Shown in pieces: positions 1 to 64,000 of a DNA stretch of 64,000 nucleotides. Origin of the DNA: a virus (taxonomy: Duplodnaviria > Caudoviricetes); the IMG/VR virus record IMGVR_UViG_3300009370_000001. The stretch is one strand, 5' to 3'. Below the pieces are notes generated by a model that saw only the letters and a list, made by a program, of their open reading frames with translations, was not told where the DNA came from and did no database searches. How positions within the stretch are numbered: position 1 is the first letter of the stretch; every line of letters starts with the position of its first letter. The position numbers and the translations under genes were made by a program.

Positions 1-49
1 CTCTACCACTTTCGATAAATCTTGGGAACCAGGAGAATAACATTAACCT

Positions 50-391
50 ATGGCATCACGATACTCAAAATACAGAATTATTAATAACGGCTTTAGCGGT
101 TATGAATTCTTGCGCAAAGAACGCGGGATCAAAAACATCCGCCAATACGAGACCCCCTATATTTATAACCCCACCGCAGCAGAACGCGGCACCCTACAGA
201 CCACCAATCATATGTGGAAATACGGAGATCGTTTATATCGCTTAGCCGATCAATACTATCAAGATACTCGCTACTGGTGGGTCATTGCACTCTATAATGG
301 TTATGCCACCGAAGCCGACATTAGGATCGGCAGCACATTAACCATTCCGCTTGATATCGAAGCAGCGCTTAAAGTCATGAGGGCTTACTGA
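50..391 (+). CDS. LysM/tail-X-like baseplate protein
   Basis: YGDRLYRLADQYYQDTRYWWVIALYNG...IRIGSTLTIP is a LysM-type motif; sits directly before a large baseplate-like gene. Confidence 0.65.
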   Translation: MASRYSKYRIINNGFSGYEFLRKERGIKNIRQYETPYIYNPTAAERGTLQTTNHMWKYGDRLYRLADQYYQDTRYWWVIALYNGYATEADIRIGSTLTIPLDIEAALKVMRAY

Positions 392-392
392 A

Positions 393-3300
393 ATGGCTGG
401 CGGAGGAGGCGATTTTTCGGACATCACCGGCGGCCCGGCAACGGAAGACCAGAGCATGAGCGAGTGGGAAAGATGGCAACGCGACAACAGGAATGCGAGC
501 GCAATAGAAAAAAAGCGCGCCTTCTTACGGATCGAGGGAAATCTGGACGACGATGAAGTCGATCAGGCGCTAGCTGCCGTCGATGCACACATTCGCGCTG
601 CGACTCTTTATTATGATGAGGTCGAGAAGTGTGTACGGCAAATCAAATTAAATGAAGAAAAAGCTTGTGAATCTTACCAAAAACTTAAAGTTATCTGGGA
701 TAAGAATTTTACCGATACTGATAATCCACGCGGCCATGATGAAGCCTGGACGTCCGAGGCTGGCGCCTTCAATATTACGCTGGAGGCCGCGGACTCTTCG
801 GCGCCGTTCACCCGCCATGGCGAAGAGGTGTCGGCGGCAAATAGATTAGCTATTTCTCTAAAAAATAGTTCTGTTGATAGCCAAATGGCGGCACAATTTT
901 TTGGGGGTGTTTATTTTTATGCTCGTTCAATGGCTGAAAATTCTGCATTTTGTGCAGACTCTCATCGTTCTGGCACGCCGGGCAATATCGCGCGGGGAGA
1001 ACGCCTTAAGTGGCACCATTACGTCACCGGCGAGAGCGACGCTGGTGAGCTTGGACAGAGCGAATATGATTCTGGCACGCTCACCCTCAAAACCGGCCAA
1101 GTGATGCCGAATGCTCTCAAAGAGGAGTATCAAAGAACCGATGTCACCAACGAACAGCGCAAAGGCATTAAAACTCTCATCCAGCACGCTGGAACCTTCC
1201 ACGCACACGCGCATCAAGCTTTTTGGGCTCAACTGGGCGCCCAGGAGGTCGAACAAAGAGAGGGTTCGGCCTGGGAGCGCGCGGTACAGCTTTCTTATTA
1301 CTTTACCTCGGGCGCCGGCGCGCGCGATCAGGTTGCCGCATTTGCCGATGATAGCTATGCCCAAGGACTCTCCCAGGCGCAGGCAACAGATCCCAGCGTC
1401 ACAGTCCCGCGCGGCGCACGATCATGGAAGAATGGCACACTTGCCGAAATGGCTAGTCAGGCAAGGGCTGCCTTGCGGAGGCTCATCGCGGCCGATATTA
1501 ATAGAGCAGCCAACGAAGAACTTCTTAACGATCTTGGGGGACTCCTGGGTCAGTTCTCTCTCTTCGCCAGGAACATAGCCGCGGGCTATGGGTGTTGGTC
1601 GGAGCAATCCCGGATCTTTGCCAATGCTCAGCAAGATTATAACGAGGCGATAGTAGCGCTAGCCGGCGGCGGTCAGGGGCCCCTTGCATATGCCGCGGCT
1701 CTGGTCCGCGGCGACGGATGGGACGGTCTTAATGATTCTCTGATCGACATGCTTGACGATAGCCATAGTGCCTCTACCTATGCTGCGATGGATCGCCAGC
1801 GAACTATTTTTAATGAGCAATGCTTTTTACTTTCTTATATTTCCGATATTGCTGATCACAAAAAACGTCGGGACAGCACTGCGCCGCGTTCTGGCTCCAT
1901 AGCAGCTAGCTGCGGTACCGGCGCGACTCCCGGCAAGGGAGTGCCTTATTTAGGGGAAGCCGGCAACTCTACTTTATTAGTTGATGGAGACTCTTATGGG
2001 TTTCTTAACAAGCTCACGCAGACTGGTGATCAAAAAGTTTTCTTTAATATGAAAAGTGATGTCCTTAATCACTTGCAGCCAATGATTCGGCTGTTTAAAG
2101 TAGCCTACGACAGTGATAACGAAACCACAGAACAAGAGTTTATTTTTAAGTCTTGGGGCGCGCCAAATCTTCAAGAAGTGTTGAAAAGAAAAGAACAACG
2201 CGGCTTTGGAGTGGGAGTAAAAAGCTTTGATTTTTCGTATGAAGGAAATAATCCTTTTGCTGTTAAAAAGAGCATTAAAGCCACTTTAAAGATCTTTGCT
2301 AATAGTATGTCTGAATTATTTGATGTGCACAATGGGATTAGTTATAGTGATTTAGCTCTCAAGACCACACAACCTACTCAGAGCAACAATGATTGCGCGA
2401 CTATTGCTGCTGGAGGTTTTGTCACCGCCATAGGGCAACATTCGGCGCTTGAAGAAGCCAATTTAGATAAATTAAACTTTAGGCTTAAGGCCGTTGTTGG
2501 CTGGGCGCGCCCCTCTGGTCAAGGTCCTTGGAGCACGATGAGCAGTCTCACGAGCGATCCAAATCGTAATAGTAACAACTTACGAGATGCCATTTATCAA
2601 TCTTACACTACTTTAAACTTAACGCCTACCGTTCATAATTTTGAATTTGATGATATGGGGCGTGTCATCTTTACTATTGAATATCTGGCATTTGTAGACG
2701 ATTATTACGATAGCCCGGCATTTAATATTTTTGCCGGCACTGACACAACCATCGAACAAATTATAAGAAATTTACAAATAGAGTTCTATAATCGCAATTG
2801 CAAATCCGAAGAAGCAAGCAACGTTAAAAAAACTCTCGCTGACAGGGCTGCAGCAGAAAAAAGCCAAGCGCTTACTTCTTTAATAGAAAACCTAAAAGGC
2901 AAAAAACGAATTTATTATATAAAACTTCCGTGGTCCGAAGTGGCAGAGTTTAACTCGGCCGGCCCTTTCTACAATTGGAATGCGGGGGAGGGTGCTGGAG
3001 AAGCTTTTCAAATACAAAGCGATAGTGAAAATGATGCTAGCCTAGCGGCCGAAATGGCGACTGCCTTTGACTCTTATAATTTTGCAGATGCGGGAGTCGG
3101 CTCTGAGAGTGAAGAGGCGAATGTTTTTAAGGCATCCCTTCTTGTAGAGAATCCAGAAACAATAAACCTTTCCTTCTTCTATATAAGCGATTTGATCGAT
3201 ACGATTTTAGAATCACTCGAAAAGGAGCTTTCAACGTTGGGCGACCGTCTTTCGGATCGACTGTCAACGGAAGGCTCAGATATTACGCGTTGTCAAGTTA

Positions 3301-4367
3301 CAATGGCAGTTGATAAATATACTCGGGCTTATAAGAATTTTAAAAAATTAAGAATTTTATTAGGCCCGGTGGAGTTTGTGAATCAAGGCGATCAAGGTAC
3401 ACGAGTCTTAGGAGGCGCGAGTGCGATGGTAAACTTCGGTGACATACCTATTTCAGTTCGGTATTTTCTGGAATATCTTGCGGACCAGATGTTGAAAAAA
3501 GAGAGAAGCACGTATACTCTTACGAGTTTTCTTAATGACTTGTTTAACAAGCTCATAAGAGACTTCTTAAACGATGAAACTTGTTTTGATTGGAGTATTA
3601 AACAAAGAGTACGGGTTAATCAAGCAGTTATAACGAGTTATCCGCAACAAGCCGATGGGCTTGATGAAATCGCTGCTAGTATGAAAGCCGCGGGTAAAGC
3701 TCGGATCTCCTTATCGACCTTATCGATGCCCATTTTAAACATCTCCGGCCGCGGCCCAATCTCTTCGCCCGACGTTGCGGACGAAGTCAACTATTTTGTT
3801 TATTTTGCAGGACGTACTGCACCCGCAGAGCGCATGCAAGGAAACAAGCGAGATGATGAAAATGCCGGAATCTTTCACTATCAACTTGGCCGCGGCGAAG
3901 GACTCATTAAAAACATTAAACTCAGTAAAACTGATTCGCGTGGTTTGGCAGAGGTTAGATTCGAACAAGATGGCTATGACGGCTTAAAACAATTGCGTGT
4001 CGTGTACGATACCGAAATCGATTCTTATTCTAATGTTAAAACCTATCCAGGGACTTACATATATGTGGATCCGCGCGGCTTTGCGCCCGATATGAGAGCG
4101 GGAGGAACTGCTACAGAATTTGGCTTGACAGACTTAGGTATTGGCGGTTATTATATGATAGTAAAATCTTCGCATACTTTTGCAGCAGGTCAAGCTGAAT
4201 CTAAAATTTATGCTAAGTGGGTCAATGCCATAGAAAACTCCGCAATTCAAGCTGAAAGAGCTACAGCTACAGGGAACCCGGATGCAGCCACAACAGGGCC
4301 GGCACAATGTCACAGCGCCTTAGCCAATCGAAATGACAATGCCGAGGAAGAGGTGGTGAATCCTTAA
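393..4367 (+). CDS. Large virion protein, probable baseplate hub/tail-associated
   Basis: 1324 aa. C-terminal YPGTYIYVDP...LGIGGYYMIVKSSHTF...SKIYAKW resembles the end of gpD/gp27-type hub proteins; follows the LysM gene. Confidence 0.45.
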   Translation: MAGGGGDFSDITGGPATEDQSMSEWERWQRDNRNASAIEKKRAFLRIEGNLDDDEVDQALAAVDAHIRAATLYYDEVEKCVRQIKLNEEKACESYQKLKVIWDKNFTDTDNPRGHDEAWTSEAGAFNITLEAADSSAPFTRHGEEVSAANRLAISLKNSSVDSQMAAQFFGGVYFYARSMAENSAFCADSHRSGTPGNIARGERLKWHHYVTGESDAGELGQSEYDSGTLTLKTGQVMPNALKEEYQRTDVTNEQRKGIKTLIQHAGTFHAHAHQAFWAQLGAQEVEQREGSAWERAVQLSYYFTSGAGARDQVAAFADDSYAQGLSQAQATDPSVTVPRGARSWKNGTLAEMASQARAALRRLIAADINRAANEELLNDLGGLLGQFSLFARNIAAGYGCWSEQSRIFANAQQDYNEAIVALAGGGQGPLAYAAALVRGDGWDGLNDSLIDMLDDSHSASTYAAMDRQRTIFNEQCFLLSYISDIADHKKRRDSTAPRSGSIAASCGTGATPGKGVPYLGEAGNSTLLVDGDSYGFLNKLTQTGDQKVFFNMKSDVLNHLQPMIRLFKVAYDSDNETTEQEFIFKSWGAPNLQEVLKRKEQRGFGVGVKSFDFSYEGNNPFAVKKSIKATLKIFANSMSELFDVHNGISYSDLALKTTQPTQSNNDCATIAAGGFVTAIGQHSALEEANLDKLNFRLKAVVGWARPSGQGPWSTMSSLTSDPNRNSNNLRDAIYQSYTTLNLTPTVHNFEFDDMGRVIFTIEYLAFVDDYYDSPAFNIFAGTDTTIEQIIRNLQIEFYNRNCKSEEASNVKKTLADRAAAEKSQALTSLIENLKGKKRIYYIKLPWSEVAEFNSAGPFYNWNAGEGAGEAFQIQSDSENDASLAAEMATAFDSYNFADAGVGSESEEANVFKASLLVENPETINLSFFYISDLIDTILESLEKELSTLGDRLSDRLSTEGSDITRCQVTMAVDKYTRAYKNFKKLRILLGPVEFVNQGDQGTRVLGGASAMVNFGDIPISVRYFLEYLADQMLKKERSTYTLTSFLNDLFNKLIRDFLNDETCFDWSIKQRVRVNQAVITSYPQQADGLDEIAASMKAAGKARISLSTLSMPILNISGRGPISSPDVADEVNYFVYFAGRTAPAERMQGNKRDDENAGIFHYQLGRGEGLIKNIKLSKTDSRGLAEVRFEQDGYDGLKQLRVVYDTEIDSYSNVKTYPGTYIYVDPRGFAPDMRAGGTATEFGLTDLGIGGYYMIVKSSHTFAAGQAESKIYAKWVNAIENSAIQAERATATGNPDAATTGPAQCHSALANRNDNAEEEVVNP

Positions 4368-4376
4368 GGAATAGAA

Positions 4377-5672
4377 ATGAGCAAATACGTTAAAAAAACC
4401 ACCATTCCTTTGAAATCGCTGTTTTATAAGCGAACTAAATATTATAGAAAATCTATTACTGCTCGCACTGAGGGGGCTGTCTCACACAATAATTTAATAA
4501 ACTATCATCTGGCAGAGCTTAATATGTATGGAAAAGTTGATCAACAATATGTTCCGATGATCGTAAGACAAAGCGCTCTCCAGAAATTTAATTCTAAAGT
4601 TTTAGTTAATCCGGATGAAACGCATCAAGCAGTTGATTTTGTGGTCGATCTCTTTGAGCAGATGGCCCAACAATTTGAAAAATGTGCAATGATCGGAAAG
4701 ATCAACCCCAACGATCCATTCCTTTCTAATTTAAAAGTTTATAAAGCCTATACCAATCCTACTATACGATATGACCAATATTTTGGATTAATGGCCAACA
4801 CCTTAAAGACACAGCTTAGAAAACGAGGTATTGTTATTTTAACAATGGATGATTTTATGTCAGCCCTTCTTCAAGTTCTCCCAGACGCAGCGCTGCAGGC
4901 ACCATTCACTCAAGTGGCTTGGACTAAAAGTAAATATTGTCCATCACGCGTTAGCGGCCTCGTTGTTGAAATTGCAGATTTAGGATATAACAACGATCAA
5001 GAGAAGATTGATCTTTTTTATAACAGCCTTAATTGGGACTTTTATGTAAAGACGTGTAATTCTTATGGTTTTATTGTAGATTCGTCGGCGCCTTGGCGCC
5101 TCTTAGCTGACCTGGACTCCAAGATAATGATGGACGCTCAATCACGTGCCGGCCACGCCTCTGGTGTCACAGGAACGCTAGGGTCCATTTTTCGTAGTGT
5201 GCCAGTCGCCTATATAAGCCGTTTTGAAAAAGATCTATATAATCTTTTTCTGGTTGTGCGCTCCCCGCATACGACGACCCCAGCTATCTGTGCTTATAGT
5301 AATGAGCTTTCGCCTCTGGTAACTTACGCACCCTCCTATACGTTTGGAGAGTTTAATTCTCTTAAAAGTGCTGAATATTATATTAAAACATATTGTCAGA
5401 TAAGGTTTTTGGAAGAGGAAAGTCATTTCACCCCAGCAGAACAACTACGGCTCATAGATGACTGTATTGGTGTGATGCGCACAGGGCAAATTAATGTAGC
5501 TATTAAAAATTTTGAGTATGTTCTCAATAAACCATTTGACTATATTGGCTCAGTGAGTTATAATAATAAATATGCAAGAGCAAAAGATGAGTACGAGCGA
5601 AAACACGGCGGAGATTGGCGTGAGACCGAACGCGAGGTCCACCGGATTAAAGCCCGTAGAAATCTTAAATAA
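4377..5672 (+). CDS. Hypothetical protein
   Basis: 431-aa ORF with RBS (AGGA), tightly packed between neighbours; no motif recognised. Confidence 0.75.
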   Translation: MSKYVKKTTIPLKSLFYKRTKYYRKSITARTEGAVSHNNLINYHLAELNMYGKVDQQYVPMIVRQSALQKFNSKVLVNPDETHQAVDFVVDLFEQMAQQFEKCAMIGKINPNDPFLSNLKVYKAYTNPTIRYDQYFGLMANTLKTQLRKRGIVILTMDDFMSALLQVLPDAALQAPFTQVAWTKSKYCPSRVSGLVVEIADLGYNNDQEKIDLFYNSLNWDFYVKTCNSYGFIVDSSAPWRLLADLDSKIMMDAQSRAGHASGVTGTLGSIFRSVPVAYISRFEKDLYNLFLVVRSPHTTTPAICAYSNELSPLVTYAPSYTFGEFNSLKSAEYYIKTYCQIRFLEEESHFTPAEQLRLIDDCIGVMRTGQINVAIKNFEYVLNKPFDYIGSVSYNNKYARAKDEYERKHGGDWRETEREVHRIKARRNLK

Positions 5673-5683
5673 ACGAGCAGACG

Positions 5684-6868
5684 GTGATATTTCAGACGTT
5701 AGATGATAAAAGTGAATGTGTAGGTGTTTATTGTGAGGGTAAGCTTTATTATGAAGATTTCCCCACCGAACTCACCCATACATGGAAGTATTCGGGTGGA
5801 CTAGAGAATAGAGATATAGAGTATGCTTCTTTATACTGCGCAGGTCTTTCCTTGGCTGAAGCATGCCCGGCCAAACATCTTGAAGAACTCAAGGCGGCCC
5901 AAAAAAGATTCCGAGCTTATCTAAAATCTTTTGAATTGGCCAAGGTTAATATGCGCGACCATTGTATTTTTGATTTGGTACCCCAAGATTTTCTTAAAAA
6001 GTTTTGCGAGATTAAAAATAAAGTGACAGCTCATGTCATAGAGAACTATTCCAAACCCGAGTGCTATGATCATCTAAAGAATGTATCGGCACTCCTACAC
6101 GATCTTAAGTATCGGCACCTTCATCTAACGAACGAGGGGTGTAAAAAGTTGCACTATTCTTCCTCAAATTCTATGCGAATTAAGAGGCTGCTAAGTGGTC
6201 CTACTCATGTTGATTACAATTTATTCGGAACAGTCACAGGACGCCTTACAACGCGAGCAAATTCGTTTCCTATACTGACCCTTCAAAAGGAATTTAGGAA
6301 GCTTGTAAAACCCCATAACGACTGGCTATTGTCACTTGACTATAACGCTGCCGAGGTACGAACGTTCATTGCGCTAGCCGGCGAAGACCAGCCTCAAGAA
6401 GACGTGCACGAATGGCACATTAAGAATTTAATCCGAGAGGAAATATCTCGGCAAGAAGCAAAGGTAAAGTTTTTTGCGTGGATATATAACAGCGATGCAC
6501 CAGCCAATGAGTTTGAAAGCTATAAGAGAGAAGAGGTGCTCGACAAGTGGTATGACGAAGAATTTGTACACACTCCATTTAAAAGAAAAATAAAGGTTGA
6601 CAAACGCAAAGCTTTGAATTATATTATACAGAGTACCACAGCAGATTTGGTATTAGATCGAGCGGTAGCAATCGATAAATACTTGGAAGATAAAAAATCT
6701 TTTATTGCCTTTGTTGTGCATGATGAAATTGTGATTGATTTAGCTAATGAAGACAGGCATTTAGTACCGGAGATAAAGAAAATGTTCTCGACGAACAAAC
6801 TAGACCAGTTCTTAGTTAATTTAAAATGCGGTAAAGATTATGGCAGCATAGAGGAGTTAAAGTTATGA
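5684..6868 (+). CDS. Compact family A DNA polymerase (polymerase domain only)
   Basis: TVTGRLTT, motif A LDYNAAEVR, motif B RQEAKVKFFAWIY, NYIIQSTTAD, motif C VHDEIV; only 394 aa. Confidence 0.75.
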   Translation: MIFQTLDDKSECVGVYCEGKLYYEDFPTELTHTWKYSGGLENRDIEYASLYCAGLSLAEACPAKHLEELKAAQKRFRAYLKSFELAKVNMRDHCIFDLVPQDFLKKFCEIKNKVTAHVIENYSKPECYDHLKNVSALLHDLKYRHLHLTNEGCKKLHYSSSNSMRIKRLLSGPTHVDYNLFGTVTGRLTTRANSFPILTLQKEFRKLVKPHNDWLLSLDYNAAEVRTFIALAGEDQPQEDVHEWHIKNLIREEISRQEAKVKFFAWIYNSDAPANEFESYKREEVLDKWYDEEFVHTPFKRKIKVDKRKALNYIIQSTTADLVLDRAVAIDKYLEDKKSFIAFVVHDEIVIDLANEDRHLVPEIKKMFSTNKLDQFLVNLKCGKDYGSIEELKL

Positions 6869-7716
6869 TTTCAATTATCGGTATCGGGAACGTCGGTTCT
6901 GCTATTGTAGAAAAGTTTGAAGATATTAGCAATTATGAAGTATATGCTTTAAACAATAAAGTTAAAAGAAATACTAAAAATAAATTTAAGCTAAAACATT
7001 TTGAAGACCCAGATCAATATGAGCAGAATGTACCCGATCTCACAGAGTTTTTTAAAAATGTTCGCGAACGAACACAAGTATTTATTACGGGAGCCTCTCT
7101 TAGCTCTAATTATGGACTAGGCATCTTAGAACAAATTAGGCACACTCGAATAGACCTCTTTTATATTCAGCCCGATACGGAGTTGTTGACCGGCGCCCCC
7201 AAAACAAATGAGAAGATTACTTTTGCAGTACTGCAAGAATATGCGCGCTCTGGGTTATTTAATTCGATCACGATTATTTCCAACGCCCTTCTAGAAAAGG
7301 TAATAGGAGAAATACCTATTAAGACCTATTATGATACCCTGAATAACACGATTTTCTCGATGGTCCATTACTTAAATTTCTTTGAGTTTACAGAGCCCGA
7401 GATTGGTGTAGTATCGACCCCGGCCGCCACAAGTCGCATTCGCGCCATAGCTGCGCTGGATGTAGAAAAACTTGAAGAAAAATGGTTTTTTGAGCTTGAC
7501 GCCCCGCGAGAAGTGTGTTATTATATATGTATAAACGACAAAAGATTAGCGAGTGAGGGAGGCCTTCACAAAAAGCTGGTTGATTTGCTCAAGGAAAAAC
7601 CAAAGAATGCTTTCAAAAAGATTTCATATGCCATTTATGAAACCGAGCACGATGATTTTGGGTTCTGCGTTGCCCACACAAACGTAGTACAAGAACAAAA
7701 AACACTTGACTCTTAA
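6865..7716 (+). CDS. Divergent tubulin/FtsZ-like protein
   Basis: N-terminal ISIIGIGNVGSAI Rossmann loop, FYIQP and ITIISN strands, YDTLNNTI; 283 aa; canonical GGGTG(S/T)G not present. Confidence 0.6.
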   Translation: MISIIGIGNVGSAIVEKFEDISNYEVYALNNKVKRNTKNKFKLKHFEDPDQYEQNVPDLTEFFKNVRERTQVFITGASLSSNYGLGILEQIRHTRIDLFYIQPDTELLTGAPKTNEKITFAVLQEYARSGLFNSITIISNALLEKVIGEIPIKTYYDTLNNTIFSMVHYLNFFEFTEPEIGVVSTPAATSRIRAIAALDVEKLEEKWFFELDAPREVCYYICINDKRLASEGGLHKKLVDLLKEKPKNAFKKISYAIYETEHDDFGFCVAHTNVVQEQKTLDS

Positions 7717-7734
7717 AGTTGGGTGTGTTATACT
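7706..7734 (+). promoter_or_regulatory. Sigma70-type promoter for SSB gene
   Basis: TTGACT-17-TATACT with TG upstream of -10; overlaps the end of the upstream gene. Confidence 0.75.
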
Positions 7735-7760
7735 TTATTCACAAAAGGAGAAATTGAATA

Positions 7761-8528
7761 ATGTCAATTGATATGGAGCTTATGCGCCGCAAGCTCGCAA
7801 CTTTGCGCGGTGAAAACAAAGGTGATTCTACTTCTGTTTGGTTTAAACCAGACGAGGGCGACACCGACATTCGGATCATTCCAACTAACGACGGAGATCC
7901 ACTGAAGGAAATGTTCTTTCATTATAACGTAGGAGACCACAGGGGCGGAATCTTGTGTCCTAAGCGTAATTTTAGTGAGGCATGTCCTATCTGCGAATTC
8001 GCTTCTTCGCTTTGGCGAGAAGGAAGCGAGAAAAACGACGAGGAGAGCAAAAAGCTTGCAAAGTCACTCTTTGTGCGCACCCGCTATTTCAGCCCCGTCG
8101 TTGTTCGTGGTCGAGAAGATGAAGGGATTAAGGTATACGGCTACGGTAAGACCGCATACGAACTCCTTCTCGGCTACATCCTTGACCCCGAGTACGGTGA
8201 TGTTACGGACGCGACCGAGGGTACTGATATTACTCTCACGTATACGAAGCCCACTAAGCCGGGAGCATACCCCCAGACGAGCCTGAAAATGCGTCGTAAT
8301 ACCTCAACTTTGCTTGAGGATACCGAGGCCATCCCCGCCCTCCTTGATGGCATGCCCGACTTTGACTCTCTCTTTGAGCGTCTTAGCCCCGAGCAGGTAG
8401 ACGCTATTCTCGATGAACAACTTGCCGGAGACGGATCCGCTGAGTCGCGTTCACGCGAGACTGCCAAGTACAGCACAACCGAAGCTACTGACGTCGACCG
8501 TGCATTTAATGAACTGGTAGCAGGCTAG
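7761..8528 (+). CDS. Single-stranded DNA-binding protein, T4 gp32-like
   Basis: FKPDEGDTDIRIIP, FHY, CPKRN...CPICE zinc motif, acidic C-terminal tail; replication context. Confidence 0.8.
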   Translation: MSIDMELMRRKLATLRGENKGDSTSVWFKPDEGDTDIRIIPTNDGDPLKEMFFHYNVGDHRGGILCPKRNFSEACPICEFASSLWREGSEKNDEESKKLAKSLFVRTRYFSPVVVRGREDEGIKVYGYGKTAYELLLGYILDPEYGDVTDATEGTDITLTYTKPTKPGAYPQTSLKMRRNTSTLLEDTEAIPALLDGMPDFDSLFERLSPEQVDAILDEQLAGDGSAESRSRETAKYSTTEATDVDRAFNELVAG

Positions 8529-8533
8529 GCTCG

Positions 8534-8570
8534 CCCCGCTGGCAGACCGGGGAATGTCTGCCACCTTTTT
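8534..8570 (+). terminator. Hairpin plus T-run after SSB gene (possible terminator or pseudoknot)
   Basis: TGGCAGAC (8540-47) pairs with GTCTGCCA (8556-63), then CCTTTTT. Confidence 0.5.
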
Positions 8571-8688
8571 AATTAGTATCCAGAGTGGTCAAGGATATAA
8601 ATAAAAAGACCACATTTAACCCAAAAGTGCAATTGTTATGGCTATCGCACTTTCCATTAACAGGCCATTGGCCAAAGGAATATATAAA

Positions 8689-9792
8689 ATGGACACAAAC
8701 ACAGCGAATACCGGCGCCAATACCGGTATCCTCGATGTCAACAATCTTAATGGTGTTGATAATCACCCTAATAACCCGCTCGTTCGCGTGGGCTTTAACG
8801 ACCAAGGAACTATCAATCTAGATGACCTAGAGAGAATCATTAAACTTCAGTTCAATGATGCGAAGTTCTCACACTTCGACTGGTTAGATTTAGATGAGAT
8901 CGATCTCAATTCCTCTAACTGGAAGAACATTGGAATCCGGGATGACTTCGACGAGACTACTCGTATTGAGAGTTTCCGAGTTTCTTTCCGCCGACATGGA
9001 TATGACATGTCGGAATTCCCACCATGTATCGATACTGATGGTGATGTAATGGAAGGACGTACCCGCATTAAAGGAGCTATCCTGAACGGGTATCGCTACA
9101 TGCCAGTTGCAGTCTACACTCGTAGTGTCAAGACAGAACGCAACACCGTCACTAACGGACTGCTTGCCAATCAGAAGAAGCCAGTCTTTATGGCCAGCTT
9201 CAACGATTATGTTGGAGCGGGAGTCAACTTGATTGCCAAGGGACAGCTTAAAGCTACGTCTACGGCTGTTGATGACTGGCTCAATCATGAAGTCAAGATT
9301 GGCCAAGTTATTGATAACGGTATCAATGGAATGGTCACTAAGATTCGCAATGCGATCTTGAACCGCGCCTCGACGCGCGCAGGACTTGTCTGGCGCGTAA
9401 CTAAATCTGAGGCTGAGAAGTGGATCAAGACAAATCTTGGTTTGGCTAAGGCTGACTTTGTTCTGATCAACATGGCAGACAACGAGACATATGCGGAGCG
9501 CGCATGGCGACAAATCCGAGATGCCCTCAAAAACGGCCGCGAGCCGGTGAACCTGATCTTCTACACCACAGACGACGACCCTAACGCTGCACGCGCTGGT
9601 CTGAAGAAGTCTATGGAATATGTAGAAAACTTGTACTGCGATTCGTGGGAAGTGGTTATGAGTCAGTTGCCCGAAGGCATCTCTTTGACAATTCCTCCGC
9701 ACCGCCCCTTTGTTTTTAAGGGAGCGCTGCCGCAGCTTGTTCAGCGTCACAACATCAACAGCAGCAACTTGGTTTCGGTCAATAACTACTGA
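8689..9792 (+). CDS. Hypothetical protein with ParB/Srx-like N-terminal motif
   Basis: PPCIDTDGDVMEGRTRIKGAILNGYRYMPV follows the ParB/Srx pattern; ATG 8689 has an RBS (track start 8638). Confidence 0.4.
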   Translation: MDTNTANTGANTGILDVNNLNGVDNHPNNPLVRVGFNDQGTINLDDLERIIKLQFNDAKFSHFDWLDLDEIDLNSSNWKNIGIRDDFDETTRIESFRVSFRRHGYDMSEFPPCIDTDGDVMEGRTRIKGAILNGYRYMPVAVYTRSVKTERNTVTNGLLANQKKPVFMASFNDYVGAGVNLIAKGQLKATSTAVDDWLNHEVKIGQVIDNGINGMVTKIRNAILNRASTRAGLVWRVTKSEAEKWIKTNLGLAKADFVLINMADNETYAERAWRQIRDALKNGREPVNLIFYTTDDDPNAARAGLKKSMEYVENLYCDSWEVVMSQLPEGISLTIPPHRPFVFKGALPQLVQRHNINSSNLVSVNNY

Positions 9793-10904
9793 TGAAGACG
9801 CCATTACGATACCCCGGCGGCAAATCCCGCGCCGTAAATGTAATCTTACCTCTCATCCCAGAAGACTGTGGGGAGCTTTGCTCCCCCTTTCTTGGGGGAG
9901 GATCGATTGAGATTGCAGCGGCCGAACGCGGGATGACTGTTCACGGGTATGATTTGTTTGCTCCCTTGGTATGGTTTTGGGAAGAGATATTAACTCGACC
10001 GGACAAGGTATCGAAACGCGCCCGCACTTATAGTGAAAATGTTGCGAATTACACGCCGCTTGAATACTGGGTAGACCGATGGAATCATTTCGCTGTTACT
10101 GCACCACTGTGTAAGAAAAACTGTCGCGTGCACAATAAAGAGAGCACGGTGTGGTGTAACGATCATGATAAATTGGAGAAATTGATTCGAGGCAATTTAA
10201 TCGGCATTTCGGAAGACACCTTCAGAAAGTGTCAAGCGCATTTAAAATCTATAATGAATACGAAGGGAAAGTCCACTATCGATAAGGCAGCACAACTTTT
10301 CGTAGTCAACAAGGCCGGCCGGTCGGGAGCCACTTTAAGTGGCGGCTATTCCTGGCGCGCCTCTTGGGATCGCTATAACGAATTACAACTACAAAGACTC
10401 TCAGAGTTTAAATTAGCAAACTTTAATGTGGGGCGCGCGGATTTTGACATTTCGATACGCAATCACCCTGCGGCCTTTTTATATCTCGATCCCCCTTATT
10501 ATCTGGAGGAAAAAAAGAATAAACTTTACGGGACAAACGGAAGTCTTCATGAGGGGTTTGATCATATACGACTGTATCAGGCTTTAAAATCAGTTGACAA
10601 CCCCTTCATTATGTCGTATAATCAAAGTAGCTTCATTAGAGCACTTTATGAAGAAATTGGTGCGACGTGCATCAACTTAGAAGATGCTTGGGCATATGGA
10701 ATGAACACTTCCAAAAAGTCTGATGAAATGATTGTAACAAACTTACCGGATGCGCAAATCAGAGCGCAGATAGAAGAAACACTTAACAAAGAAAAAGGAG
10801 AGCAAAATGCCGAGAAAGGCAAAACAAACGAAAGCAGGTCGTGTATCCATGCAGGAACTCATGACCCTAGTAAACAAGAAAGCGGGCCGCAATGTCGCCC
10901 ATGA
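9792..10904 (+). CDS. dam: DNA adenine methyltransferase (Dam/D12 class)
   Basis: MKTPLRYPGGKSR, SPFLGGGSI (SAM-binding), FLYLDPPY (catalytic). Confidence 0.9.
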   Translation: MKTPLRYPGGKSRAVNVILPLIPEDCGELCSPFLGGGSIEIAAAERGMTVHGYDLFAPLVWFWEEILTRPDKVSKRARTYSENVANYTPLEYWVDRWNHFAVTAPLCKKNCRVHNKESTVWCNDHDKLEKLIRGNLIGISEDTFRKCQAHLKSIMNTKGKSTIDKAAQLFVVNKAGRSGATLSGGYSWRASWDRYNELQLQRLSEFKLANFNVGRADFDISIRNHPAAFLYLDPPYYLEEKKNKLYGTNGSLHEGFDHIRLYQALKSVDNPFIMSYNQSSFIRALYEEIGATCINLEDAWAYGMNTSKKSDEMIVTNLPDAQIRAQIEETLNKEKGEQNAEKGKTNESRSCIHAGTHDPSKQESGPQCRP

Positions 10905-11955
10905 TCTAACGGGGGAGAACCCTACCGAAGTCAAGGAATGGATTCCCACAGGATCGCGCTGGCTTGACAGTATTATATGCAAAGGACACATTGGCGGCAT
11001 CCCTGTAGGGAAGGTCACAGAAATTGCAGGACTTACCTCCACAGGTAAATCTTATATGGCTGCGCAGATTGCAGCCAACGCCCAGAAAATGGACAAGCTC
11101 GTCGTATATTTTGATTCCGAGTCAGCCATTGACCCTGCTTTTTTGGAGGCAGCAGGTTGCGACCTAGAGCGCTTAATGTACGTTCAGGCATCGTCTGTCG
11201 AGTTTGTTCTTGAGACAATTGAAGAACTTCTAGGAGCAACCGACGAGAAGCTGCTATTGATTTGGGATTCTCTCGCATTCACTCCCGCAGTGTCGGATGT
11301 CGAAGGCGACTTTAATCCTCAATCCTCCATGGCAATGAAGGCACGCATCCTGGCGAAGGGAATGTCAAAGCTGACACTTCCTATTGCCGACAAGCAAGCA
11401 ACCTTCTTGGTTCTTAATCAGCTTAAGACCAACATTACTAGTGGGCCGATGGCACATATCACAGCCATGACTACTCCCTACATGACACCCGGCGGAAAGG
11501 CAATGCATTATTCTTATTCGCTGCGCATCTGGCTCACCGGACGCAAAGCTAAGAGCGCTTTCGTGATGGACGATAAAGGTTTCCGCATCGGCTCCGAAGT
11601 TAAAGTTCGACTAGAGAAGTCACGCTTTGGAACTCAAGGAAGAAACTGCGCTTTCCGCATTATGTGGGGCACCGATGAGGTTGGTATCCGTGATGAAGAA
11701 AGCTGGTTCGATGCTATTAAGACATCCGAATGTCTAACGTCTAAGGGGGCATGGTACACGCTAACCACACCAGACGGCTATAGCAAAAAGTTCCAGCCTT
11801 CAAAGTGGGCCGAGATCATTAAAACAGATAATGAATTTAGAGAGCAGGTCATCCGTCTAATGGATGAAGAAGTCATTCAACGATTTGATCGCCGCGAAGG
11901 AACCGCCGACGATTTTTACGAACCTTATGAAGAACAGGAGATTTCAAATGAATAA
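10807..11955 (+). CDS. recA: RecA/UvsX-like recombinase
   Basis: IPTGSRWLD, GIPVGKVTEIAGLTSTGKS (Walker A), FDSESA, IWDSLA, LNQLK, PGGKA, KVRLEKSRF. Confidence 0.95.
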   Translation: MPRKAKQTKAGRVSMQELMTLVNKKAGRNVAHDLTGENPTEVKEWIPTGSRWLDSIICKGHIGGIPVGKVTEIAGLTSTGKSYMAAQIAANAQKMDKLVVYFDSESAIDPAFLEAAGCDLERLMYVQASSVEFVLETIEELLGATDEKLLLIWDSLAFTPAVSDVEGDFNPQSSMAMKARILAKGMSKLTLPIADKQATFLVLNQLKTNITSGPMAHITAMTTPYMTPGGKAMHYSYSLRIWLTGRKAKSAFVMDDKGFRIGSEVKVRLEKSRFGTQGRNCAFRIMWGTDEVGIRDEESWFDAIKTSECLTSKGAWYTLTTPDGYSKKFQPSKWAEIIKTDNEFREQVIRLMDEEVIQRFDRREGTADDFYEPYEEQEISNE

Positions 11956-12271
11956 GATTATGATAGCAACCATGGCATGGTTGAGTAGCGCTTGCGTAGT
12001 GCATTCGCATCCCCATCCGCCACCCAAAGCGGCACCCCCGGCAGTCCACCGCCCAGCACCACCACCTCCTCGGGCCCACCAACCTCAACCGGTAAAGGTG
12101 AAGGCTTGGGTATGGGTCAAAGGACACCATAATGCACGCGGCGCGTGGGTTCATGGATATTGGGAGTTGCGCACTGTGCCGCGGCATATGATTAATCGCC
12201 ACCCGCACACTTACGTGCGCCATGTCAAAGGCCGCGGCAGACCGGTGCCGCCTGCACGCAGATATCGTTAA
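11948..12271 (+). CDS. Pro-rich lipoprotein with WxxGxW repeats
   Basis: MNKIMIATMAWLSSAC lipobox, Pro-rich linker, WVWVKGH...WVHGYW, basic tail; ATG 11948 overlaps the recA end. Confidence 0.6.
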   Translation: MNKIMIATMAWLSSACVVHSHPHPPPKAAPPAVHRPAPPPPRAHQPQPVKVKAWVWVKGHHNARGAWVHGYWELRTVPRHMINRHPHTYVRHVKGRGRPVPPARRYR

Positions 12272-12280
12272 AAAAACTAC

Positions 12281-12309
12281 TTGACACCGAGAGCCTTCTA
12301 TGTTATGTT
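12281..12309 (+). promoter_or_regulatory. Sigma70-type promoter
   Basis: TTGACA-17-TATGTT with TG extension. Confidence 0.65.
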
Positions 12310-12334
12310 ATATATAACAGGAGGGCTTTCTTGT

Positions 12335-13315
12335 ATGAAGAGAGTATTGATTATTGATGCGTTAAATGCTTATTTGCGCGCATATATTGTAGACCCCAGC
12401 ATTTCCACTAATGGAGAACCCATTGGGGGGATCAAGGGTTTTATTAAGATCTTGCAACGACATGTGCGCGAGACGAAACCCGATCAGATCGTGATCGTAT
12501 GGGATGGTCCCAACGGCTCGAAGAAGCGCAAGAGCACTGACAAAAACTATAAGGCCGGCCGCAAGCCTATTCGCTTAAATCGGGCTTTCCACAATCTTAC
12601 GGATGATGAAGAATTGCACAACAAGATGTGGCAGCAAAGTCGTGTGATTGAATACTTTAATCAAATGCCTATTGTACAGTTTATGATCCCTGAGATTGAA
12701 GCTGATGATGTGATTGCTTATCTTACACATATGCATTATTACAAGGGATGGCAGAAGATTATTATTTCTAATGATCGTGACTTTATGCAGCTATGCGATG
12801 ATGAAACGGTGTTGCTGCGACCCACCAAGAACGAGCTACTTAACAAGTCACGCATCATTGAACAGACCGGCATTCATCCGACTAACATGGCGTTGGCCCG
12901 AGCCATCGCTGGTGATGCCTCGGACAACCTCCCTGGTATCAAAGGCGCCGGATTGGCGACAGTAGGCAAAAGATTAAACTTTTTGAGCGATAGTAAATCT
13001 TACACCATTGATGAGGTGGTAGAATATTGCGGCAAAAGCAAAGCCAAGCTTAAGTTCTTCACCAACATCGCAGAGAACCAAAGTTTGATCGAACACAACT
13101 ACAAGATGATGCAACTGTATGCTCCGCAGATGTCAGTGCAGTCTAAACAACACGTTCAACACACTATTGAAAACTTTGAGTGCGAATTTAATAAAACTGA
13201 GATTATTGGTATGATGCGCGCCGATGGATTCGGCGAGTTAAATTGGGAAGTTCTTAAGGAAAACTTAAACAAGATCAATAAGGACTGTGTTGACGTCAAC
13301 AAAGAAATATTTTAA
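12335..13315 (+). CDS. 5'-3' exonuclease / T4 RNase H-like flap nuclease
   Basis: VLIIDALN, VWDG, YKAGR, EADDVIAY, ISNDRDFMQL, GDASDNLPGIKGAG; true start is ATG 12335 (track TTG 12281 is the -35 box). Confidence 0.9.
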   Translation: MKRVLIIDALNAYLRAYIVDPSISTNGEPIGGIKGFIKILQRHVRETKPDQIVIVWDGPNGSKKRKSTDKNYKAGRKPIRLNRAFHNLTDDEELHNKMWQQSRVIEYFNQMPIVQFMIPEIEADDVIAYLTHMHYYKGWQKIIISNDRDFMQLCDDETVLLRPTKNELLNKSRIIEQTGIHPTNMALARAIAGDASDNLPGIKGAGLATVGKRLNFLSDSKSYTIDEVVEYCGKSKAKLKFFTNIAENQSLIEHNYKMMQLYAPQMSVQSKQHVQHTIENFECEFNKTEIIGMMRADGFGELNWEVLKENLNKINKDCVDVNKEIF

Positions 13316-13322
13316 AATTGAT

Positions 13323-13350
13323 TTGACTTTAGCGCTCAATCAGTTATACT
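13323..13350 (+). promoter_or_regulatory. Sigma70-type promoter
   Basis: TTGACT-16-TATACT upstream of helicase. Confidence 0.55.
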
Positions 13351-13376
13351 TATAATACACCATCGAGAGGGAATGA

Positions 13377-14753
13377 ATGCTCACTGAAAATGTGAATTTT
13401 GGAAGGTACGGAAAAGCCTTCCAAGAGGGACTAGTACAACTTATTTTTGAAGACAGGCCGTTTGCGGATCAGATTACTGAAGTCCTCGATACACAGTTTT
13501 TAGAACTTGAATATTTACGCACATTTGTCTCAAAAGTAATAGATTATCGCACTAGATATAGCACCCACCCATCAGTAGAAGCTATGCTGACTATTCTGCG
13601 TACTGAGATGGATGGTGAAGACGAAGTACTCCAGAACCAAGTGCGGGAATATTTTGCACGTATTCATACGCGCGAGATGTCAGATATTGAATATATCAAA
13701 GAGACTTCTCTTGATTTTTGCCGCAAGCAAAACCTTAAAGAAGCCATGATGAAATCGGTAGGGCTCTTGCAGAACTGTTCGTTTGATGAGATCTCTACCG
13801 TTATTAATGATGCCCTTAAGCTTGGTTCGGAAAACAACTTTGGTTATGATTATCTCGCAGATTTTGAGGAGCGCTTTAAACTGAAGCACCGCGCTCCTGT
13901 TACCACTGGTTGGAAAGAGATTGATACCATTACTGGAGGTGGACTAGGCAAAAGCGAGCTAGGCGTCGTTATTGCGCCGACAGGTGCAGGAAAGTCTATG
14001 GCCCTTGTACACTTGGGCTCCCAAGCGATCAAAGAAGGAAAGACTGTTGTTCATTATACTTTAGAACTGCAGGATACTGTTATCGGCACTCGCTATGATA
14101 GCTGTATTACTGGTTATCCTCTTTCTGATATCCGTAATTTTAAAGACGATATCTATGAAGAGATCAAGGAACTCGATGGGGCGTTGATTGTAAAGGAATA
14201 TCCTACTAAATCAGCTACGACCAATACTATACGCTCTCACCTTGCACGACTTATTAAAAGAGATATCAAGCCCGGGCTTATCATTGTAGACTATGCGGAT
14301 CTGCTTAAGCCCGTAACCGTGCGCAAAGAAAAGCGCAACGAACTCGAATCAATTTATGAAGAGCTTCGCGCTCTCGCCACAGAATTCAAATGTCCGATTT
14401 GGACAGCTTCACAGACTAATCGTTCTGGACTTAACGCTGAAGTCATAACGATGGAACAGATTTCCGAAGCCTTTAACAAGTGTTTCGTTGCTGATTTTAT
14501 CTTTTCGATCTCGCGCACTATTGAAGATAAACAAAACAACCAAGGCAAAATCTTTATTGCCAAAAACCGTAATGGACCGGATGGCATTATTTATCCTATT
14601 TTTATGGATACTTCCAATGTCAAGATTCAAATCCTCCCCAAAGCACAGATGCCGACAATGGCCACCGGAGTTGCAACAAGCCCGGTCGCGTTGGGAGTAA
14701 AACAACAACAACAATTGTTGCGAGAAAAATATACAAAATTAAAAAGGAAATAA
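13377..14753 (+). CDS. dnaB: Replicative DNA helicase (DnaB / T4 gp41-like)
   Basis: APTGAGKS Walker A, YTLEL, IIVDYADLL, TASQTNR, IAKNRNGPDG. Confidence 0.9.
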   Translation: MLTENVNFGRYGKAFQEGLVQLIFEDRPFADQITEVLDTQFLELEYLRTFVSKVIDYRTRYSTHPSVEAMLTILRTEMDGEDEVLQNQVREYFARIHTREMSDIEYIKETSLDFCRKQNLKEAMMKSVGLLQNCSFDEISTVINDALKLGSENNFGYDYLADFEERFKLKHRAPVTTGWKEIDTITGGGLGKSELGVVIAPTGAGKSMALVHLGSQAIKEGKTVVHYTLELQDTVIGTRYDSCITGYPLSDIRNFKDDIYEEIKELDGALIVKEYPTKSATTNTIRSHLARLIKRDIKPGLIIVDYADLLKPVTVRKEKRNELESIYEELRALATEFKCPIWTASQTNRSGLNAEVITMEQISEAFNKCFVADFIFSISRTIEDKQNNQGKIFIAKNRNGPDGIIYPIFMDTSNVKIQILPKAQMPTMATGVATSPVALGVKQQQQLLREKYTKLKRK

Positions 14754-14757
14754 ACAA

Positions 14758-16722
14758 ATGAGAACCGCCGCTAACATCCGCAGATTTAGATTATCCGATG
14801 CATTCCTGGAGCCTTATAAAACTAAAGAGGTTCCATGGGGACCTATTGGTTATGTGACTTATAAACGCACCTATTCTCGCCGGCTCAATGAATTTGATCC
14901 AGAGTCCACAGGCTCTGAGGAGTGGTGGCAGACATGCAAAAGAGTTATTGAAGGAATGTTTGACATGCAGAAGCAGCACGTATTCTTGCTGGGTCTCGAA
15001 TGGAACGATGGCAAAGCCCAGCGTACCGCCAAGGACGCCTATGACCGCCTCTTCAGTCTGAAATGGACACCCCCGGGCCGCGGCTTGTGGATGATGGGTA
15101 CCAAGTTTGTAGAAGAGAAGACTGCCGCAGGACTTTTTAACTGCGCTTTCCGTTCTACTAAAGACCTCTCGCACAAGGGTGGTTATCTCTTTGCGTGGAT
15201 GATGGATGCATTGATGCTTGGAATTGGTGTAGGGTTCGACACCGAAGGAGCCGGTAGCTTGACGGTCCACGAACCGAGCTATACTAATGATAAGCTCGTT
15301 ATTGACGATTCTCGTGAAGGATGGGTGGACTCGGTTCATCTATTGCTGGATGGATTTTTCTTTGGCAGCAAAGTACCGAAGTTTGATTATTCGGCTATTC
15401 GCCCAGAAGGAGCACTCATCGCTGGTTTCGGTGGTACCTCTAGTGGTGCGGCGCCCCTTAAAGAATTACACCAAAGTTTGATTGAACACTATACCGAGCG
15501 GATTGGAGAGCCTATCACATCCGTTGATATTGTAGACACCGAAAACCTCATCGGTCGATGTGTGGTATCGGGCAACGTGCGCCGTTCGGCTGCGCTAGCA
15601 ATGGGGCGTCACGATGACAGATTATACTTGGAGATGAAAAACGATCAAGAAAAACTGTACCACCATCGATGGGGCTCAAACAACTCTTTTAATGCTGTAG
15701 TCGGCATGGACTATAGCTGGCACGCAGAACAAAGTCAGAAGAACGGAGAGCCTGGATATATTTGGCTCGATAATGCTCGTACTCGTGGAAGATTTAAAGA
15801 CGGCGAGCGACTTGATGACATTAACGTTGCCGGCTTTAACCCATGCGTGGAACAACAACTAGAAGATGCAGAGTTGTGTTGCTTGGTCGAGACATTCCCA
15901 GCGATGCATGATAATTTAGAAGACTACTTACGCACATTAAAGATTGCATATTTATACGGAAAGACGATTACTCTTTCAAACACACACTGGCCTGAGACAA
16001 ACGCCAAGATGCTGAAGAACCGCCGTATTGGCTTGTCCCAATCAGGGGTTGTGCAGGCTTTTAACAAACACGGCCGCCGGCAAATGTATGAATGGTGTGA
16101 CCGTGGTTACGAATACGTCAGCGAACTAGATGAAGAATATTCCAACTGGCTGTGTATTCCTAAGTCAATTCGTACCACTTCTATTAAGCCCTCTGGAACA
16201 GTGTCTCTTCTTAATGGATCGACCCCGGGCATTCATTTTCCGGAGAGCGAACATTATATTCGACGCATTCGCTTTTCTCACACCTCTCAAGTCTTAGACA
16301 GACTTAAAGCAGCCGGGTATCATATCGAAGAGGATGCTTACTCTCCCAACACAATGGTTGTGGAGTTTCCCGTGCACGAACCTTATTTTACAAAGAGCAA
16401 AAAAGAGGTTACGATGTGGGAGCAGCTTGAAATCGCAGCCCAATACCAACATTATTGGGCCGACAATTCAGTCTCCGTAACTGTGACCTTTAATGAAGAA
16501 GAGTCCCTGCAGCTTAAGGATGCTCTGGAAATGTATGAAACGCGCTTGAAAGCGGTTTCATTTTTGAAATATAGTGAAACCGGTTATAAGCAAGCCCCTT
16601 ATGAATCGATTACTAAAGAAAAATACGAGAAAATGATTAAGAAAATTAAGCCTCTCCAACGCATGGATACCGAGGGAGGCGCAGGAACCAAGTTTTGTAC
16701 AAATGACACATGTGAAATTTAA
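14758..16722 (+). CDS. nrdJ: Class II (B12-dependent, monomeric RTPR-type) ribonucleotide reductase
   Basis: TPPGRGLW, FNCAF, GNVRRSA, NPCVEQ, SIKPSGTVS, C-terminal CTNDTC. Confidence 0.9.
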   Translation: MRTAANIRRFRLSDAFLEPYKTKEVPWGPIGYVTYKRTYSRRLNEFDPESTGSEEWWQTCKRVIEGMFDMQKQHVFLLGLEWNDGKAQRTAKDAYDRLFSLKWTPPGRGLWMMGTKFVEEKTAAGLFNCAFRSTKDLSHKGGYLFAWMMDALMLGIGVGFDTEGAGSLTVHEPSYTNDKLVIDDSREGWVDSVHLLLDGFFFGSKVPKFDYSAIRPEGALIAGFGGTSSGAAPLKELHQSLIEHYTERIGEPITSVDIVDTENLIGRCVVSGNVRRSAALAMGRHDDRLYLEMKNDQEKLYHHRWGSNNSFNAVVGMDYSWHAEQSQKNGEPGYIWLDNARTRGRFKDGERLDDINVAGFNPCVEQQLEDAELCCLVETFPAMHDNLEDYLRTLKIAYLYGKTITLSNTHWPETNAKMLKNRRIGLSQSGVVQAFNKHGRRQMYEWCDRGYEYVSELDEEYSNWLCIPKSIRTTSIKPSGTVSLLNGSTPGIHFPESEHYIRRIRFSHTSQVLDRLKAAGYHIEEDAYSPNTMVVEFPVHEPYFTKSKKEVTMWEQLEIAAQYQHYWADNSVSVTVTFNEEESLQLKDALEMYETRLKAVSFLKYSETGYKQAPYESITKEKYEKMIKKIKPLQRMDTEGGAGTKFCTNDTCEI

Positions 16723-16734
16723 AGTGGAGGATAT

Positions 16735-17013
16735 GTGATAAAACCCGTTAATAGATATATTCAGATTACACAGCCTGAATTAGAAACCCAAGCAGAATCT
16801 CAGATTTTGTTACCGGCAGACTTTAAGCCGGAAGAAGAACGCTACAAGGTAGTAACCATTGAATCTTGGGCGCCCGATGTTCGCTTCGCCGATCAACTAG
16901 AAATACAGTGTCGGGCTGTTGTGGACGCTTCAATGATAGAAGAAATAAAGGTGCAAAATGGACGAATTACTGTTGTTCAAGATAATTATGTTATAGCAAT
17001 TTTAACTGAATGA
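16735..17013 (+). CDS. groES: GroES-like co-chaperonin
   Basis: MIKPVNRYI, mobile-loop-like SQILLP, C-terminal VVQDNYVIAIL; 92 aa. Confidence 0.7.
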   Translation: MIKPVNRYIQITQPELETQAESQILLPADFKPEEERYKVVTIESWAPDVRFADQLEIQCRAVVDASMIEEIKVQNGRITVVQDNYVIAILTE

Positions 17014-17029
17014 CAGGAAACACACTTAT

Positions 17030-17986
17030 ATGCCCATTGACAAAAACTTTTATAATCAGTCGTCTGCAGCCAATTTGGGGTGGGATCCCTCGTGGTTTAC
17101 TGAAAAATACTACGATGATAAATTGGTTCGAGCCGTTAAAAAATGGCAAAAGGAGCGAGGTCTCACGCCTGATGGCTTAGTGGGTCCAATGACATTTCGT
17201 CGTATTTGGACGGAAAGACAATCAAATATTGATGAGCATAAGCCATCGACGCCAAGCTATTCTAATTATATTGTTTATAATGGAAACTTTATTCCTATTG
17301 ACTGGGATAAGGTAGTATTGTGGTCGGAGAATGGGGGACTGAAGGCAAAGCCAGGGAGCCACTACGATTACAGTGGTCGACCCGGCCGAGCAATTCGCTA
17401 TTTTGTTAATCATTGGGATGTCTGCTTAAATTCTCGCGCCTGCCAACAGGTGCTAGACAATCGAGGAATTTCAGTTCATTTTCTAATTGATAATGACGGG
17501 ACGATTTACCAGACTATTGATATGCAACATGGTTGCTGGCATGCGGGAAGCGAGAGGGCCAACCGGGCGTCGGTGGGGGTAGAGATTTCTAATGCTTATT
17601 ACCCTAAATATCAAGAGTGGTATGTGCGGAATGGCTACGGAGAACGTCCGATGCTCGAAGGGGTAAGATGCCAAGGAGAGGAGTTGGATTCTTTTATGGG
17701 GTTCTACCCAGCCCAAATTAGGGCGCTTAAGCAATTGTGGAAAGCCATTCATCATGGGCTGAACATTCCTTATACTGCGCCCCAGAACCAGTTCAATAAT
17801 ACAGCGAGCAAGTATGTACAGGATGTTAAGTACGGAGATTTTCGTGGCTTTGTAAGTCACTACCACGTTTCTAAGAACAAGATTGATTGTGCAGGCTTAG
17901 ATATCAAGACTATTCTTGAAGAGGTTGAAGAAGAGGAAGCAACTGGATATAATAGTGCCAGCGCCGTGTGTGAAGATCGTTCATGA
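17030..17986 (+). CDS. Endolysin: peptidoglycan-binding domain plus N-acetylmuramoyl-L-alanine amidase
   Basis: VKKWQKERGLTPDGLVGPMT PG-binding motif; VNHW, SVHFLIDNDGTIYQ, WHAG, SVGVEI, SHYHVSKNKIDC amidase_2 motifs. Confidence 0.85.
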   Translation: MPIDKNFYNQSSAANLGWDPSWFTEKYYDDKLVRAVKKWQKERGLTPDGLVGPMTFRRIWTERQSNIDEHKPSTPSYSNYIVYNGNFIPIDWDKVVLWSENGGLKAKPGSHYDYSGRPGRAIRYFVNHWDVCLNSRACQQVLDNRGISVHFLIDNDGTIYQTIDMQHGCWHAGSERANRASVGVEISNAYYPKYQEWYVRNGYGERPMLEGVRCQGEELDSFMGFYPAQIRALKQLWKAIHHGLNIPYTAPQNQFNNTASKYVQDVKYGDFRGFVSHYHVSKNKIDCAGLDIKTILEEVEEEEATGYNSASAVCEDRS

Positions 17987-18857
17987 ATATGAAGAAATAG
18001 TAATTGGGAGTAATTTAACCGCAGTTTTATATGCCTTTAGCAATAAGTTGCCCCTTTTTTTCACTCGTCTGCAACAGCCTTTTCGCTTTGATTATTTAGA
18101 CACGCACCTAGATATCGCTTGTGTGGGAATGGAAAATCGTACTCGCGAGCTTCTTACTCACCATGGCAAGATTAACGTTGGGCTGCCCAAAAAATTGCTT
18201 TGGGAGCGATTGTTGTTTATAATTTCCCTGGCAGGCAGGGCGCCCCTAAGCACTCTTTGTCAGAGCATTAGACATAATGGCGAATCTCTGATTTGTTCTA
18301 ACGAGTACTCAAAAATAGCTGAAGTTAAATTTCAAAAAGCTTATTATTTTGGAGACGATAATTGTTCTGGCTTAGTTAATGAAAAAAGAGTTGCCAATCC
18401 TTCATATATGTGCTATGATTGGATAGCATTCAATCGTGGAGGAAAGCATGAAATCGATCTTATCGAAACCACAGACAGCTTTGTCAAGCAAATCTGGTTT
18501 TATCCTACAGATCGCGTTGATGGCAACTCTCCTATCAAGGATGCTTGCTTAGTTTCCACGCTCACCAAAGAAGAACTACTAGATTTTGATTACTCCCAAA
18601 CGATGGCGAGATTTAAGATGATAGCAGAGATGAGAGACAGAGAAATGAGAGGACCGTTTAATGGCTATTCCCCTGCGGGCAATCCGAAATATTATAATTT
18701 TAGAACTTCTATCATCGGCCGCGAGACAAGCAAGAAATCGGCGCGCCCACGAGCCTCCCTCTCTACGGTTGAGGTTTCAACCATTCAAGAAGAAACTTTG
18801 CTCGAAGATTTACCACAGGCTTGTGTGGGATACGATAGACTTTTAGAGAACTTATGA
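17970..18857 (+). CDS. Hypothetical protein with degenerate Rossmann-like N-terminus
   Basis: YEEIVIGSNLTAVLYA resembles a beta-alpha dinucleotide-binding start without GxGxxG; probable GTG 17970 (track 17916). Confidence 0.35.
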   Translation: MKIVHEYEEIVIGSNLTAVLYAFSNKLPLFFTRLQQPFRFDYLDTHLDIACVGMENRTRELLTHHGKINVGLPKKLLWERLLFIISLAGRAPLSTLCQSIRHNGESLICSNEYSKIAEVKFQKAYYFGDDNCSGLVNEKRVANPSYMCYDWIAFNRGGKHEIDLIETTDSFVKQIWFYPTDRVDGNSPIKDACLVSTLTKEELLDFDYSQTMARFKMIAEMRDREMRGPFNGYSPAGNPKYYNFRTSIIGRETSKKSARPRASLSTVEVSTIQEETLLEDLPQACVGYDRLLENL

Positions 18858-19756
18858 GCGATGGGCGGCACACACATCTAGCCGGTATTATACCGCTAGC
18901 TAACCTGACTACTGATTTTGATCTCCCCACTCCGGAGTGCCTCACGCCTGTGGATCCTGGCTTCACCGCCATCCAAAAAGCAGTGTTTGAATGTGCTGTC
19001 GCAGGATGTCAGACCATATGGATTGTGGCCAACGACGATTTGGCACCTTTAGTAAAGAAAGTGGTTGGAGAGTGGACATATGATCCCGTTTATTACTCGC
19101 GCTCTCACAGCATCTTTCCCAGCGAGCATCGTAAAGAGATCCCTATATATTATGTGCCTATCCACCCCAAAGATCGCGACCGCCGCGATTCTTATGGATG
19201 GTCAGTGCTGCATGGCATTAATTCTGCGTGGAGGGTAGCTAATATTATTTCGCGGTGGGTCGTTCCCGATAAGTATTTTGTCACATTTCCAATGAGTGCG
19301 TATAATGTCTATGCCCTCAGAAATTTCCGGGCAAAAATTTCAGATTTTGAAAATAACTTTTTTTTAACTCACAATGGCAAAACTGTAAAGGATAATGAAC
19401 ACTTGGCGTTTACTATGTTTAGTGAAGACTTCATTCACTGCCGTCGCCATGTGAACAAAACTACGACAAGAGAATACTTAAATCCTGGGCCCGATGAAAA
19501 ATACCCCCAAGAAAAACTACCACTCGCAAAAAGGTGGTCTGCCAGAGGGTTTGACTTCGCTACTATTTTTGAGAAGATTAATGAAAAGAATTCATACAAA
19601 ATGGACATAGATTGGTATTATGACATTTCCAAATGGTCAGAATATCAAGCCTTTATGGGTTCAGAAAATTTCATACAAAAACCATCAAATAGCTTGACAA
19701 AGGCGCATACACATGTTAAATTACCATATAGAGAGGGAGAAATAGATGACGATTAA
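18854..19756 (+). CDS. Sugar-nucleotidyltransferase (NTP_transferase)-like protein
   Basis: LAGIIPLA...ECLTPV...AIQKAVFECAVAGCQTIWIV matches the N-terminal fold pattern; GxGTR signature absent. Confidence 0.55.
   Translation: MSDGRHTHLAGIIPLANLTTDFDLPTPECLTPVDPGFTAIQKAVFECAVAGCQTIWIVANDDLAPLVKKVVGEWTYDPVYYSRSHSIFPSEHRKEIPIYYVPIHPKDRDRRDSYGWSVLHGINSAWRVANIISRWVVPDKYFVTFPMSAYNVYALRNFRAKISDFENNFFLTHNGKTVKDNEHLAFTMFSEDFIHCRRHVNKTTTREYLNPGPDEKYPQEKLPLAKRWSARGFDFATIFEKINEKNSYKMDIDWYYDISKWSEYQAFMGSENFIQKPSNSLTKAHTHVKLPYREGEIDDD
19694..19722 (+). promoter_or_regulatory. Sigma70-type promoter for dnaE
   Basis: TTGACA-17-TAAATT with TG extension, inside the upstream gene's 3' end. Confidence 0.6.
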
Positions 19757-22700
19757 ATTCGTGGGGCTTCACGCCCACAGTGTGGCAGGATCTATCTTTG
19801 ATGCAATCGGATACCCCGATGCTCATATGGATTTTGCTTTTGAGAACGGGAGCGATGCGTTAGCGCTCACGGACCATGGAAACATGAACGGACTAGCGGG
19901 ACAGGTTTTGCATGCCAAGAAGATGCAGGCAGAGGGCAAAGACTTTAAACCGATTTTCGGCGTCGAGGCTTACTTCATTCCTTCCATTGAAGAATGGCGA
20001 GAAGAATATGAAGCAGCCATGGCCGACAAGAAACGTGCTCGAAGCGCAAAGAAAGACGCAGCTTCGGGTGCAACAGTAGAAGACGAGACCGATAGCAAGA
20101 AGGTGCAAGGCTTATTGCGCCGACGTCGCCATCTCATTCTATTGGCTCAAAATCAAACCGGACTTAATAATCTCTTTAAGCTGGTTTCTGAAAGCTATAA
20201 GAGCGAGAACTTTTATCGGTATCCGCGCATGGACTACGCACTATTAGAGAAGTATGGTGAAGGCGTTATTGCTGCATCGGCTTGTCTCGGTGGAGTGTAT
20301 GCCGGAAACTACTGGGAGAATGGTATTTATGATGAAGAGGGCAATCGCACCGGCGTAAACCGCGAAGGAGCGCTCGATGATATGCGCGAGACTACCCGTC
20401 GTATGCAAGCAGTCTTTGGAGATCGCTGGTATGGCGAGCTACAGTGGAACAACATTAAAGAACAGCATGAACTTAACCAGCTCATTATTCAGATTTCGGA
20501 AGAGTTTGATATGAAGCTGATTTCCACAGCCGACAGCCACTACCCGAACCAGACCGCATGGAAGGATAGGGAGTTATACAAGCGCCTAGGCTGGCTTGGA
20601 AAAGGAACTCCATCCTGGGGTGAGGGTGCGGAATTCCCCGAGGGTGTAGAAGAGATTGGATACGAACTGTATCCCAAGAATGGCGATCAAATGTGGGAGA
20701 GCTATCAGAACTATTGCAAGAGCAGCGGTTTTGAATATGATGATGCATTAGTGATGAACAGCATCACAGAAACCTACCACATCGCCCACGACCGCATTGA
20801 AAGCTTCTTTCCAGATACAACCGTGCGGCTTCCTGACTTTGTGGTGCCGGCTGGTACAACAGCCACCCAGGCTCTGGTCAACTATGCGCTTGAAGGCTTG
20901 CGTCTTAAGGGATTACAAAACAACAAAGAATATTTAGCGCGCCTGCGCCGCGAACTTGATGTCATTGATGACCGAGGCTTCTCCAAATATTTCTTGACGA
21001 TGAAAGCTATCGCTGATGAGGCCACCAAGCAGATGCTTGCTGGTCCTGGGCGAGGGTCAGCCGCTGGTTCGCTGGTTGCCTACGCACTCGGAATTACACA
21101 GGTCGATCCGATCAAGTATAACCTTCTGTTCTCGCGCTTTCTGCGTTCAGATGCAACCGACTATCCTGATATCGATTATGATGTATCGGACAGTATGGAA
21201 TTGAAAGAGAAGTTAGTTGAGATGTGGGGTGAAGATTGTGTAGCCCCGATCTCCAACTGGAACACTTTGCAGTTGAGATCTCTTATCAAAGACATCTCAA
21301 AGCTTTATGGTATCCCCTTTACAGAGGTTAACAATGTCACTAGTGTGATGATGAGAGAGGCCACACCCGAGGCCAAGAAGAAGCATGGCATCAAAGCCGG
21401 CATCTATGCGCCCACCTGGGAAGAGGTGATGGAGTTTTCCGTCACGCTCCAAGCCTTTCTCCAGAAGTATCCGGAGGTCAAAGCTCGTGTTGAAGGTCTT
21501 GTGGGACAAGTACGCTCCTGCTCTCGACATGCAGGTGGTGTTGTCATCGCTGAAGATCTCGACCGTCACATGCCATTGATTAACTCTGGTGGTGTCCGTC
21601 AATCTCCCTGGAGTGAGGGGCAGAACGTGCGGCATCTAGAACCGATGGGATTCATTAAATTTGATTTGCTCGGACTCTCGACATTAAAGATGATGGAAGG
21701 GTGCATCGAACATATCTTGCGGCGCCATCATGGTGTTGAGGAGCCGACTTTCGATGATATTTTAGACTATTATAATAAGACCATCCATCCCGATGTGATT
21801 GACTTTGATGATCTTGAGGTATATAAGAATATCTTTCACCAAGGCAAGTGGGCAGGCGTCTTTCAGTTCACCGAGCAAGGAGCGCAGAGTTTCTGTACGA
21901 GAGTAAAGCCAACCAACATCATTGATGTTTCGGCTATTACTTCTATCTTTCGTCCAGGTCCGCTGTCGGCTGGTGTTGACGTTGATTACGTTGAAGCCAA
22001 GAACCACCCACAGTATGTATCGTATCTCTCTGATGAGGCTCAAGAAATTACTGAAGAAACTTTTGGCTTTCTTATCTTTCAAGAACAGATTGCGTTGCTA
22101 GCTCATAAATTAGGTGGACTTACTCTTGACGAAGGCAATATGCTGCGCAAGGTGCTGACCAAGAAGGGCACCGGCAAGAACAGTGTCAAGGCTAAGCTGC
22201 ACACCAAGTTTATCAAGGGATGCGCGGCCAAGAAAATTCACCGAGACAAGGCTGAAGATCTCTGGAACAAGTTTGAGTATTTCTCTGGCTATGGTTTCAA
22301 CAAGTCGCACGCAGTTAGTTATAGCATTATCTCTTATCAGTGTGCGTGGCTGTGGAATTATTATCCTTCTGAGTGGATGGCTGCGTTCTTGGACAAAGAG
22401 CCTGAGACCAGAAAAGAAAAGGCAATCAACATCGCCAAGAAATATGGTTTTAAGATTGCACCACTGGATATCAACAAGTCCGGCACAGTATGGGAGATCA
22501 GTGACGATGGTAAGACTCTTATTCAGCCTCTGACTTCTATCAAGGGTCTAGGCATGGCCGCCATCGAACAGATTCTTGACCATCGACCCTTTAAGAACGC
22601 GGAAGATCTCTTGTTCCGAGAAGGTATATCATACAGCAAATTCAACAAGAAAGCTTTGGATGCGCTAGCACGAGGTGGAGCTTTAGATGATATTATCGAT

Positions 22701-23186
22701 GATAGATTCACAGGACGCAAGCATTTTTGGTCTGCATGTGTGGTAGAGCGCCCCAAGAACCTGAAGAAGCTGCTAGAGAACATCGAAACCTATCGACCCG
22801 AAGGCGATTTCAGCGAAGAGGAGATCATTCAGTTTAAAACAGAGCTTACGGGAGTGTTCCCCATTAACCTTGTGATTAAAGCGGAGACAGTCGAGAAGCT
22901 CCAAGAAAAGTTTATCCCACCAATCTCCGAGTTTGATACAGCTTTAGAAGTGTGTTGGTTTATTCCACGCAAAATCATTCCTAAGAAAACAAAAAATGGA
23001 AAACTTTATTGGATTGTGGAAACAATTGATTCGAATAATGAACTCACAAAGATCCGGTGTTGGGGCGTAAAACCCGAGAAAGATACTATCTTTTTGAACA
23101 GACCGTATATGGCCAAATTGCGCTATGATGAACAATGGGGATTTTCTACTTACGCAATTGGGAAGACTTTCAGATTGTTGGGCTAG
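19746..23186 (+). CDS. dnaE: DNA polymerase III alpha subunit with PHP domain
   Basis: GLHAHS, ALTDHG, GVEAY, TADSHY (PHP); GPGRGSAAGS, YPDIDYD, IKFDLLGL, YGFNKSHA; C-terminal OB fold. Confidence 0.95.
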   Translation: MTIKFVGLHAHSVAGSIFDAIGYPDAHMDFAFENGSDALALTDHGNMNGLAGQVLHAKKMQAEGKDFKPIFGVEAYFIPSIEEWREEYEAAMADKKRARSAKKDAASGATVEDETDSKKVQGLLRRRRHLILLAQNQTGLNNLFKLVSESYKSENFYRYPRMDYALLEKYGEGVIAASACLGGVYAGNYWENGIYDEEGNRTGVNREGALDDMRETTRRMQAVFGDRWYGELQWNNIKEQHELNQLIIQISEEFDMKLISTADSHYPNQTAWKDRELYKRLGWLGKGTPSWGEGAEFPEGVEEIGYELYPKNGDQMWESYQNYCKSSGFEYDDALVMNSITETYHIAHDRIESFFPDTTVRLPDFVVPAGTTATQALVNYALEGLRLKGLQNNKEYLARLRRELDVIDDRGFSKYFLTMKAIADEATKQMLAGPGRGSAAGSLVAYALGITQVDPIKYNLLFSRFLRSDATDYPDIDYDVSDSMELKEKLVEMWGEDCVAPISNWNTLQLRSLIKDISKLYGIPFTEVNNVTSVMMREATPEAKKKHGIKAGIYAPTWEEVMEFSVTLQAFLQKYPEVKARVEGLVGQVRSCSRHAGGVVIAEDLDRHMPLINSGGVRQSPWSEGQNVRHLEPMGFIKFDLLGLSTLKMMEGCIEHILRRHHGVEEPTFDDILDYYNKTIHPDVIDFDDLEVYKNIFHQGKWAGVFQFTEQGAQSFCTRVKPTNIIDVSAITSIFRPGPLSAGVDVDYVEAKNHPQYVSYLSDEAQEITEETFGFLIFQEQIALLAHKLGGLTLDEGNMLRKVLTKKGTGKNSVKAKLHTKFIKGCAAKKIHRDKAEDLWNKFEYFSGYGFNKSHAVSYSIISYQCAWLWNYYPSEWMAAFLDKEPETRKEKAINIAKKYGFKIAPLDINKSGTVWEISDDGKTLIQPLTSIKGLGMAAIEQILDHRPFKNAEDLLFREGISYSKFNKKALDALARGGALDDIIDDRFTGRKHFWSACVVERPKNLKKLLENIETYRPEGDFSEEEIIQFKTELTGVFPINLVIKAETVEKLQEKFIPPISEFDTALEVCWFIPRKIIPKKTKNGKLYWIVETIDSNNELTKIRCWGVKPEKDTIFLNRPYMAKLRYDEQWGFSTYAIGKTFRLLG

Positions 23187-23194
23187 TTAGTAAT

Positions 23195-23800
23195 ATGAAC
23201 GTCATCAAAAACTTCAGTCCTCTTCTTAAAGACAAAGAGTTTATTGAGGATTTGCCTGTTGTCATTCGCGTGAGAAAGTTTGACGAAGCCGCCGCCAAAG
23301 AATTTTCAGCGGCAGTATCTAAAGCTCAAAATACCGGACAACCCATATTGCCGGTCGTAATTGATAGTTATGGTGGACAAGTATACAGTTTGATGTCGAT
23401 GATTTCAGATATTAGTGCCTCTCGGATCCCGGTGGCTACGATTGTGCAGGGGAAAGCCATGTCGTGCGGAGCTATTCTCTTTAGCTTTGGTGCCCAAGGT
23501 CACCGCTATATGGACCCGGACGCAACAATAATGATTCATGATGTAAGCTCGATGAGTTGGGGCAAAGTAGAAGAGATTAAAGCTTCTGCTGAAGAAACCG
23601 AGAGATTAAATCAAAAGGTTTATAAGATGATGGCCATGAATTGTGGACATCACCAGGATTACTTTCTCGACATTATTCATGAAAAAGGCCATGCCGACTG
23701 GTTTCTAGAAGCAGACGAATGCCTCAAACATAATTTAACTAATCACACTCATGTGCCCGAATTAAGAATCGAAGCACGCGTCAAATTTAAATTTGAGTAG
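23195..23800 (+). CDS. clpP: ClpP-family serine protease
   Basis: IDSYGG, AMSCGA (Ser), IMIHD (His), ADWFLEADE (Asp). Confidence 0.9.
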   Translation: MNVIKNFSPLLKDKEFIEDLPVVIRVRKFDEAAAKEFSAAVSKAQNTGQPILPVVIDSYGGQVYSLMSMISDISASRIPVATIVQGKAMSCGAILFSFGAQGHRYMDPDATIMIHDVSSMSWGKVEEIKASAEETERLNQKVYKMMAMNCGHHQDYFLDIIHEKGHADWFLEADECLKHNLTNHTHVPELRIEARVKFKFE

Positions 23801-23826
23801 GAACACCCGACTACTTATAGACGGAG

Positions 23827-24531
23827 GTGCTTGATGTGTCCACTAGTCATGTCGAATGGAAGAGGCAGGTTAATACTTTACGCTTTTTATATCGAGAATT
23901 AGAATTAGTCGAAGAGATGATCGAGGAAGCAACCCCGGCTTTTTTACAATACTATCGGGATTTTTGCAAGAGACACCATATTACACCCGAGAATGGACCT
24001 CCCGGGACGGAGCCCGCTCCCGAAAATCCAGAAGAAATTATGGGCGCTCTCGCGCCTATATCCGGCTCTATGACACCTCCTAAAGAATATTTTAATGATG
24101 AATTTGGAAACTGGCACTTAAAAGAAACGCCCCAAAAGCCGGAAGAGGCTGAAGCGCACAAGGTGTTTACCAAGATTTTTAAAAAAATTGCTTACCATCT
24201 ACATCCTGATCGTGCACCACCCACTTTAAGTGCAGCAGAAGAAGAAAGACGCTTGAAAATGTTTAAAAAGACATTAGAAGCTTTAGAAAATAAACAATAT
24301 TTTCGACTGATGATTATCGCTGAAAAGTTCGATATCGAAACTCCAGAGCTAAACGAAGAACAGCAAAAGTGGCTCAAGCACGAAATTGTAACGGCGCGTG
24401 CCAGTCTTGGGAGCCTCCAAGGCACCTATAATTATCACTTTTCTCAATGTAAAACTGACGACCAAAAAGAACAACTAATGAAAAGCTTTGTCTCACAAAA
24501 TTTTGGCATTCAGGTAGAAAAAAACACTTGA
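23827..24531 (+). CDS. J-domain (DnaJ-like) protein
   Basis: FKKIAYHLHPDR (HPD motif) followed by a helix FKKTLEALEN. Confidence 0.7.
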   Translation: MLDVSTSHVEWKRQVNTLRFLYRELELVEEMIEEATPAFLQYYRDFCKRHHITPENGPPGTEPAPENPEEIMGALAPISGSMTPPKEYFNDEFGNWHLKETPQKPEEAEAHKVFTKIFKKIAYHLHPDRAPPTLSAAEEERRLKMFKKTLEALENKQYFRLMIIAEKFDIETPELNEEQQKWLKHEIVTARASLGSLQGTYNYHFSQCKTDDQKEQLMKSFVSQNFGIQVEKNT

Positions 24532-24556
24532 CGTACTCAATTGGATCTGTTATATT
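24528..24556 (+). promoter_or_regulatory. Sigma70-type promoter
   Basis: TTGACG-17-TATATT with TG extension; the -35 contains the upstream stop TGA. Confidence 0.7.
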
Positions 24557-24580
24557 ATATAAGTAACACAGGAGGTAAGT

Positions 24581-24838
24581 GTGGCCAATTCACACGAAGA
24601 GAAGAAGAGATATGTCAAGGAGTATATTCGCTCCCTGGCAGCAATTGAAGAGGCGATGGAACCCTACAAGGATCAACGCCGCGATCTGCGGGCAGAGTAC
24701 CGCGAGAACAGTTGGTTGAATACCGACGAGATTAGAGCAGCAGTAAAGGCATACCGTCTTTATAAAGGAAAGTTTAACATCGATGAAGTGGTGGAGAATT
24801 TTGAAATGATTAGTGGAGGGTCAAGAGCTAATGAATAA
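24581..24838 (+). CDS. Small helical protein, GapR / T4 DsbA-like dsDNA-binding candidate
   Basis: 85 aa; YIRSLAAIEEAMEPYKDQRRDLRAEY...IRAAVKAYRL has the DUF2312/GapR helix pattern. Confidence 0.4.
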   Translation: MANSHEEKKRYVKEYIRSLAAIEEAMEPYKDQRRDLRAEYRENSWLNTDEIRAAVKAYRLYKGKFNIDEVVENFEMISGGSRANE

Positions 24839-25316
24839 AACAGTACAAAAAGTAATGTTCTCTAGTAAAACAGGAGACTGGTCAACCCCTCAAGATTTTT
24901 TTGACAAACTAAATTGGAGATTTGGGCCTTTTGATTTGGACCCTTGCGCCACCCCCCACAATACAAAGTGCGCTAATTTCTATACCCCCACGGAGAACGG
25001 ACTGGAAAAGAGTTGGCAAGGACATACAGTGTTTGTTAACCCCCCTTATGGCCGTGGTATTGAAGCGTGGATTAAGAAGGGCTATGAAGAAGCGCAAGAC
25101 ACCGACACCAAAGTAGTAATGTTGATTCCTGCGCGCACCGATACAAAATATTGGCACGACTATGTAATGAAGGCAGAAATGGTCTTCTTCATTAAAGGGC
25201 GCCTTAAGTTTGGAGACAGTGAAAACAGCGCACCATTTCCTTCAGCGGTCGTAGTCTTTAGCAGGCGCCCTAAAGGATGGGGATGTACACCGGGAATGGG
25301 GGCGCTCACCCGATGA
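24831..25316 (+). CDS. Phage-type DNA N6-adenine methyltransferase
   Basis: WSTPQDFF, FDLDPCA, VFVNPPYGR, VMLIPARTDTKYWHDY, GRLKF. Confidence 0.9.
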   Translation: MNKTVQKVMFSSKTGDWSTPQDFFDKLNWRFGPFDLDPCATPHNTKCANFYTPTENGLEKSWQGHTVFVNPPYGRGIEAWIKKGYEEAQDTDTKVVMLIPARTDTKYWHDYVMKAEMVFFIKGRLKFGDSENSAPFPSAVVVFSRRPKGWGCTPGMGALTR

Positions 25317-25606
25317 ATAGAAAGCAGCGCCGCCGCAAGGAAAAGATGAAGAAAAAGTTATCTCCAGAAGAACAAAATCTTTCGGAAAAAATTTCTCTTT
25401 TCAATCAGCTTGCCGAAGAGTGTTTAGCTTGCACTAAGCCGTTTGACAAGCAGGATAAGGCTATGGTACAATCATGGAATGTCGTAGTGCGAGAAGACAA
25501 AGACCCACCCGTCCGTCTTTATTGTCCCGATTGTTGGGAGAGAGCCCAAACTATTGCTAAACAATATTTAGAAGAACACAAGGAGCAAGCAAATGAGAGT
25601 GACTAG
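25313..25606 (+). CDS. Hypothetical protein with two CxxC pairs
   Basis: CLAC...CPDC; ATGA overlap with the upstream MTase. Confidence 0.6.
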   Translation: MNRKQRRRKEKMKKKLSPEEQNLSEKISLFNQLAEECLACTKPFDKQDKAMVQSWNVVVREDKDPPVRLYCPDCWERAQTIAKQYLEEHKEQANESD

Positions 25607-25958
25607 GTTATCAAAGGGAGCACTTACTAATCTTTTACAGGGTAAAACTTCTGTCCCTACTACATGTGTGGTTAAGTTTTATTCGAATGGGTGTCATTAC
25701 TGCCACAAGCTTAAAGAGTATTACGAGAAAATCGCGGAAGAACATGGAGATTTGCATTTTTTTGCATTCAATATTCAAGATGCAACAGGCATTGAAAATG
25801 AATTGGGCTTCAAAGGAGTGCCGACTATAATTAAAGTTAACACCAATAGTGGCACGCCACAAATTGAGATTATTGATGAGCCTCATACTCCTAATGAGTA
25901 TACTTATTATACGTCTACGGACATTAAAAACTTTATCAACGGAGAACACCCAGAATGA
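25593..25958 (+). CDS. Thioredoxin-like protein
   Basis: VKFYSNGCHYCHKL and GVPTI cis-Pro motif. Confidence 0.8.
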   Translation: MRVTRLSKGALTNLLQGKTSVPTTCVVKFYSNGCHYCHKLKEYYEKIAEEHGDLHFFAFNIQDATGIENELGFKGVPTIIKVNTNSGTPQIEIIDEPHTPNEYTYYTSTDIKNFINGEHPE

Positions 25959-26383
25959 ATAAATCTATTTACCAAGCTTTATGGTACAACGTAGTAGCAG
26001 AAGCCTCAACAGTGGAGTCGGCCCTCGCCTATCGCATGCGCGCAGAAGAGATAAGCTCTGAAACAGTTCAAGAGTGCAAAGAAATGCTAATGCACTTAGT
26101 TAATTTAAAGGCGGCACGTCACGAAATAGAGACAACATATAAGCCTCAATACCTGGCACCGACGCCGCAAGAGGCAACCAAGGCGCAGACTGACGCTCAA
26201 TGGGAACAATTGATTACCAAGGTAAACAAAATTGAAGCACACCTCGACCCCCGCGCTTCCAAGCGTACAGATCCGCCGACTCACGACGAATTAATGGAGC
26301 GCTCCACTTCTTATCGAGAGAGTCAAGGCGCCATCGCTATGGGAACTGTAGTTGAGGCAAAAGAGGAATTTGATGAAGAATAA
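25955..26383 (+). CDS. Hypothetical protein
   Basis: 142-aa ORF in an operon, ATGA overlap. Confidence 0.6.
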   Translation: MNKSIYQALWYNVVAEASTVESALAYRMRAEEISSETVQECKEMLMHLVNLKAARHEIETTYKPQYLAPTPQEATKAQTDAQWEQLITKVNKIEAHLDPRASKRTDPPTHDELMERSTSYRESQGAIAMGTVVEAKEEFDEE

Positions 26384-27401
26384 AGAAGCGCTTTCCTATG
26401 ATGATGTATTGCTTAAACCGCAATATTCTGATATCACGTCACGAACCGAAATTGATTTAAGCAGCGATTTAAAAGACGGATTCATATTACGGACCCCTAT
26501 ATTGGGCGCGCCAATGGATACTATTTCGCAAGCTGCCATGGCGACAGCATTAGGAAGAGAGGGCGCTAGCGCCGTTATTCATCGCTATAACCCTATTGAA
26601 GCTCAAGCACGTTTTGTGCGAATGGCGCGCGACGTAGGAGGGGACATTAACGTTGGCGCCGCGGTAGGGGTAACTGGAGATTATCTTGAACGGGCAGCGA
26701 CAGTAGTAGAACACGGCGCCACCTATTTATGTGTGGACGTTGCACATGGCCACCATTGCTTAATGAAAGGCGCGCTGCATGCACTGAGAGAAAAATTTCC
26801 CGACTTGCATATTATGGCGGGCAACATCGCGACTCTTGAGGGGCTTAATGATTTAGCTGACTGGGGTGCGAGTTCTGTTCGATGTAACATTGGTGGGGGC
26901 TCTATCTGCTCCACGCGCATTCAAACCGGGCATGGCATGCCGGGTCTTCAAACCATTTTTGACTGCGCTCAAACCGACAGGGACGTGGCAATCATTGCCG
27001 ATGGAGGCATTCGCAACTCAGGCGATATTGTTAAAGCACTAGCCGCCGGAGCAGACGCAGTGATGTGTGGCTCTCTCTTAGCCGGCACCACGGAGGCCCC
27101 AGGCCAAGTATTGCGTGATTCCGATGGAAGCGTTTGGAAATCCTATCGAGGAATGGCCAGCAAAGAGGCCCAAACAGAATGGAAAGGAAAGTATGCATCC
27201 TTTGAGGGAGTCGCCACGCGTGTACCCTACCAAGGAAAAGTGGCCGATGTGCTAGCAGACTTAACACGAGGAATACGCTCCGGACTATCTTATAGTGGTG
27301 CAAGATCAATCGAAGAACTTCAGGCTAAAGCAGAGTTTATATTGCAGACTTCATCTGGAGTATCTGAAAGCGGTACTCATATTTTAACGAGGAAATGGTA
27401 A
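26373..27401 (+). CDS. guaB: IMP dehydrogenase / GMP reductase family (no CBS domains)
   Basis: [29 protein letters not shown] (catalytic Cys), [20 protein letters not shown]; cannot separate GuaB from GuaC by eye. Confidence 0.85.
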
Positions 27402-27520
27402 TGCCTAATATCTCAAAAGAAGAAGTTAAAGAAATAGCTTTGTCAATGGTGCGCCCTGTTTTCTGGCTCCTGGTTGGGGTCTTAGCATATGCAGGGCTCG
27501 TCCAATGGGTTGGAGGATAA
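27401..27520 (+). CDS. 39-aa single-pass membrane peptide (not in track)
   Basis: [39 protein letters not shown]; TAATG overlap; exactly fills the gap to the next gene. Confidence 0.55.
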   Translation: MPNISKEEVKEIALSMVRPVFWLLVGVLAYAGLVQWVGG

Positions 27521-27841
27521 ATGGCAATCGATTATGGCAATTTGACAAAGCGTGTGGTCTTCACAGAAAACGATCATCGTCACGCAAAGTTATTGTTGCG
27601 GCTGCAGCAAGACGGATTAACTCAAGCTGCATTCTTTCGTCACCTTATCACTGCCTATATCGAAGGCGACGAGCGCATCGTAGATTATATTGATAATGTA
27701 AAGAATCAATCTAAGGCGCGCAAGGTCAAAACTAAAAGGTTGCGAGAACAAGGAAAACAACTACTGACCGATGCCGGATTTTCCGACCAGCAATTGCACG
27801 ACCTTTTCGACATCATTGCTGAAGAGCATCCAGACCTATAA
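27521..27841 (+). CDS. Hypothetical protein
   Basis: 106 aa with RBS GGAGG; N-terminal strand-helix-helix pattern could be RHH-like. Confidence 0.6.
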   Translation: MAIDYGNLTKRVVFTENDHRHAKLLLRLQQDGLTQAAFFRHLITAYIEGDERIVDYIDNVKNQSKARKVKTKRLREQGKQLLTDAGFSDQQLHDLFDIIAEEHPDL

Positions 27842-27922
27842 AAAGTCGTTTTTTTGGACTTTATCTCAACACACAACTATTTATTTTTGAGTTAGCATAT
27901 ATATGCTCAAGGAGAAAACTAA

Positions 27923-28828
27923 ATGGCTCGTAAAAAACTGTTAACAGAAGGCGAGGTTAGGCAATTTATGAAGCTTGCTAACCTTGGACCTTTAAGTGAG
28001 AATTATTTCTCAAATAACCCTCTCGAAGAAGAGGAACTGGAAGATGAGTTAGAAGCTACCGAAGATGAACTCGGTGCTGAAGATCATTTTGCCGACGAAG
28101 AAGCTGACGAATTGGATGCTCTTGGTGACGAAGGCGGTGACGCAGATAATGAAGCGTTACTGGCTCGCGTTGTTCAAGCTGTAGCAGCTGAATTAGGAGT
28201 GGAAGTAGATGTTGAAGGCGCCGACGCTGAAGGGGGTGAAGAACTCGAAGTCGACGCAGAATTAGAAGAGCCCCTCCCCGGTGGCGATGAACTTGAAATG
28301 GGCGCGGAAGAGGAACTAGAACTTCCCGGTGGCCGTGACATGTATCAAGAAACGCAAGGCGCCGATGACCGCGAAGATGAGCACCTTGGAGCCGAAGACG
28401 GCGCCGAGAGCGGCAAGAAGCAAAGCGAGAAGGATCGCCGCAAGGAAATGCGTGGCGCCCGTCGAGCAGCCGGTGAGTCTGGAGACCCTGTAGCCACCCA
28501 AGAAGGCCAAGAAGTCGACGAGGCCATGGCTTCCGGAGGTTCCGGCGGTGCTTTCAAGAGCCAACGTGCGCAGAGTACACGACAACGCCATGGCGGCGGA
28601 CTTGGTCGCGACAAATGCTATGACGCCGATGGAAATCGTGTTGAATGTGACGGTTCTCAGGGTGAAGTTGCTAAGCGCCAAGCTGCAGAAGCGGTTGAAA
28701 TCGACCAAGATGCCATCGTGGCAGAGGTCGCCCGTCGAGTGGCAGAGCGCTTAAGCGCAGCTAAGAAGAATGAAGAGATGGCCGATCAGTTAGCTGAGCG
28801 TATCTTTCAACGCTTGACCGCAAAATAG
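27923..28828 (+). CDS. Very acidic probable capsid-internal/scaffold-like protein
   Basis: E/D-rich low complexity, N-terminal KLLTEG, several L-x-E sites; ACTATTTAT motif upstream. Confidence 0.45.
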   Translation: MARKKLLTEGEVRQFMKLANLGPLSENYFSNNPLEEEELEDELEATEDELGAEDHFADEEADELDALGDEGGDADNEALLARVVQAVAAELGVEVDVEGADAEGGEELEVDAELEEPLPGGDELEMGAEEELELPGGRDMYQETQGADDREDEHLGAEDGAESGKKQSEKDRRKEMRGARRAAGESGDPVATQEGQEVDEAMASGGSGGAFKSQRAQSTRQRHGGGLGRDKCYDADGNRVECDGSQGEVAKRQAAEAVEIDQDAIVAEVARRVAERLSAAKKNEEMADQLAERIFQRLTAK

Positions 28829-28831
28829 TAC

Positions 28832-28892
28832 TTGACAAAAACCTTACGAGCAGTTATATTAACCACTGAGACCACAAAAGGTTTTAGTGGTT
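28832..28892 (+). promoter_or_regulatory. Sigma70-type promoter followed by a hairpin
   Basis: TTGACA-17-TATATT (28832-28860); AACCACT (28861-67) pairs with AGTGGTT (28886-92). Confidence 0.7.
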
Positions 28893-28912
28893 AATTTACT
28901 TAGGAGCACTGT

Positions 28913-29320
28913 GTGGAATGGGCGCTGTTTACATTAATGTTTATCTTCGGGTATATTACTTGTAAGATATTCTATTTTATCAAAGCTACGCGCGCATCCG
29001 TGTTATTGTTGAAAGCGGCGCAGTTAGTATCGTTAGGTCTTCTTGCACGTGCAATGGAAGATTTTTATTACGCTAAAATCTATCGAATGGAAAAGATGAT
29101 CGAGTCCCAAGAGTCTGATCACAATATTAGCGCCTTCTCTTATCGGATGGAAGAAGAGCTAGCTGCCTATAAAAAGAAATCGGTTCAAGGACTTGTTGAG
29201 CTTCATCCCTCTTTTTTTAAAGAAATTGTAGAGTTTGATGATTGGGCGTCTGGAATGGAGTATCTTAAAAAGAATGAAGAAGTAGTTCGCGCATTTTTTA
29301 GTAGGAGAGAAGATGATTAA
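28913..29320 (+). CDS. Membrane-anchored hypothetical protein
   Basis: Hydrophobic N-terminus; RBS GGAG. Confidence 0.6.
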   Translation: MEWALFTLMFIFGYITCKIFYFIKATRASVLLLKAAQLVSLGLLARAMEDFYYAKIYRMEKMIESQESDHNISAFSYRMEEELAAYKKKSVQGLVELHPSFFKEIVEFDDWASGMEYLKKNEEVVRAFFSRREDD

Positions 29321-29969
29321 TCGTATTAAAGAAGCTATTGGAGCTTTTGTAACCGAAGAAGAAAAACCGGAAGAAGACGCAGCACGCATCGTAATTGTAG
29401 ATCCTGCCGCTTTGCAGGCTGCAGCCAAGGAAGATGAACCAGCGGCTCATTTGTTAGGGCTTTTCGCTGCCGTAGAAGAAGAAAAAATTGCAGAAGTAAT
29501 CCATGCTCTCTTGGTAGTAGTGGAAAATGAACACAAGAAAGAAAAAGAAGCCCGCATCCCTGTAGATTTTTATCTTTCTACTTATGGCGGATCCGCTGAC
29601 GATATGTTTGCCCTCTATGATATAATGCGGCTTGTACGTGATGACATCACTATTCGGACGGTAGGAGTAGGGAAGGTTATGTCCGCGGGAGTACTCCTTC
29701 TGGCGGCCGGCACAAAAGGACAACGAAGTATCGCTAAGAACTGTCGTATTATGATTCATTCCGTAATCGGAGGCAACCAAGGCGACCTTCATAATATGTT
29801 GAATGAGATGGAGGCTATTGAACAACTACAACAAATGTTCATAGATTGTTTAGTAACGGAAACAAAAATGACAAAAACTAGGTTGAAAAAAATGCTAGAT
29901 CGTAAAGTTAATGTCTATTTATCAGCAGAAGAAGCAGTCGAATTGGGTATTGCTGACGTCATTATTTAA
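29313..29969 (+). CDS. clpP: Second ClpP-family protein
   Basis: LSTYGGS, VMSAG (Ser), IMIHS (His), NVYLSAEEAVELGIAD; Asn at the usual Asp position. Confidence 0.85.
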   Translation: MINRIKEAIGAFVTEEEKPEEDAARIVIVDPAALQAAAKEDEPAAHLLGLFAAVEEEKIAEVIHALLVVVENEHKKEKEARIPVDFYLSTYGGSADDMFALYDIMRLVRDDITIRTVGVGKVMSAGVLLLAAGTKGQRSIAKNCRIMIHSVIGGNQGDLHNMLNEMEAIEQLQQMFIDCLVTETKMTKTRLKKMLDRKVNVYLSAEEAVELGIADVII

Positions 29970-29982
29970 GGAAACATACATT

Positions 29983-31644
29983 ATGGATTTGCGCGAGATC
30001 TTAAGAGAAGAATACGAAAAGAATATAAAAGAGCTTATGGATCCCAGTGCACTTTTGAAATTAATTGAAGAAGCAATGGAAACGTCGTTTCAACTGGATG
30101 AAAAAGCCGAAGCTGCAGCCGGCGTTTCCTTTGACCCCCAACAGATGTTGCTTCGAATGATTCCAGATATCGCAGTATCCGAAATTGGGTGGTCGGACGT
30201 GCGCTCTGTAGAGGATGAAGCAGGACACGCCGAAGTAGTATCAGGACCACAGCGTAAGCTGCTGGAAGATTATCTTGCGAATATCGCCGGCGGCAGCTTT
30301 GAAGAGCGGATCGCCTCTATCTCTAGCTTTTATGAGAGAGGATCGGCAGAGTTGCAGGAAGGAACTAATGACCGTATTCAACTTATTACTAATGCAATCT
30401 CTTATTTGGTATTCTACAAAACTCTAACGAAGATTGTTACCAACTTTAATGCCTCCTCTGCTGGCTTCAGCTTCGAATCCTTTTTAGCAACGTTGGTAAG
30501 CGGTGAGCAAGTGCCGGCCAATACCGGCACAATTGCCGATTACATTGACCGGTCAACAGGTAAAGATATTCCCGTGAGCTTAAAGCTCTACAAAGAAGGA
30601 CAATTGGAAGTGGGAGGAAGCTATACCGATCTTGTCAATGACCTTGTTGATCCCACTAAGTGGCCGGGATTCCCAAGCAAGATGCGCTATGTTGTATGCA
30701 CCAAAAACCTTCAAGGCGAAGGTCTAGAGCAACAGGGACAGATTAACGTTTATCAATGGGATTTTACACTCGACAACGTAATGGATATTCTTGCTATCAC
30801 TAAAGACTCATCCAGCAAGAACATTATGCTTCCCCGCCAAGTGGTGTCGGCCCTCTTAGCGGGGCAACAGAGTGGCACAGATGTGGAACTCCCCGAGCGT
30901 TCTCCTGCACCTACCGCTGACGATCTTGGAAGGCTCTTCGTCGATTACCTTATAACTAATTTAGAGGAGATTGAGTATATTGAAAATGCTGCCGAGGTAG
31001 GGAAGGAAATAGGTGATGCTCTCAACTGGGCCCAAGACGATGAACTTTTTAATAAGAATAAAACACGAGGAGTGGGTGGTCTTAATGCAGCTTACGTAAA
31101 AAATTGGGTGACGAAGAATATTACTAATGAAAAAGCCATTCGAGACCAGATCAAAAACGCCATTGTTAATGCGAACGTAGCTGTGGTAGCTTCTCAAAAA
31201 GCTAGTGCTCGGAAAGACGCGCGTAATATGGAAATCCAACGAATGCGAGAAGCAGGTGAGTTTTTAAATCCCGAAGAATCAGCGATTGAATATAAAAAGC
31301 TGGGCCCACGCCAAAAAGCCATGGCGCTCAAGAATTCATATGGAGTATTGCAGACCGGACACTTTGCGCTTAACAACACCCAGTCTTTGATGTCCGAGCA
31401 GCCGGTCAATGCAGAAGCCCTAGGCTCTATTAAGGTGGGTACCAAATATGTAGCCGAAGCGCTCAACCAAGTGCGAGACATTCTTAATGAAGAAGTATAC
31501 GAAATCTTTGAATCATTAAAGATCTTGTCTGACAGCTTAAACTCGTTCTTTGCAAATGGGCTGAAAGATGACACCCTGGCCAAGACCTCCATTGATAATG
31601 CCGAGAACATTCAAACAAAAGAAATCTTACAGCCCGATGAATAA
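29983..31644 (+). CDS. Probable virion protein with a possible nuclease-like motif
   Basis: Start MDLREILREE (ATG 29983); internal AGFSFESFLA...IADY...VSLKLY. Confidence 0.4.
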   Translation: MDLREILREEYEKNIKELMDPSALLKLIEEAMETSFQLDEKAEAAAGVSFDPQQMLLRMIPDIAVSEIGWSDVRSVEDEAGHAEVVSGPQRKLLEDYLANIAGGSFEERIASISSFYERGSAELQEGTNDRIQLITNAISYLVFYKTLTKIVTNFNASSAGFSFESFLATLVSGEQVPANTGTIADYIDRSTGKDIPVSLKLYKEGQLEVGGSYTDLVNDLVDPTKWPGFPSKMRYVVCTKNLQGEGLEQQGQINVYQWDFTLDNVMDILAITKDSSSKNIMLPRQVVSALLAGQQSGTDVELPERSPAPTADDLGRLFVDYLITNLEEIEYIENAAEVGKEIGDALNWAQDDELFNKNKTRGVGGLNAAYVKNWVTKNITNEKAIRDQIKNAIVNANVAVVASQKASARKDARNMEIQRMREAGEFLNPEESAIEYKKLGPRQKAMALKNSYGVLQTGHFALNNTQSLMSEQPVNAEALGSIKVGTKYVAEALNQVRDILNEEVYEIFESLKILSDSLNSFFANGLKDDTLAKTSIDNAENIQTKEILQPDE

Positions 31645-31649
31645 AAAGC

Positions 31650-31678
31650 TTGACATCGCATACGTAGGCGGTTATAAT
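31650..31678 (+). promoter_or_regulatory. Perfect sigma70 consensus promoter for groEL
   Basis: TTGACA-17-TATAAT. Confidence 0.85.
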
Positions 31679-31700
31679 ATAAATAAAGCAGAGGTGCACA

Positions 31701-33275
31701 TTGAGCAGAGCTTATGATAGCCAGCGAGAATTACAACAGAAGATTATGAATGGCGTTAATACGCTAGCAGATAACGTGGCGTCGACGCTGGGGCCGCGCG
31801 GAAGAAATGTCCTTTTACAAGAAAAAGGTCAGATGCCTTTTATTACGAAAGACGGAGTAACAGTGGCTCATTTTGTAGCACTGGACGATCCATTCGAAAA
31901 TGCCGCAGCCCAAGTTATCAAACAGGCTGCAATTCAAACTAACACAGATGCGGGGGATGGTACCACCACAGCTACCGTTCTGGCTCGCGCAATTTTACGA
32001 GAAGCCCAGCGCTATATTGCTACCGGCGTTTCTCCTATCGAACTACAAAGGGGGATTGAAATTGGTGTACGAGAAATTACAGAAAATCTTAGAGAGATGT
32101 CACGGCCAGTGGCCAGCACAGAAGATATTGCACACATTGCTACGATATCAGCCAACAATGATACTACAATTGGAGAGCTTATTGCTCTTGCTGTGGATCG
32201 GGTGGGGCAAGATGGGTCTATTACGATAGAAGAATCTCGCTCTTTGGAAACGTCACTAGATATCACCGAGGGGTTTCGCTTCACGTCGGGTTATTGTGCT
32301 AGCGCATTTGTGACCGACGAACGGCGCGCGATGCTGCAATATGAAGAGCCCTTGATCTTAGTGACTGATCATAAAATATCAGCAGTTGAATCAGTCCTTC
32401 CGTTGCTGGAACTAGTGGCACGGGAGGGTCGACCCCTCGTTATTATAGCTGAAGAAATAGAAGGACAGGCTCTCGCCGCGATGATTATGAACGCCATGCG
32501 CGGCACGCTTAAAATTGCTGCCGTCAAGGCGCCTGATTATGGGGAACAACGACGCAACACTTTGAGCGACTTGGCTCTTTCCATAGGAGCTACCTTTATC
32601 ACCCGAGAAAGCGGCGTAAAACTTCCTGATGTTAAACTCCAACATTTAGGATCGGCTAGTTCCATTGAATGTACTAAATACAATACAACGGTTATTGGAG
32701 GGAATGCTAATTTTGAAGAGGTGGAGGCTCGAATCGAAAGCCTTAAAGAACTAGTTAAGACGACCGAATCACTACAAGAAGCTGAAAGTATTCAGAGTAG
32801 AATAGTAAGACTAGCTTCAGGGGTAGGGGTTATTCGTGTCGGAGGAGCCACAGAGGTTGATATGACTGAAAAGAAACATCGCATTGAAGATGCCTTAGAG
32901 GCGGTGAGATCTGCACAAGAGGAAGGGATTGTGACAGGCGGGGGTACCGCGCTCCTCCGAGCTACCAAAACATTAAACTTTTCAGAACTGGACAATAGCG
33001 ATCAAGCACTTGGCATCGCCATTGTCAAGGAGGCATGCAAAGAGCCGATTCGACAAATGGCTTTAAATGCCGGCGCCTCTGCCGATCTAGTATTAGAACA
33101 GGTAAGCGCCACGGAAGGGAATCAAGGATGGGACTTTCGCCGCGGCGAATTAATAGACTTATATGAAAATGGAGTAATCGATCCCGTGAAGGTCACGCGC
33201 ACTGCGTTGCAAAACGCCGCTAGCTGCGCGGGCACCTTAATCACTACTAATTTCGGGATCATACAAACGGAGTAA
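31701..33275 (+). CDS. groEL: GroEL chaperonin (no GGM tail)
   Basis: TLGPRGRNV, ITKDGVTVA, GDGTTTAT, KHRIEDA, GGGTAL, GVIDPVKV; 524 aa. Confidence 0.97.
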   Translation: MSRAYDSQRELQQKIMNGVNTLADNVASTLGPRGRNVLLQEKGQMPFITKDGVTVAHFVALDDPFENAAAQVIKQAAIQTNTDAGDGTTTATVLARAILREAQRYIATGVSPIELQRGIEIGVREITENLREMSRPVASTEDIAHIATISANNDTTIGELIALAVDRVGQDGSITIEESRSLETSLDITEGFRFTSGYCASAFVTDERRAMLQYEEPLILVTDHKISAVESVLPLLELVAREGRPLVIIAEEIEGQALAAMIMNAMRGTLKIAAVKAPDYGEQRRNTLSDLALSIGATFITRESGVKLPDVKLQHLGSASSIECTKYNTTVIGGNANFEEVEARIESLKELVKTTESLQEAESIQSRIVRLASGVGVIRVGGATEVDMTEKKHRIEDALEAVRSAQEEGIVTGGGTALLRATKTLNFSELDNSDQALGIAIVKEACKEPIRQMALNAGASADLVLEQVSATEGNQGWDFRRGELIDLYENGVIDPVKVTRTALQNAASCAGTLITTNFGIIQTE

Positions 33276-33279
33276 AAAA

Positions 33280-33480
33280 ATGAAAGAAGGCGATTTATGT
33301 TACATACCACAGGCGGTTCAGTTATTTGATCAACAAGACCCGTATGTTATAACAACACAAAAACCAATAGCAGCTATCTACCTGGGGGATAAGCATCCCC
33401 GCCATGCTTTGCTGTGGGTAAAGGGTCGAGAAATGTTAGCGCAGAGTCGACATGTTTATCCCATGGAGGAACGATGTTAA
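33280..33480 (+). CDS. Small SH3/KOW-like protein
   Basis: MKEGDLCYI start; 66 aa. Confidence 0.45.
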   Translation: MKEGDLCYIPQAVQLFDQQDPYVITTQKPIAAIYLGDKHPRHALLWVKGREMLAQSRHVYPMEERC

Positions 33481-33764
33481 TTAAACTCACGGAAGTGTGC
33501 GCCAATGGGGCCGTTACTACGAGCCAGCGTTATACATTGCGAGAAGTATTGGTGAACCCTGAACACGTTATTATGATTCGAGAAGAATCTTCTATGCGTC
33601 AACTGCACGAAGAGGGCTTGGTGCATGCTGGCTTGGACCGTAACCATAGATTTTCTAAACTTACAATTAATCGAGGTCATAACGGGACTGACATCGTAGT
33701 AATTGGAGCCCCAGAGTTTGTAGAAGAACAATTAAAATCTACCAAGCAATTATTAAGAGGATAA
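33474..33764 (+). CDS. Hypothetical protein
   Basis: ATG 33474 with GGAGG; VLVNPEHVIMIRE. Confidence 0.6.
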   Translation: MLIKLTEVCANGAVTTSQRYTLREVLVNPEHVIMIREESSMRQLHEEGLVHAGLDRNHRFSKLTINRGHNGTDIVVIGAPEFVEEQLKSTKQLLRG

Positions 33765-33765
33765 C

Positions 33766-34128
33766 ATGAGAGTTAATATACAATATTCGATTGACACGGA
33801 AGAACTGCCGGAAATAACTGGGACACTGATTAAAAAGGCAATTGAGTCTATAGATATGGACTCTCTAGAGAAATTAAGCCAGCCCTATGAATTGTTAAGT
33901 TTAGAAACTGCCGAAACTATTGATGCTTTGCGTCAAGCGTTGGCCACTACTGATGCTTTATTACAGGATGCTCACAATATTATTATGGGATGGGTAAGAT
34001 ATAAGAGTACCCCTCCCGTTGCCGAGAATGACGCCCCTTCGGTCATCGCACCAGAAGAACTACAGGCCAAATTAGCCGCTTTTAAAACATCTTTAGATGC
34101 ACAGCAGGCCAATGAAGCCGCTGATTAG
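33766..34128 (+). CDS. Hypothetical protein
   Basis: 120 aa, RBS GAGG, operonic. Confidence 0.6.
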   Translation: MRVNIQYSIDTEELPEITGTLIKKAIESIDMDSLEKLSQPYELLSLETAETIDALRQALATTDALLQDAHNIIMGWVRYKSTPPVAENDAPSVIAPEELQAKLAAFKTSLDAQQANEAAD

Positions 34129-34876
34129 ATATAAAAATGGCAATTTTAAGTGCATCTCAGTAATTAAGGATTTAATCCCGCCGGGGAGCATTGTTCACTC
34201 CCATTTGTTATACAATGGGCAGATTGAGCTAGCGCTAGCCAGCGAGATGCGTTTTGTATGCGCACATACTACCCAATACGTTGTATATGAATTTTGGAAA
34301 TGCGCGATGGACAACCCACAGCGTATGCACGACATTATTACCGCCGGCACACTTAAATTTGATAATGAAAATATGCTGGCGCTGCTTCAGGAGTCGTGGA
34401 CTTCTTTTGCCGATCCTTATGTGCGCGCCAGCTTATTTTTTATACTAAGTAAATGCACTGATGAAGGATTGATCTCTTCGGGGAAACTAACAAACCGGCG
34501 ACTTAGCCCGCTGAGTCTTGCACATTTAAAAAAATTTCGTCCTACTAATTTTCACGTCTCTTTGGATTCTTCTTCCGGGCCTTTCGACAAGATACCGCCT
34601 GTTGAGGATACAGATTATCTCTTATGTCCGGTGGGACAATTTAATTATAATATGCTCGACGAGGCAAAAAGCTTGGGCCCCGAGACCACGTTAGTCAAGC
34701 ATGTACAATTGGCAGAATACTTACAAACTTTAGACCAGCGCTGGGTTGTGGTCTATAAATATCACCCTAGCCTTCTTGAGTTATACAAAGGCTCTCACAT
34801 TATTCAGTGTGATCATTATGGAGAAAAAACAATGAGGCAAAAGAAGACAGCAGAGGTGATCTTTGCCAACTTTTAA
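34112..34876 (+). CDS. Dam-fold protein with degenerate catalytic motifs
   Basis: Colinear with the Dam at 9792 (MKPLIRYKNG vs MKTPLRYPGG; YEFWKC vs VWFWEE; HVQLAEYL...WVVVY vs HIRLYQAL...FIMSY) but lacks FxGxG and DPPY. Confidence 0.6.
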   Translation: MKPLIRYKNGNFKCISVIKDLIPPGSIVHSHLLYNGQIELALASEMRFVCAHTTQYVVYEFWKCAMDNPQRMHDIITAGTLKFDNENMLALLQESWTSFADPYVRASLFFILSKCTDEGLISSGKLTNRRLSPLSLAHLKKFRPTNFHVSLDSSSGPFDKIPPVEDTDYLLCPVGQFNYNMLDEAKSLGPETTLVKHVQLAEYLQTLDQRWVVVYKYHPSLLELYKGSHIIQCDHYGEKTMRQKKTAEVIFANF

Positions 34877-35213
34877 TATAATGGCAGGCATAGGACTCTT
34901 CATCCTGGGACATATTTTTGCGTGGTTTCAGCTTAACTCTCAATTTGTGTGGGAGTGGTGGCGCGACAAGCCCTTAGTAGCTGTAGGGATTTATTCAATG
35001 CCCGTGGGAACGTGCTTTTGGTATGCAACCAAATTAATTGTGGACGAAACAGGGGCCGCATGGTCGTCGCGATTTCTGGGCTTTGCTGCATCTTACTTTG
35101 TGTTTCCATTATTAACCTATGCGCTCTTAAACGAAAGCATGTTCACACCGAAGACATTAACGTGTATCTTCTTGTCATGCCTAATTATAGCAGTCCAACT
35201 CTTTTGGAAGTAA
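34863..35213 (+). CDS. Small four-TM membrane protein (DMT/EamA-like)
   Basis: Four hydrophobic segments in ~110 aa. Confidence 0.55.
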   Translation: MPTFNIMAGIGLFILGHIFAWFQLNSQFVWEWWRDKPLVAVGIYSMPVGTCFWYATKLIVDETGAAWSSRFLGFAASYFVFPLLTYALLNESMFTPKTLTCIFLSCLIIAVQLFWK

Positions 35214-35255
35214 TGTAAAATAACCAACTATTTATAATGTTGAGGTAAAAATTAT

Positions 35256-38200
35256 ATGAGTTACGCAACCGATAAATGGTTCAACTATCTACGCAACGAC
35301 GTATTAACAGAGGGCGTGCGGGACATCGGACTTCCCGAAGTGGTCATCGACCGCATCGAAAGCACCCTCCCAGACGTATCCGAGAAAACTAAAACTTGGA
35401 TGGGACACCAGTGGAAGGACACGTCCGCCAACAACTTAAATCACTTCACAGGAATGGTACGCTTAACAAATCGAGAAGGCGTTGACCCCGAGGGGCGCGC
35501 CGTATCGGACTTCATGGTTCGTCTCCTTAACATCCTTACGGACTATTCTAGTAAGGGTGAACCAGGGTGGAAAGAACTTTCCCCTGAAGAGGCCGAGGAG
35601 AACGCCAAGAAGGTACGTTATGTGCTGACCAACCTAGCAGGGCCCGAAGGGATCGTTGCTAAAAAGCCTTTCGGCGCATGGAAGCGAGGCTTTGATAAAG
35701 CACTTAAAAATCTCAGCAAGTTAGGGGTTCATAGCGAAATAGTAGGAAAGGTTAAAACGCAATTGTATGCGCTCTTTACTCAAACCTTTGAGATGTTCTA
35801 TCGTCAATATAGCGACGTGTTCCAACTGCTTAATCTGGATCCCACCAACTTTGAATACATCAAGAGTGATACTATAGACGAAGCCGGTCGTACTGCTATA
35901 GAATACCTTGAACAGCGCGAAGATCCCGACCAAATCCTTCACACGTTTGACGACGGCTCTTATTGGTATGATCTTCAAACCTCTAACTGCTCTATAGAAG
36001 CGGAGCGCATGGCTCACTGTGGAGACGCAGACTATAATAATACGATGATTTCTCTTCGTAAGAAAGGGAAAAGACAAAAGCATTCTAAGTCTTATGTGAC
36101 CGTAGAATACGGAAACCATAGCGACACTATCTATCAGATTAAAGGACGTGCGAACTCTGTGCCCCCTGAAGAAACATGGCCCCACATCGCATGGCTGGTG
36201 GACAATCTCGGCGTGGACAGCATCGCAGAAAGCGGCGAGCATTCCAGCGAATACTTTGACGAATTGCTGGATTATCTGCGCAGCCACACTAATGCCACAA
36301 TCGACGGCGGCTTTGAAGCCCGTCAGGAAGCAATGCAAGAAGAATTAGATGAGATTCTCCGCGCTCATGACGGCAATGAAGGTTATGACGTCTGGGCCGA
36401 GGTCTACGATGAAGACATCGGAGAGGGCCAAGTTTATTATTCGGGCGGCGGTAGCATGTCCCTCCAGATTAATCTCGGTTGGCCCGCGATGAAAAGCGTC
36501 GAGGGCGAATACGTGCCGATGGATCTGGAAGGAAACGAACTTTCAGATATTGAGCGCATCCCCACCGATAATAATTGGACCGCCGCCAATGACTTTCTTG
36601 CTGAAGCCGGCATTAAAGACTGGGGCTATGAATTGCCCGGAGAAGAAGAAGAATTTGAATACCGGGTAGAAATGTTAGAGGGGCACGATCCTGCTTGGGA
36701 GATGGGTGATGATGACCCCCCGCGCACCGCACACATCACCATTGAAGTGCAGACGCGCCAGGAAACTTCTGACGACGCTAGCGCTTTCGATTACTTTGCT
36801 AGCGAAATGGAAGGCCATGCTGAAGAGATTAGCGCGACCCAACAGAAGCTACGCACTAAAATGGTGGAAGAAGGTTTCGCCGTCAAGAATGCTTTTGATG
36901 CAGGACGCACCGAGATCGGAGAGCTTGAAGGAGAGCTACAGAACTGGCAGGTTTATAATGAAGGCGGGGAAATTGAATTCTGGTTTAACCCAGAGGTTAA
37001 TGATGAGGGTGGGCGCTATACAATTATCCCCTCCGGTGTCGAGTTTCCCGTTGAGGTATTCTACTACACCGACCCGAGCTTCCGCGACGTGCGAAAGCAA
37101 TTTCAATATGTATGGCCGCATGCCCGAGGATCGCACGCAGGAATGGGGAAAGTAAACTTTAGCGGCGATAAGCTCAACCAAATGATGGCGCAACAGCTTG
37201 GTGCCCAAGATGCTATGGGACAACGTGCGCAACAAAAAGGACAAACTCAATTAGATTTTGGCCCTGAATACGCATGGCAACCGACACCGTTAGAACTTGC
37301 TCGCGACATGGAGTTTATAGTTATTCCGCAGGTTAATTATTTCAGCGACAGCCAGGGCATTAGCGACGTTACCATTTCCTATCGCCTCACCCTTCGCGTC
37401 GATCCTAACGACAACGCAGAAGAGATCGGCAAAACAATAAACATGGTCAAGTATCTGAACAAAAACCCCGAGCAGGTTCAAGAGGCAGCCCACGAAATTA
37501 TCCAGTTTTCGGTTGAGCCTACCCTTGAAAAGGCCGAGACGATGAAGAAAGATATGTTGGATGGCTCGCTAGCCACGACTCTGATAAGAGCCATTAATAG
37601 GCGATATGGGCAACAGGCCCACGATGGCAACAACGAAGCAGAGAAGGTGACACTGCTGGCAAGCTGGGCCCAGAAAAACTGGGGCGACATGACCGCCGTC
37701 GAGAGAACCGCTGTCATTAATACCTATCTTTATCCTGCTAGCCAAGGAGCTTTGAACCTTCACATTCTGGACCTTACAGATATGGACAATCTTTCTCATA
37801 TCGATCAGCTTGGCATGCCTGCCGGTTGGGAAAGCGACGTAAGGGAAGAGTTGCGATATCGCGGCGCGGGCCAAATGGTGCGCAACAACTATAAGTGGGC
37901 CGGAGGCGCCATGGCACAAGATGTGGAAATCAACGAGCCCGAAGATCTGTCGGAAGAGTTGGCCCCTTGGATTGAAACCCCGGAGAGGTATGAAGAGAAT
38001 CAACTTGGTCGAGTAGAAAAGTTACTAGAGAAATTGCGAGATCCTACCCACGATTTGCGCATCTATAATGTACGCGTCGGTTGCAACTTGATTGACCGCG
38101 TTGGTGGAACAGATGCCGAAATTGCCGCTGAAATCCGGGGGATTGATGGGGTCACGACAGTGCGACCTATTGCCGACAGCAAGCGTGAGATCACACCAAC

Positions 38201-38885
38201 AGAAACGTATGTGTTGTTCGACATTAAGTTTGAACTGGTGGGAAGCCAGAGTCGCGTTGAATATAGAGAAGCGATTTTGATTCCGCAGATGCGCCTTATT
38301 GATGGTATAAAAATTATTAACTGGAGCGCTATTCACAAGACCAACATTCAAGGAACGGTGCGCACGGTACGAGAGGCAGCACAGAACCTCTCCGAATATG
38401 GATTTGGCGCTAATACAGGCGCTAGTTTTGGAGGCGTAGCTAAAAATTTGGGTAGCGTTCGCTTCAACCCTTCGGCGGCGCGCCCCACTCCGACGCCTAC
38501 CTTGGATGTTATTGTGCAGGATTGGGCGGAAGGAGGAGTACAGGCATATGACTTTCCTACCAACACTAATGATATGCGTTATCATACTATGATGCCTGTA
38601 TCAGAACTCTGGCATCATCGTTCCGGCTATAGTCGCCACCCCAAGGATATTTTTGATGTGAAATATGGTCATTTTAATGCGGTATATCAGCGCTTAAAGG
38701 ATCAATTAGAAGATCCCAAAGCCTACCACGAGTTTATAAAAGATGGGGCCCATGGACCAGTTTATGTGGCTATTGGAAAGAATGGGAGAGTAAAGATAAC
38801 TGGAAATGAGGATCTAGTGTGGTTCGCTAAAAAAGCGGGTCTTGAAGAGCTACCAGTTTTTCTTAGTTATCAACGACAAGTGTAG
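35256..38885 (+). CDS. Large multidomain probable virion protein (PcfJ-like and ParB-like segments)
   Basis: 1209 aa; EAERMAHCG...ISLRK...TVEY...IYQIKGRAN (PcfJ-like); C-terminal GPVYVAIGKNGRVKITGNED...AKKAGLEELPV (ParB-like). Confidence 0.45.
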   Translation: MSYATDKWFNYLRNDVLTEGVRDIGLPEVVIDRIESTLPDVSEKTKTWMGHQWKDTSANNLNHFTGMVRLTNREGVDPEGRAVSDFMVRLLNILTDYSSKGEPGWKELSPEEAEENAKKVRYVLTNLAGPEGIVAKKPFGAWKRGFDKALKNLSKLGVHSEIVGKVKTQLYALFTQTFEMFYRQYSDVFQLLNLDPTNFEYIKSDTIDEAGRTAIEYLEQREDPDQILHTFDDGSYWYDLQTSNCSIEAERMAHCGDADYNNTMISLRKKGKRQKHSKSYVTVEYGNHSDTIYQIKGRANSVPPEETWPHIAWLVDNLGVDSIAESGEHSSEYFDELLDYLRSHTNATIDGGFEARQEAMQEELDEILRAHDGNEGYDVWAEVYDEDIGEGQVYYSGGGSMSLQINLGWPAMKSVEGEYVPMDLEGNELSDIERIPTDNNWTAANDFLAEAGIKDWGYELPGEEEEFEYRVEMLEGHDPAWEMGDDDPPRTAHITIEVQTRQETSDDASAFDYFASEMEGHAEEISATQQKLRTKMVEEGFAVKNAFDAGRTEIGELEGELQNWQVYNEGGEIEFWFNPEVNDEGGRYTIIPSGVEFPVEVFYYTDPSFRDVRKQFQYVWPHARGSHAGMGKVNFSGDKLNQMMAQQLGAQDAMGQRAQQKGQTQLDFGPEYAWQPTPLELARDMEFIVIPQVNYFSDSQGISDVTISYRLTLRVDPNDNAEEIGKTINMVKYLNKNPEQVQEAAHEIIQFSVEPTLEKAETMKKDMLDGSLATTLIRAINRRYGQQAHDGNNEAEKVTLLASWAQKNWGDMTAVERTAVINTYLYPASQGALNLHILDLTDMDNLSHIDQLGMPAGWESDVREELRYRGAGQMVRNNYKWAGGAMAQDVEINEPEDLSEELAPWIETPERYEENQLGRVEKLLEKLRDPTHDLRIYNVRVGCNLIDRVGGTDAEIAAEIRGIDGVTTVRPIADSKREITPTETYVLFDIKFELVGSQSRVEYREAILIPQMRLIDGIKIINWSAIHKTNIQGTVRTVREAAQNLSEYGFGANTGASFGGVAKNLGSVRFNPSAARPTPTPTLDVIVQDWAEGGVQAYDFPTNTNDMRYHTMMPVSELWHHRSGYSRHPKDIFDVKYGHFNAVYQRLKDQLEDPKAYHEFIKDGAHGPVYVAIGKNGRVKITGNEDLVWFAKKAGLEELPVFLSYQRQV

Positions 38886-38894
38886 GTCTTATTT

Positions 38895-39674
38895 ATGGTG
38901 CGTAAAATATTACGACAAACAACAAAATTGATTCTTATAGCAGCCCTCACCATAGCTGCGATTATAGGAGCTTACACTAGCGCAACGAAATCTGTACAGT
39001 TTCCTACAGAAGAAGAAATTACCAGCCTCACCAATGTAGGCCGCTCACTTTCGGCGGGGGAATCGCTAGCGGTCGTTCGTTCTCGTCAAAGTGCAGTGCA
39101 GGTGATGTCATTAGATTTAAATGACGGTGGCATTTCCGCTTCTAGCGGAACTTATGTTAAATATAAAGGAAAATACTTTGTTCTTACCACTTCCCACGGG
39201 GTAGGGGAAGCGTGCCCGCTTACCCAAATCATAGCAGACGATGTATTGTATGACTGTGTTGCGTATGCTTTGCGCGATCCTCAAACTGACTATATTATTA
39301 TTCAGATAAATAAGATACCAGGACGTCTCCCGGTAGAGTTACCTGTCCATGCTCCCCATTCTCACGAATGGCAACGAGATATATCCACTCAAACTACCAC
39401 TTTCTATACTGGATATCCCAACGAAGGTGGCCCTTATACTTTTGATGGAAAGATTGTAGGCTACAAGGAAGGAGAAGCGCTCTTTGTAGATTCTTATGGA
39501 TGGAGTGGATCTTCGGGATCAGGAGTTTTTTCGGACAATGGAAAGCTCATCGGATACGTTATGGCGTTGGAAGTGGGAGAGACTTATTTCGGAAGACAAG
39601 TTTTAGAGAACTTTATCTGGGTTGTTCCACTATTTAAAGTAGATTGGATAGCAGCCGGAGCATTTGCGGATTAA
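38895..39674 (+). CDS. Trypsin-like serine protease with N-terminal TM/signal
   Basis: VLTTSHGV (His), DYII (Asp), GWSGSSGSGVF (Ser). Confidence 0.8.
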   Translation: MVRKILRQTTKLILIAALTIAAIIGAYTSATKSVQFPTEEEITSLTNVGRSLSAGESLAVVRSRQSAVQVMSLDLNDGGISASSGTYVKYKGKYFVLTTSHGVGEACPLTQIIADDVLYDCVAYALRDPQTDYIIIQINKIPGRLPVELPVHAPHSHEWQRDISTQTTTFYTGYPNEGGPYTFDGKIVGYKEGEALFVDSYGWSGSSGSGVFSDNGKLIGYVMALEVGETYFGRQVLENFIWVVPLFKVDWIAAGAFAD

Positions 39675-39908
39675 ACTTATGACAAAAAAACGACAAGAGT
39701 GCTATTTAGGGATTTTTAACAAGATCGATTGTATTGAAGATCGTATTATAGAAATTAAAGAACAATTAGCTAATTTAAAAGAGGGTTTTTTAGGCTCTGA
39801 CAACGCAGAGATATGTGTTGACGAAATAGAAGCAGAAAAAGCATTGCTTGAGATTATGAATGAAACAGCTATTGGCGCACTTCTCGATACAGACCCCCAG
39901 GGGGACGC

Positions 39909-40259
39909 TTGATGCACGAAGACGACAATGAACTTGTCGAATTAGCAACAGAGCCTGAAGATCTTAAGCCAAAAAAACCGAGCAACAGAGCGCCGGAAGG
40001 CATCAGGACTTTTACTGTTTGCCGACAACACGATGAAAGCGGAGTATCAGGTGAAGGTGTCGTCATTGAAGGCGCGACGTTTGCTACAGGCCACACGGTT
40101 ATCCACTGGCTCACCCCCGCACCGCGCGGCAGCATTGCTTTCTTTGATGCTTTCGATGATTTCATTAAGATTCATGTCACTTCTCATCCTGGCAACGGCA
40201 CTATTATTACGTTTGAAGACGGAGAACAGACTATTTATGACGGAGATAAGGACGAATGA
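39909..40259 (+). CDS. Conserved phage hypothetical protein
   Basis: RTFTVCRQHDESGVSGEGVVIEGATF motif. Confidence 0.55.
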   Translation: MMHEDDNELVELATEPEDLKPKKPSNRAPEGIRTFTVCRQHDESGVSGEGVVIEGATFATGHTVIHWLTPAPRGSIAFFDAFDDFIKIHVTSHPGNGTIITFEDGEQTIYDGDKDE

Positions 40260-41590
40260 GTTATAAATGGACTAGCGGAAGCGTTCGCCGCGGCGATATC
40301 TATTTTGAAGATGACGATACCGGCGCTGACACTTATATAGACTTTGGCCAAGACACAATAACCTTGCGCCCGAGTGGTGCGGCCATCCTCTATGCCGAAG
40401 AGGATGCAGTAGGTATTGGAACCACCGATCCTCAAACCACTTTGCATGTGAAAGGAGATCCCGGACAATTCCGGGTAGAAGATACTACAGTAGATTATGC
40501 TTATACCGTAGACTGTGACGGAGATGGAATCCGCACCCACTTTGGAGACATGACCGGCGTTGGCGATGAAGATTCATTTATGACCTTCGGCGCATACACT
40601 GGTATTAATCGCTTAGACACAGCGGCCCGTGATTTTCACATCTATGGCACCAACACTACCACCGGGTTCTACTTTGACGAGAGCGCAGGAAAGTTTGGAA
40701 TTGGTGTGACTGCCCCTGACGAAAAATTGCACGTCTCTGGCAATCTTAAAGTTGGCGGAGATGATCCGAGAATTAAGATCGTTGCAGATACCGATGATCA
40801 TCCCGGTGTTGAATTTTACGAGAACAGCACAAGAAAATGGATCATTTACAATAACTATACGAACGATAATCTCACATTTAAAACCGATAGCACTATAAGA
40901 ATGGTAATCGAACAAGACGGGAATGTGGGTATTGGGGTTGGAAACCCTGCGCAGGCATTAGAAGTGGCTGGCAACATCCGAGTGTCCGATAACGGGAACA
41001 TCTATTGCGATGGAACCGGAGAGTTATATTTAGGAAACACAGCGGGGGGAGTAATTCGTGTTGGAGGAGATGGCGGCACCTCAACGGCGCTGGCCTCGTT
41101 TAACCACTTGTCGCTTCAAACCAGCCGAGACGACGACGATATCTTCATTAAGACGGGGGATGCCACCACCACGCGGCTGTTTGTGGAAGGGGATACAGGT
41201 AACATAGCCATTGGCACCGCTGCCCCTGGTTCCACATTAGACATCAGCGGCTCTGTCTCCTTTAATGTTACTTCTTTCGGGGCTTCGGCAAACATTGGGG
41301 ATACTCACTATACATGCATAGGAAACTGTGGCCCTGGTGGTGCTAATGGATCTGTCACCCTTACGTTACCTTCTGCTACTGACGCTATGACTGGTCGCGT
41401 ATATGTTTTTAAGAGGGCCGACACAGGCGGTTCGGCCCCCGGTGGATCCGCCCTCGTGGTCGCTCGTAACAGCGCCTATATTGATGGAGGCACGGACAAC
41501 TTAGAACTCGGCAACGGGGACTGTATCACTATCCAGTGCGTCGGGCAATCATCTGGCTGGATCGTCTTAGGAAATTATGTGCCTATTTAG
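40256..41590 (+). CDS. Tail fibre / adhesin-like protein
   Basis: Four repeats of (V/F/I)(G/A)IG..xP...L(H/E/D)(V/I)xG; G/T/D-rich; C-terminal TLTLPSA...GRVYVFKR. Confidence 0.7.
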   Translation: MSYKWTSGSVRRGDIYFEDDDTGADTYIDFGQDTITLRPSGAAILYAEEDAVGIGTTDPQTTLHVKGDPGQFRVEDTTVDYAYTVDCDGDGIRTHFGDMTGVGDEDSFMTFGAYTGINRLDTAARDFHIYGTNTTTGFYFDESAGKFGIGVTAPDEKLHVSGNLKVGGDDPRIKIVADTDDHPGVEFYENSTRKWIIYNNYTNDNLTFKTDSTIRMVIEQDGNVGIGVGNPAQALEVAGNIRVSDNGNIYCDGTGELYLGNTAGGVIRVGGDGGTSTALASFNHLSLQTSRDDDDIFIKTGDATTTRLFVEGDTGNIAIGTAAPGSTLDISGSVSFNVTSFGASANIGDTHYTCIGNCGPGGANGSVTLTLPSATDAMTGRVYVFKRADTGGSAPGGSALVVARNSAYIDGGTDNLELGNGDCITIQCVGQSSGWIVLGNYVPI

Positions 41591-41703
41591 GTAAACCATC
41601 GGTGCCCCTCTTACGCAGGGTGGATCAGCGCAGGTAGGTTGGGATCTGCGCCAAATTATGCCTCTTCTGTGAGTTAAAACTACTTACTGAAGAGAGGTTA
41701 ATT

Positions 41704-42675
41704 ATGTCTTTTGATAAGTGGCGTGAGTTTTTAGCGGAAGCTCCCCGGCGCGGTAGTCCTGCCGGGATACGGCGCTCTCTAAATACCCTGTTAAACACAG
41801 GACCACATAGCGATGGAAGTCCGTATAAAGATGAAGATGAGCATCTCAAAGGAAAAAAGAATCGCAATCAAATATCCGCGCCACCGGGTGCGCCGGGTGG
41901 GGGCAGCATTGGTGCATCGGGCCCTGCGTTAGAAGAAGAGGTGGAAGAAGAAACCTTTGAGATGCAGCCGGAACTTCAGCCGGAGATTTGGATAGATAAT
42001 CAGATATGGCCTGAAGTACGCAAACGCTTTTTAGAAATCGTGGAAGATTTTCTAGACGGCCTAGACCTTAATGTTCCAATTGAAGACGTGCGACTAACGG
42101 GATCGCTAGCGAACTATAACTGGTCTAAGTATTCGGATGCCGATCTGCATATCGTTGTAGACTTTAGCGAAATAGATGAAGATATTGAGCTAGTCAAAGC
42201 TTTTTTCGACGCAGCCCGGGCCCGATGGAACGACCACCATCAGATTAATGTTTATGGGTTTGAAGTGGAACTATACGTAGAAAACGTCGGGGATATTCAT
42301 CATTCATCTGGTGTGTATTCGGTCGACCAGAACAAATGGATTATTGAGCCTACTCCGCGAGATGTAGAAATTGATTTTATTACTGCTCGCAAGAAAAGCG
42401 ATGATATTGAAACGCAAGTGAACTTAGTAGAACGTATATTGCGTAATGGAAACACGCAAAGCGCCCTCAAGATTATAGAGCGCATTAAACACAAAATCCG
42501 TCGTATGCGACAAGCGGGACTGGATAGCCCCCAAAGAGAATTTTCACCAGAGAACATAGCTTTTAAAATATTGCGTCGTAACGGAACTTTAGAGCGGTTA
42601 AGCGGGCTGAAGCGCAATGCATACGACACCCAAATGTCACTCCCCGAGGAAGTCGATGAAGTTTCAAGCGATTAA
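41704..42675 (+). CDS. Pol-beta superfamily nucleotidyltransferase with N-terminal extension
   Basis: LTGSLANYNWSKYSDADLHI (GS...DxD), VELYVE third carboxylate; C-terminal EFSPENIAFKILRR. Confidence 0.8.
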   Translation: MSFDKWREFLAEAPRRGSPAGIRRSLNTLLNTGPHSDGSPYKDEDEHLKGKKNRNQISAPPGAPGGGSIGASGPALEEEVEEETFEMQPELQPEIWIDNQIWPEVRKRFLEIVEDFLDGLDLNVPIEDVRLTGSLANYNWSKYSDADLHIVVDFSEIDEDIELVKAFFDAARARWNDHHQINVYGFEVELYVENVGDIHHSSGVYSVDQNKWIIEPTPRDVEIDFITARKKSDDIETQVNLVERILRNGNTQSALKIIERIKHKIRRMRQAGLDSPQREFSPENIAFKILRRNGTLERLSGLKRNAYDTQMSLPEEVDEVSSD

Positions 42676-43642
42676 AAAAACTTCTCGTGTGTCACCTGGA
42701 GAGTATCTTTTGCATACTCCATCACAACAAATTGTATTATGTGGCGCGATAAAGCGCGATGAGGGAATGATTAGGGCTTTAGCCAGCGGGCGCCTGCTGG
42801 AAGACAAGATAGAAAATTTCCAGAAGATTTTTCTGCCTCGTGAAGAGTTGAGAAAAAGAAAAGTGAAACGACCCTGTTCGGGATGCAAAGGCTCATGAAA
42901 AACCCCATTGAATCAATGCGCCATTTTTGTGTGATTCAATTGGAATTGCTCAAGACGCGGGAACATAAACTAAGGAAAGAAATAGAAGATTGCGAGATCC
43001 AACGGGAGTTTTTATCGCAGGTATTAAAAGATATTGGAGACGTAAATCAATTCGAAGGAGATATAATCAGTAATCTCCTAGATACTATAAGGAGGAATAG
43101 ATAATGACAAGCAAATATATCCCTAATCCCCGGCGGGTAGAGGGCCCTCTCAACGAGGTAGAAAAGAGAATCGAAGATTTTGTTTATAACCTTTATTTTT
43201 CATATGTGTTTGATGAAACTGTTAAGTCCCATCAACAACTTCAAGATGATTACATTGAGGCATTCTTAGATCAAGACGACGAAAAGATGCGTGCCATTAA
43301 TAGAGAGTTAGTTGTTGTGGAGTCGGCATTTGAAGTTACAGCTAATATGATAGACGCTGTTGAGGAAGTGTATTCTTGACCAAGATTTATTGTTATTGTC
43401 TCTTTGATGGACGAGGCAATTTTCACGGGGTCTACTCTTCGGTAACTGCTGTCCATCGAGATGCGTTAAAGATCTGCAACAAAGGTTCTGGGCATGTCAC
43501 GATGGAGACTTCTACCGGACCCATTCCTCCTTCTGCCACTCTCCTCCGAAATGCTTTTAAGGGTGCGTTTGATGTGCAGGTGCATTATTCGGGCGGGCCC
43601 GGAAACCAAGCTAAGATTATAAAGACTAAACTAAAGGAGTAA
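42656..43642 (+). other. Run of four small hypothetical genes (42656-42898, 42883-43104, 43104-43379, 43376-43642)
   Basis: Overlapping start/stop junctions; no motifs recognised. Confidence 0.55.
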
Positions 43643-43643
43643 G

Positions 43644-43889
43644 ATGACCTATTTTGTATATGGGATTACGGACTGTCCGGCCTGTCTCCGAGCGTGTGCA
43701 GACTTGATGGAAGCAGATTTAGAATATGTTTTTATAGAAACTGATTTTGCACCCACTTATCGATCTCAACTCAAAAAGCAATATCGACGCTCCACATTTC
43801 CTATTATTATTAGAGAGAGTGGGCCCGAAACGTTAATAATTGGGGGCCATGACGATTTAACCATCCATTTAGCCAAGCGTTCTGGTTGA
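43644..43889 (+). CDS. Glutaredoxin-like protein
   Basis: CPAC, TFPII, IIGGHDDL. Confidence 0.8.
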   Translation: MTYFVYGITDCPACLRACADLMEADLEYVFIETDFAPTYRSQLKKQYRRSTFPIIIRESGPETLIIGGHDDLTIHLAKRSG

Positions 43890-43930
43890 CAAAAACTTTA
43901 CTTGCAACTGATCCTCACGCGTGCTATATT
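43886..43930 (+). promoter_or_regulatory. Early promoter (variant of the repeated element)
   Basis: TTGACA (contains the upstream stop), then TTGCAA-17-TATATT with TG extension. Confidence 0.6.
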
Positions 43931-45111
43931 ATGATCAGACACATACTTACTATGTGGAACTTAAACGAGGAGACTTAGTAAGATGGGTAACAGACTGGGG
44001 GATTTATGCAGCGAGCGCGGATGGGTACGTCCAACGAGAATACCCACAATATGCTTACGGCGTCATAATGGAAGTATCCCATCGAGACCCCGATGCTGTA
44101 GTGGTTTATTGCTACGATTCCAAACACGAATTCGCGGAACAAGACACGTGGGTTATCCTGCATCTGGTTCACGACGAATTCGAGTTAGTAAGCGAGGGTT
44201 AAAATGTGTCTAAGGCGACCGAAGAAGAGGCGCTGGAAGCGCTTAAAAAAGAAATCCGGGTATGGTGTCACACACCATTTTTGGTTAATACAGGAACAGA
44301 TGACGGGGGGCGTTATCTGCAAATCTGGATCGAACGCCAGGAACCATCAGCACGTTTGGACGCCTGGATGGTAGAAATGCTCCCCGGTAGTAAATATATG
44401 GGTTGGCGCTTAATTGTAAGCAAGTGCCCACCCGACTATATAAGATTATTTATTTTAAATAAAAAACAAAAGGATTGGTAATGGAGGTTGGGGAACTGGT
44501 TTGTTTATACCGACGAAAGCATAAAGGGATTGGAATCGTCTTAGAAAAAGAAACGATTAGCGATGAAAAAATAAGAATAATAGAGATTGCTCAAAAAGCC
44601 GACTGGAAACAAAAAGAAGAACTAAAACGCAAAGCTCTTAGTGGGGCGTCTCAAAAAGGATTAATCGAAGCGGCCTTTCTCTATAACTTGTGGCAAGCGA
44701 ACGCGAAGCTCAAAAAGGATTTTGTTTATATTAAATGGTTTCAGTGTCCCTCGGAGTATGAACAGACAAAAACTACCACGGATGCTGATTGGTTTCCGGT
44801 TGATTGGGTGGGAAGAATAAACTAACTCTATACTTAGTTATGTGGCAACTACTCACATTCCAGTCTACAAAATCGGGGATCTTGTAAAGTGTATTTATGA
44901 TCTATTCGATCACTACCAGTATTTCTGGGATCAAGAGCCCGCAAGTGGCTATCCTTTCCACGGGATTATCATAGATATCCAAGACAATATGCTGATGGAC
45001 GAAGAGGTTCACGAATACGGTTATGAGAAACTTTATATTGTTCGCTGTTTCGATGGACACGTCAGATTTTTTGCTCACTGGGAAATGCGGCTCGTGTCAA
45101 CATCTTCTTGA
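43921..45111 (+). other. Four small genes, three with SH3/KOW-like starts (LKRGDLV, MEVGELV, YKIGDLV)
   Basis: 43921-44202, 44206-44481, 44475-44825, 44842-45111. Confidence 0.55.
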
Positions 45112-45151
45112 CAACTTTGTGGTTGACACCGGTATTAGAAGATGCTATATT
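45108..45151 (+). promoter_or_regulatory. Repeated early promoter element
   Basis: TTGACA-9-TTGACA-17-TATATT; directly upstream of tRNA-Leu; TGA ends the 44842 gene. Confidence 0.85.
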
Positions 45152-45159
45152 AAGAACAT

Positions 45160-45247
45160 GGCCGAGTGGTGGAATAGGTAGACACACCGGACTTAAAATC
45201 CGTTGATCATTATGATCGTGAGGGTTCAAGTCCCTCCTCGGCTACCA
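45160..45247 (+). tRNA. trnL: tRNA-Leu(UAA), encoded CCA
   Basis: Acceptor GGCCGAG/CTCGGCT, anticodon loop CT-TAA-AA, long variable arm, GAGGG-TTCAAGT-CCCTC T-arm, ACCA. Confidence 0.92.
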
Positions 45248-45248
45248 C

Positions 45249-45303
45249 CTTACATCTTCTTGACAACTTTTGGCTTGACCACACAAACTGGGCATGCTAT
45301 ATT
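45249..45303 (+). promoter_or_regulatory. Repeated early promoter element
   Basis: CTTACA-5-TTGACA-9-TTGACC-17-TATATT. Confidence 0.85.
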
Positions 45304-45744
45304 ATGAACACTGACCACATTAACATCTTCACCGACGAAGAAATCAACAAGGAGCTACGGATGGGCACCCGCTCACACATTTATATTGAAACCGAACCAG
45401 GAAGATTTCTGGGAACTTACTGTCAGTTTGACGGCTATCCTTCCCATATGTTTCCACAACTTGAAAAGCGCAGCCATGACGAAGTATATAGTATTATCGT
45501 CAGAGGACAAACACGCGGTGGCTTGGTAGGCATTGCTGCTACGCCGTCTTCTCCTATTGAATATCAAGATGGAATGGGGGAAGCATCTTTTCTTTTTAAT
45601 CCGACAGACTATCTCGAAAGCACCTGCGTTAACTACGTTTATGTAAAGCGACTGGATGGAACGGTACTATGGCGGGAAACCCGCAACGCTGAACCTGGAA
45701 TCCCGATGCCCTGGTATAACACAGCACCCGAGGAGGAAGAATAA
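45304..45744 (+). CDS. Conserved phage hypothetical protein
   Basis: MGTRSHI...YCQFDGYP motif; true start may be internal (MGTRS). Confidence 0.6.
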   Translation: MNTDHINIFTDEEINKELRMGTRSHIYIETEPGRFLGTYCQFDGYPSHMFPQLEKRSHDEVYSIIVRGQTRGGLVGIAATPSSPIEYQDGMGEASFLFNPTDYLESTCVNYVYVKRLDGTVLWRETRNAEPGIPMPWYNTAPEEEE

Positions 45745-45745
45745 A

Positions 45746-45967
45746 ATGATGTTTGAAGCAGGCGAAAAAGTTATTGTAATGGCAGGCAGTGTTCATTCTC
45801 CGTCCTATCTACAGGGCGAGAGCGGAATGATCCTTGAAGTATCGGGATCATCTGATTATGTACCTGAACATTATACTATTAAGTTTGAGAAAGAGACTCA
45901 TATTCTTTATGGGTCCGAACTACGGAGAGAAGAAAGTGAACAAGACGTGACGTATGAACTAAAATAA
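45746..45967 (+). CDS. Small SH3/KOW-like protein
   Basis: FEAGEKVIV...GMILEV...YTIKF. Confidence 0.5.
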   Translation: MMFEAGEKVIVMAGSVHSPSYLQGESGMILEVSGSSDYVPEHYTIKFEKETHILYGSELRREESEQDVTYELK

Positions 45968-45973
45968 GTGGTT

Positions 45974-46128
45974 GGCCCCTGGAGTAATACTTAAGGACAT
46001 TCGGGTTCAATGTCTACAATGAACCTTGTACCCATCTGGTGAGGTGAAACCTGCGAGGGTAATGCAGGAGTGGAAAGTAGGCTAACGAGTGGAAGACGCG
46101 GTGAAGACAGCGTTCCTCTCCAGGGGCC
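45974..46128 (+). ncRNA. Unassigned ~155-nt multi-stem structured RNA
   Basis: Perfect 11-bp closing stem GGCCCCTGGAG/CTCCAGGGGCC, four internal helices, complementary loops GGTTC/GAACC; intergenic, among tRNAs. Confidence 0.7.
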
Positions 46129-46144
46129 TTTACATTGATTTGAC

Positions 46145-46173
46145 TTGACAAAGAGAAGAAAATGAGATATATT
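46145..46173 (+). promoter_or_regulatory. Sigma70-type promoter
   Basis: TTGACA-17-TATATT. Confidence 0.7.
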
Positions 46174-46179
46174 ATACAT

Positions 46180-46386
46180 ATGAAAAAGGGTGACGTAGTT
46201 AAGTTTGTTTCTCCCCCAGGACTTCACCACTTGGATTCGGTGATGAACTGGAAACAGCAGAGTCCTGGTTTGGTCGTGGGGAGCAAAGACACTTCTCTCA
46301 AGAAGCGGTCTTATGAAGTGCTGTGGAAGAACGGCGAAAGAACTTTTGAATGGGAATCATATTTGGAGATTATTAGTAAAGCATGA
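46180..46386 (+). CDS. Small SH3/KOW-like protein
   Basis: MKKGDVVKF...GLVV...YEVLW...ESYLEII. Confidence 0.55.
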   Translation: MKKGDVVKFVSPPGLHHLDSVMNWKQQSPGLVVGSKDTSLKKRSYEVLWKNGERTFEWESYLEIISKA

Positions 46387-46562
46387 TTTATACAGTTATT
46401 TATACAGATTACAAAAACGATTTGAAGTCCGAGGTAACGGATGGTCCGATGGACCGACCCGAAGCCTGGAAGGAAATGAAACGAGAATACGGCACAGTGC
46501 TGGCAATGGTGCCTGGGAGTCATCCCGTGTATACCAGCGGCTCAATGGAGCGAAAAGATTAG
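46383..46562 (+). CDS. 59-aa hypothetical protein (not in track)
   Basis: MIYTVIYTDY...GSHPVYTSGSMERKD; ATGA overlap. Confidence 0.55.
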   Translation: MIYTVIYTDYKNDLKSEVTDGPMDRPEAWKEMKREYGTVLAMVPGSHPVYTSGSMERKD

Positions 46563-46622
46563 GAGACTGCTTACAGAGCATAAACAGTAAAGCTGGACGC
46601 TCAAAACATTAACCCCTATCCT

Positions 46623-46698
46623 GCGCCGGTAGCTCAGGGGTTAGAGCGTTGTTCTTATAAAGCAAATGTCGGTGGTTCAAGTCCACCCCGGCGTACCA
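46623..46698 (+). tRNA. trnI: tRNA-Ile(UAU), encoded CCA
   Basis: Acceptor GCGCCGG/CCGGCGT, D-arm GCTC/GAGC, anticodon stem TTGTT/AGCAA with loop CT-TAT-AA, T-arm GGTGG-TTCAAGT-CCACC. Confidence 0.9.
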
Positions 46699-46705
46699 TT
46701 TTTTT

Positions 46706-47139
46706 ATGACGAGGATATATACTAATATGAGCCATCACTATGGAGAATACTGGTCAAGCTGGAGCCACCAGCCTGCCACACCTAAAGAGCCTGAACTGCT
46801 TGAAGAGATTAAAACATTTCTTTTGACTCTCCATGAGAGTGATAAAGCTGCGGAGTTACTCCAAAAAATAGAGGCGGAAGCCGCCAAAGCGAATAAGCCT
46901 AAAACTGATTTTTAATGTTACCAGAGATTGACTGGCTTGAACACCAAATAGCGCAACTGCGAGAGCGGTGCGATCAGCTTGAGAAAGAAAACTTTGAGCT
47001 TAAGCGATGCATTGGCCGAGCTATCACAAACCTGGAACGAGATAATCAGCAGACCCGAGAATACATTGAGAAAGAAGAAACGAAAATCGTAGCGTTCGCC
47101 CCCAACTTCAAGAAGCCGAAGTGGGAAACGCAAGATTAA
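46706..47139 (+). other. Two small hypothetical genes (46706-46915, 46915-47139)
   Basis: Helical/coiled-coil ORFs between tRNAs. Confidence 0.5.
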
Positions 47140-47150
47140 CCTTTCAATTT

Positions 47151-47226
47151 GGGTCCATAGCTCAATAGGTAGAGCATCGGACTTTTAATCCGCAGGTCGT
47201 GGGTTCGATTCCCACTGGACCCACCA
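47151..47226 (+). tRNA. trnK: tRNA-Lys(UUU), encoded CCA
   Basis: GGGTCCA/TGGACCC acceptor, loop CT-TTT-AA, GTGGG-TTCGATT-CCCAC T-arm. Confidence 0.95.
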
Positions 47227-47244
47227 TTTTTTTAAGAGAGAACA

Positions 47245-47421
47245 ATGAAACAAGAACACTATATTATTCAAGAATATAATCGCAAGACTCAAAAATATAC
47301 GACGATAGGTGAAGCTCAAGGGCTCACTGCCGACGCTGCCAAACTCAAGTTTATTGAGCAGACCAACTGGAAGCCGCGCCGCAACATTATCCTTTTCGTC
47401 CAGCACCCCCTCTGTCGTTGA
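47245..47421 (+). CDS. 58-aa hypothetical protein (not in track)
   Basis: MKQEHYIIQEY...VQHPLCR; its stop is the TGA of the next promoter element. Confidence 0.55.
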   Translation: MKQEHYIIQEYNRKTQKYTTIGEAQGLTADAAKLKFIEQTNWKPRRNIILFVQHPLCR

Positions 47422-47472
47422 CATTTACTTGACAACTTTGGGGTGGACAAGTGGCTTGCCCTATGCTATATT
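47418..47472 (+). promoter_or_regulatory. Repeated early promoter element
   Basis: TTGACA-5-TTGACA-9-TGGACA-17-TATATT. Confidence 0.85.
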
Positions 47473-47489
47473 GTATGTATGATCAGCAA

Positions 47490-47765
47490 ATGGCTATGGA
47501 TTCCGATTCTTCTGGTATACGGTTTCATCTTTGGAGCCAGCTACCTTCTAACCTCGTGGATGGTCTAATGAGCCCAGGCAACCTTGTAATGATTAAGCGT
47601 GCTGCTATCGGCGTGCCTGCTGGCACCCTCGCACTATGCTTGAAGCGCGACGAGAAGCGCGGAGATTATGACGAAGGCCATGAGATTTGGACAGTCCAGC
47701 TTATGCATGGGCAGCTACGGGGCATTGAGCGCCGGTATCTTGATATTGATTTGGAGATATTGTGA
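47490..47765 (+). CDS. SH3/KOW-like family protein
   Basis: PGNLVMI...YLDIDLEIL; start placed downstream of the promoter. Confidence 0.5.
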   Translation: MAMDSDSSGIRFHLWSQLPSNLVDGLMSPGNLVMIKRAAIGVPAGTLALCLKRDEKRGDYDEGHEIWTVQLMHGQLRGIERRYLDIDLEIL

Positions 47766-47965
47766 AAGTCGGTGACTTGGTAAAGAGCGCAGATCGTTTA
47801 GTTGGCAATCGGAATCGCATGCGCCTGGGAGTGATCGTAGAGGTAGACCCCGATAAAGCCGATCAACCGGGTTGTTTCGGGAGTTGTTTTATCCAGTGGA
47901 TAGGCGATGCAGATTGGACATTCGTGTACGAAGAAGATATTGAGGTAATCAATGAAGGTCGGTGA
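47762..47965 (+). CDS. MKVGDLV-family small SH3/KOW-like protein
   Basis: MKVGDLVKS...GVIVEV...IQW...EDIEVINEGR. Confidence 0.7.
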   Translation: MKVGDLVKSADRLVGNRNRMRLGVIVEVDPDKADQPGCFGSCFIQWIGDADWTFVYEEDIEVINEGR

Positions 47966-48140
47966 TTTAGTAAGAAACCTTAACTCGGAAAGCGGTCTGC
48001 TTGGCGTTATTGTTTACTGGACAGATACCAAATGGCCCGACAACAATCAATGTACGAACCATCCAGTCGTACACTGGAACGACGGGCGCACAAGTTGGAT
48101 TATGGCGCATCGTGTGGAGATTATAAATGCAAATCGGTGA
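47952..48140 (+). CDS. MKVGDLV-family small SH3/KOW-like protein
   Basis: MKVGDLVRN...GVIV...VVHW...VEIINANR. Confidence 0.7.
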   Translation: MKVGDLVRNLNSESGLLGVIVYWTDTKWPDNNQCTNHPVVHWNDGRTSWIMAHRVEIINANR

Positions 48141-48351
48141 CATTGTAAGGGTACATTGGGGCGCATGCGACTGGTCCGGCACGGAAGGTGTTGACTGGGG
48201 ATATGGCGTTGGCGTTGTGACGGGCGATATTGTGTGGTGGGAGAACACACGGCGTCTTGTGTCTCCGTGCGGCGACGTAGAGATTCTATTTCGCGGCGAG
48301 CGCGTAAACTATAACCTTGGTCGGCTGGAGATTGTAAATGAAAGTCGGTGA
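48127..48351 (+). CDS. MKVGDLV-family small SH3/KOW-like protein
   Basis: MQIGDIVRV...GVV...LEIVNESR. Confidence 0.7.
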   Translation: MQIGDIVRVHWGACDWSGTEGVDWGYGVGVVTGDIVWWENTRRLVSPCGDVEILFRGERVNYNLGRLEIVNESR

Positions 48352-48520
48352 CTTGGTGAGATATAAAGATTCACTCCGCGATGACGTGGGAGTTGTAATG
48401 AAAATACAAACCGAGGGATCGTGTTCAATCTTTGGTCACACAGTGATCGTACAGACAACCGATGGGATTTGCCGTCAATATACCGAAAAGAATCTGGAGA
48501 TTTTAAATGCAAGTCGGTGA
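48338..48520 (+). CDS. MKVGDLV-family small SH3/KOW-like protein
   Basis: MKVGDLVRY...GVVMKI...LEILNASR. Confidence 0.7.
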   Translation: MKVGDLVRYKDSLRDDVGVVMKIQTEGSCSIFGHTVIVQTTDGICRQYTEKNLEILNASR

Positions 48521-48695
48521 CTTGGTAAAGATTGTGCAGTCAGCAATAGATCCGCTCAAGACTCCATTTTTGGAACAGGTCGGTGTGATTGTTAGAAAGA
48601 CTACACTTGAATCAGAACAAAACGATTGGTATGATGTATTAACGCGGGATAGGATTCACTCATTCCGCGCAGACTATTTGGAGAAGATAAAATGA
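48507..48695 (+). CDS. MKVGDLV-family small SH3/KOW-like protein
   Basis: MQVGDLVKI...GVIV...YDVL...YLEKIK. Confidence 0.7.
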   Translation: MQVGDLVKIVQSAIDPLKTPFLEQVGVIVRKTTLESEQNDWYDVLTRDRIHSFRADYLEKIK

Positions 48696-48955
48696 AAGCA
48701 GGAGATTTAGTAACACTTTCGGCGTATGCGAATGGGCTTCAAGCCCTCCAGCGGTGGTCAGACCGCTTCCGCCAATACCATAAAAAGCAGCCCCTGGTGG
48801 GATTGGTGATTAAAATCTCCCCGTCTCGGTGGGCGTGGGAAGGGATGCAGTATGAAGTACGATGGATGGAGCCGCATGGGCCGAAAGGTCGGGAGGGTAA
48901 CTACGGCGTACACACATTCAACCGCAAAGATTTGAAGTTTGTGAGTCGAGGATAG
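48692..48955 (+). CDS. MKVGDLV-family small SH3/KOW-like protein
   Basis: MKAGDLVTL...GLVIKI...YEVRW...DLKFV. Confidence 0.7.
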   Translation: MKAGDLVTLSAYANGLQALQRWSDRFRQYHKKQPLVGLVIKISPSRWAWEGMQYEVRWMEPHGPKGREGNYGVHTFNRKDLKFVSRG

Positions 48956-49332
48956 TGGAAAATCTCACTCCAGAAAATTTTTTCCTGGTATTCCAGGTAT
49001 TTATCAAAGTTTTAGTTATATGGAGTCCCGTATTGTTTGGGACGTGGCTTTATATGTATTACACGCGCCCTAAAAAGCGCACAACCCAACGCAACAAAGG
49101 AAAGAAGATAATGAGAGCAGGCGAAGTATTTGAATGGCTGGATCAGGGACCAGCGGTATTGTTGGCACCATGTAAGATTGCCGATCCTATTCCCGTAGAA
49201 AAGAAGACCGAGTTTCTAAAAGATCCCGAAGGATTCTTGAAGGCATGGCCCAGCGAACAAGGCTGGACTATTAAACTTCTGGAAAGCGGCGACATCATCG
49301 ACGTGCATGAAGACACGTTGACATACTCTTGA
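48955..49332 (+). CDS. Membrane-anchored protein with C-terminal SH3-like domain
   Basis: N-terminal TM, then MRAGEVFEW; stop inside the promoter element. Confidence 0.5.
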   Translation: MENLTPENFFLVFQVFIKVLVIWSPVLFGTWLYMYYTRPKKRTTQRNKGKKIMRAGEVFEWLDQGPAVLLAPCKIADPIPVEKKTEFLKDPEGFLKAWPSEQGWTIKLLESGDIIDVHEDTLTYS

Positions 49333-49372
49333 CAAGATTAACCTTGACTTACCGTCGCTGGCATGGTATATT
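49318..49372 (+). promoter_or_regulatory. Repeated early promoter element
   Basis: TTGACA-5-TTGACA-9-TTGACT-17-TATATT. Confidence 0.85.
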
Positions 49373-49378
49373 ATTAGC

Positions 49379-49510
49379 ATGAAAACGAAGAAAGTACCCA
49401 AGGCTCGTAACTGGCTCGCTGTCCATGCGTGGAATCGCAAGGGTGGAGCTATCCCTAACAAGAAGAAAGTTATGAATAAGAAGGCATGCAGGAAGAAGGT
49501 GCGAGCATGA
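49379..49510 (+). CDS. 43-aa very basic peptide (not in track)
   Basis: MKTKKVPKARNWLAVHAWNRKGGAIPNKKKVMNKKACRKKVRA; first gene after the promoter; ATGA overlap with next gene. Confidence 0.55.
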   Translation: MKTKKVPKARNWLAVHAWNRKGGAIPNKKKVMNKKACRKKVRA

Positions 49511-50003
49511 GCAAATATGATTATGTTCCGTTTTTTGAGCGCGGCGATCTGGTAGAGATCAGCTTTGGCTATGGAGCTAAGAGCCTGGGCCTTTTTATGC
49601 ATTATGAAGGATGGGCTGACGATCTTCGCGCTAAGGTTTTTTGGGATGGTCAAGACCTTTCCACTCCGGTCGTGCAACTTACACTAATCAAGAGAGCAGC
49701 AGAATGAATATCTGGGTATTTATGGGACGCTGCGAAGGGGATCTATTCGCCACCACACACCTAACGGAGAAAGGCGCAGTCCTGGCGGCACTGGCGGATA
49801 TTCTGGAATATCTGGGAATCGACAGCGACGAAGATGCGCGATCTAACCCCGAAGATGCCGATGCCCTCTTGCCCTGGGATTACGACGAGCTTAAAACATT
49901 TCCCACCACGCAGCTATGGGAAGTCTACGCAGGATATCGTGAACATTTGTGGGATGATTTTTCGTATGAGATTGACATTCATCAGACACAGGTGACAGGA
50001 TGA
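49507..50003 (+). other. Two small genes (49507-49707 SH3-like FERGDLV; ~49704-50003 hypothetical)
   Basis: ATGA-coupled ORFs. Confidence 0.5.
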
Positions 50004-50287
50004 AACTGGTTAGAGATAACATTCCCAAGATCATTAATGACTCGGGACGCGAATGTAAATATCATAAAGCTGACGAAGCTGAACATATAGCACGCCTCAA
50101 GGATAAAATGGAGGAGGAGCTAACAGAGTTTATGCTTGAGCCATCTTGTGAAGAAGCAGCCGACATGCTGGAAGTGGTGCGCGGTTTGTGTCACATTCAC
50201 GGCATTGATTTTATGGATGCGCTGGATGCAGCCAACAATAAACATGCTCGACGTGGTGGCTTCGATGGAGGGATCGTATTGTGGTAA
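50000..50287 (+). CDS. MazG-like nucleoside triphosphate pyrophosphohydrolase
   Basis: MKLVRDNIP...KMEEELTEF...EEAADMLEV...KHARRGGF. Confidence 0.75.
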   Translation: MKLVRDNIPKIINDSGRECKYHKADEAEHIARLKDKMEEELTEFMLEPSCEEAADMLEVVRGLCHIHGIDFMDALDAANNKHARRGGFDGGIVLW

Positions 50288-50502
50288 AAGATACACTGCT
50301 GCAAGTCGGTGACTTGATAAGACATAAAACTTTGGGACACACCGGGTTGATTCTTCAAAGCGATCCGCGTTCCCTATGCAGTGAAATGATCCCAAGCTAT
50401 TTTTTGATTGTGTGGAGCGATTGGCCTCGACTGCCCCAAGCAGATAACCAGACGTGGGCACTTGCAGATGATATAGAGGTGATTAATGCTGCAAGTAGGT
50501 GA
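50281..50502 (+). CDS. MKVGDLV-family small SH3/KOW-like protein
   Basis: LLQVGDLIRH...GLIL...IVW...DIEVINAASR. Confidence 0.65.
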   Translation: MVKDTLLQVGDLIRHKTLGHTGLILQSDPRSLCSEMIPSYFLIVWSDWPRLPQADNQTWALADDIEVINAASR

Positions 50503-50734
50503 TATCGTTAAGTTTTTTGACTATGACTATGCCGCATTTCACCGCGATACGTCTGGTGAATGTTGGCGCATCGGTGTTGTGTCGGAGATCCGTCACGAGG
50601 TGTGGGATGAAGATTGGGATCCCGCATGTCTTCCGCTTGTCGTTGTCGTTCACGACGGACACAGCCAACCCCTCGTGATGCCAAACGAAAAAAATATCGG
50701 AACCTGGGTGGAGCTTATAAGTGCCCGTAAGTGA
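50486..50734 (+). CDS. MKVGDLV-family small SH3/KOW-like protein
   Basis: MLQVGDIVKF...GVVSEI...VELIS. Confidence 0.65.
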   Translation: MLQVGDIVKFFDYDYAAFHRDTSGECWRIGVVSEIRHEVWDEDWDPACLPLVVVVHDGHSQPLVMPNEKNIGTWVELISARK

Positions 50735-50809
50735 TCGAATGTGGGTTATTGTTTCATTGGCGTTGGCCGTGACGGTGTGGTATTATGTGCGCTTCGGGGG
50801 AGGGGCATT

Positions 50810-51019
50810 ATGAAGGTCGGTGATTTGGTGCGACAGCGCGACGTTGGCATGCCTCGGCAGAATCGGAGAGTGGGCGTGGTGCGCGAGATCCGAAAGAAGG
50901 ATCACGCACGCTGGAAGGGTGATGGCTGGGATTCAGTCAGAGTATATTGGGGCGACAACCAGCGCATGAACGAGCGGTGGACTGTGCGCGGGTCATTAGA
51001 AGTTATTGATGGCGCTTGA
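50810..51019 (+). CDS. MKVGDLV-family small SH3/KOW-like protein
   Basis: MKVGDLVRQ...GVVREI...VYW...LEVIDGA; true ATG 50810; stop inside the promoter element. Confidence 0.7.
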   Translation: MKVGDLVRQRDVGMPRQNRRVGVVREIRKKDHARWKGDGWDSVRVYWGDNQRMNERWTVRGSLEVIDGA

Positions 51020-51070
51020 CATTCTCTTTACAACATTAACCTTGACTACACCCCATTTACATGCTATATT
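51016..51070 (+). promoter_or_regulatory. Repeated early promoter element
   Basis: TTGACA-5-TTTACA-9-TTGACT-17-TATATT. Confidence 0.85.
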
Positions 51071-51094
51071 ATAGGGGCAATCAGGAGAAAATAG

Positions 51095-51328
51095 ATGGCA
51101 GTTTATGAAGCAACCGTCACCCGTGTGCGCTATGTTCACACAGTTATCGAGGTAGAAGCCGATAGCCCCGAGGAGGCACGAGAACAGGCACAACAAGTTA
51201 TTGATGCTGGCGTCTTTGGTCAACCAAATGTGACGCACCCTTATCCAGAACCCGTTTATCAATGGACAACGCACAACCGCGAAGGTGTGCTGGGTCACGA
51301 CGAATATGAGATTGTCGACATCGCTTGA
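51095..51328 (+). CDS. Hypothetical protein (single-gene cassette)
   Basis: VIEVEADSPEEAREQA; bounded by two promoter elements. Confidence 0.6.
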   Translation: MAVYEATVTRVRYVHTVIEVEADSPEEAREQAQQVIDAGVFGQPNVTHPYPEPVYQWTTHNREGVLGHDEYEIVDIA

Positions 51329-51379
51329 CATTTACTTTACAACTTAACGATTGACAAACCCCCTGAAAAATGGTATATT
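51325..51379 (+). promoter_or_regulatory. Repeated early promoter element
   Basis: TTGACA-5-TTTACA-9-TTGACA-17-TATATT. Confidence 0.88.
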
Positions 51380-51406
51380 ATAGGGGTAATCAAGGAGAAC
51401 ACTAAC

Positions 51407-52734
51407 ATGGCCTATCTTCACAAACAAGACATCGTAATCATTCGCCAGGGCGGCAAGACCATCCAGGCTCGCGTGGTAGACATGCGTTTCCGGCGCTTTA
51501 GACGCGCCTGGAAGGACCGCAAGACCGGCGAGAACAAGTCACGCTGGAAGTCGGTGCCCTACGCAGTGTGCGAGGTATTTGCGGGGCTTCCCGTGGGGAC
51601 CGAGTTTATTATTGCAGGCTACAAGCTGAAGAACGAAACCAAAGACGGCGAAAAGCTGCTGGTGCTGCGCGACAAGTATGCAGCCGAGTTTAATGGCGCG
51701 TGGGTAAACACCCTATTGGCCGAGAGCAAGAATATCCGTGCAAAGAGGAGTGCATAAATGGGTTATCGATCACAAGTAGTATTGGCTATCGGAGAAGCAT
51801 TGATTCCACAGTTTATGGTGACAATGGCTAAATGTCCCGAGGCGCGAGCTATGTGCTTTGGGGATGCCGATCAGACGCGAGATTTCCAGGGAGAAAAGGG
51901 CAGTCTCTTTTTTGAATGGGATCATATTAAATGGTATGCCGGTTATGAAGAGGTCCAAGCCATCGAGGATTTTCTAAACTGGGCTGAAGATAAGCTGAAG
52001 ATCGACGGCAAAGAGATTGATGGCGACGAGCATTTTCGTTTCGTTCGCATTGGCGAGGAATATGATGATATTGAAACCCGTGGGTGGGGGTTTGACATTC
52101 ACCCTGTTAGAAGTATTGAGTATTAAGGAAGGATAACATGACAGGTATGGCAACATTCACATTTATTTGTATTGCGACGGGATTTAGCGCGTTTGCAGTT
52201 GCAGTAAAACGAGAGATTTGTATTAAAAGAGGAAAAAATGAATACTAAAGTATGTAAACACTGCGATGAGATTTTTAATCTTGATTCGATTGCTAAAAAA
52301 GCAGCGGGTGGAAAGATTAACGAGTGCCCCGACTGCGTTGAGGAGTTGGGCACCGAGACTGCTGTAAAATATACAGGGCTTCAGATTGAAGAAACAGGAT
52401 CGTTTGCGATCAGTCGGCATGCTACAGAAGCAGACCGGCAGAAACACATGAACGACCGGCTGAAAATGGATGACTTGTCAAAATGAAAATGACACTTGTT
52501 ATTGATAGTGAAGATTTGGATGGTATTAAAGATTCATTTAAGATCATCAAGATGATGAACGATAAATATAACACGCCAGCGCGTCAGTATAATGATCGTT
52601 CATTCGGAAAGATTCGCTACATTAAACTTCTGCGTAAATACGCGAAGTTTGCGGCTGATGAAGATTTTGACGTTGATTCGCTCAAAGCCGCTAAACGCTT
52701 TGCCGATGCGTTGTGGGCAGGCGATTTTGATTGA
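51407..52734 (+). other. Operon of small hypothetical genes (51407-51757, 51758-52126, 52138-52248, 52238-52486 CxxC..CxxC, 52483-52734)
   Basis: RBS-preceded, abutting ORFs; the last stop lies in the next promoter element. Confidence 0.6.
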
Positions 52735-52785
52735 CATTTACTTGACATGATAATGATTGACAGCAACGCCTTTTCATGCTATATT
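52731..52785 (+). promoter_or_regulatory. Repeated early promoter element
   Basis: TTGACA-5-TTGACA-9-TTGACA-17-TATATT (all three hexamers perfect). Confidence 0.9.
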
Positions 52786-52812
52786 ATAGGGGCAAATAAG
52801 GAGAGAACCACA

Positions 52813-53139
52813 ATGAGATTTGAGTTTACAGAAGAAGAAGTCGGCGCTTTGATCGAGGCACTCGGCGCGTGGATGGAGCAACCGAGCGAATGGGAAGGCG
52901 AGGAGTGGTTGCGACGGCAGGACATCGGCGCAGACCTTGACCTTGAGTTGCGCGAGGGGCTGGCCACTGGTGATGGAAACGTCGTCGATGATGCAGCCGA
53001 GGCTTTTATTCAGGCAGGCATCGACGCCCGCGAACAAGCTAAGGCAACATCCCGGGCCGCAACGCGCCGTGAACAAAGGCTGGCCGAACTGGCGAAAGGC
53101 ACCACGGCTACCCTCGCCAACGACCCCGCAGACTGGTAG
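52813..53139 (+). CDS. Hypothetical protein
   Basis: ATG 52813 after AAGGAG. Confidence 0.6.
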   Translation: MRFEFTEEEVGALIEALGAWMEQPSEWEGEEWLRRQDIGADLDLELREGLATGDGNVVDDAAEAFIQAGIDAREQAKATSRAATRREQRLAELAKGTTATLANDPADW

Positions 53140-53145
53140 CATAAA

Positions 53146-53355
53146 ATGAAAGTCGGTGATTTGGTTAAATGGTCCTGGCACCTTGATACAGATTGGGCGA
53201 CGACGCATTTTATGGGCGTCATCGTGGGCTCCAAGCTATACAAGATGGCGAATGGGCTGGATAAATGTATCGTGCTGCAAGTATTGACCAGGAATGGCCA
53301 AACCATCCAGGTCCGAGAAGACGAAGCAACCTTAAAGTTGATCGCCGCGTCTTGA
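53146..53355 (+). CDS. MKVGDLV-family small SH3/KOW-like protein
   Basis: MKVGDLVKW...GVIV; stop inside the promoter element. Confidence 0.7.
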   Translation: MKVGDLVKWSWHLDTDWATTHFMGVIVGSKLYKMANGLDKCIVLQVLTRNGQTIQVREDEATLKLIAAS

Positions 53356-53406
53356 CATTCTCTTGACAACTTTCCTATTGACTCTCACCTATCCAGGTGG
53401 TATAAT
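53352..53406 (+). promoter_or_regulatory. Repeated early promoter element
   Basis: TTGACA-5-TTGACA-9-TTGACT-17-TATAAT. Confidence 0.88.
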
Positions 53407-53435
53407 GATGGCATATCAAGTAAGGAGATATATCA

Positions 53436-53657
53436 ATGGCTACTAACCTTCCCTATGTAATGACCTTTGCACAAGCGTGCGACTACTTCACCGACGAGAT
53501 TCTGCCCTTGGTTCAAGAGCAGCATGAGCAAGACGGTGTACCCGATTGGCCCGCCCGATGCGAAACCTGGAACAACTGGACCGATAGCCTATGCAAAGAC
53601 GGACAGATCAGCGACTGGCAGTATATGAACTGGACACACCCGCCCTGCAACGGTTGA
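53436..53657 (+). CDS. Hypothetical protein (single-gene cassette)
   Basis: WNNWTDSLCKDGQISDWQYMNW; bounded by two promoter elements. Confidence 0.65.
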   Translation: MATNLPYVMTFAQACDYFTDEILPLVQEQHEQDGVPDWPARCETWNNWTDSLCKDGQISDWQYMNWTHPPCNG

Positions 53658-53708
53658 CATTCACTTTACAACATTAACCTTGACATCCACACCCCAGCAT
53701 GCTATATT
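53654..53708 (+). promoter_or_regulatory. Repeated early promoter element
   Basis: TTGACA-5-TTTACA-9-TTGACA-17-TATATT. Confidence 0.88.
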
Positions 53709-53733
53709 GTATGCATAGAACGGAGAAAACTAT

Positions 53734-54522
53734 ATGGGAAACTATAACGGAACAGTCCACTGCGGGCATTGCTACCAACAAGGACACAACCGGAGATCGT
53801 GCCCGAGAAAACTGGAGAGCCTGCAACGGCAATACGCCGAGGCTAAGGAAAGCGGCAATGACAATAGCTATACACAGTATTACGCGCAGCAGATTGCAAA
53901 GATGACCGGCACGAACCCCGAGACTGGGGCGACACGCAAGCGTCGGAATGAAAGCTATGGGCGCAAGTGTTCCTATTGCCGCGAGGGTGGCCATTCGCGC
54001 CGGACTTGTCCAACGCTCAAAGAAGACCAGCGCAACTATCGCCGCATGTCGTCAGTAGTGCGGAAAGATATGCTGGCTCGCATGCAGGAGCATGGTTTCG
54101 GTGTCGGTTCCCTGGTAACGATGACAGCGAACCAGTGGAATCAAGCAGCAGGCGAGTATCAGGAGGTAAAGAACGCTTATCTGGTGACAAACATTAAGTG
54201 GGACAGCATTGGACCCCACAACCAGCACGGCAATAGCTGTGTCAAAGTGATGTCGGTCAAAGACCCGAGCAATCAAGTCTGGATGACGATGCCCACGGAG
54301 GTCAGCGGAAGCGAAGAGAACCGCTACAGCCGCGCCCCGGAGATTGTTGGGGCTACAGCCCCGGAAAAGATTAACCCTCCGTCAGCGTGGACAGCAGGAG
54401 CCCGAGCAGAAGAAGGCGAGAACGCACCTTTTGAGAAGGGTGCCCAGCGTCAAGGATACTGGTGGCACAACGAGGGCAGCGTTCTCCTGGATCGCTGGGC
54501 AGGGATCGAGTCAACCGAGTAG
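53734..54522 (+). CDS. Double zinc-knuckle (CCHC) protein
   Basis: CGHCYQQGHNRRSC and CSYCREGGHSRRTC. Confidence 0.75.
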   Translation: MGNYNGTVHCGHCYQQGHNRRSCPRKLESLQRQYAEAKESGNDNSYTQYYAQQIAKMTGTNPETGATRKRRNESYGRKCSYCREGGHSRRTCPTLKEDQRNYRRMSSVVRKDMLARMQEHGFGVGSLVTMTANQWNQAAGEYQEVKNAYLVTNIKWDSIGPHNQHGNSCVKVMSVKDPSNQVWMTMPTEVSGSEENRYSRAPEIVGATAPEKINPPSAWTAGARAEEGENAPFEKGAQRQGYWWHNEGSVLLDRWAGIESTE

Positions 54523-54577
54523 TTGACATTCCCTTTACAACTTGGGGGTAGACAGCCCCCAGGTTCTATGGTATAAT
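54523..54577 (+). promoter_or_regulatory. Repeated early promoter element
   Basis: TTGACA-5-TTTACA-9-TAGACA-17-TATAAT. Confidence 0.85.
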
Positions 54578-54579
54578 GC

Positions 54580-54765
54580 TTGCATACGATGGAGAAAGCG
54601 ATGAGCCCCTGGATGACCGAGAGACTAAACACCTTGAAAACAGAGAACCAGCCCGAGCGTCCCGCGCTCCGCATCCCGACACCGCGCCCGGCACCGGCAC
54701 GTCGCCCCGAGCGTCGGCCCGAACCCACTCGCGGCGTTATTATCGTTGACTTGACAATCAGTTGA
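54580..54765 (+). CDS. Small Pro/Arg-rich hypothetical protein
   Basis: RPALRIPTPRP...RGVIIVDLTIS; stop inside the promoter element. Confidence 0.55.
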   Translation: MHTMEKAMSPWMTERLNTLKTENQPERPALRIPTPRPAPARRPERRPEPTRGVIIVDLTIS

Positions 54766-54805
54766 CAACTTCCTTGTTGACAGACCTATTTACCCATGCT
54801 ATATT
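54751..54805 (+). promoter_or_regulatory. Repeated early promoter element
   Basis: TTGACA-5-TTGACA-9-TTGACA-17-TATATT. Confidence 0.9.
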
Positions 54806-54846
54806 ATTAGCGTAAGAAACAAAGAACCCCGAACCCGGAACCAATC

Positions 54847-55935
54847 ATGTCAGTAGACTTCAAGACCTTTCAAACCGTAGTAGCTCATATCCTCGATTAC
54901 AAGTTTCCCGTGCTGGTGCGCGGTAGGCATGGCGTCGGCAAATCCGAGGTAGTGTATCAGATTGCTGCTGATCGCAACCTTCCGATTGTCGAGCGTCGTG
55001 CAAGCCAGATGACAGAGGGTGACTTGCTTGGTCTTCCCGATACCTGTGACACCGCTATCAGTGGGCGCAAGGCTACCACGTGGAACGCTCCAGATTGGCT
55101 TGTGACGGCTTGTGAGCAACCCGTGGTACTCTTCCTCGATGAAGTGGACCGGGCAACGATGGAAGTCCGTCAGGGACTCTTTGAGTTGACCGACAGTCGC
55201 AAGATCAACGGCTGGAAGCTGCACCCCGAAACCCTCATTGTCGCCGCTGTCAACGGTGGCGAGCATGGCGCACAATATCAGGTAGGAGAAATGGACCCTG
55301 CCGAGTTGGATCGCTGGACCGTGTTCGATGTCGAGCCTTCCGTAGAAGACTGGCTCACCTGGGGCAAGGACAATGTTAATGAAGTGCTGTGGGACTTCGT
55401 GAACCACAACCGTCAACACCTTGAGCATCAGGGCGAGCATGAGCCGAACAAAGTTTATCCTTCTCGCCGTAGCTGGAAGCGGTTTAATGATACCGCTGTT
55501 CCCACTGGCGCGTTTACCGAGGATGGACAGAACGGCGAGTTGCTGTATCAGCTTGCAACCGCCTTTGTCGGCTTTGAAGCCGCTGTAGCACTTAAGGACT
55601 TCGTTGAGAAGTATGAGTGGCAAGTGACGGTAGAGGATCTGCTTGACAACGGACAGATCGAGCGCACCGAGAAGTGGGGCATCAATGACCATGCTGCGAT
55701 GATCGAGAAGCTGGACGCCTCCGGTGTCCTGGCTGAAACGCTCAACGAGACACAGGTTAGTAACCTTGCCACCTATTTCGTCTCGCTGCCCTCGGAAGTG
55801 GCCATGAAGTTGTGGACCGTCCTGGGAGACACCGACAACATTGAAAATGTCGTAGCACTCCACAAGGCAGAATCGGCCTCTGGACAGAAGGTTAGTGAAC
55901 ACCTTGTGGAAATCCTGGGAGGCTCCCAGGAGTGA
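54847..55935 (+). CDS. MoxR-like AAA+ ATPase
   Basis: GRHGVGKS (Walker A), LFLDEVDRA (Walker B), VAAVN, MDPAELDRW, SRRSW. Confidence 0.88.
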   Translation: MSVDFKTFQTVVAHILDYKFPVLVRGRHGVGKSEVVYQIAADRNLPIVERRASQMTEGDLLGLPDTCDTAISGRKATTWNAPDWLVTACEQPVVLFLDEVDRATMEVRQGLFELTDSRKINGWKLHPETLIVAAVNGGEHGAQYQVGEMDPAELDRWTVFDVEPSVEDWLTWGKDNVNEVLWDFVNHNRQHLEHQGEHEPNKVYPSRRSWKRFNDTAVPTGAFTEDGQNGELLYQLATAFVGFEAAVALKDFVEKYEWQVTVEDLLDNGQIERTEKWGINDHAAMIEKLDASGVLAETLNETQVSNLATYFVSLPSEVAMKLWTVLGDTDNIENVVALHKAESASGQKVSEHLVEILGGSQE

Positions 55936-56141
55936 GGATCTTGAAGGCTGGCGACCTACTAATCAGGGAGCGCGATAAGCGCCCCTGTATCGTCTTGGAG
56001 GTCCAAGAGAGTACGAAACCCCAGTGGGGCACCCTGGACGCCAGCAGACGGCGATACAGGCTCTTTGAGAGCCATTCTGGAGTGTCCCGCTGGGTAGTCG
56101 ATACCGAGGTTGCCGTCAAATACACCCTAACAACCGATTGA
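55932..56141 (+). CDS. SH3/KOW-like family protein
   Basis: LKAGDLLI...IVLEV; stop inside the promoter element. Confidence 0.6.
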   Translation: MRILKAGDLLIRERDKRPCIVLEVQESTKPQWGTLDASRRRYRLFESHSGVSRWVVDTEVAVKYTLTTD

Positions 56142-56192
56142 CATTCACTTGACAACTTTTCCCTGGACAAACCTACGTACCCATGCTATATT
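56138..56192 (+). promoter_or_regulatory. Repeated early promoter element
   Basis: TTGACA-5-TTGACA-9-TGGACA-17-TATATT. Confidence 0.85.
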
Positions 56193-56217
56193 GTATGTGT
56201 AGAAAGGAAAGAACCCT

Positions 56218-57474
56218 ATGAGCGACGACAAACCCACTCCCTTTGACTTGAACAAGCACACGGCGCGGCTGCTTATGCGCGAGCCGTTTTTCGCTGGGCT
56301 GTCTCGGCGGATCGACAAGACCCCGACGACTGAGATCCCGACTGCCGGTGTTCGCATTAATCCCGAACGGGCACAGTTTGAGTTGATGTATAACCCTGAC
56401 TTCATGGCGAGCCTTAGCGACAAGCACCGACTTGCGATCTTGAAGCATGAGTTTTACCATATCATCTTTGAGCATGTGACACACCGCAAGCCTGCCGATG
56501 GCATTAGCCGCCTGGACAACATTGCGATGGATCTGGCAATCAACGGCTTGCCCGACATGAAGACTAACCTTCCCAACGATGCCGAGCCAGGACCACCGAC
56601 CGGATCGGCTGGTGAGCCCATGAAGGCATGCATCCCCGGAGAAGGGCCATTCGCTCACTTGCCTTGTGAGAAGTCCTATGAGTGGTACAAGGCAGCACTC
56701 CAAGACATGCAGAAAGAGAAGCCAGAAGGCGAGCCAGGGGAGCCAGGACAAGGCGAGCCCGGTGATGGCGATCCCTTCGGCGGCATGGATGCGCTGGACG
56801 ATCACGGCGAGTTTGGCGAGGGTCAAGGCACCGCAGACGAGATCGCTAAGGAACGTCTGAAGGAAGCGGTAAAGCAGGCAGCAGAGGAAGCCGAGAAGGC
56901 TAATAACTGGGGCACTGTTTCAGGAAACACCCGGCGCGACATTATGGATCGCATCGCTACTAAGGTTGACTGGCGCAAGGTGTTGCGTTATTTCGTGAAG
57001 ACCACGCAACGCTCCGACAAGACCAGCACGCCGAGGAAACTGAACCGCAGATTTCCACGCATCCACGCAGGAAAGCGCGTCCGTCGTCACGCTCGCATTG
57101 CTATCAGCATCGACCAGTCTGGATCGGTGGATGATAAAATGCTTCAAGCGTTCTTCTCCGAGTTGAACAAGTTGGCCGAGATTGCCGAGTTTACTGTTAT
57201 CCCATTCGATTCAGTAGTGGGCGAGGATAAGATTTATGTATGGAAGAAGGGTGCAACCCGCAGAACCGAGCGCGTTATGTGCGGCGGGACTTGCTTTAAT
57301 GCTCCAACCAAGTACGTGAACGAACACGGATTCGATGGACATATTATCCTTACTGACCTGATGGCACCTAAGCCGATGGCGAGCAAGTGTCAACGCATGT
57401 GGATGACGACTAAGGCATACGCGGCGCGTCCCTACTTCCAGACTAACGAGCGAGTCATCGCAATCGACAGTTGA
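56218..57474 (+). CDS. HExxH metallopeptidase-like plus vWA domain protein (MoxR partner)
   Basis: LKHEFYH, NIAMDLAIN, acidic G/P linker, ISIDQSGSV (MIDAS), GGT.F, ILTD. Confidence 0.85.
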   Translation: MSDDKPTPFDLNKHTARLLMREPFFAGLSRRIDKTPTTEIPTAGVRINPERAQFELMYNPDFMASLSDKHRLAILKHEFYHIIFEHVTHRKPADGISRLDNIAMDLAINGLPDMKTNLPNDAEPGPPTGSAGEPMKACIPGEGPFAHLPCEKSYEWYKAALQDMQKEKPEGEPGEPGQGEPGDGDPFGGMDALDDHGEFGEGQGTADEIAKERLKEAVKQAAEEAEKANNWGTVSGNTRRDIMDRIATKVDWRKVLRYFVKTTQRSDKTSTPRKLNRRFPRIHAGKRVRRHARIAISIDQSGSVDDKMLQAFFSELNKLAEIAEFTVIPFDSVVGEDKIYVWKKGATRRTERVMCGGTCFNAPTKYVNEHGFDGHIILTDLMAPKPMASKCQRMWMTTKAYAARPYFQTNERVIAIDS

Positions 57475-57524
57475 CAAGCACTTGACATTTCGGGGTAGAC
57501 AACCTGCCCCGAATATGTTATATT
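57471..57524 (+). promoter_or_regulatory. Repeated early promoter element
   Basis: TTGACA-5-TTGACA-8-TAGACA-17-TATATT. Confidence 0.8.
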
Positions 57525-57552
57525 GCTATATACAAACAGGAGATCCCTACTT

Positions 57553-64000: not shown

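What the first reader, a model, noticed from the sequence alone, without database searches (positions are those of the whole stretch)
45974..46128. Unassigned 155-nt structured RNA with adjacent kissing hairpins, embedded in the tRNA cluster
Seen: 11-bp closing stem; hairpin GACATT/AATGTC (loop CGGGTTC) directly followed by TACAA/TTGTA (loop TGAACC), with loops complementary (GGTTC/GAACC); CCTGC/GCAGG (loop GAGGGTAAT, whose GGGTA can pair with TACCC at 46029); GGAA..CGC/GCG-TTCC; no credible ORF. Inference: a real ncRNA. Adjacent kissing hairpins next to the terminal helix recall the SRP Alu domain, and CAGG-agt-GGAA-agt-AG loosely echoes the SRP helix-8 motif CAGG-NNN-GGAA-NNN-AGCA, but it is too short and imperfect to call. 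It could be a decoy RNA, a ribozyme or a new class.
Basis: partly seen in the sequence, partly recalled or inferred. Interest (0 to 1): 0.8.

Follow-up and report, generated by a model that had tools for sequence, protein, structure and literature searches.

The report
New structured RNA in phage tRNA island
A roughly 150-base RNA gene with a strongly conserved pseudoknotted fold sits among the tRNA genes of a group of uncultured marine phages; it matches no known RNA family and is not SRP-like, and its function is still unknown.

Summary
The element at 45974-46128 (+) is a real structured RNA gene. I collected 24 distinct homologues in six lineages of uncultured marine phages. All lie inside a tRNA island, on the tRNA strand.

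Across lineages the terminal helix P1 (12-16 bp) changes sequence completely yet stays paired. Of 38 modelled pairs, 21 show compensatory changes, and 98.9% of cells pair against 30-48% in slid controls.

The two complementary "kissing loops" are the strands of a conserved helix, P2. The P2 loop forms a 6-bp pseudoknot with GUAGGC about 60 nt downstream.

The SRP echo fails: CAGG lies in a covarying stem and GGAA varies.

No Rfam family matches, including SRP, RNase P, tRNA, Y RNA and 6S. The RNA is better conserved (93% nt identity) than its flanking genes (74-84%).

The most likely function is a discrete, stable, trans-acting phage RNA that recognises a conserved partner through its invariant loops. 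In context it resembles T4 rnaC/rnaD, ROOL and GOLLD. Function and expression are not shown. A cis-acting leader or processing element and a ribozyme remain open.

Other first-stage readers flagged this same stretch of the same genome. The scan has no record of it on other DNA.

The parts
45974..46128 (+). The whole RNA (155 nt), from the first to the last base of terminal helix P1
   Evidence: CM R1 scores 175.9 bits here, and this is the only real copy in the window. There are 24 distinct homologues. MFE z-score is -3.3.
45974..45985 (+). P1, 5' strand (GGCCCCUGGAG plus U)
   Evidence: It pairs with 46117-46128. All 12 pairs show compensatory changes across six lineages. The 12th pair is U.U in the window but A-U, U-A or G-C in relatives.
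45986..46002 (+). J1/2, an A-rich linker variable in sequence and length
Evidence: Alignment A3 shows substitutions and 1-4 nt indels here.
46003..46026 (+). P2 hairpin: GGGUUCA, a 10-nt loop AUGUCUACAA, then UGAACCU
   Evidence: 98.2% of cells pair. L004 has GGAUUCA/UGAAUCC, and L054 and L203 have GGGUUC/GAACUC. UUCAAUG and CUA are invariant.
46012..46017 (+). Pseudoknot 5' strand GUCUAC, inside the P2 loop
   Evidence: It pairs with GUAGGC at 46077-46082 in 99.3% of cells. The last pair is C-G in 15 sequences, U.G in 6 and U-A in 2 (L003/L004). The second pair is U.G, or C-G in L042 and L203.
46029..46046 (+). P3a, a small hairpin UACC / GGUG with a 10-nt loop (tentative)
   Evidence: The A-U pair becomes G.U in L009 and L051 and G-C in L049. 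Divergent lineages have CCC/GGG or longer stems at the same place, read by eye.
46050..46068 (+). P3 hairpin CCUGCG / UGCAGG, with a loop of variable size
   Evidence: Four of 6 pairs have compensatory changes, for example CCUGUUG/CAACAGG in L003.
46069..46090 (+). Conserved single-stranded run AGUGGAAA-GUAGGC-UAACGAGU, which contains the pseudoknot 3' strand at 46077-46082
   Evidence: UAGGCUA and the adjacent CGA (window 46084-46086) are invariant in all 24 sequences.
46091..46116 (+). P5 hairpin: GGA, internal loop AGA opposite one base, CGC, decaloop GGUGAAGACA, GCG, UCC. It abuts the 3' strand of P1.
   Evidence: The outer 3 pairs all covary: GGA/UCC, GAG/CUU in L076, UGC/GCA in L203. AGACGCGG and ACAGCG are invariant.
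46117..46128 (+). P1, 3' strand
   Evidence: See the P1 5' strand. UUUACA follows it here. U7 follows it in L036 and U5CAUUUGUUU in L003.
45937..45965 (+). Weak promoter-like site TGAACA-17-TAAAAT inside the end of the upstream gene. Its -10 hexamer ends 8 nt before P1 (context, uncertain).
   Evidence: Scores 9 of 12. In relatives it is only partly kept and is confounded with coding. L036 and L076 have strong promoters just upstream of their copies.
46383..46562 (+). Conserved neighbour gene: a small protein starting M-I-Y-T-V-I-Y (59 aa here). It is possibly associated, and whether it belongs to the same system is unproven.
   Evidence: It lies 75-310 nt downstream of the RNA core, on the same strand, in five of six lineages. 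Distant homologues sit in tRNA islands without the RNA.

Best explanation
This is a gene for a discrete, folded, non-coding RNA of about 150 nt. It belongs to the tRNA island of an uncultured marine phage lineage.

Shown:
- It folds as a long terminal helix P1 that closes a multi-helix junction.
- The junction holds hairpin P2, whose loop forms a 6-bp pseudoknot with a conserved strand about 60 nt downstream.
- It also holds variable hairpins P3a and P3, and a 3' hairpin P5 with an invariant internal loop and decaloop placed directly next to P1.

Inferred:
- The RNA is made on the tRNA strand. In some lineages it has its own sigma-70-type promoter and a P1-plus-U-tract end. In others it is part of a tRNA-island transcript from which it would have to be cut out.
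- P1 clamps both ends and stabilises the molecule.
- It acts in trans. About 50 invariant loop and junction nucleotides would build a specific tertiary surface that binds a conserved partner. The most plausible partner is a component of the host or phage tRNA, translation or transcription machinery, or the small protein encoded next to it.

The partner and the effect are unknown.
For: Structure:
- 98.9% of 889 cells pair, 21 of 38 pairs show double changes, and 0 of 500 shuffles reach that.
- Slid controls give 30-48% pairing.
- The P1 sequences of the six lineages are unrelated but all complementary.

Strand: the G.U pairs in P2, P3 and the pseudoknot work only on the + strand.

Selection: the RNA averages 92.6% nt identity. 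The upstream gene's tabulated mean is 80.6% (about 84% by my arithmetic once the truncated L057 locus is left out) and the downstream 260 nt average 74%.

Discrete gene:
- In L036, TTGACA-17-TAATAT puts the predicted start at the first bases of P1, and U7 follows P1.
- L076 has its own triple-box promoter about 25 nt upstream.

Trans rather than cis: the element directly downstream differs between lineages. It is a promoter plus mini-gene in the window type, a promoter in L203, and the Y-T-x-I gene without a promoter in L036, L054 and L076. The RNA core is unchanged in all of them.

Context:
- The RNA always lies among tRNA-Leu(UAA), Arg(UCU), Ile(UAU), Lys(UUU) or Asn, on the same strand.
- There is one copy per viral record.

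Precedent for structured RNAs in phage tRNA islands:
- T4 rnaC and rnaD are annotated as small stable RNAs at the end of the T4 tRNA cluster.
- ROOL and GOLLD are described as often lying near tRNA islands (bioRxiv 10.1101/2024.12.08.627333).
Against: - No transcript ends have been seen.
- The only RNA-library support is a few read-length contigs from one oligo-dT marine run. Those could be DNA carry-over, and one of them reads through into the next gene.
- In L054 and L076 no terminator follows P1, and the next start codon is 26-27 nt away. That arrangement would also suit a 5' leader.
- In the window type there is no convincing promoter of its own.
- No partner has been identified. No complementary target was found in the window.
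Confidence: 0.55

Rival explanations
1. It is a cis-acting element of the tRNA-island transcript. It could be a 5' leader (protein- or ligand-binding attenuator) for the small Y-T-x-I gene and the tRNAs behind it. It could also be a processing or termination signal in which P1 stacked on P5 forms an RNase III-like or RNase P-like site and a transcript end.
For: - In L036, L054 and L076 the RNA sits 26-28 nt before the start codon of the conserved small gene, with no promoter between. In L036 and L076 a promoter lies just upstream.
- In L036 and L003 a U-run follows P1.
- The topology is that of some riboswitch aptamers such as SAM-I: a closing helix, a loop-to-junction pseudoknot and a 3' hairpin next to P1. 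This comparison is from my own knowledge.
Against: - In the window type and in L203 a promoter, and in the window type a whole extra gene, separates the RNA from that gene. The RNA is fully conserved all the same.
- In L003 the gene is absent within 4.4 kb downstream (the extent of the held locus).
- A 12-16 bp GC-rich P1 would form with or without a ligand.
- A plain terminator or RNase site would not need about 50 invariant internal nucleotides and a pseudoknot.
- No riboswitch family matches.
Confidence: 0.2
2. It is a self-cleaving or otherwise catalytic RNA that helps cut the polycistronic tRNA-island transcript.
For: - Invariant junction nucleotides plus a pseudoknot inside a compact multi-helix fold are typical of ribozymes. 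That typicality is from my own knowledge.
- It sits in a transcript that must be processed.
Against: - No hit to any ribozyme family in Rfam at E <= 10.
- The hammerhead-like string CUGGUGA..GAAAC in the window is not conserved in other lineages.
- In L036 the predicted start and end already coincide with P1, so no cleavage would be needed.
Confidence: 0.08
3. It is a tRNA-related mimic or decoy. The 12-bp P1 stacked on P5 would imitate an acceptor/T-arm minihelix, or a loop would imitate an anticodon loop. The RNA would then be handled by RNase P or would soak up a host tRNA-directed defence nuclease. This is a special case of the trans-acting reading.
For: - Constant tRNA-island context, next to tRNAs for A-ending codons.
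- P1 is 12 bp in most members, and a hairpin abuts its 3' strand as the T arm does in tRNA.
- T4 rnaC in the same context carries a true T arm.
- A phage tRNA is known to neutralise the PARIS defence (PMC11464382, title and abstract seen).
Against: - ARAGORN and the Rfam tRNA model find nothing here.
- There is no T-loop sequence, no CCA and no discriminator pattern after P1.
- P1 length varies from 12 to 16 bp.
- The P2 loop's UCU is flanked by G and A, not U33, and is used in the pseudoknot.
Confidence: 0.1
4. It is an SRP-like RNA: an Alu-domain-like pair of kissing hairpins plus a helix-8-like motif.
For: The window sequence contains CAGG-AGU-GGAA-AGU-AG and two complementary 5-7 nt segments next to the terminal helix.
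Against: - The two hairpins are not conserved (64% and 78% paired).
- The complementary segments form helix P2.
- CAGG is paired in covarying stem P3, and GGAA varies.
- No SRP family scores at E <= 10.
Confidence: 0.02

Closest known systems
Phage T4 species 1 and species 2 RNAs (rnaC, rnaD)
   Same: Small RNAs (139 and 119 nt) encoded on the tRNA strand in a phage tRNA cluster and annotated as small stable RNAs. That their function is unknown is from my own knowledge. rnaC also has paired 5' and 3' ends around internal hairpins.
   Different: There is no sequence or structural similarity. rnaC carries a canonical T arm (CCGGG-UUCGAAU-CCCGG), which this RNA lacks. This RNA has a pseudoknot and a far longer terminal helix. 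The phage groups are unrelated: the DnaE-type polymerase here is at most 31.5% identical to any cultured phage.
ROOL and GOLLD RNAs
   Same: Elaborately structured, pseudoknotted RNAs of unknown function, encoded in phages and prophages, often near tRNA islands (bioRxiv 10.1101/2024.12.08.627333).
   Different: They are four to five times larger (GOLLD often exceeds 800 nt; the figure of about 600 nt for ROOL is from my own knowledge) and form multimeric cages. Neither Rfam model matches here. Nothing suggests that this RNA multimerises.
SAM-I-type riboswitch aptamers (topology only)
   Same: A closing helix, a second helix whose loop pseudoknots with a junction strand, a variable third helix, and a last hairpin next to the 3' strand of P1. 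This comparison is from my own knowledge.
   Different: There are no shared conserved nucleotides and no Rfam hit. P1 is much longer (12-16 bp). The element is not consistently a 5' UTR.
E. coli RNase P RNA, P16/L15 region
   Same: Three short strings recur: GGGUUCA, UGAACC and GUAGGCU.
   Different: The topology differs. In M1 RNA the strand containing AGGCU closes a helix around P16 (P15/P16 pairing from my own knowledge; one search gave sequence only), whereas here it pairs into the P2 loop. The RNase P model finds nothing in three phage records that carry this RNA (the relatives behind L076, L203 and L002) or in this region. I regard the resemblance as chance.

Membership tests
SRP RNA (4.5S / Bacteria_large_SRP, Alu domain) | Helix 8 with a GNRA tetraloop closed by a helix and flanked by the symmetric loop (CAGG opposite AGCA) | tested here: not met
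   CAGG is the 3' strand of covarying stem P3. The 'tetraloop' reads GGAA, GAAA, UAAA, GACA, AGAC or UGAA with no conserved closing pairs. No SRP model scores at E <= 10.
SRP RNA (4.5S / Bacteria_large_SRP, Alu domain) | Alu domain: two conserved hairpins whose loops pair | tested here: not met
   The proposed hairpins pair in 64% and 78% of cells, against 98% for the alternative helix P2.
tRNA / tRNA-like (including T4 rnaC type) | Cloverleaf, or at least a T arm with a T-loop sequence next to the acceptor helix | tested here: not met
   ARAGORN and RF00005 find only the three true tRNAs. The P5 loop is GGYGAAGACA, not a T loop. T4 rnaC does have one.
RNase P RNA (RF00010) | Match to the covariance model (conserved P4 core, CR-I and CR-V) | tested here: not met
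   No candidates at E <= 10 in three phage records that carry the RNA. There is no hit in the 301-nt region.
Any Rfam 15 family (4227 models, including Y RNA/YrlA, 6S, tmRNA, riboswitches, self-cleaving ribozymes, ROOL, GOLLD, IMES and Ocean motifs) | Score at or near the family's gathering threshold | tested here: not met
   The gathering-threshold scan of the window finds only three tRNAs. The permissive scan of 45900-46200 gives six chance-level hits at 13-19 bits to eukaryotic snoRNA and lncRNA, plastid and Bacillus sRNA models.
Riboswitch (generic) | Constant position in the 5' UTR of the regulated gene, with an expression platform | tested here: inconclusive
   This is met in L036, L054 and L076: a promoter lies upstream in L036 and L076, and the start codon is 26-28 nt downstream. 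It is not met in the window type, L203 or L003, where a promoter or another gene intervenes.
Phage tRNA-island structured RNAs of unknown function (a context-defined kind: T4 rnaC/rnaD, ROOL, GOLLD) | A conserved structured non-coding RNA encoded within or beside a phage tRNA gene cluster | tested here: met
   Covariation is shown. tRNA neighbours on the same strand occur in every lineage held with enough flank except L003/L004, where ARAGORN finds no tRNA in about 5 kb.
Phage tRNA-island structured RNAs of unknown function (a context-defined kind: T4 rnaC/rnaD, ROOL, GOLLD) | Accumulates as a stable RNA during infection | not testable with these tools
   Only contigs of one RNA library cover it. 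No raw reads of an infected culture exist for this uncultured phage.

The most novel reading that the evidence does not exclude
A new class of small phage RNA with a defined tertiary fold. Alone or together with the adjacent beta-beta-alpha-beta mini-protein, it would bind and reprogram a core host machine (tRNA processing or tRNA-directed defence nucleases, the ribosome, or RNA polymerase). It would then be a functional RNP or decoy unlike any described family.
Probability: 0.3. Interest if true: 0.85.

Novelty: new variant of a known kind. Interest (0 to 1): 0.62.

Why it matters
Phage tRNA islands repeatedly harbour structured RNAs whose roles remain unsolved. T4 species 1 and 2 RNAs have been known since the 1970s (from my own knowledge), and ROOL and GOLLD are more recent examples.

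This family is small enough (about 150 nt) for chemical probing, crystallography or cryo-EM. Covariation already defines its fold, and it has clearly separated invariant surfaces.

Its exact sequence occurs in at least 19 marine metagenome runs, listed under 13 studies together with one RNA run.

It therefore offers a compact, tractable entry point into what non-tRNA RNAs in phage tRNA islands do. If it proves to be a decoy or an RNP aimed at host tRNA or transcription machinery, it would add a new RNA-based tool to phage-host conflict.

Tried and rejected
1. Rfam at gathering and permissive thresholds: nothing relevant.

2. BLAST of the RNA and of 4.5 kb around it against 50,697 phage records: no match.

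3. No whole genome is held for the window.

4. Pattern scans of genome contigs:
- The first scan found nothing.
- The second gave 120 or more rows. The CM rejected all 77 of those I screened.
- So no bacterial or archaeal copy was found, but the patterns were narrow.

5. Pattern GAAGACGCGGNNAAGACAGCG in viral contigs gave three chance hits inside coding regions. Pattern GGNTTCAATGYCTAYNNYGAA gave only local chance matches beyond the known members.

6. Antisense targets of the invariant loops in the window: none above chance.

7. RNase P idea: rejected.

8. A hammerhead-like string (CUGGUGA...GAAAC) and an SRL-like string (AGUA...CGAGAGGA) seen by eye are not conserved across lineages.

9. The palindrome GCUAGC in J4/5 as a dimerisation site: broken (GCUAAC) in the window type.

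10. RNA-seq:
- One oligo-dT run holds read-length contigs over the RNA and over the junction between the RNA and the downstream region.
- Contigs cannot show ends, strand or level, and DNA carry-over is possible.
- Other RNA runs covered only the tRNA-Ile region or nothing.
- I draw no conclusion on expression or absence from these.

11. Using the neighbour protein as an anchor to find more divergent RNA members: four distant homologues lie in tRNA islands, but the CM finds no RNA there with filters off. A 250-nt gap in L233 appears to be coding.

12. Foldseek of the neighbour protein: only weak matches (E 0.1-0.7). They are not evidence of function.

Full report
**What is there**

The stretch 45974-46128 lies in a region of small + strand genes and three tRNA genes: Leu-UAA at 45160, Ile-UAU at 46623 and Lys-UUU at 47151.
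- It begins 7 nt after the stop codon of a 73-aa gene (45746-45967).
- It ends 17 nt before a strong TTGACA-17-TATATT promoter (46145-46173).
- It folds better than all 200 shuffles on either strand.
- Rfam gives only the three tRNAs at gathering thresholds. A permissive scan of 45900-46200 gives only chance-level hits.

The window is a fragment of an uncultured marine phage.
- It encodes DnaB, a DnaE-type polymerase, RecA, gp32, class II RNR, GroEL and ClpP.
- It has no DNA match among 50,697 phage records.
- Its polymerase is at most 31.5% identical to that of any cultured phage.

**Homologues**

I reached relatives in two ways: through the upstream 73-aa protein and through conserved-core DNA patterns. 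This gave 24 distinct sequences in six lineages:
- the window type, with 18 variants;
- L003/L004;
- L036;
- L054;
- L076;
- L202/L203, which is 185 nt long.

The covariance model R1, built from the first 22 sequences, recognises all of them at 71-182 bits. It finds one copy per viral record and one in the window.

Within the window type the RNA averages 92.6% nt identity. The upstream gene's tabulated mean is 80.6% (about 84% by my arithmetic without the truncated L057 locus) and the next 260 nt average 74%. The RNA is therefore an island of conservation.

The exact window sequence occurs in at least 19 marine DNA runs, listed under 13 studies together with one RNA run.

**Structure**

P1:
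- P1 has a different sequence in every lineage: GGCCCCUGGAG, GGCCCCCAAGAG, AUAAUCAACGGGGG, GGGCGACUGGCGCAG, GGGUCGGUGAGAGA and GUGGCUGAGUGU.
- It is always complementary to the 3' end.

Counts on alignment A5 for a model of P1, P2, pseudoknot, P3 and P5:
- 98.9% of 889 cells form standard pairs.
- 21 of 38 pairs have changes on both sides.
- No shuffle out of 500 reaches this.
- Sliding the partners by 1-3 columns drops pairing to 30-48%.

This alignment was fitted to the model for the nested helices. The pseudoknot was not part of the model, and it still pairs in 99.3% of cells. Its variation runs C-G, then U.G, then U-A, and U.G, then C-G.

Other points:
- A further small hairpin, P3a, has one A-U, then G.U, then G-C series.
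- The G.U pairs in P2, P3 and the pseudoknot fix the + strand as the functional one.
- Indels of 1, 2 and 3 nt, and the absence of a + strand ORF, exclude coding.

The closing stem, CCTGC/GCAGG and the GGAA..CGC/GCG..TTCC hairpin all hold.

The two "kissing" hairpins do not.
- GACATT lies in the variable linker J1/2.
- TACAA/TTGTA loses its fourth pair (alignment columns 49-58) in 19 of 24 sequences. Pairing is 64% and 78% of cells for the two hairpins.
- Their supposedly kissing loops are the two strands of P2 (GGGUUCA/UGAACCU). L004 shows GGAUUCA/UGAAUCC as a compensatory pair.
- The GGGTA/TACCC contact is confined to the window's subtype.

The SRP analogy fails on both of its defining features and on the Rfam models.

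**Context and transcription**

In every lineage held with enough flank except L003/L004, where ARAGORN finds no tRNA in about 5 kb, the RNA lies on the tRNA strand among tRNA-Leu(UAA), Arg(UCU), Ile(UAU), Lys(UUU) or Asn.

The transcription signals differ between lineages:
- L036 has a strong promoter whose predicted start falls on the first bases of P1, and U7 directly follows P1. This looks like a self-contained small RNA gene.
- L076 has its own triple-box promoter about 25 nt upstream.
- The window type has only a weak candidate, TGAACA-17-TAAAAT, inside the preceding gene. The RNA there is probably read from the promoter at 45275.

What follows P1 also differs:
- In L036, L054 and L076 it is the start codon of a small conserved gene (M-I/V-Y-T-A-I...), 26-28 nt away.
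- In L203 a promoter comes first.
- In the window type a whole promoter-plus-mini-gene cassette (46145-46386) is inserted before that gene (46383-46562).

The RNA core is unchanged through these rearrangements. That argues for a function that does not depend on being the 5' UTR of a particular gene.

**The neighbour protein**

The Y-T-x-I protein follows the RNA in five of six lineages.
- It has no Pfam or PHROG family.
- It is predicted with pLDDT 87 as a beta-beta-alpha-beta fold.
- Its best PDB matches are weak (E 0.1-0.7, TM about 0.55-0.6). They are the epsilon subunit of Bacillus RNA polymerase and T7 Gp2.
- A profile search finds 85 clusters of relatives.
- Four distant relatives that I looked up all sit directly upstream of a tRNA gene in marine phage tRNA islands. 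None has the RNA nearby.

The protein is therefore a tRNA-island gene in its own right. Partnership with the RNA is possible but unproven.

**Function**

The fold and the selection on it are shown. The function is inferred.

I favour a discrete, stable, trans-acting RNA at about 0.55. In this reading P1 clamps both ends, and the invariant P2 loop and pseudoknot, the GUAGGCUARCGAG strand and the P5 internal loop and decaloop form a recognition surface for a conserved partner.

Alternatives:
- A cis-acting leader or processing element is at about 0.2. The L036, L054 and L076 arrangement supports it. The window-type, L203 and L003 arrangements and the very long P1 weaken it.
- A ribozyme is at about 0.08.
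- A tRNA-machinery mimic or decoy is at about 0.1. It is a special case of the trans reading.
- An SRP-like RNA is at about 0.02.

Expression evidence is thin. One oligo-dT marine RNA run contains read-length contigs over the RNA and over its 3' junction.

**Comparison with known RNAs**

By context the closest known are T4 rnaC and rnaD and ROOL and GOLLD. All are structured RNAs in phage tRNA islands. ROOL and GOLLD are of unknown function; that rnaC and rnaD are too is from my own knowledge. There is no sequence or structural relationship to any of them.

I noticed a resemblance of three short strings to the P16/L15 region of E. coli RNase P RNA. I checked it against the real sequence and against the RNase P model, and rejected it because the topology differs.

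**Verdict**

This is a well-supported new family of small structured phage RNA.

Other first-stage readers noted the same stretch in overlapping windows of the same genome. The scan holds no look-alike from other genomes.

Noticed in passing
window 46383-46562 (+); also L036:5059-5319, L054:7255-7512 (-), L076:7618-7839 (-), L203:4595-4765: A small protein family starting M-I-Y-T-(A/V)-I-(Y/F), 57-87 aa, with no Pfam or PHROG match. AF2 gives a beta-beta-alpha-beta fold at pLDDT 87, with weak Foldseek likeness to RNA polymerase epsilon (YkzG) and T7 Gp2. Its gene sits directly upstream of a tRNA gene in marine phage tRNA islands, with or without the RNA. A profile search finds 85 clusters at 50% identity.
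   Followed up: partly
window 46145-46182, and the same place in L001, L003, L009 and others: The promoter TTGACA-17-TATATT ends exactly 6 nt before the ATG of the mini-gene (46180). This spacing is kept in all relatives, which suggests a leaderless mRNA. The ORF caller's upstream ATG at 46162 lies inside the promoter spacer.
   Followed up: no
window 45123-45160: A strong promoter (TTGACA-17-TATATT with TG) ends 8 nt before the first base of tRNA-Leu(UAA). The primary transcript would therefore start at or next to the mature tRNA 5' end, leaving little or no leader for RNase P.
   Followed up: no
window 46129-46386 compared with L054 and L076: Compared with L054 and L076, the window type has a complete promoter plus SH3-like mini-gene cassette (M-K-K-G-D-V-V...) inserted between the RNA and the Y-T-x-I gene. 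This is a concrete example of cassette gain in this hyperplastic region.
   Followed up: partly
window 45160-47226 and loci L009, L036, L044, L054, L076, L233: The phage tRNA set is dominated by readers of A-ending codons: Leu-UAA, Ile-UAU, Lys-UUU and Arg-UCU. Its order is conserved across divergent lineages. tRNA-Ile with a UAU anticodon is unusual for bacteria (that rarity rests on an earlier scan note, e1-5378472, not tested here).
   Followed up: no
L003:673-821 compared with L004:673-821: Two near-identical contigs differ inside P2. L004 has a perfect GGAUUCA/UGAAUCC, while L003 has two mismatches (GGUUUCA/UGUAUCC). This lineage also lacks the Y-T-x-I gene nearby. The differences could be a decaying copy or assembly variants.
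   Followed up: no
window 46003-46026 and 46077-46083 compared with E. coli rnpB (L204:417-793, - strand): The strings GGGUUCA, UGAACC and GUAGGCU also occur in the P16/L15 region of E. coli RNase P RNA, but in a different pairing topology. I judge this to be coincidence.
   Followed up: yes
window 1-43000: The phage fragment encodes a GroEL-type chaperonin, two ClpP-like proteases, an IMPDH/GMP-reductase domain protein, RecA, gp32, Dam, class II RNR and a DnaE-type polymerase. Three ORFs of more than 1,100 aa were scanned with PHROGs: 393-4367 and 35256-38885 have no match, while the third (19746-23186) is the DnaE-type polymerase.
   Followed up: no

Follow-up and report, generated by a model that had tools for sequence, protein, structure and literature searches.

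The 64,000-nt stretch of phage DNA analyzed here (the window) carries a gene for an isoleucine tRNA with a UAU anticodon. The sequence of the gene and its setting in the phage family make it likely that this phage-made tRNA, of the unmodified UAU type, reads AUA and provides a supply of AUA reader that is independent of TilS, as part of a small tRNA island. At the gene level, the window has the composition expected of TilS-independent AUA decoding of the Mycoplasma mobile type: a TAT tRNA gene is present, and no TilS homolog was found within the 64 kb. The features referred to below are the following.

45160-45247, plus strand: tRNA-Leu(UAA), with a G1.U72 pair; found by ARAGORN and by the full Rfam RF00005 model.
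46145-46173, plus strand: candidate sigma-70-like promoter (TTGACA, 17 nt, TATATT; 11/12), from a consensus scan only.
46623-46698, plus strand: tRNA-Ile(UAU), 76 nt, class I, CCA encoded, G1.U72, A73; supported by ARAGORN, Rfam RF00005 and family covariation.
46654-46660, plus strand: anticodon loop of tRNA-Ile(UAU), C32 T33 T34 A35 T36 A37 A38, invariant in nine distinct family copies.
46699-46705, plus strand: run of seven T right after the encoded CCA of tRNA-Ile(UAU), read from the sequence.
47151-47226, plus strand: tRNA-Lys(UUU), then CCA and a T run; found by ARAGORN and by the full Rfam RF00005 model.

The initial annotation placed a tRNA-Ile with a UAU anticodon at 46623-46698, and both the anticodon and the coordinates proved correct. 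ARAGORN, the program it had proposed as a check, returned exactly these bounds on the plus strand of the window, with anticodon tat and isotype Ile, and Rfam RF00005 scored the gene at 66.6 bits against a gathering threshold of 29 (E 1.5e-13, model positions 1-71 of 71). As read from the sequence, the acceptor stem is GCGCCGG/CCGGCGT, so that pair 1-72 is G.T; the D stem is GCTC/GAGC, the anticodon stem TTGTT/AGCAA and the T stem GGTGG/CCACC. The variable loop has 5 nt, the discriminator is A73 and the encoded CCA lies at 46696-46698. The TAT anticodon occupies 46656-46658 (plus strand), with T34 at 46656. Within the window, a 59-nt core of the gene has a single occurrence; 100 shuffles gave none.

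The general scarcity of TAT anticodons in bacterial genomes (PMC8007984), and nothing more, favors reading the gene as an artefact or a dead gene, in which base 34 of a tRNA-Ile2(CAT) or tRNA-Ile(GAT) was misread in sequencing or has lately mutated with loss of function. When IMG/VR was scanned with the 35-nt core of the D arm and anticodon arm, with N at base 34, this base was T in 11/11 matched contigs, each of which has a tRNA-Ile(tat) according to ARAGORN; neither CAT nor GAT was found at the anticodon in any of the 11. An exact 43-nt stretch of the gene had no match in IMG/VR. Nine distinct family copies were aligned and scored against the cloverleaf (alignment A2): 100% of the 189 cells fall in standard pairs, with changes on both sides at 11 of the 21 pairs, whereas none of 500 shuffles scored as high and only 34-50% of cells remained paired when the 3' partners were slid. 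The CTTATAA loop, A73, C4-G69 and U12-A23 are invariant in the nine copies, while pairs 1-72, 5-68, 6-67 and 7-66 vary. Because of this covariation, and because the loop and identity bases stay invariant amid changing neighbor pairs, the gene is, as judged from the alignment, a functional tRNA under purifying selection, neither an error nor a pseudogene. An error or pseudogene at base 34 is ruled out by T34 in all 11 independent metagenome contigs, which recurs in more diverged copies, together with the compensatory substitutions that keep all four stems intact; the probability left to it is practically nil.

A G1-U72 pair had also been pointed out in both the tRNA-Ile and the tRNA-Leu. The pair is indeed present in both, but it is not conserved in the tRNA-Ile family copies: at 1-72, five have G-C, three have A-U and only the window's own has G.U. 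G1.U72 as a conserved trait of tRNA-Ile(UAU) is thus ruled out, and the G.U of the window is most simply taken as an intermediate between the G-C and A-U states. In other tRNAs of the family (L081-L113, L248-L266), G1.U72 was observed in 14/16 distinct sequences of tRNA-Arg(UCU), 8/10 of tRNA-Leu(UAA) and 0/12 of tRNA-Lys(UUU); the tRNA-Arg of T4 has it as well.

Sequence comparison places the body of the tRNA with tRNA-Ile(GAU). Its identity to the tRNA-Ile(GAU) of a Salmonella rrn operon is 75%, the T arms being the same and the D arms nearly so, whereas other tRNAs share only 60-64% with it. Among these are T4 tRNA-Ile(CAU) and the two CAU classes of the family, and for the CAU tRNAs compared the range is 60-62%. 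Its top BLAST matches in isolates are tRNA-Ile(GAT) genes. The identity set of Escherichia coli IleRS, reportedly defined by Nureki et al. in 1994, includes A73, C4-G69, U12-A23, C29-G41, A35, U36, A37 and A38, and is said to have G34 or lysidine at the wobble position. A73, C4-G69, U12-A23, A35, U36, A37 and A38 are present in the window and invariant in the nine copies. At 29-41 the tRNA has G29-C41 in eight of the nine copies and A-U in one instead of C29-G41, and the wobble base is T34 instead of G34 or lysidine. No class I synthetase domain (PF00133) was found in the complete relatives G002-G004. E. coli IleRS is ~360-fold poorer on UAU than on LAU (PMC3575796). With C29-G41 missing and U34 a poor determinant for the E. 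coli enzyme, charging of this tRNA would depend on the IleRS of the host.

These same two departures, in C29-G41 and at U34 (PMC3575796), also lend something to the idea that the RNA does not decode at all, serving as an attachment site, a primer or a regulatory RNA, or that its identity has changed to Met or another residue. We consider this very improbable, in view of the full cloverleaf, the encoded CCA, the invariant A73, C4-G69, U12-A23, A37 and A38, the GAU-type body and the ordinary decoding tRNAs that are its neighbors. It is well established that MetRS requires C34, which argues against a change to Met. A CAU-type tRNA-Ile, by comparison, is charged by MetRS and does not read AUA until TilS has acted (PMC13602947).

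ARAGORN found three tRNA genes in the window: Leu(taa), Ile(tat) and Lys(ttt). The content of the island differs from one relative to another, the set being drawn from Leu(UAA), Lys(UUU), Arg(UCU), Asn(GUU), Thr(UGU), a CAU tRNA and Ile(UAU). The codons served are A- or U-rich and belong to split boxes: UUA, AUA and AAA in the window, with AGA, AAC and ACA in relatives. The match at 46145-46173 is the nearest same-strand promoter match upstream of tRNA-Ile(UAU) and is a candidate promoter, from which a transcript would cross small ORFs into the tRNA. CCA and seven T also end the tRNA-Lys gene (47224-47233, flagged as terminator-like), and the T runs after CCA may be transcript ends or processing sites. 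The ATG of the next ORF (46706) directly abuts the T run 3' of tRNA-Ile(UAU).

Other small RNA genes were observed in the family. A related contig has a one-piece tmRNA gene with the tag ANNNANFDVALAA ~5 kb from its tRNA island (L109:9827-10207, IMGVR_UViG_3300032087_006059). A second tRNA cluster, in the complete genomes G002 and G003, has long (95-96 nt) tRNA-Asn(gtt) genes as called by ARAGORN (L083:1733-1827, L097:2329-2424, L100:1499-1594); they score only 43-48 bits with Rfam, and their length may reflect an inserted segment or an additional arm.

Among the Ile codons of the window, ATA has a share of 16-17%, which corresponds to 9.6-10.3 per 1000 codons overall; in relatives it stands at 9-19 per 1000. 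TTA accounts for 20-21% of the Leu codons in the window. The small genes at 43-64 kb form a GC-richer early zone, in which the use of TTA and AAA falls markedly below that in the remainder of the window; ATA is no rarer there (8.7 vs 9.8 per 1000 elsewhere). From these counts, the view that early genes avoid the codons read by phage tRNAs fits UUA and AAA, but not AUA.

The window has ~46% G+C, and nearly every long ORF is on the plus strand. PHROGs matches include a DnaB-like helicase, a ribonucleotide reductase, a DnaE-type DNA polymerase and a GroEL-type chaperonin. Cultured relatives were found neither by Megablast with the 5 kb around tRNA-Ile(UAU) nor by tblastn with a 1209-aa ORF of the window, and the best cultured-phage match to the DnaE, in Bacillus phages, is 31% identical. 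At least 594 IMG/VR contigs have a DnaE 78-95% identical to that of the window, and complete family members are 195-203 kb long, one of them with direct terminal repeats. On the evidence of these related contigs and complete members, the window is part of the genome of an abundant, uncultured phage of ~200 kb.

A DnaE scan of genome_contigs found only three contigs, L245 and L246 (PBLX01000020.1, PBLX01000048.1) and L247 (PBOB01000035.1). These family contigs (DnaE 64-79% identical) lie inside two Tara Oceans MAGs, Legionellales bacterium SP228 and Acidiferrobacteraceae bacterium RS826, and two different members of the phage family occur in one MAG. Both MAGs are bacterial bins, of 1.9 and 2.7 Mb, with only CAT-type loops for the pattern used. 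The phage contigs in them are probably mis-binned DNA. Legionellales or Acidiferrobacteraceae was rejected as a host call, because binning is not evidence of a host.

Some relatives have another kit for AUA in the same place. The complete genome G003 (IMGVR_UViG_3300025096_000001), whose DnaE is 80% identical to that of the window, is without a tRNA-Ile(tat) and has the following feature in its island.

L248:1414-2022, minus strand: mini-TilS ORF, 202 aa; match to TIGR02432 (lysidine_TilS_N) at 114.3 bits (cut-off 93.6).

This ORF sits 12 nt upstream of a tRNA(cat), and the pair spans L248:1326-2022. The mini-TilS was found in 18 IMG/VR contigs, with further loci at L250-L264; in 12 of the 18 it is followed by a tRNA(cat). 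It consists of one domain, without CTD1 and CTD2, which bacterial TilS uses to choose its tRNA; for that reason the type I/II architecture of bacterial TilS does not apply to it (PMC11947777). The one-domain TilS of the Pseudomonas jumbo phages PA5oct and MIJ3 (PMC6892783) is of the same kind: over its full length the mini-TilS is 43% identical to a 203-aa PA5oct protein annotated as tRNA(Ile)-lysidine synthetase. TilS of the PA5oct/MIJ3 type is the alternative kit of sister phages and is not present in the window.

The two kits did not occur together. None of the 18 mini-TilS loci has a TAT tRNA, and a TilS gene is missing from all 13 TAT loci, of which the window's is one. In whole records, mostly fragments, PF01171 was absent from the nine with a TAT tRNA (G002, G008-G015) and the TAT-tRNA pattern from the eight with TilS (G003, G006, G007, G016-G020), 17 records in all. 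The complete genome G004 has neither TilS nor a TAT tRNA, and a class A tRNA(cat) alone. The suggestion of the initial annotation that the phage bypasses TilS thus survives in a weaker form, in which the alternative of sister phages is a mini-TilS with a tRNA(CAU), never co-occurring with the UAU tRNA. This mutual exclusion could also mean simple redundancy, not a limit set by TilS.

DnaE of family members is 72-81% identical to that of the window, and 72-73% in the TilS-bearing G007, G017 and G018. In the DnaE tree these three form a clade of their own, while G003, which has TilS as well, is placed with the TAT genomes in a group whose branching order the tree does not resolve. Because G003 groups with TAT genomes and the other TilS phages stand apart, the tree indicates that the AUA kit has changed state at least once among close relatives.

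Two classes of tRNA(CAU) can be distinguished. Class B follows the mini-TilS and has G4-C69, U29-A41 and often G1.U72 or A1-U72. Class A, in TAT genomes and G004, has an acceptor beginning GGGCC or GGGCT, with C4-G69 and C29-G41, and resembles T4 tRNA-Ile(CAU), its acceptor stem being T4-like. The E. coli TilS determinants are C4-G69 and C5-G68 (PMC12514573); class A has the former throughout and the latter only in the GGGCC variants. We infer that class A is a tRNA-Ile2 dependent on host TilS and that class B is the substrate of the mini-TilS. BLAST of the family CAU tRNAs against E. coli genomes gave only weak matches to tRNA-Asp and tRNA-Met, which assign neither class. Class A stands beside the UAU tRNA in six cases (G002, L103, L104, L107, L108 and L110), so the UAU tRNA is sometimes an addition and not a replacement.

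How the UAU anticodon would help the phage can be framed as follows. A CAU tRNA-Ile would be useless, being charged with Met, until lysidine is made by TilS, and since it needs lysidine, a phage making large amounts of it would depend on the TilS capacity of its host. In Haloarcula, over-expressed CAU-type tRNA-Ile is limited by the supply of the wobble modification (PMC8501985). A UAU anticodon would remove the dependence on host TilS, and bringing a TilS along would be the other way to achieve this. Three routes to more AUA decoding can thus be envisaged: to rely on host TilS, in the style of T4 and G004; to bring a TilS with the matching tRNA, as G003 and PA5oct or MIJ3 may do; or to use a UAU anticodon without any TilS step, as proposed for the phage of the window. 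For this last route the host IleRS would have to accept U34. Two factors might restrain misreading of AUG, as measured for the Bacillus subtilis G34U suppressor: an unmodified U34 pairs weakly with G, and tRNA-Met competes for the codon. In M. mobile and in that suppressor alike, an unmodified UAU anticodon decodes AUA and seldom misreads AUG (PMC3575796, PMC3919564).

The TilS-independent supply proposed here has to be weighed against plain codon supply, according to which the phage simply needs more AUA readers, UAU and CAU are interchangeable, mutual exclusion means that one kit is enough, and there is no link to TilS. In its favor, the island resembles that of T4 in providing for split-box codons that end in A, G004 manages with class A tRNA(cat) only, and TTA and AAA are rare in the early zone. 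The pairing of CAU kits with their own TilS in 12/18 loci is hard to explain if host TilS is never limiting, and the class A tRNA(cat) kept at six TAT loci does not agree with one kit being enough. Plain codon supply is, for these reasons, considered unlikely.

Another explanation is counter-defence. The UAU tRNA would replace or out-titrate a host tRNA-Ile2 that is cleaved or sequestered by an anticodon nuclease or a CreT-like RNA, and its loop would escape recognition. CRISPR-linked CreT toxins sequester readers of AUA and AGA in haloarchaea (PMC8501985), and Arg(UCU) is often found beside Ile(UAU) in the family islands. In addition, phage tRNAs that evade tRNA-targeting defences are known for other isoacceptors. 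The literature searched did not reveal a phage defence in which a nuclease attacks tRNA-Ile2, and the window bears no sign of such a conflict; moreover, sister phages with TilS and a CAU tRNA would be making the very lysidine tRNA that such a defence targets. We judge this explanation quite improbable. The earlier idea of a defence directed at tRNA-Ile2 thus found no supporting evidence, its sole precedent being CreT in haloarchaea (PMC8501985), and a role of tRNA-Ile(UAU) in evading defence has no support.

The TilS-independent supply has partial counterparts in known systems. In M. mobile, tRNA-Ile2(UAU) has a genomic TAT anticodon and reads AUA without lysidine in a replicon without TilS (Taniguchi et al. 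2013, PMC3575796). There, IleRS (Arg865) and the ribosome are co-adapted, whereas the tRNA of the window is phage-borne and must suit the IleRS and ribosome of another cell. The GAU-type body of the window tRNA brings it close to the suppressor of a B. subtilis tilS deletion, a G34 to U mutation of tRNA-Ile1 in which a body of this type also carries UAU (Kohrer et al. 2014, PMC3919564). In that suppressor U34 is unmodified, AUG binding is weak, misincorporation is ~1 in 1000 and growth is near normal (PMC3919564). It is a laboratory mutant, while the gene of the window is natural and conserved in a phage lineage.

Phage T4 has a comparable island: tRNAs for codons that end in A or are rare (Arg UCU, Leu UAA, Thr UGU and others) lie together there, an AUA reader among them, with small stable RNAs nearby. 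The T4 tRNA-Ile, in which CAT was confirmed, differs from the TAT gene of the window, and with CAT it needs host TilS. Both types of tRNA-Ile, CAU and UAU, also occur in Lactiplantibacillus plantarum, to the extent that the accounts in PMC10688831 and PMC3575796 describe the work of Tomikawa et al. (2018), and relatives such as G002 resemble it in carrying both. According to these same accounts, the two genes are chromosomal there, in a bacterium that has tilS and whose IleRS carries Arg at the wobble-contact site; in the relatives they are phage genes, and the identity of class A is a presumed one.

The premise of the initial annotation that UAU anticodons are rare holds for tRNA-Ile(UAU) in bacteria (PMC3575796, PMC8007984) but not for viruses. 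A strict UAU-tRNA pattern (TAGCTCAG, CTTATAA loop, standard T loop) matched at least 117 IMG/VR contigs, whose sources include gut, sea, soil and giant viruses, and ARAGORN confirmed a tRNA-Ile(tat) in at least 113 (113 of the 117 matches listed). Fifteen IMG/VR contigs (L114-L128, e.g. L118, L124 and L125) have UAU-loop tRNAs in which the anticodon loop and the T arm are 20-28 nt apart; this spacing implies a long extra arm, and the tRNA of the window is not of such a type. The literature search found almost nothing on phage tRNA-Ile(UAU), the sole phage-related match being tRNA-Ile(CAU) in L. curvatus prophages. A modest new element is that, judging from these genomes, the UAU tRNA appears to alternate with a mini-TilS cassette inside one phage family.

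A further and doubtful proposal is that three AUA kits may be interchangeable in the same island: a tRNA(CAU) for host TilS, a mini-TilS with its own tRNA(CAU), and a GAU-bodied UAU tRNA. If the hosts had ordinary ribosomes and an IleRS of the ordinary bacterial kind, in which Trp makes the wobble contact, lysidine would then be dispensable for accurate-enough reading of AUA in typical bacteria. If this were true, the phage family would be a natural experiment on why bacteria keep TilS. Lysidine-based reading of AUA is near universal in bacteria and TilS is essential, and phage genomes appear to break this rule routinely. The alternation of the UAU tRNA with mini-TilS points to modification capacity, beyond tRNA copy number, as a bottleneck for AUA-rich genes, and the sister phages offer a concrete, testable contrast. 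Since annotation pipelines call CAU tRNAs 'Met', the capacity of phages to decode AUA goes unrecognised, and models of host prediction or codon adaptation that assume the AUA reader of the host would be wrong for such phages.
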